Shown: one piece after another, positions 1-64,000 of the stretch
How positions within the stretch are numbered: the first letter of the stretch is position 1
How the letters are laid out: every line of letters begins with the position of its first letter
DNA from: Alphaproteobacteria bacterium
GTDB lineage: Bacteria > Pseudomonadota > Alphaproteobacteria > MPNO01 > UBA830
Direction: 5' to 3'
Length of the DNA stretch: 64,000 nt
Assembly (NCBI GenBank): GCA_965243135.1
Contig: OZ251539.1
Location: forward strand, 288,001-352,000
Notes under the pieces: generated by a model
What the model was told of the DNA's origin: nothing
The model's database searches: none
The model's input: only the letters and a program-made list of their open reading frames with translations
Program-made: the position numbers and the translations under genes

Positions 1-743
1 ACGGCGTCGTCTTCGAGGGCGAGCACGCGCCCTGGGACATCGTGGCGCTTCGGGATTCCCTCCAGTTCATGCTCGATCCGCGCCGGATCGCCGCGTCCGG
101 TTCCGTGGCGCCGCCCGTGACTCCCCTTTGCCGGATACCCGTCAACGGCGTCGAGAAAGGCCAGTGGCACGCCAAGCAGGCGCTCGACACCGGGGTCTAC
201 GGCGTGGTCTGGCCGCATGTGAGCACCGTCGAGGAGGCTTGCAACGCCGTCGCGGCCTGCCGCTATCCGCGGCTGGCCGACAAGCCGCTCTACGAGCCGC
301 GGGGGATTCGCGGGGACGGACCCGCCCGCGCGGCCCGCTACTGGGGGATCGCGCAGCAGGAATACTATGCCTGCGCCGACGTCTGGCCGCTCGATCCCGA
401 CGGCGAGATCTTCGTGGTGATCCAGATCGAGGACACGGCCGGCGTCGAAAATCTGTCCGACATTCTGGAAAACGTGCCCGGCATCGGCGCGGTGTTGATC
501 GGCGAAGGCGATCTCGGCCAGGAGCTCGGATTTCCGCGGCAGTACGACCATCCCGCTTTGCTCGACGCGATCGCCCGGGTGGTCGACGTCTGCAAGCGGA
601 AAAACGTGATCGCGGGCCATCCCCATGCCGGCGCGGACAATATGCAGGACCTTCTCGATCAGGGGTTCCGCTTTTTGATGGCGGCCCCGCGGCGCAGCTA
701 CGAGGATCTGGAGAAGGGGCTCGAACTGTCGGGACGGAATTGA
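1..743 (+). CDS. HpcH/HpaI aldolase family protein (5' end outside window)
   Basis: Motifs 'KQALDTGVYGVVWPHV', 'QIED', 'IGEGDL'; the frame is open upstream of 42. Confidence 0.8.
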   Translation, partial: GVVFEGEHAPWDIVALRDSLQFMLDPRRIAASGSVAPPVTPLCRIPVNGVEKGQWHAKQALDTGVYGVVWPHVSTVEEACNAVAACRYPRLADKPLYEPRGIRGDGPARAARYWGIAQQEYYACADVWPLDPDGEIFVVIQIEDTAGVENLSDILENVPGIGAVLIGEGDLGQELGFPRQYDHPALLDAIARVVDVCKRKNVIAGHPHAGADNMQDLLDQGFRFLMAAPRRSYEDLEKGLELSGRN

Positions 744-801
744 CGCGTTCCGCGCGGTCCTTCGGCGGGCGGCCGGGAGCGCGCGAAGACCGGCACGCTT
801 T

Positions 802-1413
802 CTACGCGGCGAGTCCTCCGGCGCGCTCTATGAACGCCGCGATCTCCGCAACGCCGTCGCGCGCCTTGATGTTGGCGAACACGAAGGGCCGTTCGCCGCG
901 CATTCTCCGGGAGTCCTTCTCCATTACGCCGAGATCCGCGCCGACCAGCGGCGCGAGGTCGATCTTGTTGATGACGAGAAGATCCGACCGGGTGATGCCG
1001 GGGCCGCCCTTGCGCGGAATCTTGTCGCCGGCCGATACGTCGATCACGTAGATCGTGATGTCCGCCAGTTCTGGGCTGAACGTGGCGGCGAGATTGTCGC
1101 CGCCGGATTCGATGAGGACGAGGTCGAGCGCCTGAAAGCGCGCCCGCAGGTCCGCGATGGCCGCAAGGTTGATCGAGGCGTCTTCCCTTATCGCGGTATG
1201 AGGGCAACCGCCGGTCTCGACGCCCGCGATGCGTTCGGCGGCGAGAGCGCCCGAACGCGTCAGGAACTCCGCGTCCTCCCTCGTATAGATGTCGTTGGTT
1301 ACGACGGCGATTTCGTGGTCGCCGCGCATGCGCTTGCAGAGCGCGTCGACGAGCGCGGTCTTGCCCGAGCCTACGGGACCGCCGACGCCGACGCGGAGGG
1401 GGCCGTTCGTCAT
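802..1413 (-). CDS. ureG: Urease accessory GTPase UreG
   Basis: [10 protein letters not shown]-loop, '[12 protein letters not shown]', NKID; ATG at 1413. Confidence 0.97.
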
Positions 1414-2075
1414 GATCTGAAGAGCCTCGTGTACTGGGTTTCGTGACGCATCGACGCGAGGTCGAGCAGCGGCGCCGCCGTTCCGATGTCCGTCATCGGC
1501 ACGATCCGCGTGGCGGCTTCCGCGACCGTTCCGGCGAGCGCCGCAAGCGCGCGTTGGCCGTCGGTCTGGCCGAGCGGAATCAGCCGCATTCCCGCCGAAA
1601 CGAGGTTGGCGGCGAAGGCGTGGAACCAGGCGCGCAACGCGGTCTCGACCGGGATTCCGTGGCCGGCGCACGCCGCCGCCACGGCTACCGGGTAGGTCGC
1701 TTCGTCGTCCAGGCGGTCGAGCGCTTCCGTCGGCCACGCCGAACGGGTGCACTTCAGGAACGCTTCGCCCTGCGCGCGGCTTTCCAGCGCCAGTTCCATC
1801 GTCGCCTGGAACGCGCGGCCCAGCCTCGCGGCTTCGTTGAGCCGCTTCCAGTCCCGGCCGAGCGCGGCGGCGTGGGACTCGCGGAACAGGACGCCGTCGA
1901 CCCTGCCGCTGCCGTCCAGAAGCGCCGCCGCGACCCAGTCGGCGAGGTCGTCCGCATGCGCCACGTCTCCGGCCTCGACCGCGTATTCCAGGCCGTGGCT
2001 GTAGGAAAACGCGCCGACCGGATAGCCCGGCGAGAGCCAGGTCAGCAACCGGTACAGGGCGCCGTCAGCGATCAT
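1410..2075 (-). CDS. ureF: Urease accessory protein UreF
   Basis: '[17 protein letters not shown]' and C-terminal '[11 protein letters not shown]'. Confidence 0.96.
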
Positions 2076-2504
2076 GGCCGCCGCGGTCGTATGCGCCGCG
2101 TTCCGGGTCGAACGGCGCGCGGACCGGCGTGACCGTTGCGCCCAGGCCGCGCAGCATGTCCTCGATGACGCGGTCGCGCCGGATCAGGATGCGGTCGGCG
2201 CGGATGTCCGCCGGACAATGCCGGTTTCCCAGGTGCCAGCCGATGCGGGTCAGGCCGTTTTCGCAAGTCACTTCGGCGAGGTCCTCGGCTGCCGCCCGCA
2301 CTTCGATCCAGCCGCCGTCCGCGAGTTCGAGCCCGTCGCCGTCCGCCAGAGCGACGGCTTCGGGAAGGTCCAGCAATACGTCGCCGCCGTCGCAGGGAAG
2401 CCGAATGCGCCGGCGGCGGCGGTTGTCGCTGTCGAGGGTCACCGAACCGACGGCGGAGGCCGGCGGCCACTCTCCGCGCTTCGCGGCTGCGACCGCGCGC
2501 CGCA

Positions 2505-2505
<1 letters not shown>
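2065..2505 (-). CDS. ureE: Urease accessory protein UreE
   Basis: 'GWHLGNRHCP', 'PFDPERGAY'; ATG overlaps the ureC stop. Confidence 0.93.
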
Positions 2506-4217
<1,712 letters not shown>

Positions 4218-4220
4218 GCC

Positions 4221-4532
4221 TCAATCCTCCAGCCTGCCGTCGATCCTGCCCTTGAAGCCGCGGACGACGCGGGCGCCGGCGTAGGCGACGAGGCGCACGG
4301 CGCGGCGCTGTCCCGGCTCGAACCGCGCGGCGGTGCCGGCCGGGATGTCCAGGCGGAATCCGCGCGCCGCCGCGCGGTCGAACGACAGGGCGTCGTTGGT
4401 CTCGAAGAAGTGGTAGTGGGATCCGACCTGTATCGGGCGGTCTCCGGTATTGGACACGTCCAGTTCGACGGTTTCGCGTCCCTCGTTGGCGACGACGGAG
4501 CCCGCCGCCGGGATGATTTCACCCGGTTTCAT
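4221..4532 (-). CDS. ureB: Urease subunit beta
   Basis: '[17 protein letters not shown]'. Confidence 0.98.
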
Positions 4533-4542
4533 GGCGTTCCTC

Positions 4543-4845
4543 TCAACGTATCGGGTCGTGGACGGTCACCAGCTTCGTGCCGTCGGGAAAGGTGGCTTCG
4601 ACCTGGACGTCATGGATCATCTCGGGGATTCCTTCCATGACCTGATCGCGCGACAGCACCGTCGCGCCGTCCCGCATCAGCTCGGCGACGGACTTGCCGT
4701 CGCGCGCGCCTTCGACGACGTAGTCGGTGATCAACGCCACGGCTTCGGGGTGGTTCAGCCTGACGCCGCGCTCGAGGCGCCGCCGCGCGACCATCGCCGC
4801 CGCGGCCGCCAGCAGCTTGTCCTTCTCCCTCGGCGAAAGTCGCAT
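4543..4845 (-). CDS. ureA: Urease subunit gamma
   Basis: '[11 protein letters not shown]', '[14 protein letters not shown]'. Confidence 0.98.
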
Positions 4846-4861
4846 GCGCTCTTCCTTGCGT

Positions 4862-5692
4862 TCAGATTTCCCATACCCGCGGCACGCGCGCCGGACAACC
4901 GGGGACGCGGCGGCGCAGCGCGGTCCAGAGCTCGGCGAATTCGCGGCGCAGCGCGGCGGCGTCGGCGCCGGCGAAGCGGGCGATCACGATGTCGTCCATG
5001 CGCGTGGCGCCTCCGGCGATGCGGCGCGCGGTCTCCAGGCAGTCTCCGGCGAACGGCCCGCAACATACGAGCGTCCCGAGCGCGGCCGCGCCGGAAAACG
5101 TGTACCTGTTGCGGAACCGGGACGCCAGATCGCCGTCGAGATGCAAGGCGTCGACCCAGACCGGAACGCCGCCGCGGCGAATCGTCCAGCTGTCGCGCAG
5201 CAGGCCGCGGCTGAAGGTTTCGGCGCGGGCGCGGCGTCCGAAGACCACGATCTCGCCGGCGATCAGCCCGCCCGCCGCCGCGACGTCGATCCGCGTGTCG
5301 CGCCTCAGCCGCGCGCCGTCGAAGAGAATCGTCTCCTGCGGCATCCATTCGAGGAACGCCCCGCTTTCCACGCGGACGGCGACGTCGATCTTCGCTTCCG
5401 GGCCCGCGGATCGATAGATTTTTTCCGCGGCCTGCGTCGTCACCGCGGCGGCCGCGCCCTTTTCCGCCGCGATCTCGATGCGCAGCCTGTCGCCGCCCGC
5501 GACGCCGCCCGACGTGACGGCGAGGACGGCCTCCATGGGAGCGTCCGCGGGCGCGCGGGGAAACAGCATCCTGCAGGGCGCGGCCTGATAGAGATGGCGC
5601 AGCGCGGTCTTGCCGTCCTTCCGCCCGACGACGAGTTCCAGCGCTCCGTCGGCCCGAACCAGGCGGTCAGACGGTAAGGCGCCGTCGTACAT
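4862..5692 (-). CDS. ureD: Urease accessory protein UreD
   Basis: 'SGGVAGGD', 'TTQAAEKIY', 'WMPQETILF'. Confidence 0.95.
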
Positions 5693-6362
5693 CGGCTTCG
5701 GCCATTTCTTCCGCCGCGCCCGACATCACGATCTCGCCCCGTTCCATCACGGCGTAGTCGTGCATCAGATCGCGCGCGAAATCGAAATATTGCTCCACCA
5801 GGACGATCGCCATGTCGCCGCGGGCGACCAGTTCGCGGATGACGGAGCCGATCTGCCTGATGACGGACGGCTGGATGCCTTCGGTCGGCTCGTCGAGCAG
5901 CAACAGGCGGGGCCGCGTGACGAGCGCGCGCGCGATGGCGAGTTGCTGCTGCTGTCCGCCGGAGAGATCGCCGCCGCGCCGGCCGGGCATCTCCTTCAGA
6001 ACGGGAAACAGTTCGAAGATCTCCGCGGGGATGAAGCGCTGCTTCCGCGGCGCCGCCGCGTACCCCGTCTTCAGGTTCTCCTCGACGGTCAGCAGGGGAA
6101 AGATCTCGCGTCCCTGCGGAACGAAAGCGATTCCGGCGGCGGCGCGGGCGTGCGGCGGCGCGCGCGTGACGTCCTTCCCCTCCCATTCCACGGCGCCGCG
6201 GCGCGGCCGCGCATGTCCCATGATCGCGCGGAGAAGGCTGGTCTTGCCCACGCCGTTGCGTCCGAGCACGCACGTCACGGCGCCCTTGCGCGCCGTCAGC
6301 CCGACTCCGCGGAGCGCGCGGCTGGCGCCGTAGAAGAGGTCGATTTGCCTGACGACGAGCAT
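5667..6362 (-). CDS. urtE: Urea ABC transporter ATP-binding subunit
   Basis: GRNGVGKT, 'LSGGQQQQL', 'DEPTEGIQP'; operon position. Confidence 0.94.
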   Translation of the reverse strand: MLVVRQIDLFYGASRALRGVGLTARKGAVTCVLGRNGVGKTSLLRAIMGHARPRRGAVEWEGKDVTRAPPHARAAAGIAFVPQGREIFPLLTVEENLKTGYAAAPRKQRFIPAEIFELFPVLKEMPGRRGGDLSGGQQQQLAIARALVTRPRLLLLDEPTEGIQPSVIRQIGSVIRELVARGDMAIVLVEQYFDFARDLMHDYAVMERGEIVMSGAAEEMAEADVRRRLTV

Positions 6363-6365
6363 CGA

Positions 6366-7133
6366 TCAGCGTCCCAGATAGACTTCGATGACCCGGTCGT
6401 CGTTCTGGACGGTATCGATCGAGCCTTCGGCGAGCACGGAGCCTTCGTGCAGCACGGTGACGCGGGTGTCGAGCGCGCGCACGAACTCCATGTCGTGTTC
6501 GACGACGACCACCGAGTGCCTCCGCTCCGCGATGCCGCGCAGCAACGCGGCGGTCTGCTCGGTCTCGGCGTCGGTCATGCCGGCGACAGGTTCGTCGACC
6601 AGCAGGAGATCGGGATCCTGCATCAGCAGCATGCCGATCTCAAGCCATTGCTTCTGACCGTGCGACAGCTCGCCCGCCTTGCGGCCCCGCGAGGCGGCGA
6701 GCCCGGCGAGGTCGAGCGCTTCGTCGATGCGGTCGAGATCGGCGGCCGTCGGGCGGAAGAACAGGGAGCGCCGCGCCTTTCGATCCGATTTGAGGGCGAT
6801 CTCGAGGTTCTCCCGCACGGAGTGGTTCTCCAGAACGGACGGCTTCTGGAACTTGCGGCCGATGCCCAGCTGCGCGATGCCGGCTTCGTCCAGCCGCGTC
6901 AGATCGGTCGTTCCGCGGAAGACGACCTCGCCGGCGTCCGGGCGGGTCTTGCCGGTCGCGACGTCCATCATCGTCGTCTTGCCCGCGCCGTTGGGGCCGA
7001 TGACGGCGCGCATCTCGCCGGGTTCGACGAAGAAGCTGAGCGAATTCAGCGCCTTGAAGCCGTCGAAGCTGACCGATACGCCGTCCATGTAAAGAACGGG
7101 CGCCCTGTCGGGATCCATCTTGATTTCAGCCAT
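6366..7133 (-). CDS. urtD: Urea ABC transporter ATP-binding subunit
   Basis: GPNGAGKT, 'LSHGQKQWLEIG'. Confidence 0.94.
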   Translation of the reverse strand: MAEIKMDPDRAPVLYMDGVSVSFDGFKALNSLSFFVEPGEMRAVIGPNGAGKTTMMDVATGKTRPDAGEVVFRGTTDLTRLDEAGIAQLGIGRKFQKPSVLENHSVRENLEIALKSDRKARRSLFFRPTAADLDRIDEALDLAGLAASRGRKAGELSHGQKQWLEIGMLLMQDPDLLLVDEPVAGMTDAETEQTAALLRGIAERRHSVVVVEHDMEFVRALDTRVTVLHEGSVLAEGSIDTVQNDDRVIEVYLGR

Positions 7134-8226
7134 CGGGCCGGACCGGTTTCCTGAGGCGGCCGAACGCGGGCGCGGCGCCGGCGATCCCCTTCGGCAGGAA
7201 CAGGGTGACGGCGACGAACAGCCCGCCGAGCGCGAAGAGCCACAGCTCCGGCAAGGCGCCGGTGAACCATGTCTTCGCGTAGTTCACCAGAACGGCGCCC
7301 AGCGCCGCTCCGTGGAGCGAGCCGCGTCCGCCCACCGCGACCCAGATCACGATCTCGATGGAAGCGGCGGGCGCGAACTCGCCTGGGTTGACGATGCCGA
7401 CCTGGGGCACGTAGAGTGCGCCCGCGACCCCCGCCAGCGCCGCCGACAACGTGAAGGCGAACAGCTTGTAGTGCTCGACGCGGTAACCCAGGAACCGGAC
7501 GCGGTCCTCGGCGTCGCGTATGCCGATCAACACCCGGCCGAGCCTCGACGCGACGACGAAGCGGCAGAGGAGGTAGCCCAGCGCCAGCGAGACCGCGGAC
7601 GCGGCGAACAGCCCCGCCCGCGTTTCGTCGGAACGCAGGGCGAAGCCGAGGATGTCCTTGAAGTCGGTCAGGCCGTTGTTCCCGCCGAAACCCATGTCGT
7701 TGCGGAAGAAGGCGAGCATCAGGGCGTAGGTCATCGCCTGGGTGATGATCGAGAAATAGACGCCGGTGACGCGCGACCGGAACGCCAGCCATCCGAACGC
7801 GAACGCGAGCGCGGCCGGCGCGGCCATCGCCATCAGGACGGCGAAACCGAACTCGTCGAAGCCCCGCCAGTACCAGGGGAGTTCCTTCCAGTCGAGGAAC
7901 ACCATGAAGTCTGGCAGGACGGGGTGTCCGTAGACGCCGCGATCGCCGATCCGCCGCATCAGGTGCATGCCCATCGCGTAGCCGCCGAGGGCGAAGAAGG
8001 CGCCGTGACCGAGGCTCAGTATGCCGCAGAAGCCCCAGACCAGATCGACGCTCAGCGCGAGCAGGGCGAAGCACAGGTACTTGCCGAGCAGCGAGACCAT
8101 CCAGGTCGGGACGTGGAACGCGGAATCCTCCGGAACCAGCAGGTTGAACGCCGGGACGAGGACGGCCGCCGCGAACAGAACGGCGAGGAAAACGCGGCTG
8201 CCGCGGTCGGAGAGGAGGGCGCTCAC
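7126..8226 (-). CDS. urtC: Urea ABC transporter permease
   Basis: 'GILSLGHGAFFALGGY', 'FGGNNGLTDFK'; GTG start at 8226. Confidence 0.93.
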   Translation of the reverse strand: MSALLSDRGSRVFLAVLFAAAVLVPAFNLLVPEDSAFHVPTWMVSLLGKYLCFALLALSVDLVWGFCGILSLGHGAFFALGGYAMGMHLMRRIGDRGVYGHPVLPDFMVFLDWKELPWYWRGFDEFGFAVLMAMAAPAALAFAFGWLAFRSRVTGVYFSIITQAMTYALMLAFFRNDMGFGGNNGLTDFKDILGFALRSDETRAGLFAASAVSLALGYLLCRFVVASRLGRVLIGIRDAEDRVRFLGYRVEHYKLFAFTLSAALAGVAGALYVPQVGIVNPGEFAPAASIEIVIWVAVGGRGSLHGAALGAVLVNYAKTWFTGALPELWLFALGGLFVAVTLFLPKGIAGAAPAFGRLRKPVRPDG

Positions 8227-9839
8227 GCTTCCGCCGCCCGTCCCCTGAGGGCGAACAGGCCGCGCGGCCGCTTCTGGATGAACAGGATAACGGCGACAAG
8301 GATCAGGATCTTCGCGAGAACCGCGCCGGACCAGGATTCGAGAAGCTTGTTGGCGATTCCGAGCGTCGTCGCCCCGAACAGCGTGCCCAGCAGATTGCCG
8401 ACGCCGCCGAAGACGACGACCATGAACGAATCGACGATGTAGGCCTGCCCGAGATTGGGGCTGACGTTGTCGATCTGGCTGAGCGCGACGCCGCCCATCC
8501 CCGCGATTCCGGATCCGAGGCCGAAGGTGAGAGCGTCGACGCGCCCGGTGCGGATGCCCATGGCGCTCGCCATGCGGCGGTTCTGCGTGACGGCGCGCAT
8601 CTGGAGGCCAAGCGCCGTCTTCCGAAGAACGAGCGCGAGGAGCGCGACCACCAGCAGGCTGAACGCGATGATCCAGATGCGGTTGTGGGTGAGCAACACG
8701 CCCCCTTGCAGCTCGATGGCGCCGCTCATCCAGCTCGGGCTGCTCACCTCCCGGTTCGTGGGGCCGAACGCGGTGCGGACGAGCTGCTGCAAGACGAGGC
8801 TCAGCCCCCAGGTGGCGAGCAGGGTTTCCAGCGGGCGGGCGTACAGGAACCGGATGATTCCGCGCTCGATGGCGATGCCGGCGGTGCCGGCGGCCGCGAA
8901 GGCGGCCGGGACCGCCGCCGCGAGCGACCAGTCGAGGGCATGCGGGAAGTGCGCCCGGAACGCCTCCTGCACCACGAAGGCGGCGTAGGCGCCGATCATG
9001 ATCATTTCGCCGTGGGCCATGTTGATGACGCCCATCACGCCGAAGGTGATGGCGAGGCCGATCGCGGCGAGCAGCAGGACGGAACCCAGGCTGAGGCCGG
9101 TGAACAGTTGCCCGAGCAGGTCCCAGAGGAACACGCGCCGCTCGATGTCTTGCAGCGCCGCCTGCGCCGCCTCCTTCAGGGCTCCGTCCTTCGCGGCGAT
9201 TCGCTTGAGCAGCGCGGAAACTTCGGGATCCGTGTGCTCGGCGAGGACTCCGACGGCGGCGGCCCGCGCGGCCGCGTCGTTCGAATGGGCGATTTCCGCC
9301 GCCGCGAGCGCGCGGGCGAGCGCGCGCTCCGCCTTCGGGTCGGTTTCCCGTTCGAGGGCGGTCCCGAGGACGGCGATCTGGCCGGGCCTGGGAGCCTTGA
9401 ACACGGCGTCCGCAGCGGAAATCCGGACTGCGGGATCCCGGCTCATCAGGTTCAGTCCGCCGACCGCGACGCGTATGGCGCGCCGCAGCCGGTTGTTGCT
9501 GCGCAGCCGCTTCAGCGCGCTTTTCGCGACCGGCGCGAGCGTCTCTCCGGTCGCCGCGTCGACGATCGAGAAGGTCGCGCCGTCGCGGCGGCCGACCACG
9601 AGCCTGCCGTCGGCCTTTCGGACGTAGAGTTTCCGTTCGAGCATCGCGGTCAGCACGTCCGCCGCCCGCGGGTGGCCGGTCGCCGCCATCCGGTTCACGG
9701 CCTCGACCATGGCGCCGTAGCTCCTCGCGTCGAGCGCCTGCACGGAGGCGGCGAAATCGGTTCCCGCCGCCGGCGCGCCGGCGGCGGCGAGCAGCAGGAC
9801 GGCGGCGAGCAATCTCGGGATCATCCGTCCTGCCGACAC
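8223..9839 (-). CDS. urtB: Urea ABC transporter permease
   Basis: 'GVINMAHGE', 'RPLETLLATWG'. Confidence 0.94.
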   Translation of the reverse strand: MSAGRMIPRLLAAVLLLAAAGAPAAGTDFAASVQALDARSYGAMVEAVNRMAATGHPRAADVLTAMLERKLYVRKADGRLVVGRRDGATFSIVDAATGETLAPVAKSALKRLRSNNRLRRAIRVAVGGLNLMSRDPAVRISAADAVFKAPRPGQIAVLGTALERETDPKAERALARALAAAEIAHSNDAAARAAAVGVLAEHTDPEVSALLKRIAAKDGALKEAAQAALQDIERRVFLWDLLGQLFTGLSLGSVLLLAAIGLAITFGVMGVINMAHGEMIMIGAYAAFVVQEAFRAHFPHALDWSLAAAVPAAFAAAGTAGIAIERGIIRFLYARPLETLLATWGLSLVLQQLVRTAFGPTNREVSSPSWMSGAIELQGGVLLTHNRIWIIAFSLLVVALLALVLRKTALGLQMRAVTQNRRMASAMGIRTGRVDALTFGLGSGIAGMGGVALSQIDNVSPNLGQAYIVDSFMVVVFGGVGNLLGTLFGATTLGIANKLLESWSGAVLAKILILVAVILFIQKRPRGLFALRGRAAEA

Positions 9840-9866
9840 GTCGCGGACGTTCTTCGCCCGTCGACG

Positions 9867-11141
9867 TCAGTTGTAACGGGGCTTTTCGCAGTTGCCGCAG
9901 ACCCATGGATAGGTCCAGTTCGCCGTCAACTTGCTGCTTTCGGCGATGAAATCCGACCAGGCGTCGCCCGCTACCGGTCCCGGGGTCTTCCAGACGGTCT
10001 CGAACTGGCCGTCGTCGAGAATCTCGCCGATCAGCACGGGCTTGGTCAGGTGGTGATTGGGCAGCATCTCGGCGACGGTGCCGGTAAGCGACGCGACCTT
10101 CTGCCCGTACATCGCCTGGCGAACCGCGTCGACGTCGGTCGTGCCGGCTTGCCTGACCGCCTGGGCCCACATGTTGAAGCCGATATAGTGCGCTTCCATG
10201 GGATCGTTGGTGACGCGCTTTTCGTCCTTGATGAAGGCGCGCCATCTGTCGATGAAGGCGTCGTTTTCCGGCGACTGCGCGCTCATGAAGTAGTTCCAGG
10301 CGGCGAGATGTCCGACGAGCGGGCTCGTGTCGATGCCGGAAAGCTCTTCCTCGCCGACGGAAAAGGCGACGACCGGAATGTCTTCGGCCTTGATGCCCTG
10401 ATTCGCGAGCTCCTTGTAGAACGGCACATTGGCGTCGCCGTTGATGGTGGAGACCACGGCCGTGTTCTTGCCGGCCGACGCGAACTTCTTCACGTCGGCG
10501 ACGATGGTCTGCCAGTCGGAATGGCCGAACGGCGTGTAGGTTTCCATGATGTCGGCATCGGACACGCCTTTCGACTTCAGGAACGCGCGCAGGATCTTGT
10601 TGGTCGTGCGCGGGTAAACGTAGTCCGTTCCCAGCAGCGCCCAGCGCTCGGCGGTGCCGCCGTCCTCGCTCATCAGGTACTCCACGGCCGGGATCGCCTG
10701 CTGGTTGGGGGCGGCGCCGGTATAGAACACGTTGCGCGAGCTTTCCTCGCCCTCGTACTGCACCGGATAGAACAGAAGGCCGTTGAGTTCCTCGAAAACC
10801 GGCAGGACCGATTTTCTGGAAACCGACGTCCAGCACCCGAAGACCACGTCCACCTTTTCCTTCTGGAGCAGTTCGCGCGCCTTCTCGGCGAAGAGCGGCC
10901 AGTTGGAGGCGGGATCGACGACTACCGGCTCGAGCTTTCTGCCGAGCAGCCCGCCTTTCCCGTTTTGCTCGTCGATCAGCATAAGCATCGTGTCCTTCAA
11001 CGTGGTCTCGCTGATCGCCATGGTGCCGGAAAGCGAGTGCAGGACACCGACCTTGATGGGTTCGGCCGCGTGGACGCCGGTGAACGCGACGCTCGCGGCC
11101 ACGGCTGCCGCGCCCGCGCGGCGGATGATTTTTGTCGTCAT
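9867..11141 (-). CDS. urtA: Urea ABC transporter substrate-binding protein
   Basis: Signal peptide, 'LHSLSGTMAISE', 'GCWTSVSRK', 'DYVYPR'. Confidence 0.96.
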   Translation of the reverse strand: MTTKIIRRAGAAAVAASVAFTGVHAAEPIKVGVLHSLSGTMAISETTLKDTMLMLIDEQNGKGGLLGRKLEPVVVDPASNWPLFAEKARELLQKEKVDVVFGCWTSVSRKSVLPVFEELNGLLFYPVQYEGEESSRNVFYTGAAPNQQAIPAVEYLMSEDGGTAERWALLGTDYVYPRTTNKILRAFLKSKGVSDADIMETYTPFGHSDWQTIVADVKKFASAGKNTAVVSTINGDANVPFYKELANQGIKAEDIPVVAFSVGEEELSGIDTSPLVGHLAAWNYFMSAQSPENDAFIDRWRAFIKDEKRVTNDPMEAHYIGFNMWAQAVRQAGTTDVDAVRQAMYGQKVASLTGTVAEMLPNHHLTKPVLIGEILDDGQFETVWKTPGPVAGDAWSDFIAESSKLTANWTYPWVCGNCEKPRYN

Positions 11142-11182
11142 GGTGACTGTTCCCGAACTGGTTTTGCACTGCAACATAGGAC

Positions 11183-11197
11183 GCAATTTTCGTGCCA
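11183..11197 (-). promoter_or_regulatory. sigma54 -24/-12 promoter of the urt-ure operon
   Basis: Minus strand TGGCAC-GAAAA-TTGC, ~40 nt upstream of the urtA start. Confidence 0.85.
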
Positions 11198-11419
11198 AAC
11201 GGCGAGGGCGCGGCGGAATCGCGGATTTGCGACGGGATGGCGGGCGGCCGCGGCCGGTTGGACCGACGGTCGAATATCGCCGTCCGCAAGACAAGTGCCT
11301 ACAATTTAATCACGACGACGGAACGGAAACGCAGCGGTTTCGACTCGCCGAACCCTGCGGAAGCGGCGGGCATACGGGGGTCGGCAAAGGCCGAGCGGAC
11401 GCGTCCCTCGGCCGTGGGC

Positions 11420-12043
11420 CTACGCGACGGGCTTCATGACGTGGCGCCGGTATCCGGGGCGTTCGCAAAGGGCGTCGAACCAGCGCCTCAAATGAGGATA
11501 GTCCTCGCGTTCGATCGGCATGTTGAACCAGCGCCAGGCCGCGATGCCGACCGGAATGTCGCCCATCGAAAAGGCGGCGCCCGCCATGAAGGCGTTCGCT
11601 GCGAGATTGGCGTCCATGATCGCCATCGCGCCGGACAGTTCCCCGCGCGCTTTCGCGATGGAATCCGGGTTCCGCCGTTCCGGCGGCGTCCGGACAAGTC
11701 CGCGGAATACCGGCACCATCGCCGGGCTCACCCTAGTGGCCTGCCAGTCCATCCAGCGCTCTGCCGATGCGCGCGCTCTGGCGTCCGACGGGCAGAGACC
11801 GCCCGCGCCGTACCGGGCGGCGAGATATCGGACGATGGCGTTGGACTCCCAAAGCGTGAACCCGTCGTCCTCGACGACGGTCGGCACCAGGCCGTTGGGA
11901 TTCATCGCCAGATAGGCGGCCGTGTCGTTGCCGCCGAAGCCGCCCCCTACGTCCTCGCGTTCGAAGGCTATATCGAGCTCGGCGCAGGCCCAGAGCACCT
12001 TCATCACGTTCGACGAGGTATCGCGTCCCAGTATTTTGAGCAT
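11420..12043 (-). CDS. Glutathione S-transferase family protein
   Basis: 'NPNGLVP', 'LWESNAIVRYL', 'MGDI'. Confidence 0.93.
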   Translation of the reverse strand: MLKILGRDTSSNVMKVLWACAELDIAFEREDVGGGFGGNDTAAYLAMNPNGLVPTVVEDDGFTLWESNAIVRYLAARYGAGGLCPSDARARASAERWMDWQATRVSPAMVPVFRGLVRTPPERRNPDSIAKARGELSGAMAIMDANLAANAFMAGAAFSMGDIPVGIAAWRWFNMPIEREDYPHLRRWFDALCERPGYRRHVMKPVA

Positions 12044-12121
12044 GTTGCGCTCCGCCTCCGGCGCGAGGAGTATTCCGCATCGGCGGCGGTCTGTCGAGGT
12101 TCGGCGGGCAGATGCGCGGGT

Positions 12122-12204
12122 ACGGCGTACGCTGCGTCGCGACGACGAAACGAATGCTGGCCCGCCTGACGCTCGAACGATCAGGCTTCCGACCTGCAGA
12201 GTCG
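12122..12204 (+). repeat. ~85-100 bp dispersed repeat, copy 1 (others at 16639-16739 and 21801-21894)
   Basis: Shared 'cgcctgacgctcgaacgatcaggcttccgacctgcagag'; copy 2 is the 5' end of the hydrolase gene. Confidence 0.9.
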
Positions 12205-12483
12205 CGGCGGCTTTAGCAACTCCGCCTTCTCGGCGTACCTTCCGGGAGCGTCAGCCGCTTTGGCGGAAATCGCCGAAAATGAATGACGAAGGCTCAATTC
12301 GCGTTATGTGCGGGAGCTCGGTCGCCAACTGACGGGAATTACGCAGAAATCTCTCTTAAGATGCTGAAATATATCCATGATTTTTTGTGTTCCTAGGACC
12401 CTTCCAAGGCGCTGACGTATCATGTTGCGCAAAGCTGCACATGCATGATGCGAATTGAGCCTTCAGCGATTCCCGCCAAAGCG

Positions 12484-12684
12484 GACGCTCCCGGAAGGGC
12501 GGAGTGGACAAGCCACCGGACATGATGGCATTTCTTCATCCGAAGGCAAAATTTCCCCTCAGGCTCCCGGAAACGCGCCATCAACCGACGCTCCCGGAAG
12601 GGCGGAGTGGACAAGCCACCGGACATGATGGCATTTCTTCATCCGAAGGCAAAATTTCCCCTCAGGCTCCCGGAAACGCGCCAT
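12484..12684 (+). repeat. Tandem direct duplication, ~98-bp unit with 103-bp period
   Basis: 12484-12581 matches 12587-12684. Confidence 0.92.
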
Positions 12685-12739
12685 GGCGGCGAGTCGGATG
12701 TTCTACGGGCCCCGAACGCCGCACCGCGCGCGGCGTCTC

Positions 12740-13035
12740 CTTTCCGGCCGTGACCGACGGCATCCTGACCGCGCTGGCCGAAGGGCGCGAACGGCTCGGC
12801 GTCGCCTCGCCGCTCTCCAAGCTCCGCGGGGTCACCGACCTCCGGCGAAATCCGCTGAAGCGCATGGCCGCGCTTAAGGCCGCCGTCAACTCGGACGACC
12901 CGTCCAATTTTGGTGGCTGATCGCTGGACAACTTCGCAGTGATCGCCGCCGCGCTCGACCTCGACCGGCTGATCGCCCTGGCTTGGAACTCGACCAAGGG
13001 CTCGTTCCTCGATGAGTCCGCCAGAAAGGCGCCCC
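12740..13035 (+). pseudogene. Adenine/adenosine deaminase C-terminal remnant
   Basis: 'PLSKLR...NPLKRM...VNSDDPSNFGG*..DNF...NSTKGSFLD' resembles the add C-terminus (NSDDP motif) with an in-frame stop. Confidence 0.65.
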
Positions 13036-13113
13036 GGACAGGCCGCCGCAGCTGCGGAGTGAACCCAGAGCGCAGGTCCGAAGGCGAACGCCGCCGCTCA
13101 GAGCCGCTGCGCT

Positions 13114-13495
13114 TCATGCCCTGCTCTCGGTGCGCAGTCCGCCGACGCGTTCGAATTCCCGGGTGTTGTTGGTCACCAGGGTCAGGCCCCGACTGCGGGC
13201 GTGTCCGGCGATCATCAAGTCGTAGGGCGGTGTGCCGGTTCGCTCCGGCCCTGATTTCACCATAATGCGCCGCCGCTTTTTCTTCGAACGGAAGGACCTC
13301 CAGCCACGCGGCGAAAGACCCGACCACGCCGAGGTTTCGTGCCGACGATTCGGATTTTGCCGCGCCGTAATGCAGTTCCGCCAGACTGACCGACGAAATA
13401 CGCAATTGCTCCGCGCGCTCGTTGAAGATCCGCCTGACTTCGGACGGCCGGTCGACGTAAATGCAGATGTTCGTGTCGAGCATGTAGCGGAGCAC
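13114..13495 (-). pseudogene. vapC: VapC PIN toxin, frameshifted (copy 1)
   Basis: 'YMLDTNICIY', 'ISSVSLAELHYG'; C-terminal 'LVTNN..EFERVGGL' is in another frame. Confidence 0.85.
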
Positions 13496-13720
13496 CTACA
13501 CGCCCTCGCGCTCCTGCATGGGCAGCTGCGCGAGATCGCTCATGAAATCGGCCCGCGGGCCGTCGAAGAAGCTGTCCCATAGCGCATCCGCGGGCGTAAT
13601 CAGTCGCGCTTGGCCGAGCTTGATGATCCGAACGCGTTTGACGTTTTCCGGCAGCGCAACCGCCTTGGGCAGACGGATAGCCTGACTCTTGTCGATTATG
13701 AAGACGGTGGCGTGATCCAT
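13496..13720 (-). CDS. vapB: VapB (AbrB-fold) antitoxin (copy 1)
   Basis: 'SQAIRLPKAVALP', 'WDSFFDGP', 'QERE'. Confidence 0.9.
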   Translation of the reverse strand: MDHATVFIIDKSQAIRLPKAVALPENVKRVRIIKLGQARLITPADALWDSFFDGPRADFMSDLAQLPMQEREGV

Positions 13721-14447
13721 TGATTCGATGCCCGTCGAAGGTGACTTTCCAGACTGTATACCGCGCCTCGGAAGGCGTCAATGCAATGCGCGACGCCCTG
13801 CTGCCGCGTCGACCGAAGTAGCGTCGTTCCCTCCGAGATGTCTTCCGCTTTGTTGGCTTTTCGTTTGGCTCAATTTGCAATTCGTATTGACGAAGAGTTA
13901 CAGCCAAACAAGTCCTGAGCAGCTTCCTTGAGAGCAAGGAACCCCGACGGTATGGTCCGGCAGTTGCCGGAGCAACGGAGGGCCTCAACGTTTCCCGGAC
14001 GGCTCAAGCTTGCGCGGCCCGCCGCCGCGCCGGCGGCGGTCGACAACGCCACGGCCCTGCCTCGGGTCGAAAACCTCCCGTCCCCTCGTCCCCACCGACG
14101 AGCCCCCGAGCTTCGGCAGCGGGTCGGCGAAGACCTTCGTCACCAACATCCAATCTCCGAGATCCCGGCCGTGAGCGGCGGCGGGGCTGTCTCCTACACC
14201 GCCTCCGGCCTACCGGCGGGGCGCAGACGGTCACCGTCACCGCGCAGGACGCGAACCGGGCCGTGCGACCAGTGTGCACGCTCCGGCCACGCGCCGCCCA
14301 CCCAGGCGAGGCTGCGCAGTGCCGTCAGCACCGCGTGATACGCGATGTTCCATTGCTTGCCATGGCGGAGACAGTGCACTAATTTTGGAATCATGGTTTC
14401 TGACACGGGACAAGACAATGACTCCACTGCCACAAGAAGCCGGAGGC

Positions 14448-15161
14448 ATGGAACCGATGTCGGGTTACGCGGAAGCACGGCGTTTTGACGCGGCGCGCGC
14501 CAAGACGCCGGAACCCCCGCTCGGTATGCGCGTGCGGCACGCGTCTCATCCTTATCCCCATATTCGCCTTTATCCGTTGCTGGATGGCGTCTTGGCGGAG
14601 GGCATGCTGTCATGGCTGTGCGACACGGAAGCATGGCGGCGGCGGGACCGGTCATTCTATCGGCACGACTCGTTTGCCGTGACGCCTGGCGTTATACCGC
14701 CGGATCTTCGGGCGGCCGTATCTCCGCGGTGGTTGACACCGCTGCGCGAGGTACTGCAATCGCATCTCGACGTGAAACTCCATTCGTTTGCGTGGGTGGA
14801 AGCGCATCGCTCGTCCTCGCAGGACGAAGTCGGTGTCCATACCGATGCCGGCGCAAACGAAGTACGCGTTGTGCTCAATCTCAACGCGGGCTGGACCGCG
14901 AACCACGGCGGTCTGCTTCTGTTGCAGGATCGTCCGGTGTCGCCGTGCCACTGCGTCGGCTATCTCCCGCTTCACAATACCGCCACGGCGTTCCGTACGA
15001 CCGCCGTTTCATACCATCAGGTATCGCATATCAGGGAAGGCCAACGCTACGCTTTGCTATACCGGTTTCCGATTGATGGACCACCAGCGGCAGAAACTGA
15101 TGGACGCCGGGAAATTCCCATCGTCTTGGTAGGCAATTCTCATCGGTGGCCGTCTTGCTGA
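14448..15161 (+). CDS. 2OG-Fe(II) oxygenase (start uncertain)
   Basis: H-x-D ('VHTD'), distal 'YHQV', 'R-YALLY', 'GGLL'. Confidence 0.8.
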   Translation: MEPMSGYAEARRFDAARAKTPEPPLGMRVRHASHPYPHIRLYPLLDGVLAEGMLSWLCDTEAWRRRDRSFYRHDSFAVTPGVIPPDLRAAVSPRWLTPLREVLQSHLDVKLHSFAWVEAHRSSSQDEVGVHTDAGANEVRVVLNLNAGWTANHGGLLLLQDRPVSPCHCVGYLPLHNTATAFRTTAVSYHQVSHIREGQRYALLYRFPIDGPPAAETDGRREIPIVLVGNSHRWPSC

Positions 15162-15191
15162 TGATTTTCATGATTTTCGAGTAAACGCCAG

Positions 15192-15983
15192 ATGAGACGG
15201 GAGCAAATCTTCGAGTACTGGCAGGGAAGACCACTCAAATTTAGAGTAGTAATATCTTTTCTTGTTATAGCGTTTGGGATAATAGCTTTTTTGATCGGAA
15301 TAATTTTGGACTATGTAAAGCCGGGAGAAAATTTTTTTCTTGCACTTACAAATACACTTCTTGCTGCGGGAATTACCCTTTTGGTTTATGCGTTTATCTC
15401 GTTTTTGGAGAAACCGGAAAAAGACTTGGAAATTCCGGATATCTTTTACACAGCAGCCCAAAAGCAGGTTTCCAGAACTCAGTTTTACCGAACGGATTGT
15501 AAAGTAAATTTTGTTGTAGAAAATAACGAATTTCATTTTAATTCATATTCTAGCTTAATTCAGATTCATCAGCAGGGTAGCGCAAGACCTACAATACCTT
15601 ATCCAAGTGGGGAGGTCCCCAAAAACCTGAAACTTATTACAGGTCCTGTATATTATCGTGATGGAATAGAGCAGCCGAAAAATAAGCCGATCGAAATCGG
15701 AAGAGAAGAAAGAGTCAAGATCGAATATGAAATCATAGGAGGAGAGATCGGGGATACTCATAACTGGAAAAGCCCCGTGCATGGTTTCGAGCTAACAGCC
15801 CAGCTTCCCCTTGGGTCCGCAATGGAAGTTTTCGCGCTTTCGTCGTCCAGCTCCGGGTATGGCGAGGAATCAATTGATAACTCATATACTAAGGAAGGTG
15901 GATGGTTGTTTAGATACGACAAGCCTTTGTTTCCACATCAAGGATTTCGTTGGAAGATAATTCTCCCCAGCGATTCCTGCTAA
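15192..15983 (+). CDS. Hypothetical membrane protein (two N-terminal TM helices plus beta-rich domain), low GC
   Basis: 263-aa ORF in an AT-rich patch; two hydrophobic stretches. Confidence 0.75.
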   Translation: MRREQIFEYWQGRPLKFRVVISFLVIAFGIIAFLIGIILDYVKPGENFFLALTNTLLAAGITLLVYAFISFLEKPEKDLEIPDIFYTAAQKQVSRTQFYRTDCKVNFVVENNEFHFNSYSSLIQIHQQGSARPTIPYPSGEVPKNLKLITGPVYYRDGIEQPKNKPIEIGREERVKIEYEIIGGEIGDTHNWKSPVHGFELTAQLPLGSAMEVFALSSSSSGYGEESIDNSYTKEGGWLFRYDKPLFPHQGFRWKIILPSDSC

Positions 15984-16239
15984 AAGGCGACAGACTTTCT
16001 CGGGCGAACCAGCTCTTGGTCAAAGTTGCGATGGAAACCCTTGATCCGCGAGAACGGCCACGCACAGAACTTGAAATTCTCCTGTCACGCATATTCACCG
16101 TCCAAGCCATCGCGTGCGACATGAAAAGGGTGTGGAGGATACAAATCTGATACCGCCAAACCCGAAACAGCCATTGATTGTCAACAGCTATTCGAGTACA
16201 GGCTGCGACGCTTCAAGGCCAGCGACTTCGTGGCATAAC

Positions 16240-16400
16240 ACCGTTCTCGGCGCGAATTTTGGCACGGGGCCGGAAGACAAAAAAGAATGCTTCTAGCGCA
16301 TGGCAGAACGTGGCCCTCAACCCGATCTCGCAATCTTCGAATGGTTTGTCCCTTTTGATTCTCTCTCGGGAGACCGCCGGGGCGCTGCGGGCGTTCGCGG
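16240..16400 (+). repeat. Degenerate dispersed repeat, similar to ~29137-29320
   Basis: Shared 'ggcacgggccgga.g.caaaaa.gaatgct' and 'ttgtccctt...ttctctctcg.ga.accgccg.ggcgctgc'. Confidence 0.65.
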
Positions 16401-16661
16401 CATGCGGCGAATGCGCCTGCGTTCAGGCCACGGCCCGGCTCGCCCCGGGTTTGCGACGCGGCGGCGCGGCAACCGGATATTCGTTTTTTGTTCTGAAATC
16501 TGAGCGTCCGCGAGGCCCTTGCGGGTCCGTCGGCGGGCGGCGAAACGGTCCACAGGATGCCGAGCGGACGGCAGGCCGACAAAAAATGGCACAGCGCAAA
16601 CGACTCTCTGTCGAGGCTCGGTGGGCAAACGCGCGGGGACGGCGTATGCTGCGTTGCGACG

Positions 16662-17456
16662 ATGAAACAAACGCTGGCCATCCGCTCGCCTGACGCTCGA
16701 ACGATCAGGCTTCCGACCTGCAGAGTCGAAGTTTCGCGCTTTGGGCGCGGGCGTCCAGTGCTCGTTCTTCACGGCGAAGAGGGGTACGAACTGTCCCTGC
16801 CGTTCGTCGACGATCTTGCGAGGCGGCGGGAGGTGTTCGCGCCGCGCATGCCGGGATTCGGAAAATCGCCAATGCCGGAATTCGTTCGCAGCGTGGACGA
16901 CGTTTCCTATATCTGGCTCGACCTTCTCGATCATTACGATCTGACGGACCTCGACGTGATCGGCTTTTCGGTCGGCGGCTGGCTCGCGGCCGAGATGGCG
17001 ACCAAGAACGGCGCCCGGCTCCGGCGGCTGGTTCTGGCAGGGGCGCTTGGCGTCAAGTTCGGCGGCGCCTACGATCGCGACATTGCGGACATCTATTTTC
17101 ATAGCGTCGAAGAAGTTCGTGCGATGCGCTTTCACGATACGGGGAAGGATCCGCATTCGTTCGGGATGTCGAAGCGCGAAGCGCTGGCAGTCGCGCGGCA
17201 ACGCGAAGCCATCGCCCGGCTGTGTTGGGATCCCTATTTCCACAATCCTTCGTTGCGGCGCAGGTTGCACCGGATCGACGTTCCCACCCTTGTCGTGTGG
17301 GGCGCGCAGGACGGCATAACTCCGCTGCGGTACGGCCGCGCCTACGCCCGCTCCATATCCGGAGCGCGCTTCGCGACCGTGCCGCGCGCCGGACATTTTC
17401 CGCATGTTGAACAGCCGCAGCGCTTTGCCGGCGTGATCGACGAGTTTCTCGCCTGA
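16662..17456 (+). CDS. Alpha/beta fold hydrolase
   Basis: 'LVLHGE', GFSVGG nucleophile elbow, 'WGAQD', 'GHFPH'. Confidence 0.9.
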   Translation: MKQTLAIRSPDARTIRLPTCRVEVSRFGRGRPVLVLHGEEGYELSLPFVDDLARRREVFAPRMPGFGKSPMPEFVRSVDDVSYIWLDLLDHYDLTDLDVIGFSVGGWLAAEMATKNGARLRRLVLAGALGVKFGGAYDRDIADIYFHSVEEVRAMRFHDTGKDPHSFGMSKREALAVARQREAIARLCWDPYFHNPSLRRRLHRIDVPTLVVWGAQDGITPLRYGRAYARSISGARFATVPRAGHFPHVEQPQRFAGVIDEFLA

Positions 17457-17457
17457 G

Positions 17458-18624
17458 GTGCGGCGCGTGGAGTTCTATCATTTCACCGAGTTCCCCTGGC
17501 CGCATCTGCCGCCCGAAGACCGATTCACCTCGATGCGACTCAATCTTCCGAGCGGCTTATACGACCCCGCCGTCGGCGCCGATCTATACAACACATACCT
17601 CGACCAGTACCTGCTGGCGGACACGCTCGGACTGCACTGCATGGTCAACGAGCATCACCAGACGGCCACTTGCCTCAACGCTTCGGGCGTGGTGCCGCTG
17701 GCGATCCTCGCGCGGCAGACAACGAAGGCGCGGCTGCTGGTCCTTGGGAATCCCGCTGCGAATCTCGCCGATCCGGTGCGCTGCGCCGAGGAAATGGCGA
17801 TGATCGACAACATTTCCTACGGCCGCCTCGAGTGCGGTTTCGTGCGAGGCGTGCCTTACGAATTGTTCGCTTCCAATCGCAATCCGACCGAAACCTCCGA
17901 ACGGCTGTGGGATTCGATCGATCTGGTCATCAAGGCATGGACCACGCACGACGGTCCGTTCAACTATGAGGGCAAGTGGATTCACAAGCGCCAAGTGAAC
18001 GTCTGGCCGCGTCCCTACCAGCAACCGCACCCGCCGGTCTGGACGACGGGCGGCAGCGATCTGGCGCATGCCTGCCGCGCGGTCGGACGCGGCTTCACCT
18101 TCGCCATGTTTCTGACCCCTGCCGACAAGCTGGCCGCGATGTTCAACGGCGTGCGCGAGCATTTCCGTCGCCACGGCCGGCCGATGCCGGCGGACGACCG
18201 GTTCGCTTTCATGCCGCTGGTTGCGGTCGGCGAGACCGAGAAGGAGGCTCGCGAGGTGATCGAACAGGTGTTCTGGTACGTGACGAACAACAAGTCGGAG
18301 CCTCAATTCCGCGCGCCGCCCGGCTATATCGAGACGCCGCTTTACGCCGATTTTCTGGCTGGCCGCTTCACAGGCGGCCGCACGGATGCCGTTCGCGCCC
18401 GCGGGGTGGAGTACTTTCGCGACAATCATGTCGCCCTTTACGGCACGCCCGACAGCGTCGCGCGCCAGATCGAGGCGCTGTACGAGAAAATCGGCGGGTT
18501 CGGCCACCTCATCGCCATGCTGCATTCCGGTGACATGGACTTCCAGACGACGGCGAAGAGCATGACGCTGTTCGCTAAGGAGGTCGTGCCGAGGTTTTCA
18601 AAAGGGTACGCGGGGCAGCGGTGA
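17458..18624 (+). CDS. LLM-class (luciferase-like) flavin-dependent oxidoreductase
   Basis: 'VNEHHQT', 'AEEMAMIDNISYGRL', 'PRPYQQPHPP'. Confidence 0.93.
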   Translation: MRRVEFYHFTEFPWPHLPPEDRFTSMRLNLPSGLYDPAVGADLYNTYLDQYLLADTLGLHCMVNEHHQTATCLNASGVVPLAILARQTTKARLLVLGNPAANLADPVRCAEEMAMIDNISYGRLECGFVRGVPYELFASNRNPTETSERLWDSIDLVIKAWTTHDGPFNYEGKWIHKRQVNVWPRPYQQPHPPVWTTGGSDLAHACRAVGRGFTFAMFLTPADKLAAMFNGVREHFRRHGRPMPADDRFAFMPLVAVGETEKEAREVIEQVFWYVTNNKSEPQFRAPPGYIETPLYADFLAGRFTGGRTDAVRARGVEYFRDNHVALYGTPDSVARQIEALYEKIGGFGHLIAMLHSGDMDFQTTAKSMTLFAKEVVPRFSKGYAGQR

Positions 18625-18967
18625 GAGCGCCCCCGGTTCCTGGGTGTTGTTGGTCACCAGGGTCAGGCTCGGGCGTGTCCGGCGATCGTCAAGTCGTAGG
18701 GCGGTGTGCCGGTTCGCCGGCCCTGATTTCACCATAACGCGCCGCCGCTTTTTCTTCGAACGGAAGGACCTCCAGCCGCGCGGCGAAAGATCCGACCACG
18801 CCAAGGTTTCGTGCCGACGATTCGGATTTTGCCGCTCCGTAATGCAGCTCCGCCTGACTGACCGACGAAATGCACAATTGCTCCGCGCGCTCGTTGAAGA
18901 TCCGCCTGACTTCGGACGGCCGGTCAACGTAAATGCAGATGTTCGTGTCGAGCATGTAGCGGAGCAC
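18625..18967 (-). pseudogene. vapC: VapC toxin, frameshifted and truncated (copy 2)
   Basis: Near-identical to copy 1, with the same frameshift. Confidence 0.85.
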
Positions 18968-19192
18968 CTACATGCCCTCGCGTTCCTGCATGGGCGGCTG
19001 CGCGCGATCGCTCATGAAATCGGCCCGCGGGCCGTCGAAGAAGCTGTCCCATAGCGCATCCGCGGGCGTAATCAGTCGTGCTTGGCCGAGCTTGATGATC
19101 CGAACGCGTTTGACGTTTCCCGGCAGCGCAACCGCCTTGGGCAGACGGATGGCCTGACTCTTGTCGATCATGAAGACGGTGGCGTGATCCAT
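18968..19192 (-). CDS. vapB: VapB antitoxin (copy 2)
   Basis: Near-identical to 13496-13720. Confidence 0.9.
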   Translation of the reverse strand: MDHATVFMIDKSQAIRLPKAVALPGNVKRVRIIKLGQARLITPADALWDSFFDGPRADFMSDRAQPPMQEREGM

Positions 19193-19348
19193 TGATTCGA
19201 TGCCCGTCGAAGGTGACTTCCCAGACTGTATACCACGCCTCGGAAGGCGTCAATGCAGTGCGCGACGCCCTGCTGCCGCGTCGACCGAAGTAGCGTCGTT
19301 CCCTCCGAGATGTCTTCCGCTTCGTTGGCTTTTCGTTTTGCTCAATTT

Positions 19349-19580
19349 CAGAACTCCTGACATGCTGCCCGATAATCGGTTGTTTTTGTTTATTCTTTGT
19401 GCAATCGCCATTAAATATTTTATTGAACACGCGTCAGGGCGGCATGGTCGCGCCTTGTCTTCTTGCTCGACAACGCAGTCTCGTTCGCGGCTACCTTCGG
19501 CTTTTCGAGCGGTCCATCACCGCGCCTTTCCCAAGAAGTGTCGAACGTCCAGTAAAAATCTAACAATGTCAGGAGTTCTG
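19349..19580. mobile_element. 232-bp MITE with 15-bp perfect TIR and 5-bp TSD
   Basis: TIR cagaactcctgacat/atgtcaggagttctg; AATTT at 19344-19348 and 19581-19585; a single AATTT at the paralogous site 13872-13876. Confidence 0.92.
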
Positions 19581-19599
19581 AATTTGCAATTCGTATTAA

Positions 19600-20075
19600 C
19601 GAAGAGTCACAGCCAAACAAGTCCTGAGCAGCTTCCTTGAGAGCAAGGAACCCCGACGGTATGGTCCGGCAGTTGCCGGAGCAAGGCGGAGTTGCCGGAC
19701 TTCGGAGAGCGCCTCGGTTACGGTGGCAAGGCGGTGGACAGCCACTCGACGGGACAGGCCAGCCGCAAGACGGGAAAGACTTCCGACCCCGACTGGGGGA
19801 AGCACGAGACCGCCGGCAGCGAGACCGGCAAGATGAAGTCGTAGTCTGGGTTCTGGCTGCACGTGGATGCCAAGTACGAAATCCCGGTGGTCTTCGACGT
19901 TGCCCGGGCATCACGATCCGAGGTCAAGGAACCGAACGGGGACAGGTTGCTCGAGGAAACCCCGCTGCTGGCCGGGCGCTGCAAGGACTTCAGCGTGGAC
20001 CAGGGGCTCGACAGCGGGCCGCTCAAGGCGAAGTCGCGGGACGAGTTTAGCATCCGCCCGTTGATCGACACGCGG
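19600..20075 (+). pseudogene. DDE transposase remnant (IS5/IS1182-like)
   Basis: 'DPDWGKHE', 'DAKYEIPVVFDV', 'DFSVDQGLDSG...IRPLIDTR' with stops. Confidence 0.65.
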
Positions 20076-20195
20076 TGGCGCGTCCCTTTCGCCGGACTTT
20101 CGCCCGGCGCGTCCGTTCGCCGCGCCCGAAGCACGAAGCGCAGGCCGAACCCGCGGCGGCGTTCTTTCGCGGAGGCGGCCGTGACGGGACGCCGT

Positions 20196-21731
20196 TCAGG
20201 CGGTCTCGCAATCGAAGCCGACGACGTTGCGCTCTTCGCGGCTGAACTCCACCCCGATCAGGTGGACCGAACGCCCGAGATGGCGGTATTTGTCCGCGTA
20301 GCCCTTCTCCCGCAACTGCGCGAGCGCGGTCCCCTCCCGCCCGCGCTCCACCACCTTGAACTCGAACAGGTAGACGCGCCCGCCGGCGCGGACCGCCATG
20401 TCGGCGCGCCCCCGGCTGCCGCTGTCCTCCGCGACCGGCTCGAAGCCCTCCATCAGGAAGCAGCTGTGGATGACGCTCGCGTAGTGGGCCTCGTACTTCG
20501 CGACGGGGCTGTTCATGTACCACTGGTGCGGGATGGCGGCGAAAACGCCGCGGAACAGGGTCCCGAGGCGCTCGAAGTCGTTCGCTTCCAGCAGTTCGCC
20601 CAGCCGCAGGCGCGCCGTCTTCTTGCGCGCCTCGTACGGGAGCAGTTCTCCCAGCAGGGCCTCGCCCAGGCTCCGGCGCACCTCGAGGTTCGGGTAGTCC
20701 AGCCTGTAGCGCCCGTCCTCCTCGCCGGCGATGGTGAGGTAGCCGGTCTGGAACAGAAGCGCCTCGACCGAGATATTGTCCACGTCGAAGGCCGAGAGCA
20801 GGCTCTCGCTGCCGGCCATGCCGTCCAGATCGGGAGTGGGCAGGTCGCGGCGCGTCAGCGTCTCGATCAGGAAGGTCGGCGTGCCGCTATGGAACCAGTA
20901 GTTGCCGAACTTGCGTTTGTCGAACAGCAGCAGGAGGCCGAACGGGTTGTAGACCCTCTCCGGTCCGAGCCAGTTGTAGCCGTTGTACCAGCGGCGGATT
21001 TCGTCCCGGTCCAGGCCCTCCAGTTCCGGGGCGAAGACCGCGTCCAGTTCCGCGTCCGTGTAACCGCAGATGGCGCCGTAGCGCTCGTCCAGCGTGATGT
21101 CGTTCAGGTTGTTCAGGCCCGAGAACAGGCCCGCCTGCGAGAACTTGCTCACCCCCGTCAGGAAAACGAAACGGAGATGCCTGTCGCAGTCCTTGATCGC
21201 CCCGTACAGGCTGCGCAGGAAGTCGCGGTTGGCCCGCGCCAGCTCCCGGTCGCCGAGCGCGTCCAGGATCGGCTTGTCGTATTCGTCCACCAGAACGACC
21301 GCCCGCCGTCCGGTGCGCTCGTGCAAGGCCTCGATCAATTCCCCGAAACGGTTCGACGCCTCGACGGGATCCGGTTCGAGGCCGACGCGCCTCTCCGCCG
21401 CCGCCAGCTGCCTTTCCACGGTTATCCGAACCCCGTCCGGCGCACGGAAATTGCCCCTGCCGAAACTGAGCCGCACGACCGGATGGCGCGCCGACCAGTC
21501 CCACCCGTCGTGCACGGCGAGGCCCCGGAACAACTCCTCGCTTCCCTCGAACAACTCCTGCAGCGTGTCCACCAGCAGGGTCTTGCCGAACCGGCGCGGA
21601 CGCGACAGGAAGTAGTACTTGCCCCTCTCGACGAGGCGGCGCGCATGGTCCGTCTTGTCGACGTAGTAGCAGTCCATCCCCCGGATCTCCCGGAGGGAGG
21701 AAAAGCCGATCGGAAGCATGCGTTTCGTCAT
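20196..21731 (-). CDS. AAA-ATPase-like protein with C-terminal PD-(D/E)XK nuclease domain
   Basis: 'YYVDKT', 'RPRRFGKTL', 'VDEYDKP', 'GRADM..FEFK', 'ALAQL'. Confidence 0.92.
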   Translation of the reverse strand: MTKRMLPIGFSSLREIRGMDCYYVDKTDHARRLVERGKYYFLSRPRRFGKTLLVDTLQELFEGSEELFRGLAVHDGWDWSARHPVVRLSFGRGNFRAPDGVRITVERQLAAAERRVGLEPDPVEASNRFGELIEALHERTGRRAVVLVDEYDKPILDALGDRELARANRDFLRSLYGAIKDCDRHLRFVFLTGVSKFSQAGLFSGLNNLNDITLDERYGAICGYTDAELDAVFAPELEGLDRDEIRRWYNGYNWLGPERVYNPFGLLLLFDKRKFGNYWFHSGTPTFLIETLTRRDLPTPDLDGMAGSESLLSAFDVDNISVEALLFQTGYLTIAGEEDGRYRLDYPNLEVRRSLGEALLGELLPYEARKKTARLRLGELLEANDFERLGTLFRGVFAAIPHQWYMNSPVAKYEAHYASVIHSCFLMEGFEPVAEDSGSRGRADMAVRAGGRVYLFEFKVVERGREGTALAQLREKGYADKYRHLGRSVHLIGVEFSREERNVVGFDCETA

Positions 21732-22044
21732 TCGAAGAGAGTAGGCCGCCGCGCCGGAGCCGTCAAGAAGTCGGCGGTCGCGAGGTACCCACGCCAGGGC
21801 ACGGCGTATGCTGCGTTGCGACGATGAAACGAATGCTGGCCCGCCTGACGCTCGAACGATCAGGCTTCCGACCTGCAGAGGCGAAGTTTCGCGCGGTAGT
21901 GCCGTGCAATTCGCCTGCTGCGAACGTCCGGGGGCGTCGCGGAAACCGAACGTCTTGCAGACTTGGCGGGTCGACGCCGCACGAACTGCGGGAGGCAGCG
22001 GAGGTCGACCGGGGGAAGGCCGGGGCCTGCCGCTGCTGCCGCGG

Positions 22045-22181
22045 CGTTCACCTGCGGTCGGGCTACGCCCTCTCTACGGCGAACGCCCCCCCCCCGGCAC
22101 CTTGATTCACACCGGCCCAGCCTGACACTATCCTCACGACAGAGATTGCCGACCGCCTGTGTTGCGCTTCGGAGTTGATAG
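22045..22181 (+). mobile_element. Solo IS30 right-end remnant
   Basis: Similar to 42936-43075, including 'ttgcgcttcggagttgatag'. Confidence 0.7.
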
Positions 22182-22194
22182 AATGCTGAAGTAT

Positions 22195-22523
22195 GGGTAA
22201 GGGTATACGGCCGGTCGGTTGGTTTGGGGCAGCGCACAAGGTCTATGAAGGTTTTCCAGAGGCCGTTCGCGAACGCGTTAACACGGCTTTGACCGTTGTC
22301 GCGGAGGGTGGAAAGGCGGATATTGCCAAGCCGCTCTAGGGCTTGGGGCGGCGCGGTGCGTCACCGAAGGGGTGCTTGGCGGGTTGTCTACGTTGCCGAG
22401 ATCGCCGGAAAGCTGTGGGTACTGCACGCTTTTCAGAAGAAATCCAAAACGGGCGTCAAGGCTCCGAAAACAGAGATCGACCTTGTCCGGGCGCGTCTCG
22501 GGCGTTTGAGGAAGAAACTATGA
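22195..22523 (+). pseudogene. RelE/ParE (Gp49-like) toxin, internal TAG and deletion
   Basis: 'AKPL*GLG', 'WRVVY...VLHAFQKKSK'. Confidence 0.8.
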
Positions 22524-22837
22524 AGGACGAGGACCTGATCGAGGGTAGCGGTAACGTATTTCGCGATTTCGGGGATCCCGAGGCCGATCTGAAGCAGGCC
22601 AAAGCCATCCTTGCGGCCCGGATCATCGCCGTGTTGGACAAGCGCCGCCTCAGCGCGCTGAAAGCGGCAAGAATGACCGGTTTTGCGGCAGCGGACTTTT
22701 CGTGCGTCCGAAACGCGGACCTCGGCGGCCTCACCCTGGACCAGCTGAAGAAGATGATCGGCGCCTTGGACGATCCCAAAAGAGTGACGGTCCGTGTTGG
22801 TCCGCGTAAGGCAAGCCAGGCGGCGATGGCAAGATAG
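22520..22837 (+). CDS. HTH (XRE/HigA-like) antitoxin
   Basis: 'GSGNVFRDFG', HTH; overlaps the toxin stop. Confidence 0.85.
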   Translation: MKDEDLIEGSGNVFRDFGDPEADLKQAKAILAARIIAVLDKRRLSALKAARMTGFAAADFSCVRNADLGGLTLDQLKKMIGALDDPKRVTVRVGPRKASQAAMAR

Positions 22838-23691
22838 GGGAAGCGTGTTGGCGGCGCGAACTGAAACCGCGCTACAGGCGGGCTTCCGGGGAACGCACGC
22901 CCGGTTCCGGGCCGGCGGCCGGTCGACGGTCGGCACGGACGGACCTGCAGGCTTTGCCGTTGCGGTGGCGGAAAGCCTCGCTCCGGAGCTCGTGGAACGA
23001 ACGCTCGGCGCGACTATTGGTTCGGGCGCGAAGGCGTTTGCCGCTCAGTTCTTCGGGGTCGGTCCCGCCGCGGTCTGTCCCTTCCTCGCCGATCTCGTCG
23101 AGGCCAGGGTCTCGCCGCTGGATGCGGCGGCCGGCGTCTTGGAACGCTGACGGTGCCGGTGGCGGCGCACGAGCAAATCGTTCTCGCGCCGACGGAACGC
23201 GTCGAGTCGGGCGACATGGCGAGCGAGGGTCGGACCAAGGGCGCGGACGGCGACCGTGAAGCAGGCGCCGCCTGACGACGGCCGGCTCGCTTTCATGCCG
23301 CTGGTCGCGGTCCGCGGGGCAGGGAAGGGCGCGCGAGACGGCAGGCGGTCCGGCACATGGCGAACGACAAGCCGGAATTTCGTTTTGGACAGCGCTTGGC
23401 TATAGCCGCTTCACGGGCGGCCGTGCCGCCCGTAACGGCAAGGCTCCGAAGCCGCGACTTCTTTCCGGGCGGTCGCGGGACGCGGGCTTTTCGCCGCGAT
23501 GCGCCATGGTGGCGCGGCGACCGTCGCCGACGGTTGCGAAAAAATCCCGCGCGCGAGCGTTGACCCCGTATCGTAGAGGTATTGTAATCGCGGAGAACGC
23601 TGGCCTTCCGGCCGGACAGGCGCGTCGAGCGGATACCGTTCGCTCGGGCGAAGCTGCCGGCCCGGAAACTGGACGAAAGGGGACGACAGCC

Positions 23692-25455
23692 ATGAAGATG
23701 ACCACCGAAGAGGCTTTCGTGAAGGTTCTGCAGAAGCACGGCATCGAGCATTGCTTCGGCATCATCGGATCGGCTTTCATGCCGATTTCCGACCTCTTTC
23801 CGAAAGCCGGCATTACCTTCTGGGACGCGGCGCACGAGGGCAACGCCGGTTTCATGTGCGACGGGTACACTCGCGCCACCGGCAAGATCGCCATGTGCAT
23901 AGGGCAGAACGGACCAGGCATCACGAATCTCGTGACGCCGGTGAAAACCGCCTACTGGAACCATACGCCCTTGCTTCTGGTCACGCCTCAGGCCGCCAAC
24001 AGGACGATCGGCCAGGGCGGTTTCCAGGAAGTCGAGCAGATGGCGCTGTTCAGGGACATGGTTTGCTATCAGGAAGAGGTTCGCGATCCGGTGCGCATCG
24101 CCGAGGTCCTGAACCGGGTGATCGAGAACGCCCTGCGCCGCTCGGCTCCCGCGCAGGTCAACGTGCCGCGGGACATCTGGACACAGGCGATCGACATCGA
24201 ACTTCCCCGGTCGGTCGTGCTGGAACGCCAGGCCGGCGGCGAAGAGGCCGTCGCCGAGGCGGCCCGCCTGCTCTCGGACGCCAGTTTCCCCGTCATCCTG
24301 TCGGGCGCCGGCGTGGTGATCGGCGAGGCCATCCCCGATTGCCGGGCGCTTGCGGAGCGGCTCGACGCGCCGGTCTGTTCAGGCTACCAGCATAACGACA
24401 GCTTTCCCGGATCCCATCCGCTGGCCGCCGGACCGCTCGGTTACAACGGTTCCAAGGCGGCGATGGAGCTGATCTCCAAGGCGGACGTGGTCCTGGCGCT
24501 GGGCACGCGGCTCAACCCGTTCTCGACGTTGCCGGGTTACGGGATCGACTACTGGCCGAAGGACGCCACGATCGTCCAGGTCGACATGAATCCGGATCGC
24601 ATCGGCCTCACCAAGAAGGTCGCGGTCGGGATTTGCGGCGACGCCGGCAAGGTGGCGCGCCAGATTCTTGCCCGGCTTGCGCCGTCCGCCGGCGACCGCG
24701 GCCGCGAGGAGCGCAAGGCGGCGATCCATCAGACCCGGTCGGCCTGGCTGCAGGCGCTCGCCGGCATGGACCACGAGGAAGACGATCCGGGAACGACGTG
24801 GAACGCGGACGTGCGCGCCCGCGAGCCCGACCGCATGTCCGCGCGCATGGCGTGGCGGGCGATCCAGACGGGCCTGCCGAAAGACGCGATCATTTCGTCC
24901 GACATCGGCAACAACTGCGCGATCGGCAACGCCTACCCCACTTTCGAAGAGGGCCGGAAGTATCTGGCTCCCGGATTGTTCGGTCCCTGCGGCTACGGCT
25001 TTCCGTCGATTCTGGGAGCCAAGATCGGCTGTCCGGACGTGCCGGTGGTGGGGTTCGCAGGCGACGGCGCCTTCGGCATTTCCATGAGCGAAATGACCGC
25101 CTGCGGCCGAGAGGGCTGGCCGGCGATCACCATGACGATCTTTCGGAACTACCAGTGGGGCGCCGAAAAGCGCAATACGACGCTTTGGTACGACAACAAT
25201 TTCGTAGGCACCGAGCTCAACCCGAATCTTTCCTACGCCAAGGTTGCCGAAGGTTGCGGCCTGAAGGGCGTTCAGGCGACGACGATGGAGGAGCTCTCCT
25301 CCGCTCTGCGGGAAAGCTGCGCGGCGCAGGCCGACGGCGTCACCACTTTCATCGAGGTTGTGTTGAACCAGGAGCTGGGAGAACCGTTCCGCCGCGACGC
25401 CATGAAGAAGCCTGTCGCCGTCGCCGGCATCGATCCGGGCGATATGGTACGGTAG
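23692..25455 (+). CDS. xsc: Sulfoacetaldehyde acetyltransferase
   Basis: 'MTTEEAFVKVL', 'FGIIGSA', TPP motif 'GDGAFG', 'NYQWGAEKRN'. Confidence 0.95.
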   Translation: MKMTTEEAFVKVLQKHGIEHCFGIIGSAFMPISDLFPKAGITFWDAAHEGNAGFMCDGYTRATGKIAMCIGQNGPGITNLVTPVKTAYWNHTPLLLVTPQAANRTIGQGGFQEVEQMALFRDMVCYQEEVRDPVRIAEVLNRVIENALRRSAPAQVNVPRDIWTQAIDIELPRSVVLERQAGGEEAVAEAARLLSDASFPVILSGAGVVIGEAIPDCRALAERLDAPVCSGYQHNDSFPGSHPLAAGPLGYNGSKAAMELISKADVVLALGTRLNPFSTLPGYGIDYWPKDATIVQVDMNPDRIGLTKKVAVGICGDAGKVARQILARLAPSAGDRGREERKAAIHQTRSAWLQALAGMDHEEDDPGTTWNADVRAREPDRMSARMAWRAIQTGLPKDAIISSDIGNNCAIGNAYPTFEEGRKYLAPGLFGPCGYGFPSILGAKIGCPDVPVVGFAGDGAFGISMSEMTACGREGWPAITMTIFRNYQWGAEKRNTTLWYDNNFVGTELNPNLSYAKVAEGCGLKGVQATTMEELSSALRESCAAQADGVTTFIEVVLNQELGEPFRRDAMKKPVAVAGIDPGDMVR

Positions 25456-25476
25456 CCGCTGCCGCCGTTGCGTCCG

Positions 25477-25854
25477 CTATGCCCGCCGCAAACCTCGCAG
25501 CCGCACCGCAGGCAGCCGTTTGAGTTTTTGGTTCCGGGGATCGACTTCGATTCCGGCGGATTCGAGGGCCGTGACGCCGAGCAACGGTTCGGCGCCCTCG
25601 TCGCCGAACACGATGACGCCGCCGGAGAGTTCGCCCATGATCTCCAGCTCTCCCAGCGCGACATCCATCTCGACTTCGCGGCCGTCGGCAGTGGCGTAGA
25701 CTCGCCGTCCAGTGGGCTTCAGCCCGATCGCTTCCAGGTTTCGCCGCGGCGCCAGGGAATCGATCGCGCCGGTACCCACCAGGAACGAACCGGTCCAGGA
25801 GCGCGCCCGCTGGGCGGGGTTGCGCACCGTAACGTCGACATGCGTAACGCTCAT
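25477..25854 (-). CDS. Clan AA aspartic protease-like protein (D->G in the DTG motif)
   Basis: 'FLVGTGA', 'PLLGVTALES', 'VDPRNQKL'. Confidence 0.75.
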   Translation of the reverse strand: MSVTHVDVTVRNPAQRARSWTGSFLVGTGAIDSLAPRRNLEAIGLKPTGRRVYATADGREVEMDVALGELEIMGELSGGVIVFGDEGAEPLLGVTALESAGIEVDPRNQKLKRLPAVRLRGLRRA

Positions 25855-26178
25855 CCCTCCTCCAGCCGGACGGCGCGACGGAACCGCAGGGGGAAACGCC
25901 GCTCCAAGCCCGCCGTTCACGCGAGAATATATCAACCCGAAGCTTGCGGACAAGGCCGCGTGGGCGCAAGACGGCAGAAGCCGTTTTCCGGTTCGCCGAA
26001 GGCTTTGGCGGCCTTCTCGCGCTTCGGGGGCAGGCAGGCGATTCCGCTTTCCGGCCCCTGAAGTTCCGGTCTTCCGGTTCGGCTCGTTCGCGACCTGCGT
26101 CTCGTCGGAGAGGAAGTCGCCGAGGTCGAGGCTTTCGCCCGGCGGCGCGCGGGACTTCGAGAGGCGGGCGCCTCCGGC

Positions 26179-27486
26179 TCAAACGGTCAGAAAACCGTTC
26201 AGCGCGGACAGCAAGCCTGCGATCGCCGTCGATACTGCGAACGCGAACGCGATATTGATTCGCGCGACGAGCCGGGTCGGCGGGATCCCGAACATTGCGG
26301 CGCCCGTCGCAATGCTCAGACTGCCGATGGAGATGCTGGTGCACAGCCCCCAACCTGTCAGCAGCGCCTGCATCAGCACCAGCTCCGAGACCCCCGTCGG
26401 TACGCCGGTGAACACGACCAGCAGAACCGTGCCCGTGACCACGGCGTGTACGCCGAGAAGACCGGCGACGTTCATCGTCATGATGACGATGAAGATGATC
26501 GCCGCCGGCGGCAGTTGCTGCCGCGTCAGCCAGTCGAGAATGCCCGTTTCGGGCAGCGACGTCTCGAACACCATGCCGAGCGTCATGGCGAAGGCCAGGA
26601 TCGAAATTTCCGGTCCGAGGCGGTCGAGACCGCGGACGGTCTGCTTCAACGCCTGCCCGGCGGCGCGCGCGCCGACCAGAAGCGCCGCCAGCAGGCAGGG
26701 AACCGGCAACGCCACCACGAGCGCCTGCAGCGTCGACAACCCTGTCGAAGCCGTAGTCGCGACGACGATCAGGGCGGCCGCCGCGATCGGCGGCGCGACC
26801 GGCGCAAGCGACCGGAGAGCGGATCCGAGCGCCGCCAGACTGCGGGTTCGGTCGAAGGCCAGATAGGACATCGCGATGCTTGCCGCAGCGAGCGACAGGC
26901 CGAGCGACATGATCTGCCACAGCGGAACCGCCGGCAGGTACTGGCTCGCCAACGCCATGCCGACGACGAAGGGCGACCACAGGGGCACCAGCGCCATGCC
27001 TCGCATCGCCACCAGAAAGACCTCTCGGCGCTCCTGCACCGAGGCGTCTCGTCCGAGGATCGGAGCCAGGATCGCGAACACGCCCACCTGCAGGATGGAA
27101 CCGAGCAGATGGGCGCCGATCACGACCCCGCTGTCGCGCCGCGCCGGATCCAGCGCCGCGAACATGCGTCGCGCGGCGGCGATCTCCGGCCGCTGATCGG
27201 CGACCGCGCGCAACAAAACGATCGTCGACAGGAATGCCGGAAAGATCGCGGCGCGGGCGATGCCGTCCGGGACGGCGTCCCAACGGCCGTAAGCCGCCGC
27301 CAGTCCGGCGGTGGCGGCGGCGAGCGCGCCGCACAGCGCCTGCGTGTGCCGTCCTGTCCGCGGCAGCGCGAGCGCGACGAAACCGACCAGCAGGATCGCC
27401 ATGGCCGGCGCGAGGACCTGTACCGGATACAGGATGTCGAAGACGGCGAGCGCCCACAACGCGCCCGCCAATGCGATGCGAAGCAC
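26179..27486 (-). CDS. Multi-pass membrane protein / putative transporter
   Basis: Many hydrophobic helices; 'MRG..L.PLWSPF'. Confidence 0.75.
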   Translation of the reverse strand: MLRIALAGALWALAVFDILYPVQVLAPAMAILLVGFVALALPRTGRHTQALCGALAAATAGLAAAYGRWDAVPDGIARAAIFPAFLSTIVLLRAVADQRPEIAAARRMFAALDPARRDSGVVIGAHLLGSILQVGVFAILAPILGRDASVQERREVFLVAMRGMALVPLWSPFVVGMALASQYLPAVPLWQIMSLGLSLAAASIAMSYLAFDRTRSLAALGSALRSLAPVAPPIAAAALIVVATTASTGLSTLQALVVALPVPCLLAALLVGARAAGQALKQTVRGLDRLGPEISILAFAMTLGMVFETSLPETGILDWLTRQQLPPAAIIFIVIMTMNVAGLLGVHAVVTGTVLLVVFTGVPTGVSELVLMQALLTGWGLCTSISIGSLSIATGAAMFGIPPTRLVARINIAFAFAVSTAIAGLLSALNGFLTV

Positions 27487-27492
27487 GCCGGC

Positions 27493-28932
27493 CTATCGTT
27501 CCCGCCCCGGAAACCGGATCCCCGTGAACTTGACGTAGGACAGCTCTTCCATCGCGTATTTGACGCCCTCGCGCCCGTAGCCGCTGTCGCCGACGCCGCC
27601 GAACGGCGTCGTGTCCATGCGGAACCTGCTGCCCTCGTTGATCCAGAGCGACCCCGCATGCAGTTCCTCCGAAACCCGGAAGGCGGTCTCGAGACTCGAC
27701 GTGAAGCAGGAGGATTGCAGGCCGAAGACGGATTCGTTGGCGACGGCGATGGCGTCGTCGAGGTCCTCCGCAGGCATCACGACCGCGACCGGCCCGAAAA
27801 TTTCCTCGGTCACGACCCGCGCCTCGCGCGGCGGCGCCACGAGGATCGTCGGGTGAACGATCGCGCCGTCGCGCTTCAGGGGAAGCGCGGCCGCGGCTCC
27901 CGCCGCCATCGCCTCCTGCGCCATCCGCTCCACGCGGTCGGCGTTTTCGGCGTTGACCATCGGCCCCACGTCGGTGTCGGGCAGCGTCGGATCGCCGACC
28001 TTGAGCGCTTTGGCGGCCGCGACGAAAAAGTCGAGAAACTCGTCGAGAACCGCTTTCTCGACGACGATGCGCTGCGCCGATATGCACTGCTGGCCGCTCG
28101 CCTCGAAGGCCGACGACGCGATGCGTCGGGCGGCGTCCGCGAGATCGGCGTCGGCGCACACGATGTTGGCGGAATTTCCGCCGAGCTCGCCCACGAAGGG
28201 CTTTGCGCCGGCTGCCTTGGCGAGCGCGTTGCCGGCCGCGGTTCCTCCGGTCAGCGTCACCAGCGCGACGTCGGGGTGGGCGACGAGATGGCCGGTGACG
28301 TCCCGCCTGCAAGCCACCACGTTGACGAGACCGTCGGGTACGCCCGCGCGGGTGAAGCATTCGGCGATCAGCAACGCTTCGCCGACGCCCTCGAAGGCGG
28401 GCTTGATCACGACCGCGTTGCCCATGGCGATCGCCGGAGCCAGTTTCTGCATCAGCAGGTTCGACGGCGCGTTGAACGGCGTGAACGCGGCGACCACGCC
28501 GTGAGGATGGCGGCGCGTGAAGCCGAACCGCCCCGCGCCCATCGGCAGCGCGTCGAGCGGCAGGACTTCCCCCTCCATTCGCAGCAGTTCCTCGGCGCAG
28601 AGCCGCGGAAACGCGACCGAGCGGGCGACCTCCACGCCGCAGGCGCGGCGCGGCTTTCCGAGGGCGCGCATCGTGATGTCGGCGAGGTTGTTTTTTTCCT
28701 TCTCGATTTCCGCCGCCGCGGCTCGAAGCCAGGCGGCTCGCTGCGCGGGCGTGGCGCGAAGATTGGACGCGAAGGCTCTGCGCGCGCTGCCGATCGCGGC
28801 GTCGATGGTGACGGCGTCGGCCATGGCGATGCGCGCGACGAGCTTTCCGTCCCATGGCGAGCGCAGCTCTTCGATCCGGGCGTCCGGCGTTTCGTACGCC
28901 GCGCCGTCGATCCAGGGATAGGCGGTGGTCAT
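27493..28932 (-). CDS. Aldehyde dehydrogenase family protein
   Basis: 'TPFNAP', 'ELGGNS', 'GQQCIS', 'EEIFGPV'. Confidence 0.93.
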   Translation of the reverse strand: MTTAYPWIDGAAYETPDARIEELRSPWDGKLVARIAMADAVTIDAAIGSARRAFASNLRATPAQRAAWLRAAAAEIEKEKNNLADITMRALGKPRRACGVEVARSVAFPRLCAEELLRMEGEVLPLDALPMGAGRFGFTRRHPHGVVAAFTPFNAPSNLLMQKLAPAIAMGNAVVIKPAFEGVGEALLIAECFTRAGVPDGLVNVVACRRDVTGHLVAHPDVALVTLTGGTAAGNALAKAAGAKPFVGELGGNSANIVCADADLADAARRIASSAFEASGQQCISAQRIVVEKAVLDEFLDFFVAAAKALKVGDPTLPDTDVGPMVNAENADRVERMAQEAMAAGAAAALPLKRDGAIVHPTILVAPPREARVVTEEIFGPVAVVMPAEDLDDAIAVANESVFGLQSSCFTSSLETAFRVSEELHAGSLWINEGSRFRMDTTPFGGVGDSGYGREGVKYAMEELSYVKFTGIRFPGRER

Positions 28933-28950
28933 GCGAATTTCCTTCGCTTC

Positions 28951-29026
28951 GGGGGCGTCATGGTAGCCCATCCCGAACCTTCCGAACATGCGTTCGGCGG
29001 ATTCGGGAAGGGTCGGTGGCCCCGAT
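28951..29026 (+). repeat. ~72-bp palindromic direct repeat, left copy
   Basis: Near-identical to 57203-57273; hairpin ccgaac-atgc-gttcgg. Confidence 0.88.
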
Positions 29027-29943
29027 GGGCGCAGGTCTGAAATTGCAAAACCGAAAGATCTGAAACGCTTTCAACGATTATCCGGGTTCGGGCTGCGGCG
29101 CTTCGAGACCGAGATCAACGATTTCGTGACGGATCGTCGTTCCGGGCGCCGATTTCGGCACGGGCCGGAGGGCAAAAAGGAATGCTCCAGACCGCAAGAC
29201 GCGGCAGAATGTTGGTTCCAACCACAACATCATTCCCATGTCGGCATCGCAGCTTTCGACCGGCTTGTCCCTTTCGGTTCTCTCTCGAGATACCGCCGAG
29301 GCGCTGCAGACGTTCGCGACCTTCCTCGGGAAAGGGGGGCGGACAGCCGCACTCCGTTGAGCGGGTCTGGCGCATGCCTCGCGTACCTGCCTGACTGATG
29401 ATCGCAGTCTCGGCGCGGTCTGGAGATGGACCTCAGGTTGGTATTGTGCAGGGAGTTTTCGCCCGAGGGTCGGCGAGGTCTCTTGGTCTGCGGCGCGGTT
29501 TCGTCGGCAACTGCCGCCAAGGTTGTCGGGGAACGCAACGGTTCGCGCCTTCCACCGTTGCCCGCTGGCCAACGGCTACAGACGCTCGGCCGCAAGACCG
29601 GCGCCGGCACGTTCAAGTATTTGGCAGCTCCCGGTCTGCGTCCCAAAGAACGACGACTACCGCGAGAGCAGAGAGCGACGCCGGACTGCGGCAAAGCGCG
29701 GGCGTCTCCCGCGCAGCGGGTGCGGCTTTCGTGACCATTGACGCGCTCATCGGCTTCATCCAAGGTTGCACTCACAGACATTGACGCGTCCTTCCGAGTT
29801 GGGCTGCCCGTTGCAGCCCGAGACTTGGCGCGAGACCGCTGTCCACGCTTGGGCGAAGAGGTGGAGACCGTCCCTCCACCCGCGCGATGTCCGCGATGGC
29901 ACGGCATCTGTCGGTGCCTGGATAACCGGTACGGAGAAAAACC

Positions 29944-30597
29944 ATGAAGATCGCGCACCGCTTCGCCCCTGCCGTCGGGGCGCTCGCCCTCCTTTCGCTT
30001 GCTGCGTGCGAAGGCCGGATCCAGGCGCGTCTGGACAACAGCATCGGTCTCACGACATACGAAAACCTGGGCTTGATCGAGCAGAAGCCGATCGGCGTCG
30101 GGCTTGTCGTTGACGAAGACGTCAGAAACGCCTCCGTCAACGTCAAGACGCACAACATCAACTTCACCATGACGGTGGGCGAAGCGCTGGTCGCGCGGCT
30201 GATGCACGCACTTGTCCTGCAGTTCGAGCGGGTTCAACTGCTGGACCGTCCCTCGCTCCCTGCGGGCGGAACCTTGGACGCCCTCATGGTCGTCACGCTC
30301 AAGGACCTCGACGCTACGGTGGGCATCTCCCCAAAATGGAACACCGTCGCGACCGAGAGCTCCGGCTGGATTGAAGTGGAAGCCATCCTCAAGGACGGCG
30401 ACAGCCAAATCCTGTGGGTCGGGACCAGCCGTTCGGAAGCGGAAGCGTCGCAACAGTCGATCGGGGTCGCCGGCGGCCAGGATGCGGGCATGGCGATGAA
30501 CCGGGCGATAGAAGCGACGGTCGCCAAGCTGGTCAATCAGATGTCCGCCTCTTCGTCTCTTCGCGAATACATCGTCGGCCGGTCCCAGGGATCATGA
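29944..30597 (+). CDS. Putative lipoprotein
   Basis: Lipobox 'LAAC'; RBS ggag. Confidence 0.75.
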   Translation: MKIAHRFAPAVGALALLSLAACEGRIQARLDNSIGLTTYENLGLIEQKPIGVGLVVDEDVRNASVNVKTHNINFTMTVGEALVARLMHALVLQFERVQLLDRPSLPAGGTLDALMVVTLKDLDATVGISPKWNTVATESSGWIEVEAILKDGDSQILWVGTSRSEAEASQQSIGVAGGQDAGMAMNRAIEATVAKLVNQMSASSSLREYIVGRSQGS

Positions 30598-31325
30598 CCG
30601 TCCGCAGGCGCTTCCATGTCGTACTCGCCGCCGTTTTCGCGATAGCGTTCGTCGCAGCCTGCGCGCCGCGTTTTCAGTCCAACATAACGCCGATCAAAAG
30701 CCCGACGAGCTATCGGACATCGCATCAGGAAGGCGGGTTGCAGATCGGATTTCACTTTCTCTCTCCCGAGGAGCAGGTCGAGCATTTCGGGGTCGACATG
30801 ACCAAAGCCGACGTCACTCCCGTTCGGATCGTGGTCCGCAACGACGACGCCGACGAATTCTACATCCAGGCCGAGCAGATTTTCGGCAAGACGGCCGACG
30901 GCGATCTCTATCCCGCCTATCGTCTCGATCAATCGATCGAACGCATTCGCAGATCCGAGATCGGGGAAGCGATGGCGCGAGGCGCGATGGCCGGCATTTT
31001 GATCGGCGCCGCCGTCGGAGCTGCGGCCGGGGCCGCCATTGGGCAGGCGACGGCCAGCGATGCCGGCGGCGGCGCCGCGATGGGGGCGGCGACTGCGGGA
31101 ACCGTCGGCGGTCTTTCCGGCGCGAGCGCGAGTGCGGATGCGACGGCGCATGCGATCAAGAAAGAGTTGCGCAAGGTCGATTGGGGAAACCGTGTCGTAT
31201 ATCCCGGTCGCATCGAGCATGGGTTCATGTTCATGAAACCGAACATTTCATACCGGGCGCTCGAAGTTCTGATTTACAACGTCAACGAACGGGCGAACTC
31301 GCGGGTTGCCATACCGGTGAAGTGA
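30594..31325 (+). CDS. Putative lipoprotein with glycine zipper
   Basis: 'VAAC' lipobox; GxxxG-rich 'GAAVGAAAGAAIG'; ATGA coupling. Confidence 0.75.
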   Translation: MTVRRRFHVVLAAVFAIAFVAACAPRFQSNITPIKSPTSYRTSHQEGGLQIGFHFLSPEEQVEHFGVDMTKADVTPVRIVVRNDDADEFYIQAEQIFGKTADGDLYPAYRLDQSIERIRRSEIGEAMARGAMAGILIGAAVGAAAGAAIGQATASDAGGGAAMGAATAGTVGGLSGASASADATAHAIKKELRKVDWGNRVVYPGRIEHGFMFMKPNISYRALEVLIYNVNERANSRVAIPVK

Positions 31326-31625
31326 TTCCGCCCGAACGACGGACGGGTGCGGGCGGTTCGCGGAGACGCCTGCCACGAACCAAACCGACCTGTTCTTCGG
31401 TCTGTCGCGCCGCTGAATCTTCAACCCCGCTACAACGTGGCGCAGAGCGGCGCGGCCGAGGCGCGCGCATCTGCGGAAGCGGCAACGCCCTGGCGGGCGG
31501 AACGCCGGAAAGGAAGGAACCAAACGTCGGACCGCTTGCGACGAGAAAAACTCTGAACGTGCGAACGGCGCACAGCGGGCGCCGGGCCGAAGCTACGGCA
31601 TTTCGGAGTAGAAGCGGCGGCGGAC

Positions 31626-32190
31626 ATGAAGCTCGAAGGCGACGCTGAAGGCGCAGCTCGCCGCCGAGGTCGCCCACGTCCGGAAAGTGCCGCCCGACCT
31701 GCCGCTGGTCGCCGTCGCCGCGCCCGACAACTGGACGTTTCTCGAGGGGCTTCAGCCCGACGAACGGGCGGTCGACTTCTTTCATGCCGCCTCAGCGAGG
31801 TCGCCGACCACGCGGTCGCAACCGGCTGGTACGACAGGTACCGCGCCGTCCTGCGCGACGACGAAAAGGGCGTCGACAAGGTCGTCCGGGCAATTTCCGC
31901 GACAAGGCGACCGGCGCTCAAGATTCTCGACCGCGAGCTTGCATTCTTCCGTAAGAACAGGAGCGCGCTACGCGAGCCTCAAGGCCATGGGTTACCCGGT
32001 CGGGTCGGGCGTCGTGGAAGCCGCCAACAAGGTGCTGGTCAACCAGCGCATGAAACGGGCGGGCCAGCGCTGGAGCATGCGGTCAGAACGTCCTTACCTT
32101 CAGGGCGATGTCGGATCGCTTCGAGGCGGCGGGCGATGACCGGAACGCATGCCGTAAACGAAAACCGGGCCCCGAATGCCGTCTCAGCCT
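31626..32190 (+). pseudogene. ISKra4-family transposase remnant
   Basis: 'DFFHA', 'GYPVGSGVVEAANK..VNQRMKRAGQRWS' across frameshifts. Confidence 0.8.
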
Positions 32191-32475
32191 GACGGCGGGA
32201 TTCCTTTTTCCGGAACGAAACAGGATTTTACAAAAATAGATTTGCATCCCTCTCGACTCTCGACTCGCGTGGCTTGATCCCGTCAGGGCGATCTGTACAC
32301 TGTTTACAGTCAATGTCGCCACTTCTTGGATCGCTCCATGTTCCTTCGTAAAAATCTCAAGACGTCCGCGTGTCCCGACATTCGCAATATCGCCATACCG
32401 TGGAGGAACTGTCGTTTGCGGATTTTTCCGCTCTTGTGGGCTACGGGCTAGACTTGCAACACCGGAATTTTAACC

Positions 32476-34146
32476 ATGACTTCTGACGCCGAAAAGATCC
32501 GAAAAAGCTCTCAAGATATGTTGGAGCGGGAACGGAACTACAAGGAAGCGCTGCGACTTGCACTCGACTGGCAACGCGACAGGGACAATCACAAGTTGGC
32601 GCTCCCGACGAAAATGGGCAACAGCAAATCGTATCTGACTTCGGTATCGCTCAGCTGGATCGCGGCGAACGTTTACCTTTCTCGCGACATCCCGATCTTC
32701 AAGAAACATATCCGCCAAGACGCCAACGTAATCGATATCAACTCCACGACTGCGACCTATCTCCAGCAAAGAGCGCCGGATTTCAGCCGACAATTGCCCA
32801 TGACGATGTACCTCGCAACGCGGGAGCATCACAAGTTTCCTCCGCTGTTGCTGGTTGCATACCAGAATTGGGTTTACGAACCCATGCACGACAATTGGGG
32901 CCCTCGCGGGCGGGCTTTGACAGGTTCGCTGCATGTCGAACGCCTCGATACGACATCATACGTTGTCGACCTCGACGTGACCGGAACGAGCTATTTTGCG
33001 CTCGATGGACAACACCGCCTCATGGCCATCAAGGGGCTGAAGGAACTGCTAGATAATGGACGGCTCAGCGCCAGGAAGAAGGACGGATCGATCATCGTCG
33101 GGGGGGACGTGACGCGAGATGAACTCGAAGGGTATTACGAGAAAATGGGGTTGAATCCGGATCGGTTTCAGACCGCAATGGACGAGGTCATAGGGGTGGA
33201 GATCATTCCTGCGGTACAAGACAAGGAGACCTTTAAGCAGGCCGTTTCCCGACTTCGCAACATTTTCGTCGATGTCAACGAAAACGCAAAGCGTGTGGAA
33301 AAGGGCGAACTGGCCCTTTTGGAAGAGAATGACGGATTCAGAATTGTCGCGCGCACCGTGATGACAAATCATCGGTTGTTCCAGGGCAGTGACGGATTGA
33401 ACGTGGAAACCAAGGCCGCTCAAATTTCGGCATCCTCATCAAGTTACACAACTCTTAACGCTCTGGTGTCGATCACTCGGGAGTACTTGGGTACAAAGCC
33501 GGAATTTAAGGGATGGAAGGATACCGTGCTTGGATTGAAAGACGGCCGCGGAGTGGGCTTGCTGCGTCCGGGCGACGACGAGATCGAAAAGGGACTTGTC
33601 GCGCTGACCGAGTATTTCGACGAACTGGCGGAACTGCCATCTCACAGATCTATGCTTGAATGCTTCCGGGCGAATCGCCTTATTGGCGAGGGAGCCGGAA
33701 AACCGGGAAAAAGCCCTTCCGAACTTCGCGGCGGAAGGGCAGACAACATCCTGTTTCGACCGATCGCGCAGGTGGCGCTGGCTCGGGCGGTCGCCGAATT
33801 GCAGCGGCAGGAAGGCCTCGGTCTGAAGGAATTGATAAAGTGCCTTTCCGTTCACGAAAATCTTGACGACCTTGTTCTTCGAAGCAAGACGGCTCCCTGG
33901 TTCGGGATTCTGTGCGATCCCATACATGGCAAGGTCAGACGGCAGAAGAGATACGAAGATCTCTGCGTCGAGATGATGATCTATCTGATGGGCGGAGGAT
34001 TCGGGAAAGATCGTGAGCGTCGGGAGAAACTTCGCGACGATTTTTTCGAGGCTCGCATGGGGGCAACCGAAGGCGACGAGGCGATGGCTCACGATCTGTC
34101 CGGCAGTCTGAAGACGAAGGAGGCGTTCAGGCTTCCCGATCCTTGA
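32476..34146 (+). CDS. DGQHR domain protein (DndB/ParB-like superfamily)
   Basis: 'FPPLL', 'FALDGQHRL', 'IFVDVNENAK'. Confidence 0.9.
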   Translation: MTSDAEKIRKSSQDMLERERNYKEALRLALDWQRDRDNHKLALPTKMGNSKSYLTSVSLSWIAANVYLSRDIPIFKKHIRQDANVIDINSTTATYLQQRAPDFSRQLPMTMYLATREHHKFPPLLLVAYQNWVYEPMHDNWGPRGRALTGSLHVERLDTTSYVVDLDVTGTSYFALDGQHRLMAIKGLKELLDNGRLSARKKDGSIIVGGDVTRDELEGYYEKMGLNPDRFQTAMDEVIGVEIIPAVQDKETFKQAVSRLRNIFVDVNENAKRVEKGELALLEENDGFRIVARTVMTNHRLFQGSDGLNVETKAAQISASSSSYTTLNALVSITREYLGTKPEFKGWKDTVLGLKDGRGVGLLRPGDDEIEKGLVALTEYFDELAELPSHRSMLECFRANRLIGEGAGKPGKSPSELRGGRADNILFRPIAQVALARAVAELQRQEGLGLKELIKCLSVHENLDDLVLRSKTAPWFGILCDPIHGKVRRQKRYEDLCVEMMIYLMGGGFGKDRERREKLRDDFFEARMGATEGDEAMAHDLSGSLKTKEAFRLPDP

Positions 34147-34162
34147 AGCGCTTCGGAATAGC

Positions 34163-35111
34163 ATGTACCTCGCTCCAGCGGAGCAATGCCTGCCGCCCGA
34201 CTCTCTCCGCTTCAAGAGCATGGGCCAAATCGGAAAGGCGAGCAGGGAATTTTCGGTGGATTCCGGAGACGGCCGGGCCCGAGAAATCCTCGACTCCTAC
34301 AGGGAATACAGGCTCAACTGCATCCGGACGAGTCTCTTTCTTCTCAGGAAATCGGTTCTCCCGCAGCGGGTTCTGGTCAGCGCGTGCCTGAAGAGGCTCG
34401 AGAGCGTGCGCCGAAAAATGGAGAGAACGCCGGGCATTGTCCTGAACGGGATGGACGACGTCATCGGTTTCCGGGTTGTCTGCGAGTCCCTCGACGAAGC
34501 CGTCGCTCTCGGCGGGCGGATCGAGCGCGAGGTGCCGGCCAGAACGAAGAACTACATCGAAACCGTCCACGGGTACCGGATACAGGGCGATACACGCGAT
34601 CGCGCGGTTCGGGCAGCCGCTGGGCGACCGTCATGTAACCGCGCGGTTCGAGATCCAGGTCAGAACCTGGTACCAGCATCTCTAGGCCTGTTGGAGCGAA
34701 AGCTTCGGCGAACAGGCCTAGGAAGGCTTCACGAACGCGGAAGGCGACGACATGGAGGAAGTCAAGCGCCTGAAGCGGATCCTCAACGATCGCTCAAGCA
34801 GGGTCGCCCGTTGGGAGGAAGCGCACTCCGCGGAGCGGCAGGCGCAACTGCCGCCGTTCGCCGATCCCTACAATCTGGCGGTCGCTTGGGTCAAGCCGTC
34901 GGATGACTACGGTTTCGTTCCTTGCGACACGGATGTCGATGCGGCCGTCAGGAATCTCCTCTACCTTGAAGGGCAAAGATGCGTCCATCCATTGCTACTC
35001 GCAGGAGTTGCCGACAGTCCGCAGCTCAAGAACGTACTCACGCGGACGCATCCGAACTTCGTAGGAGGCATGTCTCTGGATCCAGAGGAATGGCTTCCGG
35101 CCGGAGATTGA
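34163..35111 (+). pseudogene. RelA/SpoT (small alarmone synthetase-like) domain gene, frameshift plus two TAG stops
   Basis: 'LKRLESVRRK', 'DDVIGFRVV', 'NYI', 'GYRAIH', 'FEIQVRTWYQHL*A'. Confidence 0.82.
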
Positions 35112-35143
35112 CCGGTTCGACGCGGCCGCCGTGCGAGCGTACG

Positions 35144-35865
35144 TCAGGCGAGGGAGGCGATGCGGCGGGACACAGCAGGCCAATCGATGTCAGGGGTCAT
35201 ATGGCACCAGGGCACCCGGACGGCCCCGGCAGCGTCCGCTTCCGGAAGTCCCATCGCGGCGAGGACATGACTCGGCTCGTAGCTTTGCGACGTACAGGCC
35301 GAACCGTTCGACACTGCAATCAGGTCCTTGAGGGCGACCATGAGCGCTTCTGCGTCCACGCCCTCGACGGAAAAGTTCAGAACGTGAGGCAAGACCAGCT
35401 CCTGATCTCCGTTCAAGCGGATTTCGAAAGAGGAGAGCGCCTCCAGCGCGGCGGTCTGGATCTCCATGCACCACTCGCGGCGGATCGCGTGGTCGCGCTC
35501 GGCGATGTCCGCGGCCAGTCCCATGCCGGCGACAAGGGGAACCGGCAACGTTCCGTGGCGCAGGCCGCGCTCCTGTCCTCCGCCGAAGGCGTTGGACGCA
35601 ACGGTGCCCTCCGGAAGCCGGGGCGGCGAACGATCAGACATCCTACCCCTACGGGACCGTGAACCTTGTGAGAGCTCACGCTGATCATGTCGATGCGCCT
35701 GTTCCGCAGAGGCTCAAGGTCCTTGCCGAACCCTTGCGTTGCATCGACGTGAAAATACGCGGAATGGCCCTCAAGAAGATCCGCGACCTCGTCGAGCGGC
35801 TGGAGAATGCCGGTCTCATTGTTCGCATGCATGATCGAGACGAGAACGGTGTCCGGACGGAGTAC
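35144..35865 (-). pseudogene. dndA: DndA/IscS-type cysteine desulfurase, 5'-deleted and frameshifted
   Basis: 'MHANNETG', 'HVDATQ', 'SSHKVHGP', 'SNGSACTS'; dnd context. Confidence 0.85.
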
Positions 35866-35879
35866 GCCCGCACCGCCGA

Positions 35880-36621
35880 CGCCAGCGTTCCCGACGGAGA
35901 TGCCGCTTCGGAGGCGGCGAGCCGAAGGGAAGAGCTGCTCGCCTCCATTGCCTCTGCGGGGGAGGAAATTTCGGCGATGGACAACGAAATCGAGCGCCTC
36001 GAACGCGAGACCGAGCGGCACGGGCAGACGCTGTCCCGCCTGCTGGAAGCCGACGCAAGGGCGGAGGGTTTGCGCGAGGATCGCCGCCGTGTGCTGCGCC
36101 ACTCGGCCCTCGTCAGGACGACGCTCGGGACGTTCAGGAAGGCGGTCATCGTGCGGCACGTGCGCAGGATCGAGCGGCTCGTCCTTGAGAGCTATCGGCA
36201 GCTGTTGCGGAAGGAGTCGCCGGTGACCCGTCTTGAGATCGATCTCGAGCGCTTCGCCCTCACGCTCTACGGGCGGGATGGCCGCGCGCTGGGCACCGAT
36301 CGCCTGTCCGCCGGCGAACGCCAGCTCCTCGTGATCGCACTGTTGCGGGGCCTCGCGAAGACCTCGGGACGGCCGTTGCCGACCGCCATCGACGTGCCGC
36401 TCGGGCGGCTCGACGCCGGGCACAGGACGCATCTGGTGGAGCGGTATTTTCCGTTCGCGAGCCACCAGGTCCTGCTGTTCTCGACGGACGAGGAGATCGT
36501 CGGATCCCATCTGGAAAAGCTTCGATCGTTCATCGGGTGCAGCTACCGTCTCGATTACGACGACGCCAGCGGCAGCACTCGGATCGAGGAGGGGTACTTT
36601 GACGGGGCAGAGGCGGCGTGA
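35880..36621 (+). pseudogene. dndD: DndD C-terminal remnant
   Basis: 'LSAGERQL', 'IDVPLGRLD..HR', 'YFPFASHQVLLFSTDEE', 'EGYF'; the Walker A half is missing. Confidence 0.88.
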
Positions 36622-37046
36622 TGGCGGTCGAGACCGTGAGGGTATCGCAGCGGGCGAAGGACCAACTGATCAAGTTGAAGCGGGTGACGGGGATCGAGCA
36701 CTGGAACGTGCTCTGCCGGTGGGGCTTCTGCCTGTCGATTGCCGAGGAAGGAATTCCGCCGGCGGCGGAGATACCGCTGGACAGCAACGTCGAGATGAGG
36801 TGGCGGGTGTTCGGTGGCTGGCACGCCGATCTCTACCTTGCGCTGTTGAAGGAGCGCCTGTGCCGGGACGAACTTCCGACCGACCCCGAGACCGTCGCGA
36901 GGCAGTTCCGGTTGCACCTGCATCGCGGGATTTCGTATCTGGCCGCCGGCCGAACTGTGGGCGGATCCGGTGGCCTGATTTCCATGGCGATTGCCGGAAA
37001 GGATCGGACTGCGGTTTCTCCGGACCGGTCCGTCGCCGGACCCTGA
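36621..37046 (+). CDS. dndE: DNA sulfur modification protein DndE
   Basis: 'LKRVTGIEHWNVLCRWGFCLS', 'FRLHLHRGI'. Confidence 0.93.
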   Translation: MAVETVRVSQRAKDQLIKLKRVTGIEHWNVLCRWGFCLSIAEEGIPPAAEIPLDSNVEMRWRVFGGWHADLYLALLKERLCRDELPTDPETVARQFRLHLHRGISYLAAGRTVGGSGGLISMAIAGKDRTAVSPDRSVAGP

Positions 37047-37222
37047 TGGCCGTGCGGCCGAGCGCCGAGAACCTGCGTTGCTCCGTTGAACACGGCGTTG
37101 CGGGGGTTCGTACCGCGCCGCGCCTTGCCCTTGCCGAGGCCCTGTGTTTTACATCGAGTTGACGGAGGGGATACAATCGCTGCATATAGAATCACTGTCT
37201 GCTTTGGCGAGAGGTGGGAATA

Positions 37223-37942
37223 ATGTCGGACTTGGGGAACGCAATCAAAAATGCTCGACAAGAACGTGGCTGGTCTCAAGGCGAGCTCGCCGAACGAATC
37301 GACGTAGCGCAAGGCCTTGTGAGTCGTTGGGAAACCGGAAAATCCGATCCCAGCCACTACCTCGAAGAATTGCAGCAAGTTCTTGGACAAAATCTCAATA
37401 CAGAATTTGCGCAATGGTTATCTGAGGAAAGGAAAAAAAGAAAAAAATCCATAAACGAACTGGCAATGTTGGCTGGCGTATCTAGTGTGACGATAGGTAA
37501 TATTGAAAATGGGAAAACAACACCACAGAAAAGAACAATCGATAAGTTGGAAAGAGTATTGGGTGAGGCAGGTCCGAAAAGAGAATTTCTTGCAGCAGAT
37601 GAAGACGACGAAGACGACGAAGACGAGGGGTTATTGCCCGGCGATATTTTGGATTTTGATCCGCACAGTGACAGCGAAATAAGGAAGTTTTTGAAGGATG
37701 TAAAAGGGATATATCTATTGCGCGGGCGAAACCGCGAGCCGGTATATGTAGGAAAGTCAAACACTAGTTTAGCTACCAGAGTTTCTCAACATAAGGAAAA
37801 ATTTTGGTATAAATCTCCGGTGATAACGCACGGGTCTTATATCGTGGTAAATAACAAGAAGTTATGCAATAGAATGGAAAAGATTTTGATTGAGCTATTG
37901 AACCCTTTGGTCAATAAGAACGATACCAAGAAAGGTGAATGA
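37223..37942 (+). CDS. Tandem XRE-HTH plus GIY-YIG nuclease-domain protein, low GC
   Basis: Two HTHs ('VSRWETGK', 'IGNIENGK'), acidic linker, 'GIYLL..PVYVGKS..RV..H', 'E..LI', 'N'. Confidence 0.8.
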   Translation: MSDLGNAIKNARQERGWSQGELAERIDVAQGLVSRWETGKSDPSHYLEELQQVLGQNLNTEFAQWLSEERKKRKKSINELAMLAGVSSVTIGNIENGKTTPQKRTIDKLERVLGEAGPKREFLAADEDDEDDEDEGLLPGDILDFDPHSDSEIRKFLKDVKGIYLLRGRNREPVYVGKSNTSLATRVSQHKEKFWYKSPVITHGSYIVVNNKKLCNRMEKILIELLNPLVNKNDTKKGE

Positions 37943-38270
37943 CTGAGGTTCTCGTCAGTAAAAACTGGCATGCGTCAGGGTCGCGGGTCGGATCAAGGAA
38001 GGATCCCCGCTCGGACTGAGAGAGGATACCGTTGCCATGCCTGCAACATCATTGGTCCAAAAGAAAGTTCGCCGGAAATATGGTCTTGGCAGCGATGCCC
38101 CCGAGGCTTGACCGACTGCCAACGGTAAGGAACCGTGTCGGTGGTGCGTCGACCGCGTCGGATTCGTGGACGCGCCTTCGCCGAACGAGGTATGCGACGG
38201 CCTTGCATGGCCGCGACCGCCCGTTCGGCGGTTGAATGCAGCCGCCCAACGGCTTGCGGTTCTGAGAACC

Positions 38271-39188
38271 ATGCGTGACGAGGTGCGATTCCTTGATCGT
38301 GTTGAACGGCTGGGGGTCATGAACCAGAAAGGCATGCGCGCTCCTCACAAGCCGCTGTTGTTGTTGCTTGCGCTCGGGAGAGTACTTGCCGGACACGAAC
38401 GCCTCGAATTCTACGCCGTTCTCGAAAATCCGCTCAAGCGTCTTCTCGTTTTGTACGGGCCGCCCCGGAAAAGACTGCGGCCGGAGGCCCCGTTCGGCTG
38501 GTTGCGCACGGATGACTTGTGGGACATTCCTGACGATGGCAGGCTGCCCGTCAATTCCTGGGGCACGCTCAACCGGAGCGGGTTGGTCCGACACGCTGCG
38601 CAAGGCGGCTTCCCGGAGGACATCTTTCGACTGCTCAGGCGCGACCCCGATCTCGTCCGGCGGGCCGCGCAACTTCTTCTCGACAGACATTTCCCCCGGT
38701 CTCTGCACGAGCGCATTCTGGCGTCCGTGAACATTTCGGCGGATCCCGCGGCGCGCTGGGTCCGGACAACGGAACGGAGCCGCGCGTTCCGGAAAGAGGT
38801 ATTGCTGGCTTACGAATCTCGTTGCGCCGTGTGCGGCTACGACCTCCGGATGAACGACGAGGTTGTCGGGCTCGACGCCGCGCACATCAAATGGCACTCC
38901 CAAAACGGTCCGGATATCGTTCCGAACGGGCTCGCGTTGTGCGCCCTTCACCATGAGGCGCTGGACCGTGGCGCGCTCGGGCTCCGTTCCATGCGGGAGC
39001 CCGGACGTTTCGCCATCATCGTATCGGACGTCGTCGACACCCGTAACGAGACAGGGAGGCTGTTTCTTCAGCTGCAGGACGGGCTGCTTCGCTCTCCGGC
39101 AAGCGTCGAATTGGCTCCAAGGCCAGCGTTCGTTGCATGGCACGGACGCGAGGTTTTTCGGGGACAGCTGGCGGTTTCGTCCGGCTGA
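38271..39188 (+). CDS. SBD-HNH phosphorothioate-dependent restriction endonuclease-like protein
   Basis: 'RAPHKPLLLL', 'PFGWL..D.LW', 'CAVCG', 'AAHI..H', 'NGLALCALHH'. Confidence 0.85.
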   Translation: MRDEVRFLDRVERLGVMNQKGMRAPHKPLLLLLALGRVLAGHERLEFYAVLENPLKRLLVLYGPPRKRLRPEAPFGWLRTDDLWDIPDDGRLPVNSWGTLNRSGLVRHAAQGGFPEDIFRLLRRDPDLVRRAAQLLLDRHFPRSLHERILASVNISADPAARWVRTTERSRAFRKEVLLAYESRCAVCGYDLRMNDEVVGLDAAHIKWHSQNGPDIVPNGLALCALHHEALDRGALGLRSMREPGRFAIIVSDVVDTRNETGRLFLQLQDGLLRSPASVELAPRPAFVAWHGREVFRGQLAVSSG

Positions 39189-39539
39189 CCTCCGGTTCGG
39201 CCGTGACGGCGGCCGCTCGAAAAAAGCGTTGGTCCTGCATAGGCTCGCGAGAACGGAACGGGTTCGGGTTTCGCCCGGATTTGTCGCGTGGCGGTTTTGC
39301 GAGCAAATCACGAACGCCGGCTCCCGGTCCGCGTCGGCGCTTCCCGAAGGTTGCAGCAAGCAGGGCGAATTCAAGAATGGCGCGGTCATTGTCAAGCGCC
39401 GCCTTCGAGGAGGCAGCAGCGGCACGAGATCCGCGTCGGCGAGACGATGTCGGTGCGAAGAGACGACGGCGGTGCGAAGAGATGGCAGCGGTGCGGACAG
39501 CGCGAGGCAGCGGCGCGAGAGGCGAGGCCACCGGGTCAG

Positions 39540-41190
39540 AAGACCTCGGTGGTCAGCTCTCGAACGGCCTGGCGCGAATCGTAGTGCCGGTGAGCCTGCG
39601 GCAGATAGTCGAAGCGTCCGCGCAACCGAACGATGGAGGCGTTGCGGGCCAGTGCGCGGGCACTGCCGCCGACGTGGTTGCGGCGGCGATCCTCGTCGTA
39701 AGTCATGTCGCGAACATGCCGGTTCTCGATTTCCCAGTGACGGCGAGCGAGAATCTCGGCAGGTCCTCCGCGCGACGGCGGGATGGAAGTTACTCCGTAA
39801 GCGATTTCCGAAGTTGTCCCGACGCCTTTCTGAGTTTCTGACGTGTGCGTACGGAATGCCTGCCGTCGTCCGGGCAGTTCGACGTACCCGTCCCAGGTTT
39901 TATCGAGTTCGACGACCAGACAATTGCGAGTGTCGATTCGACCGTGCGTTTTTCGACCGTCTCGCTTTTACCGACTTCCTGATCGTTCCAGCGCTTTCAT
40001 CGAGTATCGTTTTCTGGTTGCCCTTGACAACCATAGTCGGCTCCCATGTCCAAGATCAACTGGGTAGTTTCGACCTGAGGGCATCGGCGGTCACAATACG
40101 CCCGGATAACTCCATGCTCCGCAACAATTTTCGCGCAGCCGGAATCTCGTTTGACTTGTCCGCGACTTTCACCTGACCGCAACCGGTTTCATGCTCGACA
40201 GCGCCGACGACATCCGTCCCCTTGCCGTGACGCTCCGCGCACGGATTTCCCGTCGAGGCTTCCGTTGGGATCCTGGTATTGTGCGGTCCATTCTCGCAAA
40301 GCCTTGTCAAGGGCTTCCGGGTCGACATTCGAAAGCACGCGATGGAAGGTAGCTCGGGGCCGTCCGGATTCCGTCGCCTTTCATCCATGAGCGCACCTCC
40401 GCCAGCTGCGATTGATTCAACTTCCCAGAAAAGTATGCTATGTCGGTCAGACTGAAAAACCCGCATAGTTGCGCCGCTATCGCGAGAACCGTTGCCAAAG
40501 CGCTGACCACGACGACTTCGGAAGTCCGGCACCGTACTCAAATACTCGTACAGACTCCCCGTGATCCGGTATCTCGTCTACGTTCAATGTCTTACACTTC
40601 CAGATCTTATTATCGGAAAGCATGCAAAGTTGCTTGCGGGCATCCTTTTCCAGCTCGAACATTTTTCTGGACGTTCCATGTTCGCGGTAACCGCCGCCCG
40701 CGTTCAAACCCTTTTGTGAACCCAACGACTCGCCAGTTCGCCGCCTGGTAACACATTCCCTCGAAACGGTCCGGATCTACAAAAGTCTCCGCCATCAGGA
40801 CTGGATGGCCGTATGCCGCCTGAAAGTCGTCCGACAGACGCTGGGTGCTGAGGGATATGGGACGCCAGGTTGTGTTGCCGCCAACGCGGAAGAATCAGCA
40901 AGCGTGCGTTGTTCGCCACAAGATGCAACCGGCGGCCGCGCTGCTCGGGCGTCCAGCCGACCCTCGCGCGCTCGCAGCCGCCAGGCCCCGGCTTTCCAAC
41001 CCAGCAACGCCACCCATTCCCCGTTCGGAGCCACGGCGACATGCCGCACCGCCTCGCCGACCATGCCGCGGAACTGGAGGTAATGATGCTTCCGCATCGT
41101 CTCGTCCCACCGGTCGCGTTCGGCCCGGTCGAACACCGGCCGAACGGCGATGTCGTTCGGCCCCCACATGTTTTTCATGGACGGCACATT
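39540..41190 (-). pseudogene. ISAs1-family transposase with N-terminal DUF4338 (DruA-like) domain, heavily degraded
   Basis: 'HHYL', 'NNARLLILP...NLAS', 'ETFVD', 'KSNEIPA', 'TADAL', 'HWEIENRH.RDMTYDED'. Confidence 0.8.
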
Positions 41191-41609
41191 GGCGGCAAAA
41201 ACCGGAAATGTCTAGAAAAAAATTACTCGTCGGTATTTCATTCATCCCCTTCTTGAACGGCCTTTTCCTTTCATTATCATTAGGTTAGGCCGAAAGATAA
41301 ATTCGCCCTGTTGCAGCAAGGTCGATCCATTCGGCGGCGAGCGTTTTCGATGCCGCCGGGCGGGCGACGAGCGCCGACCGGCGGTGCCGGCGGTGCCGGC
41401 GCTGCCTCCAACGCGATCAAGTGTCGGCGCCGTAGGCGCGCCGCGATACTGAGTCTTCCTGAGGATTCGCTGTTCGCATGGTGCCGGGCTCACCCTGACG
41501 AAGCGCCAGCTTTCGCGGGGGAGGTTCTGCCGGTTCTTGTCTCCCGCGAGGCCGACGCGCCCGAAATTCACCCGGTCACGGCTAGTGCTTTATCAGAATA
41601 TTATATTAC

Positions 41610-43077
41610 GCCCCTTCAAGTGTGAAGTGCAATATTCCGGATGTGGTGGCTGACCGACCGTTTGCATCAAGATGTTGCGGAAAGGTCAGGCGATGCGGAT
41701 AATCTCTGTGAGTTCAAAAACGGAGATTGGGCCAAGGCCTACCATCACCTGACCCACGACGAACGTTGCCAGATTGGCATGATGAAGGAAAGCGGCGAAT
41801 CGGGGGCCGCGATAGCGAGGCGGCTCGGCCGCAACCCCTCGACGATCAGCCGCGAACTGACCCGCAATGCGAGCCGGCGCGACCCTTCCAGCCGCGACCC
41901 TTCCAGCTGCGACCCGACCCGCGACGCGGGCCAGCGCGACTACGACTTCGCGCAGGCCGACCGGCTGGCGGCCGAGCGCCGCAGCGCGGCTTCGGCGCAG
42001 CCTCGGAAGATGACCTCGGAGTGGTGGGGCGAAGTCGACGAGAAGTTGGCCCTGCAGTGGAGTCCGGAACAAGGACGCCTGCGCCTTGAGGGTCGAGCGG
42101 TTAGCCACGAGTGGATCTACAGACATGTGTGGAAGGACCGGGAGGCTGGCGGAACGCTGTTCCGACATCTGCGGCGACGCGGCAAGAAGCGGAACTCGCG
42201 TGCCAAAGGCCAGGCAGGCCGCGGCTGCATTCCCGGCCGGGTGGACATCGCCGAGCGCCCGGAGATCGTCGAGGAGAAGTCGCGGGTCGGGGACTGGGAG
42301 GGCGACACGATCGTGGGGTCGCGCCACCGGGGCGCCGTGCTGTCGCTGGTGGACCGCGCCTCCAAGTTCACGTTGCTGGCCCTGCTCGGCGGCAGGACGG
42401 CCAGGGAAACGGGCCGGGCGATGCGCAGGTGTCTGGAGCCGTACAAGGAGTTCGTGCACACGATCACGACCGACAACGGCAAGGAGTTTGCGGCTCACAG
42501 GGCGGTCGCCAAGGCTCTGGAGGCGTTGTTCTTCTTCGCGCAGCCGTACCACTCCTGGGAGCGCGGCCTGAACGAGCACACGAACGGGCTGGTCCGCCAG
42601 TACTTCCCGAAGGCGACCGACTTTCGCAAGCTGGACCCCGCCGAACTCGAGCACGTCGAGACCCTGCTCAACAACCGGCCGCGCAAGGCGCTGGGCTACC
42701 GAACTCCTGCGGAAGTTTTCAAGCAGGGACTGGCGGAGCGACCGGCCTCTCAGGCATGACCTGACCCGGCTGCTCGCCGGGGTTCACACGCGCAGCCGGC
42801 AAGGCTGTCGCCGGGCTGCAACGGCCTGCGCCCTGCGCGTCGGGGCGGTCGCGCCGCGCCGGTTCGCGGCGCAGGACAAACGGCGGTCGTCGGCCCGGCC
42901 ATGGGGCAGAGGGGGATTTTTTCGCTGCGGCAGGGGCGTTCGCCTCCGGTCGGGCTACGCCCTCCCTGCGGCGAACGCCCCTGCCGCCCCGGCGCCTTGA
43001 CTCGCCGGCCAACCCATACTGCCTCGGCGACAGGGATTGCCGACCGTCGGTATTGCACTTCGGAGTTGATAGCGGGT
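41610..43077 (+). mobile_element. IS30-family element; transposase ORF 41641-42759
   Basis: 'PSTISREL', 'WSPEQ', 'GDWEGD', 'DNGKEF', 'WERGLNEHTNGL'; imperfect IR gaagtgcaata/tattgcacttc. Confidence 0.9.
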
Positions 43078-43576
43078 TAGGATAAACTGATTTCAACTTG
43101 CAACGGGCGTCGTCGATTTTCATCTGCCAGTCCACGCCCCGCTGCCGCTCGTTGACGTCGACAGCCCACGCCGAGATTTCGGCCTGGAGGGTCTCAAGGT
43201 CGCCGAGCCGACGATGGCGCAGGCACTGCCGGGTCATGGAGCTGAGTTCGTTCTCCGCGATGTTCAGCCAGCTCCCGTGCTTCGGCGTGTAGCAGAACTC
43301 GATTCGCTTGACCAACTTCCGTGCCCGCTCGGGTTCGAACGCCTCGTAGAAAGCTCCTGGCGTATGGGTGTTGAGGTTGTCGCACACGAGGGTGACCTTC
43401 TCGCAGTCCACGTAGCGGCCCTCCAGCAGGTCGGCGACTTCCTCGGCCCAGTCCACTTTCGTTCTGCGCTTGCGAGCCGTCGCCCGGCGCCAGGAGGACA
43501 GGGCCTCGCAGAACATGAAGATCGACGCGGTGCCCGCCCGTTCGTACTCGTAGTCGACGCGTCGCGGATGATCTTT

Positions 43577-45263
43577 GTTGTGTAACTACCCCGAGCTGCC
43601 GGCCGCACGAAACCGTTCCGCGAATCGAAGATTTTTTCGCGGCGGTCTTCGCCGTTCGAGAATTCAGGATTGCGACGCTGAGGGCTGCCCCGTAACGCCC
43701 TGTCTTCGCGCCGCGCCGCTTGAACCCGGAACGGTTATGTCGCAGCGCTCAGGCTGCCTGCAGCGCCCGTGCCCGCCGTTGCCGCCGCGCCGCCCGTTGC
43801 GGCTTGACACGCGCCTTCGTCGTCCCGCGACGTTGTACGTTTCGAGCATGCGGATCCACCGAGGAGCGTTGCGCTTCACCATCATCGCTTCGTAGTCGGT
43901 CTCGGGGTCCCGGTAAGGCTTGCCGGTCCGAAGGACGCAGTAGACCACGCGAAGCAGCTTGTGCGCAGTGGCGACGATGGCGCGATCCGCAGCGGACCCG
44001 AAGCGCTTTGTGGTAGCCTTGGAACTGACAGTTGTCGGTTCGCGCTGCGCCGTGCGCACACCAGCACCTTGCGCAGCGTCGGGTTGCCCTTACGGCTTCG
44101 TCCGCTGCGCCGCTTGCCGGCGCTTTTGTCGTTGCCGGGGCACACGCCGGACCAGGCGGCGCAAGGCGGAACCGAATACGCCAATGTCGGGACCGATCAG
44201 GATAGCGCAGGCCGATTCCCTGTCGATCCCGGGGATCGTCTGCAAGAGAAGAAGTTGCTTCTCGAAGCCGTCGAGGCCTTCCCGAATGAGTTTGTCGTAG
44301 CATGCGATCTTCTGGCTCGCGTAGTCGTGGCAGCAAGTCGCCAAGAATTTGCCGACTGTACGGGGCGAGGTTGTAGGCAAGGGCTTCGCGTATCGCGTTT
44401 GTCCGCAACATGACGGGACGCGACGATTTCCTCCCGCGGCTCTTCGTCGACCATTCCGCGAAGGATGCGCATCCCGTTGACGCCGAACACGTCCGAGAGC
44501 ACCCCGCCGATGCCGTCGCGGTCCAGGATCTTGTGAACGCGGTTGCGCAGTCGGGCGCAGTCGTCGATCATCCGTCGCCGATGACGACTCAGCACGCGCA
44601 GACGCCGGAACTCGCGCGGCAGGACCAGACTCGGAGCCGCCAGACCGAACTGGCAGGCCAGCCACATGCTGTCGGCGACATCCGTTTTCCGGCCCCTGTT
44701 TGACGTGCTGCGCGTGCAACAGGTCAACGTGGATGCCGGCGTCTTCCAGCGCGGAAGCTCCCAAGCCGGTCGCCTCCATCGCGGCGGCGGTCACGCCGTG
44801 ACCACGCAACCACGCCACGAGATCGCGCATTCCGCTTTCCAGGGTGCCGAAAGCCTCGGTCTCGGTCTCGGGATCGCCGCCCTCCGGCGAACATAATCGC
44901 ACCGTCGCGGTGATCTCCATCTTGTGAACGTCCAGACCCGCTGCGCACGGGTGGACGACATGCATTTTGTCGGTTAGCATCGACGCCTCCATGTGAGAGT
45001 TGGGCGGGGGACCTTCGGAACGCAAGTCACGCACCGGTTCGGCGCGGATCATTTTGTTGTGCGTCCACAGCGCGGGGCCGGGAACAATACGGGGCTCGAG
45101 GCCGTCGGTCCGGGTACAGTTTGGTTTCGGGAAACCAGCGTTCACCGCAAAGAAATCGTCCACGTGCCTGCCAACAGTCTAACCCAATGATCGTCGGGCA
45201 GGCACGACGCCAGCAAAACCACCAGTTACATGCTACGGGGCGAGCAGGCGCCGATCATGAGAG
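43577..45263 (-). mobile_element. IS110-family element, frameshifted recombinase (~43830-44979)
   Basis: 'GLDVHK', 'MEATG', 'RKTDVADS', 'TIPGI', 'CPGNDKSAGK'; no TIR; TTT core at both junctions; splits the IS630 'ATK|DHPRR'. Confidence 0.88.
44995..45200 (-). ncRNA. Candidate IS110 bridge RNA
   Basis: Non-coding end upstream of the recombinase contains ACCAAA (target-left match) followed by CACAACAAA (exact donor-left match). Confidence 0.6.
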
Positions 45264-46142
45264 TTTGGTGGCGGGAATCGGCACGCGCGTTTCCTTGATG
45301 AGCTGCACGGGTTGCTCGTCCATGCAGACCACCGGACGCTTGGGATCGTAGGGTTTTTCATATGTTTCAAGCACTTGTTCCATGTGCGCGGCGAACTCCG
45401 CATCGCCGTCGGGCGGAATTACCCAGTGCTGGACTTTCCTTTTGCAGGAAAATCCGTTTTTTTTAGCGTCTGTCGCACCGTTTCATAGCTTATGGAATCC
45501 ACGATCCCCAATTCCACCACCTGCCAGCAACCGCAACGACCAGTTGGCGTACCCTTTCGGAGGATCTCCCTGACGCAAGGCAATGACCTTGGCCTCCGCC
45601 TCGCCGTCGAGAATCTTCGGCCTCGGCGGCGTCTCCCGCCGCTTCCGCTCCAGCGCCCGCCCCTCCCTCGACAAAATTCTGGCGGATGTTTTCCACCGTC
45701 TTCGTTCGACACGAGAACGCCTCCGCGATCTTCCGGTCGGTCCATGCCGGCCCGTCGGCGTCGGTCTTCAGCAGAATCTGGGCGCGGCGAACCCTCTCGC
45801 TGCTCCCTTTCAGCCTGCGGATCGTTTCGTGGCAGGTCTCCCGTTCCTCGGCCGTCAGCCGGACGATGTACTTCTTGTGCATGAAAGCACCTAGCCTACG
45901 TTGGCTACTCGATAGCAAATACTGTATGAAAAATCTAATTTTTTATTTGGATAAAGCACTAGGCTGATCGACGAGTTCGGCGACCGGAAGGAGGTGCTCG
46001 ATGCGGTTGCCGGGAACCTGTTGTCGTTTTCTTGCGTGGGGTCTGGGGCGGCCCACTACGAGCGCTACAAGGTGCCGATCAAGGCGCTGCAGGAACACGG
46101 GAGGCTTCAGGTGCGGCTCTGGAGCCAGAAACTGCTGGATAT

Positions 46143-47759
46143 CAGCAATTCCCGCTAAGGCTCGACACCCTTGGAAAATATGGGGTCTGAAAAAAAATTT
46201 TCGTAGACTTTTCGAGGCGATTCGGGGCTATTTGTCTTCGAGCGGAGATTCTTTCTCTGGAAAGTGCTCCGAAGGCGAGGCGGGATCGTACCAAAATGGC
46301 CAGAATGCCAGGCATGCGCAAGACGCTCAGCGCTCCGGGATTGCTGAAGGCGCTCCGGGAGATTTTTGACGGCATTGAGGATCTGACGGCGAGTCGAGGC
46401 GTCGCTCTTTCGGATTGCCTGATGTCGGGGATTGCAGTATTTGGTTTGAAGTACAAATCTCTTTTAACGTTTGATCGCGACGCACGTTTTGATGAAACGG
46501 TTCGCAATAATCTTGCGACATTGTACGGGATTGAGAGAGCGCCTTCCGATACCAGGTTGCGCGAGCGTCTGGACGACGTTGACCCCCGTAGTTTACGTCC
46601 CGCTTTCACGAAGATGTTCCAGTTGCTTCAGCGCGGAAAGGGTCTGGAAGGTTACACCTGTCTAGGCGGGCATTATCTTTTATCCGTTGACGGAACGGGA
46701 TATTTTTCATCTCACAAGGTGCACTGTAAAAGCTGCTGTGAAAAGCATCACAGGAACGGAACAATCACGTACTACCACCAGATGCTGGGGGCAGTTCTCG
46801 TGCGCCAAAAGGAAGTTTTCCCTCTTGCACCGGAGCCGATTACCAAGAAAGATGGAAAGAAGAAAAACGATTGCGAACGCAACGCAGCGACACGACTGTT
46901 GCGCGATGTGCGGCGGGAGCATCCGTTTTTGAAATTGATAGTGGTAGAGGACGGGCTTGCCTCGAACGGCCCGCATATCAAGCATCTCAAGGAGTTGAAC
47001 CTTCGCTTCATACTGGGTGCCAAGCCGGGAGACCATAAATTTTTGTTTGGTGAACAGGTCACGATCTGTGAAACGTGCCGAATTTTGAAGAAGGTGTACG
47101 GCACGAATTCAGATATCTTAACAACGCACCACTCAACGACGCGAATTTCGACCTTGAGATCAACTTTGTGGAATACTGGGAAAAGCATCCCGACGGCAAA
47201 AAGCAACGCTTTTCCTGGGTTACAGACCTGCCAGTAGGAGAGCACAACCTGATGGAGATAATGCGTGCCGGGCGTGCACGCTGGCGTAAACGAGACCTTC
47301 AACACCCTGAAGAACCAAGGTTACAACTTCGAACACAACTTCGGTCATGGTTACAAGCATCTGTCGAATGTCCTGGCTAACTTGATGATGCTAGCTTTCC
47401 TGCCAGATTCAGCAGAGATGTTGCAATCTGTTTCAAAGAGCACGGAAGAAAGCCGAGCGTTCCATCTACTTGTGGGAGAAGTTGAGAGCTATGTTCTTCA
47501 ACTTTTCACTGCCAGGCTGGGAAGCGCTTTATCGTGCTATAGCGTTCGGATACAAAAAGCCGATTCTGGAACCTTACGATACTTCTTGACATAATAATTT
47601 TTCGAAGTGTGTAGCAGGTTCTTCAGGGGGAAACATAACCGACGAAAGCTCGGCCATAAAGCCGGACGTTAGACGTCTGTCCTGACGGTCGTGCCTCTTG
47701 CCGAGAAAATCCTTTGCATCTGACTTGGCACGACCACTACAAGTTAGCGGGAATTTCTG
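46143..47759 (+). mobile_element. IS (DDE, ISNCY/IS4-like) with frameshifted transposase 46296-47590
   Basis: TIR cagcaattcccgctaa/ttagcgggaatttctg; 9-bp TSD gctggatat; 'SVDGTG', 'VEDGL', 'NETFNTLKNQGY'. Confidence 0.9.
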
Positions 47760-48728
47760 GCTGGATATTCTCGATGAACAAAGCGAAATTAACCGCGACA
47801 GGGAAGCGGAGTTTGCCGGGCTGCTCTGACCGGATTCAACTTGCAGCCGCGGTGCCGCCGCTTGGTCGGCCTTTGCCGCGGGCGAACCCTCTGCCAACAG
47901 CGCGCCGCTTTGGCTGGAAAGATCTCCTGTCGCGTCAGCCAACGCGGCGATCGCGCCGGTCACGGCTCCGCCCTTTCCCCCCCCCCCCCCCCTCGAAAGT
48001 CGGATTGCCCGCCTCGGGGCAGCTATCCCTGCGATCGTCGCCCGCGGCGTCGAAGTCGTCCGCAACTGCCTGCCGTTCGGGCTGAGGTGCCAGCGCCGGA
48101 CGCCAGTGGACCCCGATCCTTCGGCTTGAGCCCTTCCGGCGTTGGAAAACGAACAGCCATGGTACGGGCGCGGTTCTTCCGGTCCGATACATGCGGTTTC
48201 GGAAGTGTAGGAGTCCCCGACGTTGAGTCAGACTGCGCCGGTCCGGGGCAGGAGCCAGGGAGAACAGACCGGGCGCTGACCACAATCGGGATTACGCCAC
48301 GAAGAAACGGGCCCTCGCTGGCAGCGCATTGCTCATGCCGCGCACGGTGGCGGAAGCCAGCGAAGAATGGACGCCCAAGTTGGTGGAGCAGCGTCCTGCG
48401 GAGCTGGCGAAAGACGCCGCAGAAGCCTGGCAGTTCGTTAACAACCAAGGGCGTAGAAGGAAATGACCGGGCGCGGCGAGCGGTGCTGACGAGCGAGCCG
48501 CAGCTTCGGATTTGCAGAGATCGCCAGAAACTGGTTCTTTGGACGGAAGCGGGCAAGTGAGGTACGGCCCGCTAACCTCGAAAGGAGGGACACGATGAGA
48601 AGCAAGTGCATGATCGGCTACCTTGATTGCGGCATTCGCTCTTGGGGCGTGCAATCATTAGTATCGTCCCAAGGTGATTCCTGTCACGACACTGCAAAGA
48701 TGCCATACCGTCAACAAGGAGAGAACCG

Positions 48729-49229
48729 ATGAAAAAGCTTTTGCTCGCACTACTTCTGATTTTTCCTGCAACGGCGTTTGCAACGGATTGGATAGACGAA
48801 AAAAAGATTATAGGATTTTATGAGAAGGGTCGAAAGAGTATAGGATTTTATTGCGGAGAAAATAAGAGAATAGGAGTCTGGATTAAAATAACAGAAGAGG
48901 AAATGAATAATTTTAATTTAGATTTTGGTTTTCATTCTTTCGTAATATCCTACGATAAAAAATCAGAAGAAGAAATTGGTAGAATCAATCCTGTAGTTAC
49001 AGGCAAAAATAATAAAAAGAATTTAATTCTCTTCTTTGAAAAAGAAGAATCTAATAAAATAATTGAGTTTATTGAACATACGGAAAAAGTACATGGTTTA
49101 GAAAATGTCGTACTTCGTCTTTGGTTAGATAATAAATTCAACCAATATATGTATAAAGATTATTCATTTGATAAATTTGTACCAAAATTATATTCAATAA
49201 CCAAAGACGGTTTCAGATGCAAACAGTAA
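48729..49229 (+). CDS. Hypothetical secreted protein, very low GC
   Basis: RBS ggag; signal peptide 'MKKLLLALLLIFPATAFA'. Confidence 0.7.
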   Translation: MKKLLLALLLIFPATAFATDWIDEKKIIGFYEKGRKSIGFYCGENKRIGVWIKITEEEMNNFNLDFGFHSFVISYDKKSEEEIGRINPVVTGKNNKKNLILFFEKEESNKIIEFIEHTEKVHGLENVVLRLWLDNKFNQYMYKDYSFDKFVPKLYSITKDGFRCKQ

Positions 49230-49253
49230 TTTAGTAGAAAGAAAGGATGGATC

Positions 49254-49499
49254 ATGCATGAAGTAGGGTTTTATCATTTTCTGAAAGGTTGGATTCTAGC
49301 CATATCCAATACCAAAAAATTCAAGATAGGAAAAATTTATATTACTGTAGAAGACGACTTCGGAGAAAGTACAAGATATTCCATTGACGGGCCTTGCGAT
49401 TCGTTGAATCAATCAAAGAGAGGCTTATTCTATGGAAAGGTTTTTTATTATTTACGGGACAACGGAAATGGTTGCGCCTTCACAGTTGAGAAGGAGTAG
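49254..49499 (+). CDS. Small hypothetical protein, low GC
   Basis: RBS and ORF in the AT-rich patch. Confidence 0.4.
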   Translation: MHEVGFYHFLKGWILAISNTKKFKIGKIYITVEDDFGESTRYSIDGPCDSLNQSKRGLFYGKVFYYLRDNGNGCAFTVEKE

Positions 49500-50003
49500 C
49501 GTTCCAAGTGATCCAAATCCTATATGCTTGCAAATGGTAGAATCTACAAAGTGCGATGCACAAGGTGATTTTCTCTGCCGTAGCTGACGGTAGTTATTTT
49601 GTCGCAACGACCGTGTATTCGCAGTTGGGTAGAATTGAGTGCGGATCCCGACTGATGTCGCCGGTTACGGTTAAGGGTGGAGAAACAACGGCTCTAATCA
49701 TCTCTATTTGAGGGGATTTTCAGGCAGGTTATTGAGAAACGGCCTCATAGCGAGGCGCGGCCGCTCTCGTTCATCTTGTTCCTCGCGTTATCGCCGGCCG
49801 GATGGGTCTTTCTTATTCATCGTTTCCGGTCATGATGCCTTTGCGGGGCTGATGTCGGCGTCGGGGAATTATCTTGGGTGTCGACATACCGAAGTCGTCT
49901 GGCTTGATCAGGGAACAACGGGTCGGCGCTCACCGCGAAGATTGGACAGATGATTGACGAGCTTGATAACATGTGAATGGCAAGAGATTTCGGGGAAGGA
50001 AAT

Positions 50004-51756
50004 ATGCGACGGTTTCGTTTTTCCGCAATGGTGCCGTTTGCGGCGGCGGTTCTGTTTGCTGCGACCTCCGTCATTGCGAGAGCCGCTAGCGAAAACGAAC
50101 TTTGGAGCGCCGTGTGGATGTCGGGCAATCCCGATGCTGCCCAGCGATCGCCTGCCGTGGGTGCGAACTCGAACGTTCCGCAAGGCGCCCGCCGAACCGC
50201 GGTTCGGCGGGCAGCAAGCGGCAGCGGCACTCGGATGCTCGCTGCGTTGCTCCGCGCGGGCGGCAAGCCGGATGGGCGCGGCAACGCGTCGTTGCGTCTG
50301 TCGTCCGATACGACTTCGCCAGCGGCGCGGCCGGCCGGCGGCGCGCCGGAACGCAAGGCCGATGTCGCGAACGGGAAAGGCGAAACTTCTCTCCGCCTCA
50401 TGGCCGAAGCGCATCGATCCTCCGCGGGCCTGCTATGGAGCGCCGCGAGGATGCCGGGCAATCTGGAAATCGTCCGCCGACTGCTTGCCTCGGGCGTGAA
50501 CCCGAACGTTCCGGACGATGCGGGCCGAACAGCGGTTCATCGGGCAGCGAGCGGCGGCGGCGCTCGGATACTGGATGCGCTGCTTCGCGCGGGCGGCAAA
50601 CCGAACCTTCGCGATAGAGATGGCAACGCGCCGCTGCACATCGCCATCAAGGCGGACGGGAGCGAAGGCGAGGCCGAGGCTGTTGAGGCGCTTCTGGCGG
50701 CCGGAGCGGACCCCTGCGTCAAGGATGCAACGGGGCGGACATCCTACGGCATGGCCGCGGACCGCGGCCCCATCCGCCGCGCTCTTGGCCGGGCCGGGGG
50801 CAACGAGTGGACGTGCGGGAGAAACGGCGAGCGCACGATGCGGGTAGCGGCGCGCGCCAACGTGAGGTCGGGACCGGGACCGCACCACGGCAGGATCGGA
50901 ACGCTTGACGCTGGCTACGAGGTCAAGGTGGCGGGGAAAATCGGTGACTGGCTACGTATCGAGATGCCGGGCGGAGAGGGATACGTCCGCGCCGAGCGGA
51001 TGATCGATACGGCGTTCGTCGTCAGCCTTGAGCCGAAATGCGATGAATTTTCCCACTCGTGCTTCTTTTTCCCCGACTTACAGATGCTGGAAACGGCTCT
51101 CCAATCGTCCGGAATGTTATCTTTTGGTTCGTAATAATATTGCTCGCAATCGGTCTTTGAATTGGTCGGGATCCTGTTCCAGTGGCGTCGCCAACGGCCA
51201 AGGAAAGCTTTCGCGGTCAGATGACCGGTTTTCCAAGTCTAGGGAAGATGTCGGAAGGCTCGTGGGTGGCAAGAGGCATGGGCTGTGGATCGGGCGCTTC
51301 AGAGAGCTTCTCTCAAACACCTTCTACTTTTATACGTATGTGAACGGCAAGAGGCATGGGCCATGGTTCCGTCGGGTAAAGCACCCTGTGCACAAACAGA
51401 TATCCACGCATATAGGCACCTATGTAAACGGCAAGAGCCATGGACAAAGTGTCCGTATTACGAATGGCGACAACGTCTCCACAGGTGCCTACGTGAACGG
51501 CAAGAGGCATGGACAATGGATCACTGCAGGCGACAACAGATTCGTGTGGGGCGCAGGTAGAGGTCCCGGTGCAGAAATAGGTGCCTATGTGAACGGTACG
51601 AAGCATGGGCAATGGATTGAACTGTTTGGTGAATTAGTCAAAACAGGTGCCTATGTAAACGGCCAGAGACACGGACGATGGAAGGAACACTCAAGGATAA
51701 CCTGCGAAATCGTCGAATACGAATCGGGCACGGTTGCGAGAAAAAGAAAATGCTGA
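50004..51756 (+). pseudogene. Ankyrin-repeat + SH3b + MORN-like repeat secreted protein (frameshift near 51050-51070)
   Basis: 'GRTAVHRAA', 'GNAPLHIA', 'ANVRSGPG', repeated 'G.YVNGKRHG.W'. Confidence 0.75.
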
Positions 51757-51867
51757 CCAAGGTTTCCGGGTCCGCATGGTCCGGCGTCTGCTGTCGTCGG
51801 CGGTCGAGATTTCGGAAGCGGAACGGCTTGCGCGAGGTTTGCAGGGATGCGAATCGCAGCCGAAAAC

Positions 51868-51985
51868 CCCCTATCAACTTCGAAGCGCAACGCGGACGGT
51901 CTGCAGCGCGAGGGCGTTGCCGGGCTGTCCGGTGAGTCAAGGCGCCGGTGGGGGCATTCGCCGCAGGGAGCGCGTAGCCCTTGGC
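51868..51985 (-). mobile_element. Solo IS30 right-end remnant (inverted)
   Basis: 'ctatcaacttcgaagcgcaa...gcgtagccc' is the reverse complement of the IS30 end. Confidence 0.6.
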
Positions 51986-52007
51986 GACATCGCCGGACCG
52001 GGCACAA

Positions 52008-53162
52008 TACCAAACCTACTATCAAATGACTCGTGTGACAACTAGCTGTATTTGTTGATACTTGCTATGCGTAGCAATGCTGTAGCATACGGAGGACGAC
52101 ATGACAGTGCCTGTGACGCGCACGGGCCACACGGCGGAAGAGTTGCACGACCTAACGAAGCGATGCGGCAACGCTGCGCAAGCGCGACGGCTTCGAGCGT
52201 TGATCATGGAGGGGTCGCCAGGATGCCGCAAAAGCGCAGAATATAGACCGGCAGACGCTGCGCGATTGGGTCCATCGTTACAACGAGTTCGGACCGGACG
52301 GGTTGAGCAACCGCCCGAAACGGAAAGTTTTCCTTGATGAAGACCAGTTGAAGGTGCTTTCGGAGTGGCTGGAAAAGGGTCCGGATCCGGAAACGGACGG
52401 GGCTGGTTCGCTGGCGCGTTCAGGACGTAATGGGCAAGATTCAGAAGGGCTTCGGCGTCAAGTATTCCATGGAGGGAACTCGTCGGGCGGAGGCTGGGCT
52501 TCCGTCACGTCCCGCCGCGTCCGCTTCATCCCAAGGCAAAACCCAAGGATCAGGAGAAATTCCGTGAGAATTTTCAAGACATTGTGAAAGATGCGGTGGG
52601 GCCGGACAAAGCCGAGCGGACGATTGAAATCTGGTTCCAGGACGAAGGTAGAATCGGCCAGAAGGGAATGTTGTCGCGGCTGTGGGTGCGCAAGAACGAG
52701 CGCCTGCGAATCGCCCGCGACCACCGCTACGGCTACGTCTATCTTTTCGGGGCCGCGTGCGCGGAAAGGAAACTTGCGGTCGGCCACATTGCGGAACGCG
52801 CCAACACGGAATCCATGAACGAACACCTCGCTCTCATCAGCGCCTCCGTGCAACCGGGAAGCCACTGCGTTCTGGTTCTCGACGGTGCCGGCTGACACAA
52901 AAGCAAGGAGCCTCCCGAAAACGTAACTCTCCTGCTTCTGCCGCCCTACAGTCCGGAGCTGAACCCAATGGAGAATGTCGTACCTGAAACAGAATCGCTT
53001 CGCGAATCGCGTGTTCAAGGATGTCGCGGAGGTTCGCGACGCTTGCCGGAAAGGCTGGCTATGCGATTCTCCGGCTGACATCGCATCTATTGTGACCCGG
53101 GAATGGGCCACTATAACTCCCGCAAAACGCAAAACAGGTCTCTAAATAGTGGGTTTGGTATA
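52008..53162 (+). mobile_element. IS630-family element, degraded
   Basis: TIR ataccaaacc.actat; 'WFQDEGR', 'VLDGAG', 'LPPYSPELNPME'. Confidence 0.85.
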
Positions 53163-53224
53163 AATTGCCCGTTCGACGACCGGGGAAGCCGCGCTCGGCG
53201 CTCGGGGAAAAGAGGGGCAGCGGA

Positions 53225-56103
53225 CTACCCGTCGCGGCGCTTTCCGCCGTGCACTGTGGGTTCGTCGCACCATTGAAGGCGAAGGTTCGCGAACGCTTCC
53301 AGCATGTCTTCGGGCAATTCGAGAAGTTCGACGAGGACGGCTCGATCCAGATCCTGGCGGGCAGCGTCGCGACAGGCCTCGTTCGCCGGCATCAGGGGAA
53401 CGTCCCGGAACCTTTCGAAGATGCTCGCCGCCCGTTGAAGCTTGACTTCCGACAGCGCCCCCGGATCGAGAACCGTCAGATTCGGCAAGCCGGAGATCGT
53501 CAATACCGTCCGCCCTTGCTGCTGGCGCGATCCCGCCCACCAGAAGGCCATCAACCCGAGCGTGCAGTTGGACCAGAGCGCCACGGCCTCGTCCCACCGC
53601 TCGTCGTGCAGCCGGAAGTTCGGCCAGGCCCGGCCGCCGAGCGCGCGCTCCCGCGTCAGGCAAGCCGCGAGGCTCTGCGAGTTGAGCCGGAAATCGCGAT
53701 TGAAGTGGAGCCGCGTCGCGGTTCGCCAGGCGGCGTCGGCCCGGTCTTCGCAACCCGGACGCGCCTCGCCCTCGCTGTCCGGCTCCACCAGCATGCGCCG
53801 CTCCCGGTCGGCATCGTGGCTCCAGAGAACCGGATAGCTGGGCGCGCCCTGAACCGGAACGATCTTGAACGGCCCGCGGAACGGCGGCTCTCCGTCGTTC
53901 TTGTTGCCGATATCGCGATCCAGCAGGCCGCGTTCGCCCAGTTGGCCGAGATGAACGACCGGCACGGCGTGGCGCCGCTCGTACCGGGGTATCCGTAGCT
54001 CTCCCCGCCGCAACGCCATCATCGCGTCGGCGAGCGCCGACTCGCGCAGGGCGGCGCATCCCCCCTCGCTCAACGGCACCCGGATATAGCTTCCCAGCAA
54101 CTGGCCGCCGGCGCGGATCCGGCCCGTCGCGGACGTCTTCGGCAGTCGCGCGACCAGCTTGGCGATTTCCGCCGCCTCGAGCAGCGCGGCCGGGCGGCGA
54201 TGAAGGTTCACGAACAACGCTGGCCCGGCCGAGCCGTTCCGGTCGCGCCGTTTCGTCGCCACCACGAGCGCTTCCGCCATGCCGGTGTCGGACGAGAACG
54301 CGCGATCGAAGTTTCCGGAGGCGGCGATGGTGACGACCGCGACATCCGCATACCGGTCGACAAGCAAGTCCCGGGCCGCTTGCCAGGACCTGCCCTGGAT
54401 GGCGGCGATGGGCAGGACCAGCGCCGCCACTCCGCCCGGTTTCGCCTTCGCGTGCGCGAGATCGATGAAGTTCGACGCGAGGCCGGCGTTGCCGTGGCCG
54501 GCGGGATTCTCCAGATCCCGGCGGATGTCCGCGAGGCGGGCGGACATCGCCCGCTGCTCGTCCTCGCCGGTTCGGAAGCCGGCGAAGGACGGGACGGGAA
54601 CCTCGGCGGTTTCGTGGTTGGTCGGACGGGTGAAGGGCGGATTCATGATCACGAGATCGACCGACTCGTGAGGCAACTCGATGTCCTGCGTCTCGACGTC
54701 GCCCTGCGCGCCTGCCGCTGTCCGGCGGCGAACAGGAACCGGGTCTGCGCGGCGGCGATCAGATCGAGCGAACCGATGGCGACGCCGCGGTCGCGTTCCT
54801 CGCCGGAGCCGATCCCGTAGGGCATCGTGTAAACGCGGGTGTTGTCGAAGACCGCGGCCGGGTGGACGCTCGACAGCTGCGAGGCGCAGAGGTGCGCGGC
54901 GGCGGGCATGATGTCCGCCGCGACGACGGAGCGCTCGATCATCCGCCGATGGATCGCGCCGTCGTCGCCGCCGGCGCGGCGATACCGGCCGAGCACGGCG
55001 TGATAGGCGGCGGACAGAAGCGTGCCCGTGCCGCAGGAGAGGTCGGCGACGGCGAGGTTCGGATAGGCGGCGAGATCGCTCCAGTCGGCGTCCATGCGGG
55101 CGACGGCGAGTTCCGCGAGCAGGGCGGCGCTGGTCGGAAGGGTGTAGAAGGTCGCCAGGAATTTCCGGTCGACGATCAGGTTCTGGAAGATCCTGCCCGA
55201 CAGGTCGTGGCGCGTCGTCACGCCGATATCGGCGAGCCGGTCCGCCGCGTCGGCGAGGGCGCCGAGAACGCGCTCCGCCGTCGCGGCGCGAATCGGAGCG
55301 ATGAGGTCGGAAGCCACCCTGAAGATCGGCCAGTAGTTGACTTCGAGAAGAATGCGCCGCCATGTCTCCAAAAGCGCCGTCTGGAGCGAACCGCGCGAAT
55401 CGGCCTGGAGTCGGGCGACGGACGGGATGTCGTGAACGCCGGCGATGGCCGCGTGAAAGGTCAATGCGTTGGCGATGATGGTCATCGCCATGCGGTTGGT
55501 CTGTTCGCCGGGATGCTGATTGAGGACCTGGCCGAAATCCCGCTCGATGTCCGTGAAGCCAAGTTCGACGGCGTCCTGGACTGCCCGGGTTGCGACGAGC
55601 ACGCCGCGTTCGAGTATCGACATGCTCTCGTCGACGCGGCGTTGCGACACCATCGCGTGTTCGATGCACCGGGCGACATGGTCGATGCCGCCGGCGAGCC
55701 AGCCCGTCTCGGGCCAGCGTTCGGGCGACGCCGGATCGCCGGAGAACACGCAATAGTCGAAGTCGGCGGCGGCGATGCGCTCGGCGAGGTTGGCTTGACC
55801 TTGCCGCAGGGCGTTCGGGATGCGGACGGCGACGGCCTGTTCGATGGGATCGGCGGACGCCAGCGGCGTTTTGCCGAGCCGGGCTTGGGCGTCGCTCTCG
55901 ACGGTGGCGGCCGGCGCGTACTCCGTTTCCACCGCCACCGGTTGCGCGTCGGGCGACTGGACGAGAATATCGGGTCGCAAGCGGGGGGCATCGGGAAAGA
56001 CGCCCGTCTGTTCGACGCCCAGATGGTCCCTCCACTGCGGGTGCTTGCCGCGCAGGACTTCGGCAAAATAACCGTTGAAGGCGGGCTCGCCGGTGCGTGG
56101 CAT
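53225..56103 (-). pseudogene. Type IIG-like fused restriction-modification enzyme (N6-adenine MTase), one frameshift near 54700
   Basis: N-terminal 'RPDI..VAVETE', 'FYT', motif I 'DLSCGTG', motif IV 'MNPPF' in a different frame. Confidence 0.8.
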
Positions 56104-56434
56104 GCCGGTTTTCTGACGAACGGCGGCGCGGCCGCGTTAGAGCGCGGCCCCCGATTGCCCCCGCGCACTTTGGCCGCTCTCGATCGGTTCCTTCGAAAGC
56201 GCATGCGCCTTCCGGGCATTCGCCCGGAATTCCGGGCTTCGTACGCACGGAACGCGGCGGCCAATTCCGCGCCCTGTCGCTTGCGCAGTCGAATCGCGGC
56301 CAAGCCGGGAGGTTTCGGCGACGCAGGCGACGGGCAGTCCCGTCTCCCGCTCGCGCCGCAAGGCGCCGGAACGCTCGGCGACGCGGCGGGCGCGTATGCG
56401 CGACATCTCTTCGCTCCCCGTCGTTCGGCTCGCT

Positions 56435-56600
56435 GGCAGTGGTTGTCCGGCCCTGCGTCCCAAGCGTCACCGTCCCGCCGGACGAAGTATATCCGCCAAC
56501 TGCGCGAAACGCGAATTCCGTACTGTCCGGCGCGGTCGCCGACCGGCGCTTCGAAGCGGTTGCCCAAGCGGCGCGCGAAAGCCTCGATGCGCTCCGAGGG
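56435..56600 (-). pseudogene. HigB-type toxin remnant
   Basis: 'GNRFEAPVGDRAGQYGIRV..WRIYF.RDGDA'. Confidence 0.6.
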
Positions 56601-57202
56601 GCTCGACGCCTTCGCGCGCGCTTCGCTTTCGTTCGAACGTCCGACCTCGTTCCGGGCCTGGAACGGCGCCGTAGAACTCAGGCCGAACGCCCTTGTCGCG
56701 AGGCCGGACGCCTGCCGTTTCCTGGACCTGTCCGGGGAGCCTGTCCGAGTTCACGGCGATATTCCGCATGCAGTGGATTTATTCGTTCTCTCGCGCGATT
56801 TCCGTATGACTGGACCGGATTTCAGGCGAAAGCGGGGATCCCCGGCTTCAAGTCGAGGGCTTCAGGAAGGACGCGCTGGTCGTCGGTCATTTGCGATAGC
56901 GTCCCGGCGAGGTTCGCGACGCCGGGAATCGGTCGAGTCGATCGACCGGTTCGACCGCTGAATTCGTCAGGCCGCGGAAGTGAATTTTACGCTCGGAAGA
57001 CTGCGCGGCGGCAAGGCGAGAACGCGGCGGAAGCACCGCAACCTTCCGGTCGATTCGTCGGCGGCCGCAGGGAGACGTGGCGGGCGTTCCGTGGAGCGCG
57101 CTCTCGACGCGATGTCGCTCCCGGTAGCCGGGGACAATTTCCTCGTCGCTCCAGTCTGCGCGGCGAAGAGCTTCTGGCCCGCGGTGCGCTCGACGCCGAA
57201 CG

Positions 57203-57273
57203 GGGGGCGTCTTGGCAGCCCGAACCTTCCGAACATGCGTTCGGCGGATTCGGGAAGAGTCGGCAGCCCCGAT
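57203..57273 (+). repeat. ~72-bp palindromic direct repeat, right copy
   Basis: Matches 28951-29026. Confidence 0.88.
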
Positions 57274-57312
57274 TCGGCGGAGAGGCGCCCGGCGCGCGCC
57301 GGGCGCCTTCCG

Positions 57313-57615
57313 TCAACCGGTAAGGTGCGCGTCCCTTTTGCGATAGAGCGCTTCGTCCGCGTAACCCATGAAGTCGGGTTTCCGGCCGGTTCCGAGCATC
57401 ACCTGCATGTAGACGGGCGCCACGCTGTCGTTGCGGTAGCCGTGGATGACGCCGGCCGGACAGGAAACGCAGTCCCACGGACCGAGACGACGTTCGACGC
57501 GCCGTCCGTCCTCGTCGTCGAAGAACACCGTCAGATGGCCTTCCAGGATGAAGAAGACCTCCTCGGCCTCGTGGGTGTGCGGCGCGTTTCCTTCGCCCGG
57601 CGGCACGTACATTAC
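57313..57615 (-). pseudogene. Cupin-domain gene, apparently 5'-truncated at the element junction
   Basis: 'HTHEAEEVFFILEG', 'PAGVIHGY'; cupin-like sequence begins abruptly at 'MYVPPG'. Confidence 0.7.
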
Positions 57616-57620
57616 AATGT
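57609..57620. other. Candidate att core (ACATT-AC-AATGT)
   Basis: Perfect 5-bp inverted repeat around a central dinucleotide, at the cupin break. Confidence 0.5.
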
Positions 57621-57737
57621 GATGCGAGCAGTCGTGCAAGCCGGCAACTGTCCCCCCAGCCAGCGTTCACGCCATGATCAATAGGAGGGGGCAGAGAAGG
57701 GACCGTAGCCCGGAAAAGGCCGTTCGTCAACAGACAC

Positions 57738-57858
57738 GAAGAAAAAGGGGCCGGTGATCCCCGACCCCTGATTCGTCTTCGCGAAAACCCGCGCCCCACT
57801 GCTGGGACTGCGAACCTCGCAAAACATCGAGTTTCCTCGACAGCATCGCCAAAAGCTG
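57738..57858 (-). ncRNA. Candidate counter-transcribed RNA (ctRNA) upstream of repC
   Basis: Minus-strand promoter upstream; terminator ggggtcgg..ccggcccc-TTTTT. Confidence 0.65.
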
Positions 57859-57864
57859 TCGGAG

Positions 57865-57893
57865 AGATTACAGGGATGGTTTGCGCCCGTCAA
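57865..57893 (-). promoter_or_regulatory. sigma70-type promoter for the ctRNA
   Basis: TTGACG-N17-TAATCT on the minus strand. Confidence 0.7.
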
Positions 57894-57965
57894 CCGGAAT
57901 TTTCGGCGGGCCGGAATTTTTTCGCGAAGGGCCGCAAGCCTTTCACCGGGTCGGCTATTGCGACC

Positions 57966-59333
57966 ATGGATCTCCAGATTTCGGGCAGCGGCGCCTGCCC
58001 GGCGGGCGGAAGGCCCCGCCGCGAAATTCACTATCGGGCCGAATCGGCAGCTGCCGCGTTCACCGGCCTGCCGGAAGGCGACGACCGATTCGCCGTCGTC
58101 CGGGCGCTCAGGGAAGTCGGGCGCGAAGCCGGCTGGACCGGCCGGCTGATCGAGCATCTCGAGCTGCTGATCGGCTTCACGCGGCCGCAGGACTGGTTCT
58201 GCGGACACCGTCCGATCGTCTATCTCCAGGTCCAGTCGGCGGCGGAACGGCTGGGCCTCTCCGCCTCACAGATACAGCGCAACGAAAGGCGGCTGATGCA
58301 GTTGGGCGCGGTCTCGTTCCGCGACTCCGGCAACTTCCGGCGCTACGGCAAGCGCGACGGCGACGGCCGGCTCGTGGAAGCGTGGGGGATCGACCTGTCG
58401 CCCTGCGCCGCCCTTCTTCCGCGACTCAAGCAGCTGGCGAAGGAGGTCGCCGCCGAACGGGAGGAATTCCTGCGGCTCAAGCGCCGGATTTCCGCCGCGC
58501 GGCGGCGCATCGGGGCGGCCGTCGATTGCGCCGTCGCCGATTCGAAGCTGACGGAGGAGGCGGCGGCCGCGGTTCGCGTCGAACTGGACCGGCTGACGCC
58601 GCGAATCCGGGCGCGGACGCCGCTCGAGGCGTTGCGGCAGCAAGAGGACGGTCTGGACCGTCTCGACGCGCAACTGGCGGTTGCGATCGGAGCGGAAGAG
58701 CCGGCCGCGCCGGCACCCGGCGCGCCGCCGCCGCCGGTCGAACGGCCCGAGGATTTGCTCTCGGGAACCGCGGAAATGCGGGCCGCGGCCGCCGCAAATG
58801 CGGCCCAGGGACCGCATCGATGCGGCACGCAAGAATATTACAATACAAACCAAGAATGTACGAATAAAAATATTACCGTAGCCGGGGGCCGCCCGGAAAG
58901 AGGAGCGAACCGCGCCGCCGCCGCGCCCGGAGAGCGCGCGGCTGCGGGAGCTTCCGGCGGCGCGCGGACCGTCTCTTTTACGCTGCTTCTCGACCTGCTC
59001 TCCGAAGAATTCTTCGGGTATCTGCCGCCCGGCCGTCGGGTGGGCTGGAGCGAGCTGATCTCCGCCGCGGGCCTCGTCGCCACCGATCTCGGGATTTCGC
59101 TCCACGCATGGCGCGAAGCCTGTTACCGCCTGGGGAGGCAGACCGCCGCGACCGCCGTCGTCGTCATCGCCGCCAAGAAGGCGCGGGGCCTGATCGGTTC
59201 GCCGGGGGGCTACCTGCGCGGGATCACGCGGCGCGGCCTCGAGGGCGAACTCTATCTCGAACGGAGCGTTTTCGGCCTGGCCAAGGGAGAGGACGGCTAT
59301 CTCGTCCAGGGGCCCGAGGCCCGGTCGGCGTAG
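57966..59333 (+). CDS. repC: RepC-type replication initiator
   Basis: 'TRPQDW...PIVY', 'RDSGNFRRY', 'WGIDLSP', C-terminal 'LGIS..AW..A', 'SPGGYLRG'; internal AT-rich patch at 58830-58880. Confidence 0.87.
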   Translation: MDLQISGSGACPAGGRPRREIHYRAESAAAAFTGLPEGDDRFAVVRALREVGREAGWTGRLIEHLELLIGFTRPQDWFCGHRPIVYLQVQSAAERLGLSASQIQRNERRLMQLGAVSFRDSGNFRRYGKRDGDGRLVEAWGIDLSPCAALLPRLKQLAKEVAAEREEFLRLKRRISAARRRIGAAVDCAVADSKLTEEAAAAVRVELDRLTPRIRARTPLEALRQQEDGLDRLDAQLAVAIGAEEPAAPAPGAPPPPVERPEDLLSGTAEMRAAAAANAAQGPHRCGTQEYYNTNQECTNKNITVAGGRPERGANRAAAAPGERAAAGASGGARTVSFTLLLDLLSEEFFGYLPPGRRVGWSELISAAGLVATDLGISLHAWREACYRLGRQTAATAVVVIAAKKARGLIGSPGGYLRGITRRGLEGELYLERSVFGLAKGEDGYLVQGPEARSA

Positions 59334-59805
59334 GGAGAACGGAGGAGGAGAACATGACGGTTCATCGAAAGGGCACGGGACCCCCGGTCTCGTTCTTGTC
59401 GTCGAACGCCCCGCGCGGCGGACGGCTCCGCCCGGTCGGAAGCTCCCGGCGCGGTCCGACGACCGGGAAGCGGCGCCCGTCGCGCCGGACGCGAGACGAA
59501 GGCGCTCGCCGGGAGCGCCGCCCTCCGGACGGCGGCCTTGAACGACGCGCGGCGCCGTGCCGCGGCGAGCGGCGCCGGACTGCCGAAAGCGTCCGCGCCG
59601 CCGGTCCGGAGATCTTTGACGAGGCGAAACCGCGCTCGGCAGGCGGATTCTTTTGGAACCGTCTGGCGCGGTTTCGGCGGGCGCGGCGCGCGGCGGAAGA
59701 ACCCGAACGCAGGGCGTTACGCGCCGGGCCGTCTGTCGCCATGAACATGGCGACGTGTATGCAGGGAACGCGCGCAAACGAGCGCGCAGAAGAAGGGAGA
59801 AAGTC

Positions 59806-61332
59806 ATGAAGGTTTCAAAACGCGTCGCGATCTACGCGCGTTTCAGTTCGTCGCTCCAGAATCCGAAGTCGATCGAAGACCAGATCGCCCTGTGCGAGCG
59901 GCGAATCCGGGAAACGGGCGGCACGGTCGTGGCCACGTTCAAGGACGCCGGGATGTCCGGCGCCAGCATGCGTCTGCGGAAGGGGCTGATCGACCTGCTG
60001 ACCGCGGTGGAAGAGGGGACGATCGACGTGGTTTGGGCGGAGGCCCTCGATCGCCTGAGCCGCGATCAGGCGGACATGGTCCAGATCTACCGGCTCCTGC
60101 AATTTCACGACGTGGGACTGTGTACGCACGAGGAGGGCGAGGTTTCGGATCTCCATGTCAGCCTCAAGGGCGTGATCAACGAGACCTTCCGGACGTCGCT
60201 CTCGCAAAAGGTGCGGCGCGGCAAGCTGGGCGCCGCGACGCGCGGCCGGGTGCCGGGCCGCAACTGCTACGGCTACCGGGTTTTGCCCCGCCTTCCGGGC
60301 GAACCCGGCGGGAAACAGGAAATCGTGCCCGAACAAGCGGAGACCGTCCGTCGCATATTCCGCTTGTACGTCGGCGGAACGGCGCCAAACGAGATCGCCC
60401 GGATCCTCAACGAGGAGGGCATTCCGGGTCCGATGGGCAGGGAATGGAGCGAAAGGGGCATCTCGGGTTGGAGGAAGCGCGGGAGCGGCATCCTGCGCAA
60501 CAAGCTGTACGCCGGAATTCTGGTGTACGGCCGGACCCGCCGGTTTTCGGACCCCAGGGCGGGGCAAACCCGACCGCGTTTCGTGCCGGAATCCGAGTGG
60601 TCGGTTCGGGAAGTGCCGCATATGCGGATCGTGGACGACGAGCTCTGGCAGCAGGCGCAATTGCGGGGCTGCGCAGGTTCCGACCGGTCCCGGAGCGGCG
60701 GAAAACGCGTTCCGCATCCTCTGACGGGAGTGCTCTCCTGCGCGGTTTGCGGGGGCATCCTCAGAGTTCGGAACGGCAGAGGCTACACCTGCAAGAGGCA
60801 GGACGACAGGCGGGGTTGCGACAACAGGATGCGCATCGACGTCAGGCGGACGGAAGACCGGGCGCTTCGCGAACTGATCCGGTGGGTGGAATCGTGGCGC
60901 GAGGGTTCCGCGCTGCTCGCCTCCGGAATTCGGGAATACGAGCGAAGAAGGGACCGCCTCGAGACGAAGATCGTAGACGGGAAGGAGAAGATAGCGCTGC
61001 TGGTCGAGAGCATCGAGCGGGGAGGAAAGGAGCCGCGGGCGGTCGCGCGGCGCATCGGCGATCTGGAGCGGTCGGTCGCCGCCCTGACGATCGAATTGAA
61101 GTCCATGCGCCGTCCGGAAGAACGCTCGGCGGCGGACCTGCTTGGGACGCTGAAGTCCGCGCTCGAGGGGCTCGTCGCCGCCGCCGCTGACGACGACACC
61201 CGGCGGGACGCGTTGCTGAAGTTCCGGGACCTGGTCGAGCGAATCGACCTCTCGCCGACGTCCGAAAAGGGAGAGTTCGAGATGACGGTGCGCCCGCGCG
61301 TCGACGCGCTTGTCGCGCTGGTTCTCGAATGA
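59806..61332 (+). CDS. Large serine recombinase (resolvase + recombinase + Zn ribbon + coiled coil)
   Basis: 'YARFSS', 'DRLSR', 'YGY', 'ILRNKLYAG', 'CAVCG...YTC...C'. Confidence 0.93.
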   Translation: MKVSKRVAIYARFSSSLQNPKSIEDQIALCERRIRETGGTVVATFKDAGMSGASMRLRKGLIDLLTAVEEGTIDVVWAEALDRLSRDQADMVQIYRLLQFHDVGLCTHEEGEVSDLHVSLKGVINETFRTSLSQKVRRGKLGAATRGRVPGRNCYGYRVLPRLPGEPGGKQEIVPEQAETVRRIFRLYVGGTAPNEIARILNEEGIPGPMGREWSERGISGWRKRGSGILRNKLYAGILVYGRTRRFSDPRAGQTRPRFVPESEWSVREVPHMRIVDDELWQQAQLRGCAGSDRSRSGGKRVPHPLTGVLSCAVCGGILRVRNGRGYTCKRQDDRRGCDNRMRIDVRRTEDRALRELIRWVESWREGSALLASGIREYERRRDRLETKIVDGKEKIALLVESIERGGKEPRAVARRIGDLERSVAALTIELKSMRRPEERSAADLLGTLKSALEGLVAAAADDDTRRDALLKFRDLVERIDLSPTSEKGEFEMTVRPRVDALVALVLE

Positions 61333-61379
61333 CCGCAGGCCGCCGGAAGCCGAAAGGCTTCCGGCGGCGGCTGCCCGCT

Positions 61380-62018
61380 TCAGTCGGCCCGCGCCAATTC
61401 GTCGAGCAGCGCGTCGCTCGCGAGGCGCAGGAGTTCCAGCGCGAGTTCCGGCGGCGGCGGCCGTTCGATCCACTGGATTTCGCAAAGGAGGTAGCCGGGG
61501 CCGGCCAGCCAGGCGATGCCCTTCGAATCGTCGACCTCGTCGTCGTCGACCGCGGCGCCGTCCGGGTCGCAACCGACGATCCGGCAAACGAATTGCGGGC
61601 TGCCCATATGGACGAGGTATTCCCGCCGGTCGTCCTCCCCGTGCGCGAACAGCCACTCGTCGGGCGGTCTCCGCGTTTCCGGCTCGCCGGTTCCGTCCGC
61701 GATGCGGCAGACCAGCGCCGGCGTCGCCAGGTGAACGACATAGTTCGGCCACTTGCCGGAGGCGTCCTTCGGGCCGCGGGCGTACAGCCAGTCGTCGCGC
61801 CGGAATTCCGGCACGGGCGCGGTGCGGAGGCGGTAGAACTCTTCGAAGCGGGCCCGGTATTCGGGCGGGATCGGGCAGACGCCGCCCGCCCAGCCGCGGG
61901 CGTCGGCGAGAGGAATGGAGAAGGATTCGGCGACCGCCCCGACGGCATCGAGCGACGGGCCGCAAGCGACGACCGCGAACGCGCGGAATCGGGCAGATGT
62001 CCAGTGTCTGTCGTTCAC
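61380..62018 (-). CDS. Hypothetical protein with an internally duplicated domain
   Basis: 'WLYARG..YVVHLATPALVCRI' and 'WLFAHG..YLVHMGSPQFVCRI'. Confidence 0.6.
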   Translation of the reverse strand: MNDRHWTSARFRAFAVVACGPSLDAVGAVAESFSIPLADARGWAGGVCPIPPEYRARFEEFYRLRTAPVPEFRRDDWLYARGPKDASGKWPNYVVHLATPALVCRIADGTGEPETRRPPDEWLFAHGEDDRREYLVHMGSPQFVCRIVGCDPDGAAVDDDEVDDSKGIAWLAGPGYLLCEIQWIERPPPPELALELLRLASDALLDELARAD

Positions 62019-62239
62019 GGCGGGTCTGCGCTCCCATGCCGGGAGGGGCTGCTCGACTTCCGGCGGGATCCCCTCGGGCCGACCGACGGCTCCGCGCCCG
62101 TAAGCGCACGGCGCCGAATGATGGTGGGTTGCGGCGGAATGGTCAAACGGGTTTTTTTCGGACGGGGCGACTCACCGGCCGACCCGTCGATAGGGTGATT
62201 TCGCGTGTCCAAACGTTCTCGTGCACGGGCAAAGGAGCA

Positions 62240-63202
62240 TGACGGATGGACAGGGCATTCGTAGTCAGGACTGAGCATGAGGGTTTTCCTGTCGAGGGCG
62301 TACCAGCTCGCGGCGGGGCATGCGCGCATCGGGTGGTCCAGTCTGGACAGCCAGGATCTGCGCGTCGCGGAATCTGGAGCAGGGACATGGCCTCGACGAA
62401 GACCAGCAATCCGCGAGGAAGTGTCTCCGTTTCCTCACCGAAGTGGGCAAAGGCGATCTTCTCCTTTATCCGCATCAGCCGGCGAGAAACCAGTTCACGG
62501 TCGCGCGAGTGACCGGCGACTACGGTTACGACAGCGGATTGGGGGAAGACTTTCGGTCGTTTCGGCCGTGCGCGCTCGTCACTCAGAAACCAGTGTCGCT
62601 GCGCGACGAAATCGTCCCTTCCTCGCTGCGTCACCGCATGGGGCGCCCAGGCCGTTTTTCCGAGGTGAGCGGTCCGTTGCGGGACTGCCTCGATCGCCTG
62701 TCGAAATCTGGACGTGATCAAGACGGTACGAACAGTGCAGCCCTTAACCGCATCCACGGGAAATTGAGAGAATCGCTTCCCGGTTTCATTCATCAAGAGT
62801 TCAGCAGAACCGACCTTTCGCGCAAGTTTTGCGCGGAACTGTCGCATGGGGTACTTCTGCGAACTTCAGGAAGGGCCTGCCGAGGCGGGTTCGGACATCG
62901 TCCTCACCGTCGGTGACCGTTTTCTGCCTGATGACGTCAACTCCAGGGTTGGGGTGCAGATTTTTTCCTACAGGGGCCCGGTCGACGAACACGCGCTTAA
63001 AGAGAAGTTGGAACAACTTCTGCAAGGCTGGGAACGGAACGATCTCGATTTCGGAGCGCTTCTGACGACGGGCCGTTGCGACGAGGAGGCGGTGGCCATG
63101 CTTCGTCGTCACAATGAGGACGATCGCCAACGACAGGTCAGATTGATCGATGGCGACGAGCTTGCCGTTCTGCAGCATTTCCCGCCAGGGGGCGGGGCTT
63201 GA
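62240..63202 (+). pseudogene. Mrr-like restriction endonuclease, frameshifted
   Basis: N-terminal 'ARIGWS', 'VGKGDLLLYP..VARVTGDY'; C-terminal 'GSDI..VGVQ..LLTTG..LIDGDEL'. Confidence 0.65.
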
Positions 63203-63799
63203 CGGACGGCGCAACCGCGATCTCCGGGTTCGCCGACGCGCGAAGGACGGCGGCGCCAGCCGACGGGTCGGCTCGCGCCACGACAGGTTTTTCGCATGGT
63301 TCCGGAAAGGCGGATCGCCGGTTCGGAACGCGGCACCGTTCGCCGGGCGGCACCTGCCGGACATATCCAGCGCGTCGGCGCATCGCGGCGTCCTCTTCGC
63401 CAGCTTCCATGCCGTTCGTCTCGACAATGGCCGACGTCGACAATGCCGGAGGGCCGGCCGTTCGCGCATCCCGTCGCGCACTCGTGACGGCGGACGGTTT
63501 CAGGCGGTTCGCGGCGGCAATTCCTCTCGCTGCCGCGGGTTGTTGCCCAGGCAAGCGGTCGAAAGGTAAAACGGCGAAGCGCTTTGTCTGGCCGGGCGAC
63601 GCCCGCCATTGCCGGAGGCTCCCCGGGCGTCCCCCGGTCGGCCGCCGGAGACGGGGCAGGCGGCGTTCGCGCGTTGTGGAAGCATCTGGTTATGGAGACA
63701 GTACGGACCGGGCGCAGCCCAAGCGCCCTCGGGGAACAACTGGCGCCGGTGCTGCTGCGAATGCGGCGGGCGCGGGTCGAACCCGTGTGCCAGGTGACG

Positions 63800-64000
63800 A
63801 TGTCGGTTCCAACCGACGATGTCGATGCAACGTTCGGCGCGGCGCGGACCGAGGCGCTGCGGTGGATGCAGGAACGAGCGGGCCGCCGGTTGCCGGCCGA
63901 GGCGTGGGACGGCGGCAGTTTCGATCTGGCGGATATCGGGGCGCCGCGGACGGAGGCGACGTTCCTCGAAGAAATCGGCTACTGGGCGGGGCGGGTGGAC
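63800..64000 (+). CDS. Hypothetical protein, runs off the window end
   Basis: Open frame 'MSVPTDDVDATF...ALRWMQERAGRRLPAEAWDGGSF'. Confidence 0.45.
   Translation, partial: MSVPTDDVDATFGAARTEALRWMQERAGRRLPAEAWDGGSFDLADIGAPRTEATFLEEIGYWAGRVD

Follow-up and report, generated by a model that had tools for sequence, protein, structure and literature searches.

Genomic features of the locus

The window, i.e., the whole stretch of DNA analyzed in this study, comprises 64,000 nucleotides (G000:C1:288001-352000) of a host genome of 6.10 Mb, which is assembled as a single contig. The segment at 57313-64000 begins with the 3' half of a host cupin gene (57313..57615, minus strand, 100 codons from VMYVPP), identified by Pfam and att analysis, for which the Pfam Cupin_2 match extends over 57316-57639(-). 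It is followed by repC (57966..59333, plus strand), encoding a RepABC-type initiator of 455 aa with matches to the Pfam families RP-C and RP-C_C and a score of 198 bits for NF040974 (cut-off 150). Upstream of repC, a ctRNA-like antisense gene (57738..57893, minus strand) with a predicted RNA of about 120 nt was recognized from a promoter-like site (TTGACG-17-TAATCT at 57893-57865) and a terminator (57769-57746(-)). A strict sigma-70 scan of the left end returned no promoter, the antisense site being passed over as well, and no Rfam ctRNA family matched in the left end, the one hit being sub-threshold and unrelated. The same scan did find the terminator and also a hairpin with a U-run in the repC leader (57901..57916, plus strand), placed like the attenuator of repABC leaders; by analogy with the available text of PMC3155836, it may serve as an attenuator.

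The most A+T-rich 50 nt of repC (58831..58880, 76% A+T) constitute a candidate oriV, and 2 of 608 similar-sized genes reach 76%. Downstream, the gene for a large serine recombinase (LSR) of 508 aa (59806-61332, plus strand) is intact and contains the Resolvase, Recombinase, and zinc-ribbon domains according to Pfam, which did not find DUF4368 in it; a 2-bp core between inverted arms is likewise present. The antisense promoter and terminator upstream of repC, the AT-rich patch inside this gene, and the intact recombinase had all been proposed in the original prediction, and each was recovered here, the promoter as a promoter-like site.

An ORF of 212 aa (61380..62018, minus strand), convergent on the LSR gene, is kept in all three copies of the element found in this genome (97%, 51%). 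It gave no Pfam or PHROG hit and weak HTH-like leads only (scores 0.77 or lower), and is a candidate regulator or directionality factor. The remaining genes of the segment are cargo: a restriction-like gene in shifted frames, with Mrr_cat in its last piece according to Pfam (62277..63202, plus strand), and the start of a 529-aa ORF of no known family (63761..64000, plus strand), which continues past the window.

Element boundaries and the interrupted cupin gene

The segment is the left end of an element of 166,494 bp (copy 1), with AC cores at genome positions 345614 and 512108 and about 160 kb more past the window edge. The cupin 5' half and a second att half-site, which the original prediction expected downstream, were both found: the 5' half (77 codons, ending in FTLS) occupies genome 512110-512340 behind an NMT1/ABC operon, and the attR core is at genome 512108-512109. 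The two cupin halves are 166,494 bp apart and rejoin in frame (77 + 100 codons). Alignment to intact orthologues, also suggested at the outset, showed contiguous halves in all nine loci, eight of them with the NMT1 neighbour, and a cupin match was present in 26 of 31 genomes.

Comparison of the copies and contig branch points placed attL at 57590..57640, with its AC core at 57614-57615, and on the element side its arm repeats the attR arm in inverted, imperfect form. The sequence ACATT-AC-AATGT at 57609-57620 occurs once in the genome; perfect 5-2-5 inverted repeats number 12,681 and are thus frequent by chance, so that the junction needed other support. Such support came from copy 2, whose match begins at 57610, and from the 5' half of the cupin gene beyond the opposite end. 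For the crossover, the AC dinucleotide is the best placement, because only AC gives copies 1 and 2 identical element-side arms; a crossover at CAT (57610-57612), which would give them different element arms, was rejected. The inverted repeat and the break in the cupin coding sequence were as predicted, and the position moves from 57612 to 57614-57615. The predicted insertion by the LSR at a dinucleotide core within the cupin gene agrees with the AC core, from which excision would restore the frame.

An 18-bp sequence at 57660..57677 has an inverted copy at the right end (genome 512063-512080), and by its placement the pair is an outer inverted repeat of the predicted joined ends. A similar outer inverted repeat of 12 bp was found at a metagenome locus (L089). 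We also considered whether the 18-bp repeat could act as an RNA switch that, in the circle, exposes the ribosome-binding site of pilN, the element's right-end gene. Folding gave no support for this, with the site paired in the copy 1 circle and unchanged in copy 3.

Read evidence consisted of assembled contigs only, and contigs drop rare forms. In two runs (X1, X3), the element-side contig starts at 57614 as a branch, and in three (X1, X3, X4) the cupin-side contig enters the element by 29 bases without a branch. These three runs belong to one study, which may include the source sample; their contigs span attL, and the junction is therefore real. No empty cupin site for copy 1 was seen in these contigs, a form that would be dropped if rare. 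In a sponge metagenome of another study (X7), one contig runs along the cupin gene as far as 57616 and diverges thereafter, and two more lead from different flanks into the element, at 57609 and 57615. These contigs fit an empty site and further junctions and are suggestive only.

Sibling copies and origin of the solo repC

The host genome contains three copies of the element in three unrelated genes. Copy 2 (169,380 bp) lies in a DctM/TRAP permease gene, which also rejoins in frame, and copy 3 (about 101 kb, core TA) in an AAA-ATPase/PD-(D/E)XK gene. Across repC-LSR, copy 2 is 97-99% identical to copy 1, and copy 3 65% and 56%; the LSR itself is 99% identical between copies 1 and 2 and 56% between copies 1 and 3. 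Copy 1 is covered 56% by copy 2 and 29% by copy 3, indicating a common backbone with different cargo. Judged from these insertions, the LSR is of relaxed specificity, because the 99%-identical enzyme of copy 2, with identical arms, used the TRAP permease gene.

Neither repA/repB nor intact parA/parB was found adjoining repC in copy 1, in agreement with the predicted solo repC. This state looks derived. A 151-aa ORF (59354..59809, plus strand) overlapping the LSR start has no Pfam hit, and at its 3' end it matches the corresponding end of the copy 3 parB (75-76% DNA identity, two pieces). Copy 3 and most relatives carry parA-parB downstream of repC, where copies 1 and 2 carry the 151-aa ORF. 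In the repC-LSR interval, a ParA-like ORF starts in eight of 12 other elements, with a ninth probable, and ParA could be confirmed in 5/5 and ParB in 4/4 of the proteins tested. Because the 3' end of the ORF matches that of parB and most relatives keep parA-parB, the solo repC is best read as an apparent deletion derivative of a repC-parA-parB-LSR operon.

Conjugation module and cargo

A Pfam scan covered 71 proteins, which comprise most of the ORFs with better scores in the element and in the flank to its right. The right 29 kb of the element, 98.6% identical between copies 1 and 2, harbor a type IVb pilus operon, the first gene of which, pilN, starts about 65 bp inside attR, and then Dot/Icm-IncI-like genes together with a VirD4-like coupling protein. 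Matches were obtained to T4SS-DNA_transf, DotH/IcmK, DotI/IcmL, TraI/DotC, DotD, DotA/TraY, DotB/TraJ, and IcmT, and further to TraQ, PilN/Q/R/S/V, TrwC/MobF, and DotG/TraO, with DotA_TraY, DotH, DotI, TraI, and DotD above cut-off and others below their own equivalog cut-offs. A MOBF relaxase with a primase domain is encoded at genome 433693 (MobF 156 bits, cut-off 100). Plasmid proteins, one of them labelled IcmB, match a 970-aa ATPase at about 36-38%; this ATPase has no Pfam or NCBIfam hit and is IcmB-like by these plasmid matches only. The mating-system gene set is that of MPF-I (IncI / Dot-Icm).

The cargo includes ArdC, restriction-modification and other defence-like genes, ankyrin/Sel1/TPR proteins, and a Xer-like recombinase. 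When the unassigned proteins were compared with PHROG, one of 27 had a hit, of unknown function.

The relaxase, coupling protein, VirB4-like ATPase, and MPF genes thus lie between ends that carry the att sites of a recombinase. Since the relaxase, the coupling protein, and the mating system are inside the ends, the gene content identifies the element as an integrative conjugative element (ICE) and not a compact replicon, and the locus is almost certainly the left end of such an element of 166.5 kb. With this distance between its att cores, the element is not "compact" as originally described. The absence of conjugation and phage genes noted at the same time holds, for conjugation, in the window alone, and a full MPF module is located at the right end.

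Distribution in related genomes and metagenomes

Among 60 relatives, repC was found in eight, the LSR in 12, and pilN in seven. The proposed survey for repC-LSR adjacency gave a positive result, with the LSR downstream of repC in seven other genomes (G001, G002, G004, G043, G047, G051, and G053). Relatives with the same repC are Alphaproteobacteria MAGs, and their pil-tra modules are syntenic with conserved gene order. At 13 scanned left ends, the element adjoins tRNA-Met in two, tRNA-Ser in two, and other genes in the others; the att cores of the tRNA-inserted relatives gave no firm placement. In G047 and G004, the pilN of one element faces the repC of the next across about 400 bp, which constitutes a tandem junction.

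The family is rare outside the order. Of 400 other genomes sampled across the class, 2 matched repC at E 1e-25, and within the order pilN was confined to 7 of 77 other genomes, which belong to two genera. Against 72,556 plasmids, repC gave 21 partial matches, none covering 80%, and a search of the plasmid collection with pilN was negative at E 1e-20. None of 23 viral-contig candidates for pilN was confirmed by alignment, and the left-end pattern had no matches in JGI metagenome contigs. Among ENA metagenomes, close RepC relatives (P0001-P0008) do occur.

Outward promoter-like sites at both ends

We scanned 15 left ends for sigma-70-type motifs (TTGAC-N16-18-NANNNT). Copy 1 has an outward promoter-like site, P_L (TTGACG-17-TACGGT, 57702..57730, minus strand), recognized by motif match, which is directed towards the cupin 3' half in the integrated state and towards pilN after circularisation. 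All 15 left ends have an outward site immediately past the ctRNA terminator, and 13 have a ctRNA-type site. Sites in sense to repC were found in none of the 13 single left ends and in both tandem junctions, where the site belongs to the right end of the neighbouring element. A relaxed scan for sense sites gave two in 4,408 nt, compared with about three expected, i.e., no excess.

At right ends with pilN as the end gene, an outward site with an exact 17-bp spacer lies over the pilN start in 10/10 (background, 8 of 3,357 genes of the host genome), its -35 overlapping the pilN coding sequence. The site is lacking at three of 13 genome pilN loci, where an extra gene precedes pilN. As an out-of-sample set, we used 23 new metagenome pilN loci, of which four were dropped (start missing or partial match). 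The 19 evaluable loci comprised eight with the full site, two with the -35 only, and nine with neither. The eight positives represent about five distinct ends, two of them close to the training set; several are close kin, so that the counts overstate independence. Two loci (L086, L088) have their right end in a Mg-chelatase-family gene, which we take to be comM, and L089 shares that right end. The flank of L089 carries a site pointing at pilN, so that both convergent sites and the outer inverted repeat surround one junction, an arrangement that fits the joined end of a relative, circular or tandem.

Proposed mechanism

In the integrated state, the repC(-parA-parB)-LSR operon would have no sigma-70-type promoter of its own, and the internal origin would therefore stay quiet. 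Excision would join the ends, and the outward promoter at attR would then read over the junction, through the ctRNA-controlled leader, and into repC, thereby taking the place that the repAB promoter has in repABC plasmids. Its counterpart at attL would read the opposite way into the pilus/transfer operon. The resulting circle would replicate at low copy, transfer by MOBF/MPF-I conjugation, and reintegrate, and the restored cupin frame would be a by-product of excision. Whether repC is subject to this excision-gated promoter step is, on the motif matches, evenly balanced in our judgment. We consider the overall explanation, an ICE with recombination-gated replication, probable.

More tentatively, and at slightly less than even probability, the copies may represent a hitherto undescribed family of ICEs from marine Alphaproteobacteria that appear to be associated with sponges. 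The family's plasmid-type theta replicon would be gated by recombination: the repC(-parAB)-integrase operon and the pilus/MPF-I operon would be promoterless until attP joins convergent promoters, and the integrase would retarget easily to tRNAs and coding genes. No title or abstract beginning in the literature covered, which included few subscription journals, described the family.

Some observations speak against gating. The tandem junctions in G047 and G004 put a promoter before a chromosomal repC, which is evidently tolerated. The LSR, in the same operon, must be partly made while the element is integrated, and no promoter was found for that. Additionally, the right-end site is not universal among pilN loci.

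Alternative explanations

The element might instead be an ordinary ICE or integrated plasmid, in which repC is either vestigial or transcribed from an unrecognised promoter of its own. The outward motifs would then have other functions; for example, they might relieve polarity on host genes, keep host transcription from running into repC, or produce small RNAs. This explanation is plausible and has somewhat below an even chance of being correct. It agrees with the left outward site pointing in sense into the split-gene 3' halves in copies 1 and 2 and facing the tRNA transcript in tRNA-inserted relatives, with the split or partial repC of G051, G004, G002, and G057, and with the loss of parAB in copy 1; repC-family plasmid replicons also work without repAB, according to the available text of PMC10194956. 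However, all three copies retain an intact repC, AT patch, and ctRNA layout, the left ends lack a conserved sense site, and the right-end site keeps its 17-bp spacer across diverged sequences.

In the skin and nifD elements, programmed excision repairs an interrupted gene, and the original prediction likewise regarded excision as a switch for the cupin gene. The exact restoration of the frame and the conservation of the cupin gene would suit such a role, but the switch is very improbable here. There is no fixed single target gene: the near-identical copy 2 splits the TRAP permease gene and copy 3 the AAA-ATPase/PD-(D/E)XK gene, and relatives are inserted at tRNA-Met, tRNA-Ser, and the Mg-chelatase-family gene. 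These unrelated landing sites do not support a dedicated switch, and the cupin orthologues are uninterrupted in all nine loci and the element is fully equipped for conjugation. Lastly, a compact integrative replicon or IME, a prophage, or an assembly artefact, readings favored by the lack of conjugation genes in the window alone, can hardly be credited, in view of the right end 166 kb away with its full MPF module, the single PHROG hit and absence of pilN relatives in viral contigs, and the contigs of three runs across attL.

Comparison with known systems

Replication of known ICEs is mostly relaxase-driven. The ICE with recombination-gated replication proposed here shares with ICEs in general an end integrase, a relaxase, a coupling protein, and a mating-pair system, and some ICEs carry partition and theta-replication genes, as described in the available text of PMC5587801. 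In that text, the ICE survey of Cury et al. 2017, MPF-I ICEs amount to 0 of 200 and the type is called extremely rare, serine recombinases are a small minority, and 'repC' is absent from the main text (PMC5587801).

With repABC/repC-family replicons, as covered in the available text of PMC3155836 and PMC10194956, the element has in common RepC, an A+T-rich patch inside repC, and an antisense RNA gene with a terminator directly upstream of repC. The internal origin of repABC plasmids is licensed by expression of repC, and the ctRNA has the read-through transcript as its target (PMC3155836, available text). The element differs from these replicons in being chromosomally integrated and in the order repC-parA-parB-LSR, or repC-LSR after deletion; its predicted ctRNA is about 120 nt, compared with 55-59 nt in those sources, and no repAB promoter lies upstream. 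The repABC arrangement, with repA-repB upstream of repC in one operon, was not found, and RepC with a predicted upstream antisense RNA and no repAB was. By gene order the replicon is thus not repABC, and it would work like a repC-family replicon, judged from the portion of PMC10194956 available.

Promoter capture on circularisation is known for ICEclc Pcirc and the Tn916 transfer genes, where, as here, an outward end promoter is put before element genes (PMC5812530, available text). The ICEclc promoter drives the integrase and that of Tn916 the transfer genes, and replication is of the relaxase-based rolling-circle type (same source). In contrast, the two convergent end promoters of the present element would drive a theta-type RepC operon and a pilus/transfer operon.

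The multi-targeting LSRs of Durrant et al. (PMC10083194, available text) resemble those of copies 1 and 2 in that near-identical enzymes use unrelated targets with one dinucleotide core, although two target genes are known here against a criterion of more than three, with the X7 contigs hinting at more, and DUF4368 was not found. The family's LSRs, whose att sites are defined and whose cores differ (AC, TA), are possible integration tools.

The mating system resembles that of IncI / Dot-Icm-like plasmids of Roseomonas, Methylorubrum, and others, with which it shares an IcmB-like ATPase (about 36-38% identical) and the dot/icm/tra and pil gene set. It differs from them in being integrated, in its MOBF relaxase, and in a pilN without a plasmid match at E 1e-20.

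The position of the promoter suggests a simple explanation of why a plasmid origin is tolerable in a chromosome, namely that the promoter is left at the other end. If both operons are gated in this way, a single serine-recombinase event would convert the silent island to a conjugative plasmid that replicates. Taken together, the family is a clear intermediate between plasmids and ICEs, because it combines a repABC-type initiator and ctRNA, an IncI/Dot-Icm-like mating system, and a serine integrase.

Sibling elements and remnants in the genome

Copy 3, one of the two sibling elements of the genome, contains an additional broken large serine recombinase (LSR) gene (genome 2993256-2994204), which shares 85% DNA identity with the 3' part of the LSR gene in the window. 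This match suggests that sibling elements have recombined with each other. Additionally, an attR-like arm, an outward promoter site, and a broken start of pilN, the first gene of the pilus operon, were found at genome 3203950-3204325 (L015), with restriction/methylase genes after them. This locus is a right end that has been orphaned from a fourth element. A repC fragment is present at genome 91312-91602.

A large methyltransferase/restriction-like gene, which here appears in two frames, adjoins the cupin 3' half (window 53165-56715, genome 341165-344715). Two further copies of this gene, 94-95% identical, lie just past attR (genome 521687-525245 and 528495-531427), beside an intact cupin paralogue at genome 521315.

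Ends and targets of related elements

Loci L050, L052, L053, L075, and L076 form a second subfamily, in which a small HTH-like ORF stands immediately upstream of pilN and the right-end promoter site is absent at pilN. At the left ends L036, L037, L038, L043, L047, and L048, the outward promoter is separated from the att site by a long hairpin, whose loop region has a short palindrome (in L038, for example, CTGTTTCAACAG), which could be a parS or regulator site.

In G047:C2:405000-820000 (L036, L037, L038, and L063), related elements are arrayed in tandem at a tRNA-like end, with no fewer than two complete elements plus a third left end. Another tandem array sits at tRNA-Ser in G004:C1:3680000-3762000 (L039 and L040). 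The element ends in G043 and G057 (L044, L046, and L054) adjoin what we take to be the start of ubiG, and those in G043 also the presumed start of lysC; going by these apparent neighbours, their targets look intergenic.

Repeats and cargo

A MITE-like dispersed repeat of ~240 bp stands in tandem inside the element (genome 389614-390116) and occurs at ~60 other places. The element also harbored a cargo cluster (L003, genome 390220-401348) of cysteine desulfurase, PAPS-reductase-like, GmrSD, SNF2 helicase, and ParB-like genes, which, we assume, resembles a phosphorothioation-type defence locus.
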